Shown: positions 1-18,031, counted from the first letter of the stretch. The stretch: 18,031 nucleotides of DNA from an archaeon (GCA_043803745.1 JAZDJS010000027.1:1-18031); one strand, 5' to 3'. Notes: generated from the letters alone by a model not told the origin. Numbers and translations: made by a program.

Positions 1-180
1 CTTGCGGCGGGAGGCTTGCTTGCCCTTTCCGCGGATTTCCAGCTCGGGGAGGGGATCCCTAAGCTGGCGGAAGAACTCGGGGAAGCGCATGTCATCGAAG
101 GCGGGAAACAGCTCGGCAGCCCGTTCACCCTTCAGAAAAACGCCCCGGAGGGGTATTATGGGACGTATTCGCGGATTTAG
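1..180 (+). CDS. 3' end of hypothetical protein (partial)
   Basis: Frame 1 is open from base 1 to TAG 178-180 (LAAGGLLALSADFQLGEGIPKLAEELGEAHVIEGG...GYYGTYSRI*) and overlaps the next start at 158, as in an operon. Confidence 0.55.
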   Translation, partial: LAAGGLLALSADFQLGEGIPKLAEELGEAHVIEGGKQLGSPFTLQKNAPEGYYGTYSRI

Positions 181-544
181 TCGGGCAGCCCAGGTTTCGA
201 TTGATTTCCTCTTCTTCGCGGTCGGAATTTCCCTTGTCTTCGTTTCCTTCCTTCACTTTGCAGTCGGACTTTCCGAGGGGATTTCCTCGGACTTTACCTT
301 CTTCCGGGATTTCTCCGGAATGTCCGTCGAGGGCGACCGGCTCCTCCTCAATCCGGAGAAGGGCCTTGCAGGAACCCGCTTCGGCAGGCCCGCTGACCAT
401 CTGCTCCGGGAAATCCCGGAGGGGCTCGTGATTAGTGCGGAAACCGGAAGAACTCTCAGGGAAGGAAACTCGACCGGCATATGCTCCTGGCGCGCCGGAG
501 TTTTTGAGGGGCGAGTCCTTCTTTTTTCAGTTTGTTCCCGCTAA
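158..544 (+). CDS. Class III signal peptide (archaeal pilin-like) protein, 128 aa
   Basis: ATG 158 gives MGRIRGFSRAA/QVSIDFLFFAVGISLVFVSFLHFAVG: basic leader, (G/A)Q-x-S-x-(D/E) prepilin motif, then a hydrophobic helix. The listed start at 2 is an over-extension. Confidence 0.7.
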   Translation: MGRIRGFSRAAQVSIDFLFFAVGISLVFVSFLHFAVGLSEGISSDFTFFRDFSGMSVEGDRLLLNPEKGLAGTRFGRPADHLLREIPEGLVISAETGRTLREGNSTGICSWRAGVFEGRVLLFSVCSR

Positions 545-547
545 AAC

Positions 548-555
548 TTTATAAA
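548..555 (+). promoter_or_regulatory. TATA box for the PIN gene (probably leaderless)
   Basis: TTTATAAA preceded by an A-rich BRE-like stretch, 22 nt before ATG 578. Confidence 0.6.
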
Positions 556-577
556 CTTGAAAGTGGTACTTTTTTAG

Positions 578-1117
578 ATGGGGGGTGCTGTGCGGTTTGT
601 CGACTATTCCGATTTGCCGAGGCTCTGCTCCGGATATGCTGCCAAGAACCGGCACAACCTGCTTGTTTTCGACCCCGCAAATATCGCGGGGCATTTGCCG
701 AGCGGCGGCAACAAAAAGGAAAGGAAAAAACGCGTTGCCGTTGGGCGTGCAATAGCGAACGACTGGACAACCTTGCTTTGCGCGGAAGCTGCTTATGACG
801 AACTCCAGCCGGGCTCCAAGAAAAAATTCGAAGGTGCGGGCGCCGAAATCTATGTCGTTAGGAAGGTTCCTTCAGCAAAACCCCCCGATGCAAACGGCGA
901 AATATCGGAAGGGGATTGGGCGACCATTTCCCTTGCGTTCCGTTTGGGCGAGTCAGTAAGTGGGAAAGGCATGCAGAATCCGGGAATCTATCTTGCTTCC
1001 GAGGATACGGACATTGTTTCGTGGAGGAATCCGTTGCTCAGAAAAATCAAGGACGCGGGTATCAAGGTTCTTCCGGATTATTCCGATTTGGCTCAACTGG
1101 TCAGGAAAGACTATTGA
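578..1117 (+). CDS. PIN-domain ribonuclease (VapC/Nob1/Fcf1-like)
   Basis: PIN acidic tetrad in the expected contexts: LLVFD32PAN, AAYDE75L, ISEGD113WATISLA, IYLASED143TD145. Confidence 0.7.
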   Translation: MGGAVRFVDYSDLPRLCSGYAAKNRHNLLVFDPANIAGHLPSGGNKKERKKRVAVGRAIANDWTTLLCAEAAYDELQPGSKKKFEGAGAEIYVVRKVPSAKPPDANGEISEGDWATISLAFRLGESVSGKGMQNPGIYLASEDTDIVSWRNPLLRKIKDAGIKVLPDYSDLAQLVRKDY

Positions 1118-1797
1118 AATCCGCTGAGGAGGTCGAGGAGCGCGGCTTTCTTGTCCGTTGCAAGGTCGAAATATGCCGCAAGAAGGACTCCGTCCGTTCC
1201 GAGCTCAATCGCAGCCCGGACATCTTTTCCGCCCGCAACTCCGGCCCCGCAGAGAACCGGAACTTTCGAAACCCGCTTCACAGCTTCCGCAGCATCCGAG
1301 ACGAACTTGGGCTTGAGGACCGAAACCGACTTGAGCGTTCCGATTAGCTCGGGGAATTCGATTGAGATGAAATCAGGCCCGAGCTTTGCAACCTCGACCG
1401 CTTCCTCGGTGTTCTTGACGCATACAATTGTCGTCAGCCCGGCCTGCCTGCACCGCCCAAGAGTCACCTTCACCTGCTCAAGAGGGATCTGATGCTCCGC
1501 ATGGTTCAGTATTGTCCCGACTGCGCCGGCTTCCTTCAGGTTCTCCGGGCTGACGAACCCGGTGTTTTTCCCGGGAACGATTGGGTCGACGTGCTGGCCG
1601 AAAACTTTCGCGTGCTTCGATTGTTCAGCAACCCGGGAAAGGTCAAGGGCTGTTGCGGCAAGTATTACTTCAATTCCTTTCGGCTTTTCCGTTCCAAGGA
1701 TTGCCTCGACCATTTTCGCCAGTCCGACTGCCCGCGCACCAGTTGATTCCGGATATGTCTTCAGGTTGAGAACGAGATACTTGTTTCCCTTGGTCAT
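1111..1797 (-). CDS. tpiA: Triosephosphate isomerase, archaeal type, 228 aa
   Basis: LNLKTY, QHVD, GTILNHAEH, IEFPELIG, VLCGAGV, GTDGVLLA. Start set at ATG 1797, with minus-strand TTTAAAAA at 1828-1821. Confidence 0.95.
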   Translation of the reverse strand: MTKGNKYLVLNLKTYPESTGARAVGLAKMVEAILGTEKPKGIEVILAATALDLSRVAEQSKHAKVFGQHVDPIVPGKNTGFVSPENLKEAGAVGTILNHAEHQIPLEQVKVTLGRCRQAGLTTIVCVKNTEEAVEVAKLGPDFISIEFPELIGTLKSVSVLKPKFVSDAAEAVKRVSKVPVLCGAGVAGGKDVRAAIELGTDGVLLAAYFDLATDKKAALLDLLSGFQ

Positions 1798-1840
1798 TTT
1801 CAAATTGTCGACGCCCCCGCTTTTTAAATTCAAACCTCGG

Positions 1841-2800
1841 CTATGCCTTAAACTCCTCTTTCCCCTCGTAAACCCGCATTGCGAACTGCGCATCCTTGCC
1901 GCCTATCGTTATTGCGGAAATTCCGTTGCAGAACCTTATCGCTTCCTCAAGCGGCTTCTGGTGGACGTTCCGTCCGGTCGCGTTCCCCATCGCTCCGCTG
2001 ACGTGTATCTGCTTGTGAAGGTTTTCGAAGAATTTTTCCGGGGCAGTTGATCCTCCGCCAGCGCAGATTACCCGGCATCTTCCGGCGGCAACAACCGCTT
2101 CCTTGAACGCCTCGTAAGGGTCCGCTCCCTCCGGAGCCCCAATGGGAACCTTCGGGAAACTCACTTTAACGAAATCGGCGCCAAGACAGGCAATTGTCCC
2201 GGTAGCCCCGGCAATAAGATGGGGGTCCGTCTCATTCGCAACTGCTTTCCCGCGCGGATAACACCAAATCACTACAATGAGCCCGTTCCTGTGGGCGCTT
2301 GCAACAAGCCTTCCCGCTTCGGAAAGGTTTTCCGCCTCGAATTCGCTTCCAAGGTAAACAGTATAGCCGACTGCGGCTATCTTCAGGCCCGAGGATTTTT
2401 TCAGCGCAAGCACGTCGTCAATGTCAATCAGGCTCTTTGATTCCGGGTCCCTCTGGGCGGTCTTGACAAGATGGGATTTTGAATTCATTTTGACAAGGTA
2501 GTTTATTCCCGGATAATCCTTCCCATAATGCGAAATCAGCCCGTACTGGGTTGCGAAACATCCGATTGTCGCCCTGCTCGCAATCCGGAAAAGGTGCTCC
2601 GGGTCGTTGTCCTCCGGCGAGATTTTCCCCTCCTTGCTTTCCCCGAAATAATCGTCGTTCAGGTGCTCTATCTTCTGGTCCCCGGCAAAGAGCATCAACC
2701 GTCCAGTCTCGTGCGTAATAGCTCGGAAATTCCCCTCATACGTCTTCCTCATTTCCTGCGGAACGTCCGCGGGAATCCTGCTTTTCTCCGTCTGGTTCAT
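1841..2800 (-). CDS. fba: Class I fructose-bisphosphate aldolase (DhnA/archaeal family)
   Basis: LFAGDQKIEH, VGYTVYLGSEFE, WCYPRG, LGADFVKV (Schiff-base Lys), GNATGRNVHQ. ATGA overlap with glpX. Confidence 0.92.
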   Translation of the reverse strand: MNQTEKSRIPADVPQEMRKTYEGNFRAITHETGRLMLFAGDQKIEHLNDDYFGESKEGKISPEDNDPEHLFRIASRATIGCFATQYGLISHYGKDYPGINYLVKMNSKSHLVKTAQRDPESKSLIDIDDVLALKKSSGLKIAAVGYTVYLGSEFEAENLSEAGRLVASAHRNGLIVVIWCYPRGKAVANETDPHLIAGATGTIACLGADFVKVSFPKVPIGAPEGADPYEAFKEAVVAAGRCRVICAGGGSTAPEKFFENLHKQIHVSGAMGNATGRNVHQKPLEEAIRFCNGISAITIGGKDAQFAMRVYEGKEEFKA

Positions 2801-3774
2801 TTCTCCCGTTTCTCCTCCTTCTGCTCGTCATCCCCTGCAAGATGCGTCGCGTTAAGCACCCTCAGCGTTTTCGTTTTCGCGCGCATGATGATTGTCTGGG
2901 TGGTTATCTTGCCTGAATCGAACCTCACTCCCTCGAGGAAGGGCCCTTCGGTTATTCCGGTCGCAATGAAGATGCATTCGTTGCTCCTGACAAGCTTGTC
3001 GAGGTTCATTTTTTCGTCAAGGTTGGAAATTCCCATTTTCCGGGCGCGTTCCCGCTGGGCCTCGTCCTTGTACTGGAGCCGTCCCTGCATGAAGCCTCCG
3101 AGGCATTTCAGGGCTGCTGCCGCGAGGACGCCTTCCGGGGCTGCGCCGATTCCAAGGAGAAGGTCTATTCCTGATTTCTCGATGCTTGGCGCAATCGCTC
3201 CGGAGATGTCGCCGTCGGAAATGAGGCGTATTCTCGCGCCGGTTTTCCGGATTTCCTTGATGAGGCTCTCGTGGCGCGGGCGGTCAAGGACGATTACGGT
3301 GACTTCGCTGACCGGCTTGCCCAACGCTTTCGCAACCGCCCGGATGTTCGCCTCAACCGACTTGTCAAGGTCGACCGCATCCTTCGCAAGGGGACCGACC
3401 GAAATCTTGTTCATGTAGAGGTCGGGAGCGTGGAGTAGCGTTCCCTTCGGAGATACCACGAGGACGGACATCGCGTTCCCGAGGCCGAACGCGACGCTGT
3501 TCGTGCATTCCAGGGGGTCGACCGCAATGTCGAACTGCTCCTTCGCCTCCGGGTTCCCGACAACCTCGCCAATGAAAAGCATCGGCGCCTCGTCCCGTTC
3601 GCCCTCGCCAATAACGACTGTCCCGCTGAGCTCGAGCTTGTTGAGGCGCGCGCGCATTGCCTCGACAGCAACCCTGTCCGCTTCGTGCCGGTCCCCGCGG
3701 CCGACAAGGCGGGCGGAGGCAATCGCAGCATCTTCAGTAACCCTTGCGAAATCAAGCATGAATGCCCGAGGCAT
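2797..3774 (-). CDS. glpX: Fructose-1,6-bisphosphatase class II (GlpX; family includes FBP/SBPases)
   Basis: VVIGEGERDEAPMLFIGE, DIAVDPLECTN, LDRPRH, LISDGDI, GAAPEGVLAAAALKCLGG, ATGITEG. SD-like GAGGAGGG upstream. Confidence 0.95.
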   Translation of the reverse strand: MPRAFMLDFARVTEDAAIASARLVGRGDRHEADRVAVEAMRARLNKLELSGTVVIGEGERDEAPMLFIGEVVGNPEAKEQFDIAVDPLECTNSVAFGLGNAMSVLVVSPKGTLLHAPDLYMNKISVGPLAKDAVDLDKSVEANIRAVAKALGKPVSEVTVIVLDRPRHESLIKEIRKTGARIRLISDGDISGAIAPSIEKSGIDLLLGIGAAPEGVLAAAALKCLGGFMQGRLQYKDEAQRERARKMGISNLDEKMNLDKLVRSNECIFIATGITEGPFLEGVRFDSGKITTQTIIMRAKTKTLRVLNATHLAGDDEQKEEKREK

Positions 3775-3821
3775 TCTCAGACCCTCCTCAGTTGAGCCAT
3801 TCCCGCTCTAGACTCCGGGGG

Positions 3822-3861
3822 TTTAAAAAGGTAATACATTGTATTACGTTTTGCTTTATAA
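3822..3861. promoter_or_regulatory. Divergent TATA boxes flanking a perfect palindrome
   Basis: Minus-strand TTTTTAAA (3829-3822), palindrome GTAATACA-T-TGTATTAC (3831-3847), plus-strand TTTATAA (3855-3861). Confidence 0.65.
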
Positions 3862-3944
3862 GGGATTTCGGGGTTGTCCGGGACTTTCACTTTCCGGAGT
3901 GGCGGGGATTTTTAATCGCGGAGGGCACTCTTTACTGGAAGAAA

Positions 3945-4649
3945 GTGGACGACGCCGAAGTCTTCGCATATGTTGAAAAGCATTTGTCGAAGGTGCAAAG
4001 GCCCGAGTTCTATCCGCTCCTTCCCAAGGATTCCGGCCCGGAGGGAAGCCCGGCTTTCTTCAGGCGAGTCTGCGAGCTCACCTTCCCGGCAGTTGCCGAC
4101 TATCTTGGGGCTGGAACTCTTGAGCCGCCGGAAATTTTCTGCCCCGATGACAGCGGGTTTGACAGTCTCGCCGGGATAATCTCAAAAGATGCGGGAATAC
4201 AGAAGCGCAGCGCGAAGAGGCGGCTGGAAAGGACTGCGGATCCCGCGACAATAACTTTCGCCTCAAGAGAGCCCGCAATATGGTCCGGATATTTCCGTCC
4301 GCAAAGCCAGAGATTCTACAGGGACGCTGCGCCCGAGGAATGCGCGCACTATTCCCACCTTATGCTCGCGCATTCCGCGATCGGGAATGAAAACGAGATT
4401 TTCATCGAAGGGCTTGCGAGCGGAGTCGTTTCCGAGATTGGCTCGCTCCTTCCGGAATATTTGGATGTCTCCCGGAGGGAAACTGCAAGGCAGATACAGG
4501 CAATATATGATTTGAAGATGGCTGAAACTCTTCCGGAGACAATAGAGTTCGACAACCGCGTTTTCGGCAGGGCCTGGTATGCCCTCGCAACTCTCGGGAT
4601 GGGCTCTCCTGAGAAACGGGAGTTCCTCGGAAGGGTGGCCAGACTCTAG
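3945..4649 (+). CDS. Hypothetical protein with zincin-like EExxH...E motif; start uncertain
   Basis: EECAHYSH (4335-4358) followed by FIEGLAS. The listed start at 3762 overlaps glpX and its promoter; GTG 3945 is the first canonical in-frame start past the promoter region. Confidence 0.6.
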   Translation: MDDAEVFAYVEKHLSKVQRPEFYPLLPKDSGPEGSPAFFRRVCELTFPAVADYLGAGTLEPPEIFCPDDSGFDSLAGIISKDAGIQKRSAKRRLERTADPATITFASREPAIWSGYFRPQSQRFYRDAAPEECAHYSHLMLAHSAIGNENEIFIEGLASGVVSEIGSLLPEYLDVSRRETARQIQAIYDLKMAETLPETIEFDNRVFGRAWYALATLGMGSPEKREFLGRVARL

Positions 4650-4672
4650 AAGCCGCCAGTTAGCTCATTCAT

Positions 4673-5929
4673 TTATTCATACCTGAGCGCATCGACCGGC
4701 TTGAGCTTCGAAGCCTGGTATGCGGGGATTATGCCGGCAAGAATCCCGACCGAGACCGAGACCGCCATTGCGACCGACTTGAGGGAAATTATCCCGCCGC
4801 TGCGGATGAAAGGAGTTCCGCCTATTATCGCCGGAAGGAGGCCTGAGAAAACTACTCCCAAAAGTATTCCAAGGCAGCCGCCGACGAGTCCTATCAGCGC
4901 CGCGTTCATCAGGAATATCGTCAGGATGTCCGAGTTCCTCGCCCCGACGGATTTCATTATCCCTATCTCCTTCGTGCGCTCGAGAACTGAGGTGAACATT
5001 GTGTTCGCAACGCCTATTGCCCCGACAATCAGGGAAACCGCGGCAAGCGCCAAGAGGAATGTTTGAACCGAGCTCATTGCGCTGCTTCTGGCCTGCTGGG
5101 CGTTCTGGTTCGAGGAAACTGTAAAGTCGATTGTCTTGTTGGTTACGTGCCTTGAATTCATCAGCCGGGCCTTTATTTTCGAGACCGCCGAATCGACATT
5201 GTCGGCGTCCCTGACCTTGACGATTATAGAGTCATACTCTCCAGAAACCTTGTCGGCGATTATCTGGGAAGCTGCGCTTATAGGCATGTAAACCGAATTG
5301 CTTGACTCGTTGAGTATCCCGACAACCCGGTAGGAACCCGTACCGAGCGTTAGCATTTTGTTAAGCCCTATTGGCTTGTCGAAATAGGATTCCGCAAGCC
5401 GTCCTCCGATTACGATTACGTTCTGGTCGGCGGAGTCCAGGAACCTTCCTTCGCCAAGGGTGTTGGTCGTTATCTTCGACCAGACGCTTTGGTCAACGCC
5501 GGTTACCTGGACCGTCCCGCTTTTCCCCATATAAACCGCCTTGACCGAGCCCCTGATTTCGGTTTCTATCATGCCGAGGTCCGCTATCCCCTTCAGGACC
5601 TGGACATCTGACTTTGTCAAAGTCACGTTGGTGCTTGCGGAAGAAGATTGACTTGAGAAAATTCTCGCTTCTCCGGAGGCTTCCCCGGGAGGGGGCCCGC
5701 CGAACCCGAGGAAGCTTGCGCCCCTCGAGGCGCCGGGGGTTATTGTGACAAGGTCGGCCCCGAGCCCGCCAAGCTGGTTCTGGAGGGTGCTTTGCATTCC
5801 TTCGCCAAGGGAAACTATCGATATAACTGACGCGACCCCGATTACAATCCCCAGAATCGTGAGCCAGCTCCTTAGCTTGCTGTGGAGGACCATGTCAAGC
5901 GCATGCTTGAAAGACTTGGCTGGTTTCAT
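4673..5929 (-). CDS. MacB/FtsX-family ABC transporter permease
   Basis: KLRSWLTILGIVIGVASVI, large extracytoplasmic domain, VGAIGVANTMFTSVLERTKEIGIMKSVGA, PAYQASKLKPVDALRYE. Confidence 0.95.
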   Translation of the reverse strand: MKPAKSFKHALDMVLHSKLRSWLTILGIVIGVASVISIVSLGEGMQSTLQNQLGGLGADLVTITPGASRGASFLGFGGPPPGEASGEARIFSSQSSSASTNVTLTKSDVQVLKGIADLGMIETEIRGSVKAVYMGKSGTVQVTGVDQSVWSKITTNTLGEGRFLDSADQNVIVIGGRLAESYFDKPIGLNKMLTLGTGSYRVVGILNESSNSVYMPISAASQIIADKVSGEYDSIIVKVRDADNVDSAVSKIKARLMNSRHVTNKTIDFTVSSNQNAQQARSSAMSSVQTFLLALAAVSLIVGAIGVANTMFTSVLERTKEIGIMKSVGARNSDILTIFLMNAALIGLVGGCLGILLGVVFSGLLPAIIGGTPFIRSGGIISLKSVAMAVSVSVGILAGIIPAYQASKLKPVDALRYE

Positions 5930-5978
5930 CTGGCTCGTTTCACTCTCCGAATGACGTTCCCGGTTTTAGCGCGCCCGC

Positions 5979-7478
5979 CTACTTCCTGTCGCCCTTCAGT
6001 CCGGCCGCGGGCTTTTTTTTCGGGAAGAAAAACCCCTTCAACGTAAGGTCTGGATTGTCCTTTTTCTTCGCCCTGTAGAAAAGGTAGGCGACAACGAGAG
6101 TTATCGCCGCCCCGGAACCAATCAGGGGCCACATATATTTCACGAAAACGCTCTGTTGTTGCTGCTGCCTGGTCCTCTGCCCGACAAATCCAACGCCCGG
6201 AACAAACTGGTCCGCTGCTGAGGAAAGCGCGGTCTGACTGGAAGAAGCCTGGCTCAGGGCAGCCACAGTTTTCTCAACAATCTGCCGGGCGCCTGTCGTG
6301 TCCGTATATGCTATCTCGACTTTGACGCTCCCCTGGGTCTGGCTGGAGAAATTTCCCCGGGGCGCTCCTGTGAAGTTCGAAGCCGCCCGTGAAGAAGAGA
6401 GCACGAAGCTTGTCGAAGTGTAATCCCCTGTGTTTAGGTTCCCTATCATTGCCGAGCTTGATCCGGTCACGGACCATCCGCTTTGGGATGGAATCCTTAC
6501 CGAAACCGAATAGGCGGGATTGCTCCCTATGTTGGCGATGCTGAACGAGGTGGATTCGCCTGAGCTTTCCGAAATCGAAACATCGAAATCGGTCCCTCCT
6601 CCGACGTAAATCCCGGCGGTTGTGGAAATCGTCCTCTGGGAGCTTGTCTGGGTTGAATCGTCGTAGGAAATTGAAAGGTTCAGCTTGTATAGCCCTGCCG
6701 AAGCGCTCGAGTCGGCAAGGACGAGATATGAAACGTTCCTGCTTTCCCCAACATCAAGGAAGCTTATGTGTTTCGTGTTGTCGCTTCCCAGCGGAAGTAT
6801 TGCGCCGTCCGAATTCTGCCAGCTGAAAACGAGGTTCTTGAGGGATGCGCTCCCGACGTTTTTTATTGTGAATGTTATCGGGGTTTCCGCTCCCGGAATC
6901 AGGAGGGTCTTGTCTATTGCCGAGACCTCAACGCCCTCCTTGCTTGAAACTGAAAAGTCGAGGGTCTGCTCCCCGGAAAGCACTTTGTTGGAATATCTCA
7001 CATTCAGCTCATATGTCCCTGCGGGAGCATCCTTGTCAACGAGCACACGGTATTTCACTATCTGCGCATCCTCCCCGGAAAGGGTGCCCTGGTATCCCTG
7101 AAGGGTCCCGATGTTCTGGACTGCCTGCGTGCCCTCAAGTAGTTTTATCGGATAAAGCTCGACAAGCTCGACTGAAAGGTTCTCTATTTCCTTCCCGCCG
7201 GTGTTGAATATTGAAAGCCGTATCTCTGCTTGCTGGCCCGCTGCGGCGGGGTCCGGTGTCTGGCTTGTGAGACCGACAACTATCCCGTAGGCATCCGCGC
7301 TGCCCATCCTAACTGAGAAAGCCGCCGGAATTGCTGCGGAAAAAACGGCTAGCATCAAGAATGTGATTGCCGCGAAAGCAAAAGCGCCCTTTCTATCCTT
7401 TCCGCTGTTTTCACCCTTCCCACTATTCCCCGCCTCGATTTTCGTTGTTCCGAATTTCTTTGCATTTTTCATTTCCAA
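5979..7478 (-). CDS. COG1361-type S-layer-domain / Ig-like membrane-anchored protein
   Basis: N-terminal hydrophobic signal, QTPDPAAAG, repeated beta-rich modules with xNxG motifs (FNTGG, KNVGS, ANIGS), C-terminal TM helix plus basic tail. Lies between the ABC ATPase and permease. Confidence 0.8.
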   Translation of the reverse strand: MEMKNAKKFGTTKIEAGNSGKGENSGKDRKGAFAFAAITFLMLAVFSAAIPAAFSVRMGSADAYGIVVGLTSQTPDPAAAGQQAEIRLSIFNTGGKEIENLSVELVELYPIKLLEGTQAVQNIGTLQGYQGTLSGEDAQIVKYRVLVDKDAPAGTYELNVRYSNKVLSGEQTLDFSVSSKEGVEVSAIDKTLLIPGAETPITFTIKNVGSASLKNLVFSWQNSDGAILPLGSDNTKHISFLDVGESRNVSYLVLADSSASAGLYKLNLSISYDDSTQTSSQRTISTTAGIYVGGGTDFDVSISESSGESTSFSIANIGSNPAYSVSVRIPSQSGWSVTGSSSAMIGNLNTGDYTSTSFVLSSSRAASNFTGAPRGNFSSQTQGSVKVEIAYTDTTGARQIVEKTVAALSQASSSQTALSSAADQFVPGVGFVGQRTRQQQQQSVFVKYMWPLIGSGAAITLVVAYLFYRAKKKDNPDLTLKGFFFPKKKPAAGLKGDRK

Positions 7479-7500
7479 TCGGTTCTCCTTCTTCCTTTTC

Positions 7501-8211
7501 TCAGCTGTTCTCCAGTCTTCGTATTATTTTTCCGTCCTTCAGCTCGATTATCTTCTCAGCATATTTCGCAAGGCTGATGTCATGTGTAACCAGTATCACG
7601 GTCTTTCCCTGCTCCTTCCAGAGCCGCCTAAGGAGCTCCAAGATATCCCGTCCCGTTGCGCTGTCAAGGGCGCCGGTCGGCTCGTCTGCGAGGATTATCT
7701 CGGGGTCGTTCGCAAGGCTCCTTGCAACAGAGACCCTCTGCTGCTGTCCGCCCGAAAGCTGCGAAGGCCTGTTCCCGAGGCGGTCCGAAAGCCCCACAAG
7801 GCCCAGGACTTCCCTCGCCCGCTTGTCCGCAATGCCGGCAGCAGCCTCCTGGAATTCAAGGGGCAAAAGGACGTTTTCCAAGGCGGACATTGAATGTATA
7901 AGGTTGTATTGTTGGAAAACAAAGCCGATTGTCTTCCCTCGGAAAGCCGCAAGCTCGGATTCGCCCAGGGTGCTGATGTCTTTCCCCTTGAGATAGATGC
8001 TTCCCCGGGAAGGGAGGTCAAGGCAGCCCATCAAGTTCATCAGGGTTGATTTCCCGCTTCCGGAAGCCCCGATTATTGAAACAAACTCCCCCTTCATTAT
8101 TTCAAGGCTTATTTCCCGCAGGGCGTTAAGCTCAGTCTCGCCCATCCTGTAGGCTTTCCAAACCCGCTCAAGGCGGAGTATTGGCTGGCGTGTTTTCTGC
8201 TCTGCGGTCAT
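7501..8211 (-). CDS. ABC transporter ATP-binding protein (LolD/MacB family)
   Basis: GASGSGKST, FVFQQYNL, LSGGQQQRV, ILADEPTGALD, VTHD. Confidence 0.97.
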   Translation of the reverse strand: MTAEQKTRQPILRLERVWKAYRMGETELNALREISLEIMKGEFVSIIGASGSGKSTLMNLMGCLDLPSRGSIYLKGKDISTLGESELAAFRGKTIGFVFQQYNLIHSMSALENVLLPLEFQEAAAGIADKRAREVLGLVGLSDRLGNRPSQLSGGQQQRVSVARSLANDPEIILADEPTGALDSATGRDILELLRRLWKEQGKTVILVTHDISLAKYAEKIIELKDGKIIRRLENS

Positions 8212-8241
8212 GATTTTCCCGGTTGAGTTGCCCGCTTTCCG

Positions 8242-8281
8242 TTATAAACAAGGTGTACGGGAGGTCCACAAGTTTTTATAA
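8242..8281. promoter_or_regulatory. Symmetric divergent promoter with central imperfect palindrome
   Basis: TTATAAA (8242-8248) and TTTATAA (8275-8281) are mutual reverse complements. GTGTAC-N5-GTCCAC (8253-8269) lies at the centre. Confidence 0.65.
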
Positions 8282-8305
8282 GGAAAATTGCCTGATTGGG
8301 ATGAA

Positions 8306-8992
8306 ATGCCCGGACCTCCGCCACCATTTTTCTTTTTCGCATGGGACACTTTCTACACCTGCGCAGTCCTGCTATTCTGCTTCCTGATATATTTCAGGAC
8401 AAGGGAGCTCTATGAGCTCACAAGGCACAGCGGGATTGGCCATTTCAGGAACGCGTTCCTCTTCTTCGGCCTGTCCTATCTTTCCATTTTCCTTTTCACT
8501 GCCTTTGAATTCTCCTTCGTTTCGGAGAGGTTCTTCTTCCGCTCGCACCTGCTGCCCCTCCTGTTCATACTCCCGATGGGCTACTTTGGCACAATTGCGG
8601 TTTTCTATCTTGTGATTGGCTCCCTTCGGAAGAAAAGCGAAAAGGGCAGAACGCGCGGGGCAACTGTCATCCTAATTCTTGCACACGTCTGCGCAGTTGC
8701 GCTGTCAGTTATTGCGTTCCTTGTGCACACGCCATTCTTCCTTGCATACATCCAGGCTGCGCTCCTGATAAGCGCCCTGGTTTTGCTTCCCCGCCCAGCC
8801 ATAGCGAAGGCTGGAAAGGTCGGGAAAATGCGGGTAGTTTACGAGCTTGTCCTAGTCTTCTGGATAGTCAACATCCTCCTCACAAGCCCCTCATTGAGAA
8901 TTCATTTCTTGATAAGGCCGGTTGTCCAGGCGCTTTCCCTCCTTTTGTTCATCTACATTTACTCACGGCTTCCGGGAATGAATAAAGGCTGA
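8306..8992 (+). CDS. Polytopic (~7 TM) membrane protein, candidate sensor
   Basis: About seven hydrophobic segments with loop YFRTRELYELTRHSGIGHFRNAFLFFG. ATG 8306 is preferred over TTG 8288 because it lies ~25 nt after the TATA. Confidence 0.75.
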   Translation: MPGPPPPFFFFAWDTFYTCAVLLFCFLIYFRTRELYELTRHSGIGHFRNAFLFFGLSYLSIFLFTAFEFSFVSERFFFRSHLLPLLFILPMGYFGTIAVFYLVIGSLRKKSEKGRTRGATVILILAHVCAVALSVIAFLVHTPFFLAYIQAALLISALVLLPRPAIAKAGKVGKMRVVYELVLVFWIVNILLTSPSLRIHFLIRPVVQALSLLLFIYIYSRLPGMNKG

Positions 8993-8999
8993 TTTCCAG

Positions 9000-9293
9000 A
9001 TGATAGCAGACGAGACAAGGACAAGAAAGAGGGACCGTTTGGAAATAATATTCGGAATCCTTTCGCTTGTCAGGGAGAACGGGAATTCTATAAAGCCTAC
9101 TCCGCTCCTCCGAAAATCCAACGTTTCGCCGAAAAGCTTTTCAGAATATTATTCCGAGCTTGTTTCGAAGGGATTCGTGAAGGAGGTTGCCGATGCAAAG
9201 GGCCGGCGCTTCGTGACCCTGACCGACAGGGGCTTCCGCTACCTTGAGAAGTACCGGTCAATCCTCCAGTTCATTGACGAGTTCGAGCTCTGA
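9000..9293 (+). CDS. Archaeal winged-helix transcriptional regulator (COG3432/HTH_45-like)
   Basis: KRDRLEIIFGIL...PTPLLRKSNVS...YYSELVSKGFV...LTDRGFRYLEKY. Starts 7 nt after the membrane-protein stop. Confidence 0.85.
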   Translation: MIADETRTRKRDRLEIIFGILSLVRENGNSIKPTPLLRKSNVSPKSFSEYYSELVSKGFVKEVADAKGRRFVTLTDRGFRYLEKYRSILQFIDEFEL

Positions 9294-9301
9294 AAAGAGA
9301 A

Positions 9302-10318
9302 TCAGTATTTCCGGTAGAAGCCCTCGAAATCTCCGGGCGCAACGGAAATCCGCTTCGTGACCGGGGTTGCGTTCGCTAGGACTGTGTTGTTAAGCTCGCG
9401 CATCCGGGCGGTCGATTCGTTCCGAAGGAAACCCTCGAAATCCGAGGAAACGAAAGCCTCCTGCCATATCGCGCGCCCTGCAACATAGCCGCTTGCGCCA
9501 GCCTTGCAGGCAAGGAAAAGCTCCTGGCGAAACTGCTGGAAGGGCGTTCCCTGCGAAAGGAGAACCCAAGGCACTTTGCTTGCGGCGTCGAGCGCTCGGG
9601 CGTTGGAAAGGGCCTTCTCCTTGTCAGGCTCATATTTCAGGTCATCCGGGAAATCCGTCTTAAGTATGTCAATTCCCAGTCGGGAAAGCCGTTCGGCGCT
9701 CCGTATAATCAGCTCTGGCCGGATTTTCGCGAATTCCGGAGAGTCTTTCGGAAGTTCGAGGCTGTATGCAAGAGGCTCGACAAGGAAAAGTATGTCTTCC
9801 TTCCTGCATTCCCTTGCGGTTTTTTTGATGAGGCTTTCCGCCCGCCTTGCCGATGCCCGATAGTCCGGGTTGTAGAAAATGAAAAGCTTCACCCCGTCAG
9901 CTCCGCACCGCTTGATTTTCTTGACGCTCCAGTCGGGTATCAGCCGGGTTGTCCTTCCCGTTTTTGACTCGAGATAGCCGGTCCGTTCAAGGGAAGCCAT
10001 TATCCCCCGGTCGGAGGGGAGCCCTTGGTAGATTGACTGGAAGAGGATTGTCTCAGGGTCGAGGATGAACGCGTTTGCCTCTGGCCGGAGGATTGAGATT
10101 ATCTTCTGCTTTGCCGAAACGATTTTCTCCTGGGGAACTTCGCCTGGAACAGCGGGATTGATCAGCTTCTTGATTGAATCCCGATGGTCAATTGCAAGAA
10201 CCCTGAAGAAGCCGCCGCGCGCAATCCGGGAGAGTCCGGCGAATTTTCCGGGGGTCATCAGCGGCCCGCCTGTTTTTCCCTTTTGTTCCTTTCTGGCAAT
10301 TCTTCGTTTCATAATCAA
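9302..10318 (-). CDS. Tagatose-1,6-bisphosphate aldolase-like class I aldolase (LacD/YihT family)
   Basis: TPGK, LAIDHRDS, LDPE, SLERTGY, WSVKKIKRCGADGVKL, DILKTDFP, PWVLLS, GYVAGRAIW. TTGA overlap with pfkB; alternative ATG at 10312. Confidence 0.88.
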   Translation of the reverse strand: MIMKRRIARKEQKGKTGGPLMTPGKFAGLSRIARGGFFRVLAIDHRDSIKKLINPAVPGEVPQEKIVSAKQKIISILRPEANAFILDPETILFQSIYQGLPSDRGIMASLERTGYLESKTGRTTRLIPDWSVKKIKRCGADGVKLFIFYNPDYRASARRAESLIKKTARECRKEDILFLVEPLAYSLELPKDSPEFAKIRPELIIRSAERLSRLGIDILKTDFPDDLKYEPDKEKALSNARALDAASKVPWVLLSQGTPFQQFRQELFLACKAGASGYVAGRAIWQEAFVSSDFEGFLRNESTARMRELNNTVLANATPVTKRISVAPGDFEGFYRKY

Positions 10319-11280
10319 AAGCCCCCCAACTTGGCCTTTTTCCGGCAGACAATCCTGACTTTTCCCCTGTGCTTGCGGTAAAAGTCATCAACTTCATCCC
10401 TGTGCGGGAGCCCGTCAGCGCCTTCCCGCGTTGCCTTGAGCGCTCCGCAGGCGTTCGCATAGGAAACCGCCTGCCAGATTGGCTCGCCCTCAAGGAGCTT
10501 TGCAATGAATCCCGCTGAAAACGCATCCCCGGAGCCGAGGGTGTCCCTGACAGCGACAGGATATGTCCCGATTTCCAGGAATGCGCAATCCTTCGGGTCG
10601 TAGAGTATTGTCGGCTTCTTCCCGCCCTTGATCACGATTGTCTTGTCTGGAAGGAGCTTTTTCAGCCGGTCGGGACCCCCGAGCTCGGCAGCCTCCTTGC
10701 GGTTTATTATCAGGATGTCCGAGTTCCTCAAGGTTTTCTCAAGGGCCTTGTATCCAAGCCGGGAAATCGACCTTCCCGGGTCGAAAGCAACTGTCTTTCC
10801 CAGCGATTTCGCATATTCGGAAACCTCCTCAAGCCGCCTGACTGGTGCGCCGGTAAGGTGGACTATTTTAGCGGAATTGATCAGCGAAAAGGAAATTTCG
10901 CGAGGCTCGATTCTTTCGTTGGCGCCGAGCATTTCAACAACTGCCGGCTGGCCTTTCTTGTCAATGACAACTATAGAAAGCCCCGTCGGATGCTTTTGGT
11001 CTATCTTCACCCCGGACGTCTCGACTCCGAGCTTCCTCAGGCTTCTCAGGGCGAATTCCCCGTTCTCGTCAAAACCGACCTTCCCGAGGATTGCTGTCTT
11101 TTTCCCGAGCTTGGCAAGGTTGCAAACAACGTTCGTCGCGCTCCCCCCGACGGAGCCCTTCATTTTCCCGCGGACGAAACTCGTCTTGTCCGGCTTGGGA
11201 AAGTTCTCGACATAGCATCTCAGGTCGTAAAGTATGTGACCGAATCCGACAACTTCCGGCTTTGCCAATCTTCCGAACAT
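10315..11280 (-). CDS. PfkB/ribokinase-family carbohydrate kinase
   Basis: GGSATNV..NLAKLG, GKVGFDENG, FDPG, INRKEA, DTLGSGDAFSAGF, ANACGA. Confidence 0.95.
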   Translation of the reverse strand: MFGRLAKPEVVGFGHILYDLRCYVENFPKPDKTSFVRGKMKGSVGGSATNVVCNLAKLGKKTAILGKVGFDENGEFALRSLRKLGVETSGVKIDQKHPTGLSIVVIDKKGQPAVVEMLGANERIEPREISFSLINSAKIVHLTGAPVRRLEEVSEYAKSLGKTVAFDPGRSISRLGYKALEKTLRNSDILIINRKEAAELGGPDRLKKLLPDKTIVIKGGKKPTILYDPKDCAFLEIGTYPVAVRDTLGSGDAFSAGFIAKLLEGEPIWQAVSYANACGALKATREGADGLPHRDEVDDFYRKHRGKVRIVCRKKAKLGGF

Positions 11281-11298
11281 TTTGGCTAAAAACAGTTC

Positions 11299-11312
11299 TT
11301 TTTTATATTAAT
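11299..11312. promoter_or_regulatory. Shared bidirectional TATA element between pfkB and dcd
   Basis: A single AT block, TTTTTTATATTAAT, sits midway in the 52-bp gap, ~20-30 nt from both start codons. Confidence 0.5.
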
Positions 11313-11332
11313 CCCTTCCCAATTTCGGAGCA

Positions 11333-11884
11333 ATGGCGTTCTTTTCAGACAGGGACATCCTGAGGGCAATCAAGGGGAAAACGATTAGGATTGAGCCGTT
11401 CAACCCGAAGCATGTCGGGCCGGGCTCTGTTGACTGCACCCTTGGGAACGTTTTCCGGGTTTTCCGGAACGTCCGGGATTCGGAAATCGACGTAAGGAAC
11501 CCAAAGGCGCTCGAAAAGCTCAGCGAACTGATCAATGTCGGGGGCGGGGAGTTCTTCCTCCTCCTTCCGCACGAGCTTGTCCTTGCGACGACAAGGGAGA
11601 AGGTCGGGATTTCCGACAAAATGGTCGGCTTCATTGAGGGCAGGTCAAGCTATGCGCGGATTGGGGTCGCGGTCCACGTTACCGCAAGCTTCATTCAGCC
11701 GGGAAGCTATGGCATCCAGACCCTTGAGATATACAACCTTACGAATTTCCCAATCAAGCTCTATCCGGGGGAGCGGGTCTGCCAGATTATCTTCGCTGAA
11801 ACCAAATCGAAGGCGAAAGTCCCTTATGGCAAGGTGAAGGGCGCGAAATACTATGACCAGAAAGGCCCTGAGACTGCTAAATAG
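11333..11884 (+). CDS. dcd: dCTP deaminase
   Basis: FSDRDI, IEPF, GPGSVDCTLG, EGRSSYARIG, FIQPGSYG, TLEIYN, LYPGERVCQIIF, KYYDQKGP. Confidence 0.93.
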   Translation: MAFFSDRDILRAIKGKTIRIEPFNPKHVGPGSVDCTLGNVFRVFRNVRDSEIDVRNPKALEKLSELINVGGGEFFLLLPHELVLATTREKVGISDKMVGFIEGRSSYARIGVAVHVTASFIQPGSYGIQTLEIYNLTNFPIKLYPGERVCQIIFAETKSKAKVPYGKVKGAKYYDQKGPETAK

Positions 11885-11927
11885 GAAAATTCTGCTCGCT
11901 CTCTGAACAATTTGAATAAGGTCAGGC

Positions 11928-11945
11928 CTCCGAGATTTCTCGGAG
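11928..11945. terminator. Stem-loop downstream of dcd (possible terminator or stabiliser)
   Basis: CTCCGAG-ATTT-CTCGGAG, a perfect 7-bp stem, with no U-tract. Confidence 0.35.
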
Positions 11946-12075
11946 AGGTTCACTGCTTCGCGTGCAGGGATTGAAAATGTCCGTTCTTGGCTGAAATGGC
12001 CTAAAATTGGTTGAATTGGGCAAAATGGTTAAAAATGGGGCTTATTCAGCCAGAAAAGGAGCTGAAAAAAGGAAA

Positions 12076-12279
12076 ATGGATATTGCAATAGCGCCAATGA
12101 GAAGGATAATCAAAACCGCCGGGGCAGACCGCGTTTCGGACGATGCCGCACTTGCCTTGGGCGAGGTTCTTGGGGAAATCGGGAAAAACGTCGCAATCCG
12201 CGCGCTTGAATATGCGAGGCACGCCGGAAGGAAGACGGTCACCCGCGAGGACATCAAGCTCGCTGCGAAGAACTCCTAA
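12076..12279 (+). CDS. Archaeal histone (HMfA/HMfB family), 67 aa
   Basis: IAPMRRIIKTAGADRVSDDA...ARHAGRKTVTREDIKLA. ATG 12076 gives the canonical length; an in-frame upstream ATG exists at 12025. Confidence 0.95.
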   Translation: MDIAIAPMRRIIKTAGADRVSDDAALALGEVLGEIGKNVAIRALEYARHAGRKTVTREDIKLAAKNS

Positions 12280-12494
12280 GCTTTCTTTCGCTTCCCTGAT
12301 TTTTTCTTTTCACCGGGGGTTTCTCTCTTTTCAATTGCCATTCCGACTGCAACGGAAACGAGCCCGATAGTCCCTATTGCGGGGCTTTGATTCCCGGTCC
12401 GGAATAGATAGTTTCCGGCTGAATAGAGAATCATTGCGAAACCGACCAGGGCCATCGTGAACCCCTTTGTTATTTTCCTTCCGAACAGTTCCAT
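12276..12494 (-). CDS. Small two-TM membrane protein
   Basis: 72 aa with two hydrophobic helices and a Lys-rich tail; fills the gap between histone and sulfatase. Confidence 0.6.
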   Translation of the reverse strand: MELFGRKITKGFTMALVGFAMILYSAGNYLFRTGNQSPAIGTIGLVSVAVGMAIEKRETPGEKKKSGKRKKA

Positions 12495-12598
12495 TGGCTG
12501 AGGGAAACGCCGCGCCCCGAATTAATACTTTTCCCACTTCGCGAACCAGAAGTTGATGCAGAAAGTGTAAAAAGGCGGGCGTTCCCCAGGAAACTGAA

Positions 12599-14080
12599 AT
12601 GCGGCTGAAAGGGTTCGCGCTGTTCTCTTTTTTGGCGGTCCTCCTTCTCGCTGTTGCCGCAGCAGCCCTGCTCTTCCTGCTTCCGCAAACAGCCACTCCG
12701 CAACCCTACCCGACCTGTCCCGGATGCAACGTCATAATAATCGAGTTCGATTGCTTCAACAGGGACCACGCGGGCTATCTCGGCTATTTCAGGAACACCA
12801 CTCCGAACCTTGACGCGCTTGCGAAAAGAAGCGCGGTCTTTCCGGAGGCGTTCTCCTCCACCCAGTTCACCGAGCCCTCCGACTATTCCCTCTTTACGGG
12901 GCTTCATCTTTCGGAGCACGGGAGGGTTGGCGAGAATTTCATACGCACGGCGGGAATTAACAATTCTCCGTCGAATCGTCCGCTTGAATTCCTTCCCGAA
13001 AAACTGAATGCGGCTGGCTACGAAACCGCCGCTTTTGTTGGGGCAACGCTCACCTATGAGGAACTCCGGGAAGTGGGGTTTTCCTCCGCCTATTATGGGG
13101 GCTGCAACAAGTGCTTTGGCAAAACTGTTGGCAAGGCAACTGACTGGCTCAGGGAACGGAACCGGGAAAAGCCGTTCTTTCTCTTCCTGCAGAGCTATTC
13201 CCTTCACGACCCTTACCACGGTCCCGGAGAAGATCATTTCGACCCGGAATATGACGGGATTGTGAACAACCTGTCGCTATCCTGGTCCTACACGCAGTTC
13301 ATTCCCTTCGAGAGCGGGGGCTTCAGGGCCGTTGAGAACTTTCCGTACACGGACACGAAGGAGTTCCTCGTGACTTCCCGGGATTTGGAGAATGTTGTCG
13401 CGAAATATGACGGAATACTTCAGAGAACCGACGAGGAGCTGGGGATTTTCCTCAAGAACATCGAAGAACTCGGCCTTGCCGAAAAAACCGTGATTATCTT
13501 CCTTTCGGAGCACGGAGAGGTCCTTGATACCGAAACGGGCGTGTTTGGCCACGGATATGTGGGCCGCGAGACCTTCAAAGTTCCCCTTCTGATTTTCGTT
13601 CCGAAAAGCCCGAGCCGGAACCTCACGGGAGCCGTCTCGACAAAGGATGTCTTTTATGCAGTCCAGGAAATCCTCGGGACCCAAGAGTATCCAGAGGAAA
13701 ACGACCTTTTCCTTGAAGAAAACAGGGGGTATGCGGCCGCGGACATAATCGTGCTTTCAAACGAAACGCTGCGGAGAGACCCGACAGCCCTCCTGCTCGT
13801 GAAAATCTTTTCCGGGGAAAGCAGCCTCGATTTCGCGTATTCGGCAAGGGAGGGCTGGGCGGGAATCATTGACGACAGCCAGGTAAATGACGGACGCGAA
13901 ATCAGGGGAATGCTCGAGTTCTTCAAGAAGGAACATCCCGGGACGCGCATCAAGGGGGCGTCTCCAACGGATGAGGCTGAGCCTGGCTGGATAGGCGAGG
14001 TTGCCGAGAGAATCTCCCCGAACGATTCAACTGAAGTCAGCTGGGCTCTGCACCGGATGCTCGTTTTCCTTTCCGGATAA
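12599..14080 (+). CDS. Membrane-anchored sulfatase-like (AlkP superfamily) hydrolase/transferase with Thr at the nucleophile position
   Basis: N-terminal TM helix, NVIIIEFDCFNRDH, TPNLDALA, FTEPSDYSLFTG, KPFFLFL, LHDPY, YDG, SEHGE, FGHG, VPLLI. Confidence 0.88.
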   Translation: MRLKGFALFSFLAVLLLAVAAAALLFLLPQTATPQPYPTCPGCNVIIIEFDCFNRDHAGYLGYFRNTTPNLDALAKRSAVFPEAFSSTQFTEPSDYSLFTGLHLSEHGRVGENFIRTAGINNSPSNRPLEFLPEKLNAAGYETAAFVGATLTYEELREVGFSSAYYGGCNKCFGKTVGKATDWLRERNREKPFFLFLQSYSLHDPYHGPGEDHFDPEYDGIVNNLSLSWSYTQFIPFESGGFRAVENFPYTDTKEFLVTSRDLENVVAKYDGILQRTDEELGIFLKNIEELGLAEKTVIIFLSEHGEVLDTETGVFGHGYVGRETFKVPLLIFVPKSPSRNLTGAVSTKDVFYAVQEILGTQEYPEENDLFLEENRGYAAADIIVLSNETLRRDPTALLLVKIFSGESSLDFAYSAREGWAGIIDDSQVNDGREIRGMLEFFKKEHPGTRIKGASPTDEAEPGWIGEVAERISPNDSTEVSWALHRMLVFLSG

Positions 14081-14231
14081 GGGCGGAAACTCCCGGTTCA
14101 GTGAAAGCGCTTGTTGTTTGGCAAGTAGTTTTCCCAAAAGCAGAGTCATCCACGTCCCGAACGAGGCAAGATTCCGCCCTTTTCCCCGGAGGCAGTACCT
14201 TTTTATTCGCCCGGGGCAACTCGGACCGGAA

Positions 14232-15158
14232 ATGATAGAATCGTTCTCCTTCGACAAAAGGACCGGGCTTGTCGTCCCGGCGAAAAGCCTTGCCAAGGCG
14301 GACTGGATACGCCTGGGGCTCCCAACTGTCGCGGAAATGGAGTTTGTTGAGGAGGAGTTCGGCATTCCCCTCAGCTTTGCAAAGGCGGCTCTTGACGAGG
14401 ACGAGCATCCGAGGATTGAAACCGAGAACGGGCTAACCCTGATTCTTGTGAAAGTTCCGAGGCCTGCGCCTGTCGAAATGGAATCCTCGACAATACCCCT
14501 CGCGTTCATACTTTCCAAGGACAAGGTTTTCACAGTCTCCCTTAGAAAGACAGGAATCTTCGACACTGTGCTCAAAAAAAGACCCTATCTCCTTGCAAAG
14601 AAAAAGGGGCTCGTGATAAAGGCGCTTTCGGTAATAGGAAAGGAGTTCAACAAGCGCCTCGACAGGATTGACAAGGAGGTCGACCGCCTTGAAAACGACG
14701 TGCGCTTTGCCCTGAAGAACAAGGAAGTGATCCGTCTCCTGAAAATCCAAAAGGAGCTGGTATATTTCAACAAGGCGCTAATCGCGAACAAGAAGATACT
14801 TGAGCGGATTGACGGGGGGCACGTTTTTTCGGTTGACAAGGCGGAAGACGAGATTCTGGAGGACGCGATAAGCGAAATCAACCAGGCCCTTGACGAGACC
14901 GCAATCTACAGCTCGATTCTCAGCAACACCATGGACGCCTATGTCTCGATAATCTCGAACAACTTGAACGAGGTTATGAAGCTCCTGACAATCGTGACGA
15001 TACTTATCTCGATACCCGCAACCTTCTTCAACTTCTTCGGGATGAACCTGCTTATTCCCCTGGCCAATTCCCCTGGCGGGGCGATGATGGTCCTCGCAAT
15101 TTCCTGCGCTCTTGCCCTTGCCTCCCTGGTCTACTTTAGGAAGCGGGGCTGGGTTTAA
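14232..15158 (+). CDS. corA: CorA-family Mg2+/Co2+ transporter, 308 aa
   Basis: ALDEDEHPRIE, SIISNNLNEVMKLLT, FFGMN signature, two C-terminal TMs. Start ATG 14232, with TATA-like TTTTTATT at 14200-14207. Confidence 0.95.
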   Translation: MIESFSFDKRTGLVVPAKSLAKADWIRLGLPTVAEMEFVEEEFGIPLSFAKAALDEDEHPRIETENGLTLILVKVPRPAPVEMESSTIPLAFILSKDKVFTVSLRKTGIFDTVLKKRPYLLAKKKGLVIKALSVIGKEFNKRLDRIDKEVDRLENDVRFALKNKEVIRLLKIQKELVYFNKALIANKKILERIDGGHVFSVDKAEDEILEDAISEINQALDETAIYSSILSNTMDAYVSIISNNLNEVMKLLTIVTILISIPATFFNFFGMNLLIPLANSPGGAMMVLAISCALALASLVYFRKRGWV

Positions 15159-15170
15159 AGGGGCGAGCAA

Positions 15171-15326
15171 GCCGACAAGACTGCGGAGATGAGCGGCGAG
15201 CTCTGGAACTGGGCCGATATTGTCTTCGTGTTTCCCCTCGCCTTGCTTGGGACGTCGTTGACGCTCCGGAGGAGATTCCTGTGCGGGAGTTAGCGGGCAT
15301 ATGTCCGCAAGAAGGGGCGTGAGGGG
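15171..15326 (+). pseudogene. Degraded relic of a CX5R phosphatase gene paralogous to 17006-17392
   Basis: Three collinear blocks match the intact gene (hand counts): 15172-15233 vs 17118-17179 (52/62), 15269-15307 vs 17180-17218 (30/39), 15306-15326 vs 17336-17356 (15/21). The 5' part with the CX5R motif is missing. Confidence 0.85.
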
Positions 15327-15367
15327 CCGGGCTTAACCTTAAGTCAGGGCGAGAGAATTAATCGATT

Positions 15368-15853
15368 TTATTCGAATATTGCGAAATTATCCTCATAACC
15401 GTTAGTATCGCCAATTGCCTTTACTCTGAACACCCGCATTTCACTATCTTTAACCGGCTTCTTGTGGTACGCAGTTAGCCAATGTTGGTGTTCCCATTTG
15501 CAATAGTTCGCCACCCTTCTGGCGGGAACGAAGAAAAGTCTATATGTCTTTGGCGATACTTTGAGGTCAGTATAAACGAAGCAGAAAATCAAACCGGTGT
15601 CGGGCGTTTCGTGTTTGACATTCAGCAGCCAGTGTAGATTTGCCCCATCAAACAAGGACTCGTTCTTTAGCGTTTTAGTGGTTTTGACTTCAACTTTGAA
15701 TTGCTTGCTATTTCTTGGATTATAGACTAGAATATCCACTCCTTTGGCGCGCCCCAGTGTAAGGGCCGCTTCATACCCTTCTAAGAACAATCGTGACATG
15801 GCATAGAATTCGCCAGCCATACTGACTGCATTATTGTCTAGTTTCGTGACCAT
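15368..15853 (-). CDS. PD-(D/E)XK nuclease-family protein, 161 aa
   Basis: MAGEFYAMSRL (helix E), GVDILV (D), KVEVKT (ExK). ATG 15853 preferred; 15886 possible. Confidence 0.8.
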   Translation of the reverse strand: MVTKLDNNAVSMAGEFYAMSRLFLEGYEAALTLGRAKGVDILVYNPRNSKQFKVEVKTTKTLKNESLFDGANLHWLLNVKHETPDTGLIFCFVYTDLKVSPKTYRLFFVPARRVANYCKWEHQHWLTAYHKKPVKDSEMRVFRVKAIGDTNGYEDNFAIFE

Positions 15854-15939
15854 AGATTTGACGACAATCGCGACAAATAAATACATTTGTGGCTAACCCC
15901 GCCCCTGGTCGCTAAAACCGGAGGGATAGATGCGCCAAT

Positions 15940-15955
15940 GAGCCCGTTAGGGCTC
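15940..15955 (-). terminator. Hairpin immediately after phosphatase 1 stop
   Basis: GAGCCC-GTTA-GGGCTC abuts the TGA at 15958-15956. A second imperfect hairpin lies at 15902-15925. No U-tract. Confidence 0.35.
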
Positions 15956-16285
15956 TCAAGGATAAATCGCAAACCGTCCCAGTCGTTTCAGAAGGAAGGG
16001 AATCAACTCAGGATCGTTTCTTTGAAAGTAACTCGGAACGTCCAGGATTTGCATTTTTCTCTTTGATATCCCTGGAAAGGTAATTAGAATTCTTTCTCTG
16101 TGCCAACCTTCCATTACAAAAACTCGGTCTGCCCAAGAAAGCAGCTCTCCGGAAAGGATTGTTTTTGCATGAGAATGAATTCCTGCCGATTTTGCCTCAA
16201 ATCGCTCGCTATTGGCGAAAAGCTCAGCTACTGCCGGGCTTCGATCTATATTACTAGAGCAAACAAATAAGAGGTGCTCTTTCAC
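15956..16285 (-). CDS. LMW-PTP/ArsC-fold CX5R phosphatase (COG4551-like) #1
   Basis: LLFVCSSNIDRS, AKSAGI, LLSWADRVFVME, ILDVP...DPEL. GTG start overlaps the upstream TGA (GTGA). Confidence 0.9.
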   Translation of the reverse strand: MKEHLLFVCSSNIDRSPAVAELFANSERFEAKSAGIHSHAKTILSGELLSWADRVFVMEGWHRERILITFPGISKRKMQILDVPSYFQRNDPELIPFLLKRLGRFAIYP

Positions 16286-16716
16286 TTTATTATCACAGTT
16301 ATTATCCCGTCAAGGAGTGGCTTAGTTGTGATTGCAATCGCCCGATATTTTGAAGTCTTGCTTGCTTTCAAGACGGCCTTTGTTGTTCTAGGATAAAGCA
16401 TTGCGTTGTCAAAAACCACAACCCTTTCCTTGCGTTTTGGTGCGTTTGTTTCCATCAACTCTGTTTTTTCAACAATTTCTGGAACGCCCGTAGGATCGTC
16501 CTCAATTAGACCCGCTTCAAACTCTTCGATTGTTCCGTTACACGTGGAATAGGTATACCACCGACTTTTATCGTTGTTTTCAAGAAGTTCGTAAGTTCTG
16601 GTTTTTCCTGAGCCATTTTCGCCTATTATCTGTATGGGGCCTTTGGTCGCTTCTAAAACATTGAATAATCCGTTCCAATCACCTGTCTTTACCACAAAAA
16701 CTCCTGCGCTTGCCAT
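16282..16716 (-). CDS. Minimal P-loop NTPase, 144 aa
   Basis: Walker A IQIIGENGSGKT, Walker B VVVFDNA, IAITTK strand. ATG 16716 preferred, with minus-strand ATTAAAA ~25 nt upstream. Confidence 0.75.
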   Translation of the reverse strand: MASAGVFVVKTGDWNGLFNVLEATKGPIQIIGENGSGKTRTYELLENNDKSRWYTYSTCNGTIEEFEAGLIEDDPTGVPEIVEKTELMETNAPKRKERVVVFDNAMLYPRTTKAVLKASKTSKYRAIAITTKPLLDGIITVIIK

Positions 16717-16760
16717 AGAAGGTATCAGGCCTCTGGAAGTTTTAATCAGGGCAGGAACAC

Positions 16761-16913
16761 TTGAAAGTAGGGAGCTCGGTTTGGCCCGGAAAGCAAAGAA
16801 AACGTATCGGATTAGTGAGACTGAAAATAGACTCCCTACGTCCATATGAGGAACTGCTTGACCTTGGCCGGGTAATTGCTCCGGGGTGGGGGTCCCTTAA
16901 ACCCTATAGATAG
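16761..16913 (+). CDS. Possible 50-aa small protein (not in ORF track)
   Basis: TTG 16761 to TAG 16913: MKVGSSVWPGKQRKRIGLVRLKIDSLRPYEELLDLGRVIAPGWGSLKPYR; AGGA just upstream. No recognised motif. Confidence 0.25.
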   Translation: MKVGSSVWPGKQRKRIGLVRLKIDSLRPYEELLDLGRVIAPGWGSLKPYR

Positions 16914-17005
16914 ATGACGGTACGGGGCGGCCTTACAGTCCCAACGTGCAATCCACTCGTTCTGAAAAACAAAATCAATATTTATTTGAAGCGCCGTTAT
17001 AATAA

Positions 17006-17392
17006 ATGCAAAAGATACTTTTTGTATGTAGCGAAAATGTTCGACGAAGCAAGACTGCCGAGGTCATATTTTCTCGCACGTATGAAACCCGGTCGGCAGG
17101 GCTGTTTTGCAAAAACACCGACAAAACCACTCAAATGAACGGCGATCTCTGGAATTGGGCCGATATTGTCTTTGTGTTTGAGGAAATTCATGTGAAGGAG
17201 TTGGAGAGCATATATCCTGACTCGTTTGCCAATAAGCTGGTCGTCAATCTCGAAATTCTGGATATGTATCGCTATATGGCGGATAATTTGGTCTATTCGC
17301 TGAAGCACAAGGTGCCGCGATGCCGGCCCTATCTTCGCAAAAAGAGGCTCAAGGGCGCAGTAGTCAGATGGAAAATGATAGGACACGTTTAG
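17006..17392 (+). CDS. LMW-PTP/ArsC-fold CX5R phosphatase (COG4551-like) #2 with basic C-terminal tail
   Basis: ILFVCSENVRRS, TRSAGL, WADIVFVFEE, VNLEILDMYRYM, tail PYLRKKRLKG. Confidence 0.9.
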   Translation: MQKILFVCSENVRRSKTAEVIFSRTYETRSAGLFCKNTDKTTQMNGDLWNWADIVFVFEEIHVKELESIYPDSFANKLVVNLEILDMYRYMADNLVYSLKHKVPRCRPYLRKKRLKGAVVRWKMIGHV

Positions 17393-18030
17393 TTTGGCTG
17401 AACGAGTGTTTGGTTCTTGTTTGTGTATTTAGTGTAAAGTTCGAATAATATTTCAAGACGCTCCAGATCTGTCTTTAGACTTTTTTTCGTGTAAAGTTTC
17501 TCAATCTCCCTATCAAGTTTTGTGTGCAAAGTTCTCAATGTTTTCGGCATTCTTAAAGGATCATATAACCCGGCATAAGTTTCTCCTTTGTCTAAATGAC
17601 TCTTTCTTTCAGCAAGCAATTCACCCACCAGCGTTTCAATTTTTTTCTTTGAGGTCGCGCTAGGTTCCGGCCAAGGAAAGGTGTTGTAAATGACATCATT
17701 CGAGTATCTGAATCGCCCTTCAAGTCGTCCACCTATTTGGCTCATCCAAGTCATATGCATTCTCGATGTAAGCACTCCAAATTGAAATACGCTCAAACCT
17801 TCTACCGTTGCACACGAATTGTTAGCGATTTCTCCCTTTTCCATAAACGCCATTGGGATGTATTCCCGTTTTTCTGAAGAAACTAAGGGTATCAACAAGT
17901 ATTTGCTTTTAGGCTGGCGTATCTCTCCAAAGAGATAAGGAGTCTGCGCTAGTTTCAGGGTTGCGCCACGTTTGCTTTTTTGTCTATGCTCTTTGACCTT
18001 GTTTATTCTTTCCAGTATAGCTGGTAGATT
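17389..18030 (-). CDS. MmeI-family type IIL restriction-modification enzyme, C-terminal TRD region (partial)
   Basis: Frame open from the window end: ...SKRGATLKLAQTPYLFGEIRQPKSKYLLIPLVSSEKREYIP...MHMTWM...GGRLEGRFRYS..IYNTFPWP...LYDPLRMP...ERLEILFELY. Confidence 0.93.
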   Translation of the reverse strand, partial: NLPAILERINKVKEHRQKSKRGATLKLAQTPYLFGEIRQPKSKYLLIPLVSSEKREYIPMAFMEKGEIANNSCATVEGLSVFQFGVLTSRMHMTWMSQIGGRLEGRFRYSNDVIYNTFPWPEPSATSKKKIETLVGELLAERKSHLDKGETYAGLYDPLRMPKTLRTLHTKLDREIEKLYTKKSLKTDLERLEILFELYTKYTNKNQTLVQPN

Positions 18031-18031
18031 T

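Follow-up and report, generated by a model that had tools for sequence, protein, structure and literature searches.

A low-G+C contig end in a DPANN archaeon is probably a mosaic of separate transcription units beside a type IIG restriction-modification gene

Introduction

Do a P-loop NTPase, two cysteine phosphatases (PTP1 and PTP2) and a nuclease, encoded within 2 kb beside a restriction-modification (R-M) gene, work together as one defence system? The four genes occupy an accessory island of low G+C, at least 2.7 kb in size, at a contig end in the small genome of an uncultured archaeon (DPANN), for which a metagenome-type assembly of 51 contigs is available. Clusters of this kind beside an R-M gene are typical of defence islands, and a preliminary description of the window (the whole stretch of DNA analysed, 18,031 nucleotides) had read the genes as a single nuclease system gated by phosphorylation or nucleotides, or as an end-healing kinase/phosphatase pair, with independent arrivals as the fallback. 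If true, a cysteine-phosphatase-gated nuclease would add a new kind of anti-virus defence to the DPANN archaea, a poorly known group. The evidence presented here favours an ordinary mosaic island instead.

Results

Gene content and composition of the contig end

ORF reading yielded four genes, on the strands and within the coordinates previously described, namely the nuclease ORF (15368-15886), PTP1 (15956-16285) and the NTPase ORF (16282-16845) on the minus strand, and PTP2 (17006-17392), transcribed divergently, on the plus strand. All four are beyond chance, since each has homologues elsewhere. Alignment with 13 homologues moved the nuclease start to M12 (position 15853), giving a protein of 161 aa, and the homologues of the NTPase begin to align at residue 35-44, so that its start is probably M44 (16716) and its length 144 aa. 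The features of the region are:

15172..15233, plus strand: remnant of a PTP2-like gene, left copy of a 62-nt repeat (from the repeat and its translation)
15368..15853, minus strand: PD-(D/E)xK endonuclease, 161 aa from M12 (from 13 homologues and a model)
15905..15955, minus strand: hairpin, U4 run and tatttattt box, putative terminator/promoter (from sequence and fold energy)
15956..16285, minus strand: PTP1, short LMW-PTP-like cysteine phosphatase, 109 aa (from family alignment)
16282..16716, minus strand: minimal P-loop NTPase, probably 144 aa from M44 (from Walker A/B and homologues)
17006..17392, plus strand: PTP2, short LMW-PTP-like phosphatase, 128 aa (from family alignment)
17389..18031, minus strand: MmeI-family type IIG R-M gene, C-terminal 213 aa, cut by the contig end (from Pfam and PADLOC)

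The MmeI-type R-M neighbour was confirmed by matches of its last 213 aa to MmeI_TRD (3.5e-42) and MmeI_C (2.9e-19) and to the PADLOC family REase_MTase_IIG (2.9e-69, model positions 709-911). Its TAA stop (17389-17391) overlaps the TAG stop of PTP2 (17390-17392) by 2 nt, as had been noted. The contig ends at 18031 within this gene, and a search of the assembly did not recover its nuclease, helicase-spacer and methylase parts; the other type IIG matches in the genome, on contigs C15 and C1 only, appear to be a different gene.

The region had also been called AT-richer, and it is: the G+C of 15400-18031 is 0.437 versus 0.539 for the genome (sd 0.023; 1158 windows of 2 kb), more than 4 sd under the mean, and a G+C of 0.45 or less occurs in just 0.95% of these windows. 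GC3 is common to the NTPase (0.389), PTP1 (0.376) and the C-terminal part of the MmeI-family gene (0.39), while the nuclease (0.491) and PTP2 (0.555) differ, the latter being closer to the genome mean (0.632, sd 0.065) than the adjoining genes. Because the NTPase and PTP1 match the MmeI-family gene in GC3, three or more genes may have come in as a group, which weighs against a full mosaic.

A composition this deviant, at a contig end of a metagenome-type assembly, could point to an assembly or binning chimera with another organism. We regard such an origin as very improbable, because homologues of the NTPase are confined to the same genus and family, the phosphatase-gene remnant in the high-G+C part of the contig matches PTP2 in the low-G+C part, and contig C15 likewise ends in low-G+C sequence carrying a type IIG gene, so that low-G+C islands recur in this genome. 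The first two of these observations indicate that the island really belongs to the lineage. Synteny with the same-genus genome G001 is limited to CorA, 3' of which G001 carries DtxR, FeoA and FeoB, and no empty site could be reconstructed from this comparison.

PTP1 and PTP2 belong to a short LMW-PTP-like family

Both CX5R(S) loops of the preliminary description are present, C9-SSNID-R15-S16 (CSSNIDRS) in PTP1 and C-SENVR-R-S (CSENVRRS) in PTP2. Searches with PTP1 retrieved 76 relatives (E down to 9.7e-25, 83-100% of PTP1 covered), named in their sources as 'predicted protein tyrosine phosphatase' or 'LMW PTP family protein' and in many cases bearing a precomputed PF01451 label. PTP1 and PTP2 themselves score 19.8 and 22.6 bits against Pfam LMWPc (PF01451), both under the cut-off of 23.2. 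The full-length alignment (A4) places PTP1 in a short family with the motifs LFVCS.N..RSPTAE, WAD, ME..H and DPEL, and C9, S10, R15 and S16 are invariant among 31 aligned members. At position 85 PTP1 has Ser where the family has a nearly invariant Asp, and PTP2 retains Asp at the aligned position; the Asp after the last strand in LMW-PTPs is, we take it, the general-acid position. PTP2 is 38% identical to PTP1 over 89 aa and up to 43% identical to foreign family members (P0007), and the best sequence match of PTP1 among solved structures is the arginine phosphatase YwlE (4PIC, 5.1e-6).

We know of no characterised member of this short family. The one paper found for COG4551, which has a putative link to the short family, is a phosphatome survey that lists it in a COG table, and a literature search yielded no paper joining LMW-PTPs with anti-phage defence.

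The NTPase is predicted to resemble a minimal AAA+ core

The NTPase carries the Walker A motif already reported (GENGSGKT) as well as a Walker B motif (VVVFDNA). Its family is very rare: a search of 1.84 billion representatives gave 4 matches, a word-based search of 5.8 billion proteins returned the query only, and viral contigs contained no relative (alignment A1). Of 40 relatives, only G001 (40% identity) and G003 (45%) have a homologue, and one of the two homologues is frameshifted; judged from these sequences, the family is almost confined to this archaeal family. Three of the four homologues with sequence at this site retain the GKT triplet; in the G001 homologue Walker A is degenerate, reading GGDLLSRK. 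The G001 homologue lies in a low-G+C stretch with a C5 DNA methylase at 3.3 kb.

Because the AlphaFold2 model was poor (pLDDT 53.5), it was left out of the fold search. The Atlas model (pLDDT 0.66) aligned to the cores of the RFC large subunit, AAA_14, AAA_22 and NB-ARC with a TM by query of 0.59-0.67, and in Pfam the protein scored 19.1 bits for AAA_22 (cut-off 27) and weakly for AAA_16, all under cut-off. On this model the NTPase looks like a minimal AAA+-like core without a lid domain. Its apparent likeness to an ATPase core rather than to a kinase weakens the proposal of an end-healing kinase/phosphatase pair. A predicted complex of the NTPase (A5) with PTP1 (A4) scored 0.00 and, having been run without controls, carries no weight either way.

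The nuclease belongs to an unnamed family with a predicted homing-endonuclease-like fold

The E..D..ExK motif of the preliminary description was also recovered, and the E..D..(D/E)xK motif together with an alpha-beta-beta-beta-alpha-beta core assigns the protein to the PD-(D/E)xK superfamily. The 13 homologues share 43-56% identity; E15, D40, E55 and K57 show little or no variation across 14 sequences, and the C-terminal part, HK.PVKD..MR.F, is conserved. An AlphaFold2 model (pLDDT 87.2; helix H7-24 and then strands) was used for a wide search with VIA-align, whose top 12 matches were all PD-(D/E)xK-type nucleases or their relatives. The best solved match was I-Ssp6803I (2OST; Z 14.3, rmsd 2.4 A, 124/148 residues), followed by Hjc (Z 9.5), and PDDEXK_5 clusters were also among the matches of an Atlas structure search. 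The family is unnamed, and its modelled fold resembles that of the homing endonuclease I-Ssp6803I. In sequence comparisons, Pfam PDDEXK_5 (PF11645) touched one of the 14 family members under cut-off (E 0.011), and the family profile gave chance-level matches alone among PDB sequences (E 0.76), without finding 2OST.

The family has a patchy spread over DPANN archaea, Planctomycetota, Chitinophagaceae and Endomicrobium, and is present in 2 of 41 related genomes. A tblastn search of 72,556 plasmid and 50,697 phage records gave nothing at 1e-3, viral contigs held no relative (alignment A3), and the PHROGs matches were weak (best 1.4e-6), all to families without an assigned function. Some of the loci sit between housekeeping genes (DHS/GatB, exosome/Rpb6) or before L1/L10. 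PADLOC placed defence genes within 4 kb in 6 of 12 foreign loci, comprising AbiU, type IIG R-M, SoFic/PDC-S04, PDC-S41/Nhi-like, type II R-M and PDC-S02. Immediate neighbours had a PADLOC match at 4/12 nuclease loci versus 7/80 PTP loci (one-sided Fisher p 0.034), a comparison of 12 related loci with a comparator that is not a proper background set. Nearness to defence genes, part of the preliminary reading, is supported as a tendency of the nuclease family taken by itself.

The nuclease probably has its own transcript

The minus-strand genes had been read as a series running from the NTPase through PTP1 to the nuclease. Its first step stands: the window reads tcac at 16282-16285, GTGA on the minus strand, so that the GTG start of PTP1 overlaps the TGA stop of the NTPase by 4 nt and the two genes are coupled. 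The second probably does not, for the nuclease starts about 100 nt 3' of the PTP1 stop, past a hairpin and a TATA-like box. The hairpin, GAGCCC-UAAC-GGGCUC with a U4 run, directly follows the PTP1 stop and has a fold energy of -19.3 kcal/mol (z -2.64), equalled in stability by 1 of 200 shuffles, and a tatttattt box lies about 22-30 nt 5' of the nuclease ATG. We infer that these elements are a terminator and a separate nuclease promoter, and the nuclease is probably outside the PTP1 transcript. TATA-like boxes, which are candidate promoters, lie about 20-30 nt 5' of the ATGs of the nuclease, PTP2, the NTPase (M44) and CorA.

A phosphatase-gene fragment is repeated at the island border

A 62-nt direct repeat (84% identical; E 8.4e-12 in a whole-genome search) links 15172-15233 and 17118-17179, the latter inside PTP2. 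The left copy is a gene remnant that begins 14 nt past the CorA stop; its translation, ADKTAEMSGELWNWADIVFVF, comprises about 25 codons of higher G+C, is 67% identical to PTP2 residues 36-59 and keeps profile positions 34-58 only. Nothing more of a phosphatase than these 25 codons was found in the six frames of 14900-15450.

The two copies enclose a 1.9-kb block made up of the nuclease, PTP1 and NTPase genes and the 5' portion of PTP2; no recombinase is visible. Break repair could have copied this block whole into a resident phosphatase gene, with the nuclease as a free-standing homing-type endonuclease and the duplicated fragment as the scar. The structural match to I-Ssp6803I agrees with such an event, as does a patchy family with some loci wedged among housekeeping genes. 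We nevertheless think it unlikely: 135 nt separate the left repeat from the low-G+C block, and a junction of the two repeats would not regenerate an intact gene; none of the 12 foreign nuclease loci showed a convincing bracketing direct repeat of at least 20 nt; and PDDEXK_5 is barely touched by the family. Rfam at gathering score detected no intron, group I or other, in the window or the 12 foreign loci, and half of these loci are of a defence type that fits a restriction-like role equally well. The Rfam matches in the window and the 12 loci were tmRNA, tRNAs, 5S rRNA and RT-16 RNA.

The four genes lack conserved linkage

Co-occurrence of the partners, offered in the preliminary description as a check, was examined from both sides. 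No PTP or NTPase homologue was detected in the flanks of the 12 foreign nuclease loci (E<=0.1, flanks up to 6 kb), and none of the NTPase, nuclease or MmeI-C families in those of 80 PTP-family loci (E<=0.1, up to 4 kb), many of the metagenome contigs being 1-2 kb long and their flanks therefore incomplete. The 141 immediate neighbours of the 80 PTP genes were heterogeneous (HAD, AroM, ThuA, GNAT, epimerase, aldo-keto reductase and others), with 4 P-loop proteins and 1 NucS-like nuclease among them. The partners are also apart in the two relatives: in G001 the NTPase homologue is on contig C12 and the nuclease homologue on C10, and in G003 the NTPase homologue is on C31 and a PTP on C20, adjoining pheT. 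With 4 matches in all for the NTPase family, its missing linkage rests on these two relatives, at 40-45% identity. PADLOC-DB 2.0 contained no family at E<=1 for PTP1, the NTPase or PTP2 and TmtA alone for the nuclease (E 0.016, 10.9 bits).

These results bear directly on the idea that the NTPase, PTP1, the nuclease and perhaps PTP2 are one lineage-specific defence system in which an ATP-binding sensor and a cysteine phosphatase gate a PD-(D/E)xK effector. A tight same-strand cluster in a low-G+C island with a type IIG R-M gene adjoining, the NTPase/PTP1 overlap, the frequent closeness of the nuclease family to defence genes and the methylase near the G001 NTPase homologue all speak for it. We give it little credence in view of the failure of the genes to co-localise in the nuclease loci, the PTP loci and the two related genomes, and of the lack of a significant PADLOC match. 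The nuclease, moreover, stands behind a hairpin with its own promoter-like box and a different GC3, PTP1 is without the conserved Asp85, and the P-loop is degenerate in the nearest NTPase homologue. The single gated system of the preliminary description is accordingly disfavoured, and its fallback of independent arrivals is the option that the absent linkage and the GC3 differences favour.

Discussion

It is reasonably probable, in our view, that the low-G+C island at the contig end is a mosaic, in which separate transcription units adjoin a type IIG R-M gene and the four genes do not form a single system. In such a mosaic the nuclease would act alone, from its own promoter, as a small Mg2+-dependent PD-(D/E)xK DNA endonuclease, probably oligomeric, with E15, D40, E55 and K57 as its metal-binding and catalytic residues. 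Its fold would be of the I-Ssp6803I/Hjc type, and members of its family appear to be carried in the variable and defence regions of genomes from DPANN archaea and a number of bacterial phyla. The role of the nuclease may be that of a solitary defence-type or a selfish site-specific enzyme.

The NTPase and PTP1 would form a local two-gene operon, the former supplying a lid-less AAA+-like ATP-binding domain. PTP1 would be an LMW-PTP-like enzyme of about 110 aa from a widespread family, lacking the usual Asp at 85, in which the Cys9 thiolate, held by Arg15, may attack a phosphate ester or a similar group; its pairing with the NTPase seems to have arisen in this genome. PTP2 would represent the same phosphatase family with a more native-like codon composition, and a resident phosphatase copy destroyed at the island border may have left the 62-nt remnant.

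A mosaic is harder to reconcile with the packing of all four genes into 2 kb of a single compositionally deviant block next to an R-M gene. One could picture the NTPase-PTP1 bicistron and the I-Ssp6803I-like nuclease as a single lineage-restricted cassette, either a phosphatase-gated defence or a selfish homing unit with passengers, inserted as a block into the resident phosphatase gene with the 62-nt fragment marking its ends; to this we assign a low probability. A mosaic island, the reading we prefer, still offers three useful finds: an unnamed PD-(D/E)xK family with a predicted homing-endonuclease-like fold found repeatedly near defence genes in both archaea and bacteria, a family of tiny AAA+-like proteins apparently confined to one archaeal lineage, and a gene-fragment repeat that may reflect acquisition of a short insert without a visible recombinase.

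Among known systems, I-Ssp6803I (2OST; PDDEXK_5, PF11645) is closest to the nuclease in its modelled fold, both being small single-domain proteins with E..D..ExK. I-Ssp6803I is intron-encoded and tetrameric; it shares 12% sequence identity with the nuclease, whose gene stands free of any detected group I intron. The Hjc resolvases (2WCW, 1GEF, 1OB8, 1HH1) have the same minimal PD-(D/E)xK fold (Z 7.1-9.5) and, we presume, a similar spacing of catalytic residues. They score clearly under 2OST, however, and unlike them the nuclease family has the extra C-terminal HK.PVKD..MR.F and is patchy rather than universal in archaea.

The NTPase shares Walker A/B and, on its model, the general fold of AAA+/STAND-type P-loop cores, but differs from them in its 144 aa, its missing lid, its Pfam scores under cut-off and the loss of the P-loop in G001. 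Its pairing with PTP1 is analogous to the Wzc/Wzb-type pairs of a P-loop tyrosine kinase with an LMW-PTP, and to McsB/YwlE. On its model, though, the NTPase is closer to AAA+ cores than to MinD-like BY-kinases, and it has neither a tyrosine cluster nor a match to such families, and is not conserved in its pairing. The neighbouring R-M gene is like MmeI-family type IIG enzymes in its MmeI_TRD, MmeI_C and REase_MTase_IIG matches, with the C-terminus alone on the contig. PTP1 and PTP2 lack about 40 aa relative to canonical LMW-PTPs, and with the short LMW-PTP-like family they align end to end (35-49% identity for PTP1), sharing its invariant C-x5-R-S loop, WAD and the E and H residues.

Gene layout and composition of the island

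The assembly under study (1.23 Mb in 51 contigs, estimated 90% complete) contributes its contig C27, 18,031 nt, as the entire window, which also encodes an archaeal-type histone, dCTP deaminase and CorA. The cluster occupies the final 2.7 kb and comprises four genes, PTP1 and PTP2 being short LMW-PTP-like CX5R phosphatases.

Genes of the island (window positions, strand, product)
15368-15886, minus, nuclease, 172 aa as open frame
15956-16285, minus, PTP1, 109 aa, CSSNIDRS
16282-16845, minus, NTPase, 187 aa as open frame, GENGSGKT
17006-17392, plus, PTP2, 128 aa, CSENVRRS

The GTG start of PTP1 overlaps the TGA stop of the NTPase gene (16282-16285, tcac), and the TAG of PTP2 (17390-17392) overlaps the TAA (17389-17391) of a convergent minus-strand MmeI-family gene. 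The last 213 residues of the latter match MmeI_TRD (3.5e-42), MmeI_C (2.9e-19) and PADLOC REase_MTase_IIG (2.9e-69), and the gene continues past the contig end. All features of the preliminary description (reading frames, motifs, GTGA overlap, overlapping stops beside the R-M gene, low G+C) are present at the window end. Alignment with homologues sets the nuclease start at M12 (15853; 161 aa) and places that of the NTPase probably at M44 (16716; 144 aa).

Window G+C drops from ~0.53-0.56 to 0.42-0.46 on entering the island; it is 0.437 for 15400-18031, compared with a genome mean of 0.539 (sd 0.023), and 0.95% of the 1158 two-kb windows of the whole genome have a G+C of 0.45 or less. GC3, noisy in genes as short as these, is 0.389 for the NTPase, 0.376 for PTP1 and 0.39 for the visible part of the MmeI-family gene versus 0.491 for the nuclease and 0.555 for PTP2 (genome mean 0.632, sd 0.065). 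These values would fit a common origin for NTPase and PTP1, perhaps shared by the R-M gene, the nuclease and PTP2 having histories of their own. A second low-G+C stretch (0.37-0.46) of the genome, at C15 85000-90016 and C1 1-944 (L123, L124), ends in a type IIG-like gene whose model positions run to ~307 where C15 ends and continue from ~308 where C1 starts, suggesting that the two contigs probably abut and that the genome carries two type IIG genes.

A hairpin (GAGCCC-UAAC-GGGCUC; -19.3 kcal/mol, z -2.64, equally stable in 1 of 200 shuffles) with a U4 run lies immediately 3′ of the PTP1 stop, and past it a tatttattt box precedes the nuclease ATG by ~22-30 nt. Comparable A/T boxes lie upstream of the PTP2, NTPase-M44 and CorA ATGs, and together these signals could be read as three leaderless transcription units. 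The motif TATTTATTTG precedes the start codons of both the nuclease and PTP2 on opposite strands (15869-15883 and 16979-16993), possibly as a promoter element common to the two.

A 1.9-kb block is bracketed by a direct repeat of 62 nt (15172-15233, 17118-17179; 84% identical, E 8.4e-12). The left copy starts 14 nt past the CorA stop. Its translation, ADKTAEMSGELWNWADIVFVF, corresponds to PTP2 residues 36-59; ~25 codons are left of a phosphatase gene of higher G+C. The surrounding spacer DNA is high in G+C (0.589), and the left copy differs from PTP2 partly at third positions, towards G/C. We interpret this copy as the putative relic of a resident phosphatase gene that arrival or rearrangement of the island destroyed. 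A simple att-site model misfits, because joining the two copies restores no intact gene. Neither a recombinase nor a tRNA gene was found on contig C27, and no bracket of this kind occurs at any of the 12 foreign nuclease loci.

The NTPase and the phosphatases

Pfam gave the NTPase weak, sub-threshold matches to AAA_22 and AAA_16. A HMMER pass over 1.84 billion representatives returned four proteins, namely the NTPase itself, two fragments and one 175-aa protein (3.4e-4). Of 40 relatives, only two have a homologue, G001 of the same genus at 40% identity and G003 of the same family at 45%, with a frameshift; a third, weak match lies within a 1971-aa frame of G014. Walker B (hhhhD/E-N-A) is kept in the homologues, and Walker A reads GGDLLSRK in G001. 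The AlphaFold2 model (pLDDT 53.5) was too poor for use; the Atlas model (pLDDT 0.66) resembles AAA+/STAND cores (RFC large subunit, AAA_14, AAA_22 and NB-ARC; TM by query 0.59-0.67). Such an ASCE/AAA+-type core would argue against a kinase, and hence against the suggestion that kinase and phosphatase form an end-healing pair. NTPase-PTP1 is a real local operon; with an NTPase family almost restricted to the lineage, comparison can take its evaluation no further.

The G001 homologue (L121:7915-8367, contig C12), with its degenerate Walker A, lies in a low-G+C stretch (0.38-0.45) and adjoins small unannotated genes, with a C5 cytosine DNA methylase 3.3 kb away. The G003 homologue (L005:1286-1749, contig C31) is divided between two frames (115 and 114 aa) that overlap, in high-G+C, core-like DNA, the split reflecting either a frameshift or a sequencing error.

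PTP1 (19.8 bits) and PTP2 (22.6 bits) narrowly miss the LMWPc cut-off of 23.2 bits, and no further LMWPc-like gene was found elsewhere in the genome. Full-length relatives of PTP1 (n = 76, ~105-130 aa) are named 'predicted protein tyrosine phosphatase' or 'LMW PTP family protein' at source, and its best solved sequence match is the YwlE arginine phosphatase (4PIC, 5.1e-6). In a 31-sequence alignment C9, S10, R15 and S16 are invariant and Asp85 nearly so (Asp in PTP2, Ser in PTP1). The two share 38% identity and reach 49% (PTP1) and 43% (PTP2) with foreign members; since each is at least as close to these as to the other, they are not a recent duplication.

One module or independent arrivals

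The four genes had been proposed as one defence module, with independent arrivals as the fallback. The 12 foreign nuclease loci, drawn from 185,579 species genomes, are hosted by Pacearchaeota, Woesearchaeota, Nanoarchaeota, Planctomycetota, Chitinophagaceae and Endomicrobium. In their flanks, some of them short at contig ends, no match to a PTP or the NTPase reaches E<=0.1; the sole extra matches were to PTP2 (E 0.65) and, within a topoisomerase ORF, to the C-terminal MmeI part (E 0.006). Likewise, no NTPase, nuclease or C-terminal MmeI match at E<=0.1 was found at 80 phosphatase loci, retained out of at least 506 relatives found in metagenome contigs. The 141 immediate neighbours of these phosphatase genes are mixed (HAD hydrolases, AroM, ThuA, GNAT, epimerases, aldo-keto reductases and TIM-barrel proteins among others), including four P-loop proteins (NTPase_I-T, DEAD helicase, CDC48, AAA_15) and one NucS-like protein. 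Seven have a PADLOC match at 1e-8, and two of these are apparently genuine defence genes (PDC-S11; an AriA/PtuA/GajA-like N-terminus).

The components are also dispersed in the relatives: in G001 the nuclease homologue lies on C10, flanked by PEP-utilising and thymidylate-kinase genes, and the NTPase homologue on C12, and G003 has its NTPase on C31 beside MarC and its phosphatase on C20 beside pheT. None of the four island proteins matched a PADLOC model significantly. The proposed module recurs in none of these settings and is not supported; independent arrivals fit best, a reading we hold to be probable. A nuclease system gated by its partners and specific to this lineage appears unlikely.

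The nuclease family and its fold

Half of the 12 foreign loci carry defence-type genes within 4 kb of the nuclease homologue.

Defence-type genes within 4 kb of nuclease homologues
L026, AbiU/AIPR
L030, type IIG R-M and DrmC-like PLD
L031, SoFic/PDC-S04 and Csa3
L032, PDC-S41/Nhi-like Schlafen-type helicase
L033, type II R-M pair
L036, PDC-S02/YhcG and integrase

L027, L028, L029 and L034 have no defence-type gene within this distance, and L035 and L037 have generic matches alone. Immediate neighbours with a PADLOC match occur at 4 of 12 nuclease loci and at 7 of the 80 phosphatase loci (Fisher's test, one-sided, p 0.034), an excess that is a hint only, the loci being few and related. Other homologues adjoin a tmRNA gene in L037, a tRNA in L035 and an IS-type integrase in L034. 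Judged by this company, the nuclease belongs to accessory islands as a gene of its own.

At three DPANN loci the nuclease homologue is overlapped at its start by an upstream PDDEXK_1 gene of Cas4/RecB-like type (L030:5364-6008, L031:5130-6011, L033:5358-6002), and the two may form a conserved two-nuclease pair; at L030 a 1047-aa type IIG R-M gene comes directly after. An RT-16 RNA (Rfam RF03019, 75 bits; L027:4840-4979) lies ~1 kb upstream of a Pacearchaeota homologue, inside an 84-nt direct repeat pair.

The 13 homologues (155-173 aa, 43-56% identity) contain no Pfam domain; sub-threshold matches are to NOV_C in 11 of 14 family members (best E 0.0011) and to PDDEXK_5 in one. E15, D40, E55 and K57 are fully or almost fully conserved. 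An Atlas search agrees on a small PD-(D/E)xK fold, and from the AlphaFold2 model (pLDDT 87.2, pTM 0.84) the nuclease is a small predicted PD-(D/E)xK endonuclease of I-Ssp6803I/Hjc-like fold, from variable and defence regions. A homing cassette we regard as an improbable reading. Compared with 48,161 solved chains, the model comes closest to I-Ssp6803I (2OST), a homing endonuclease (Z 14.3; 124 residues at rmsd 2.4 A), with Hjc (2WCW, Z 9.5; 1GEF, Z 9.4) and the restriction enzyme NhoI (Z 9.4) clearly behind.
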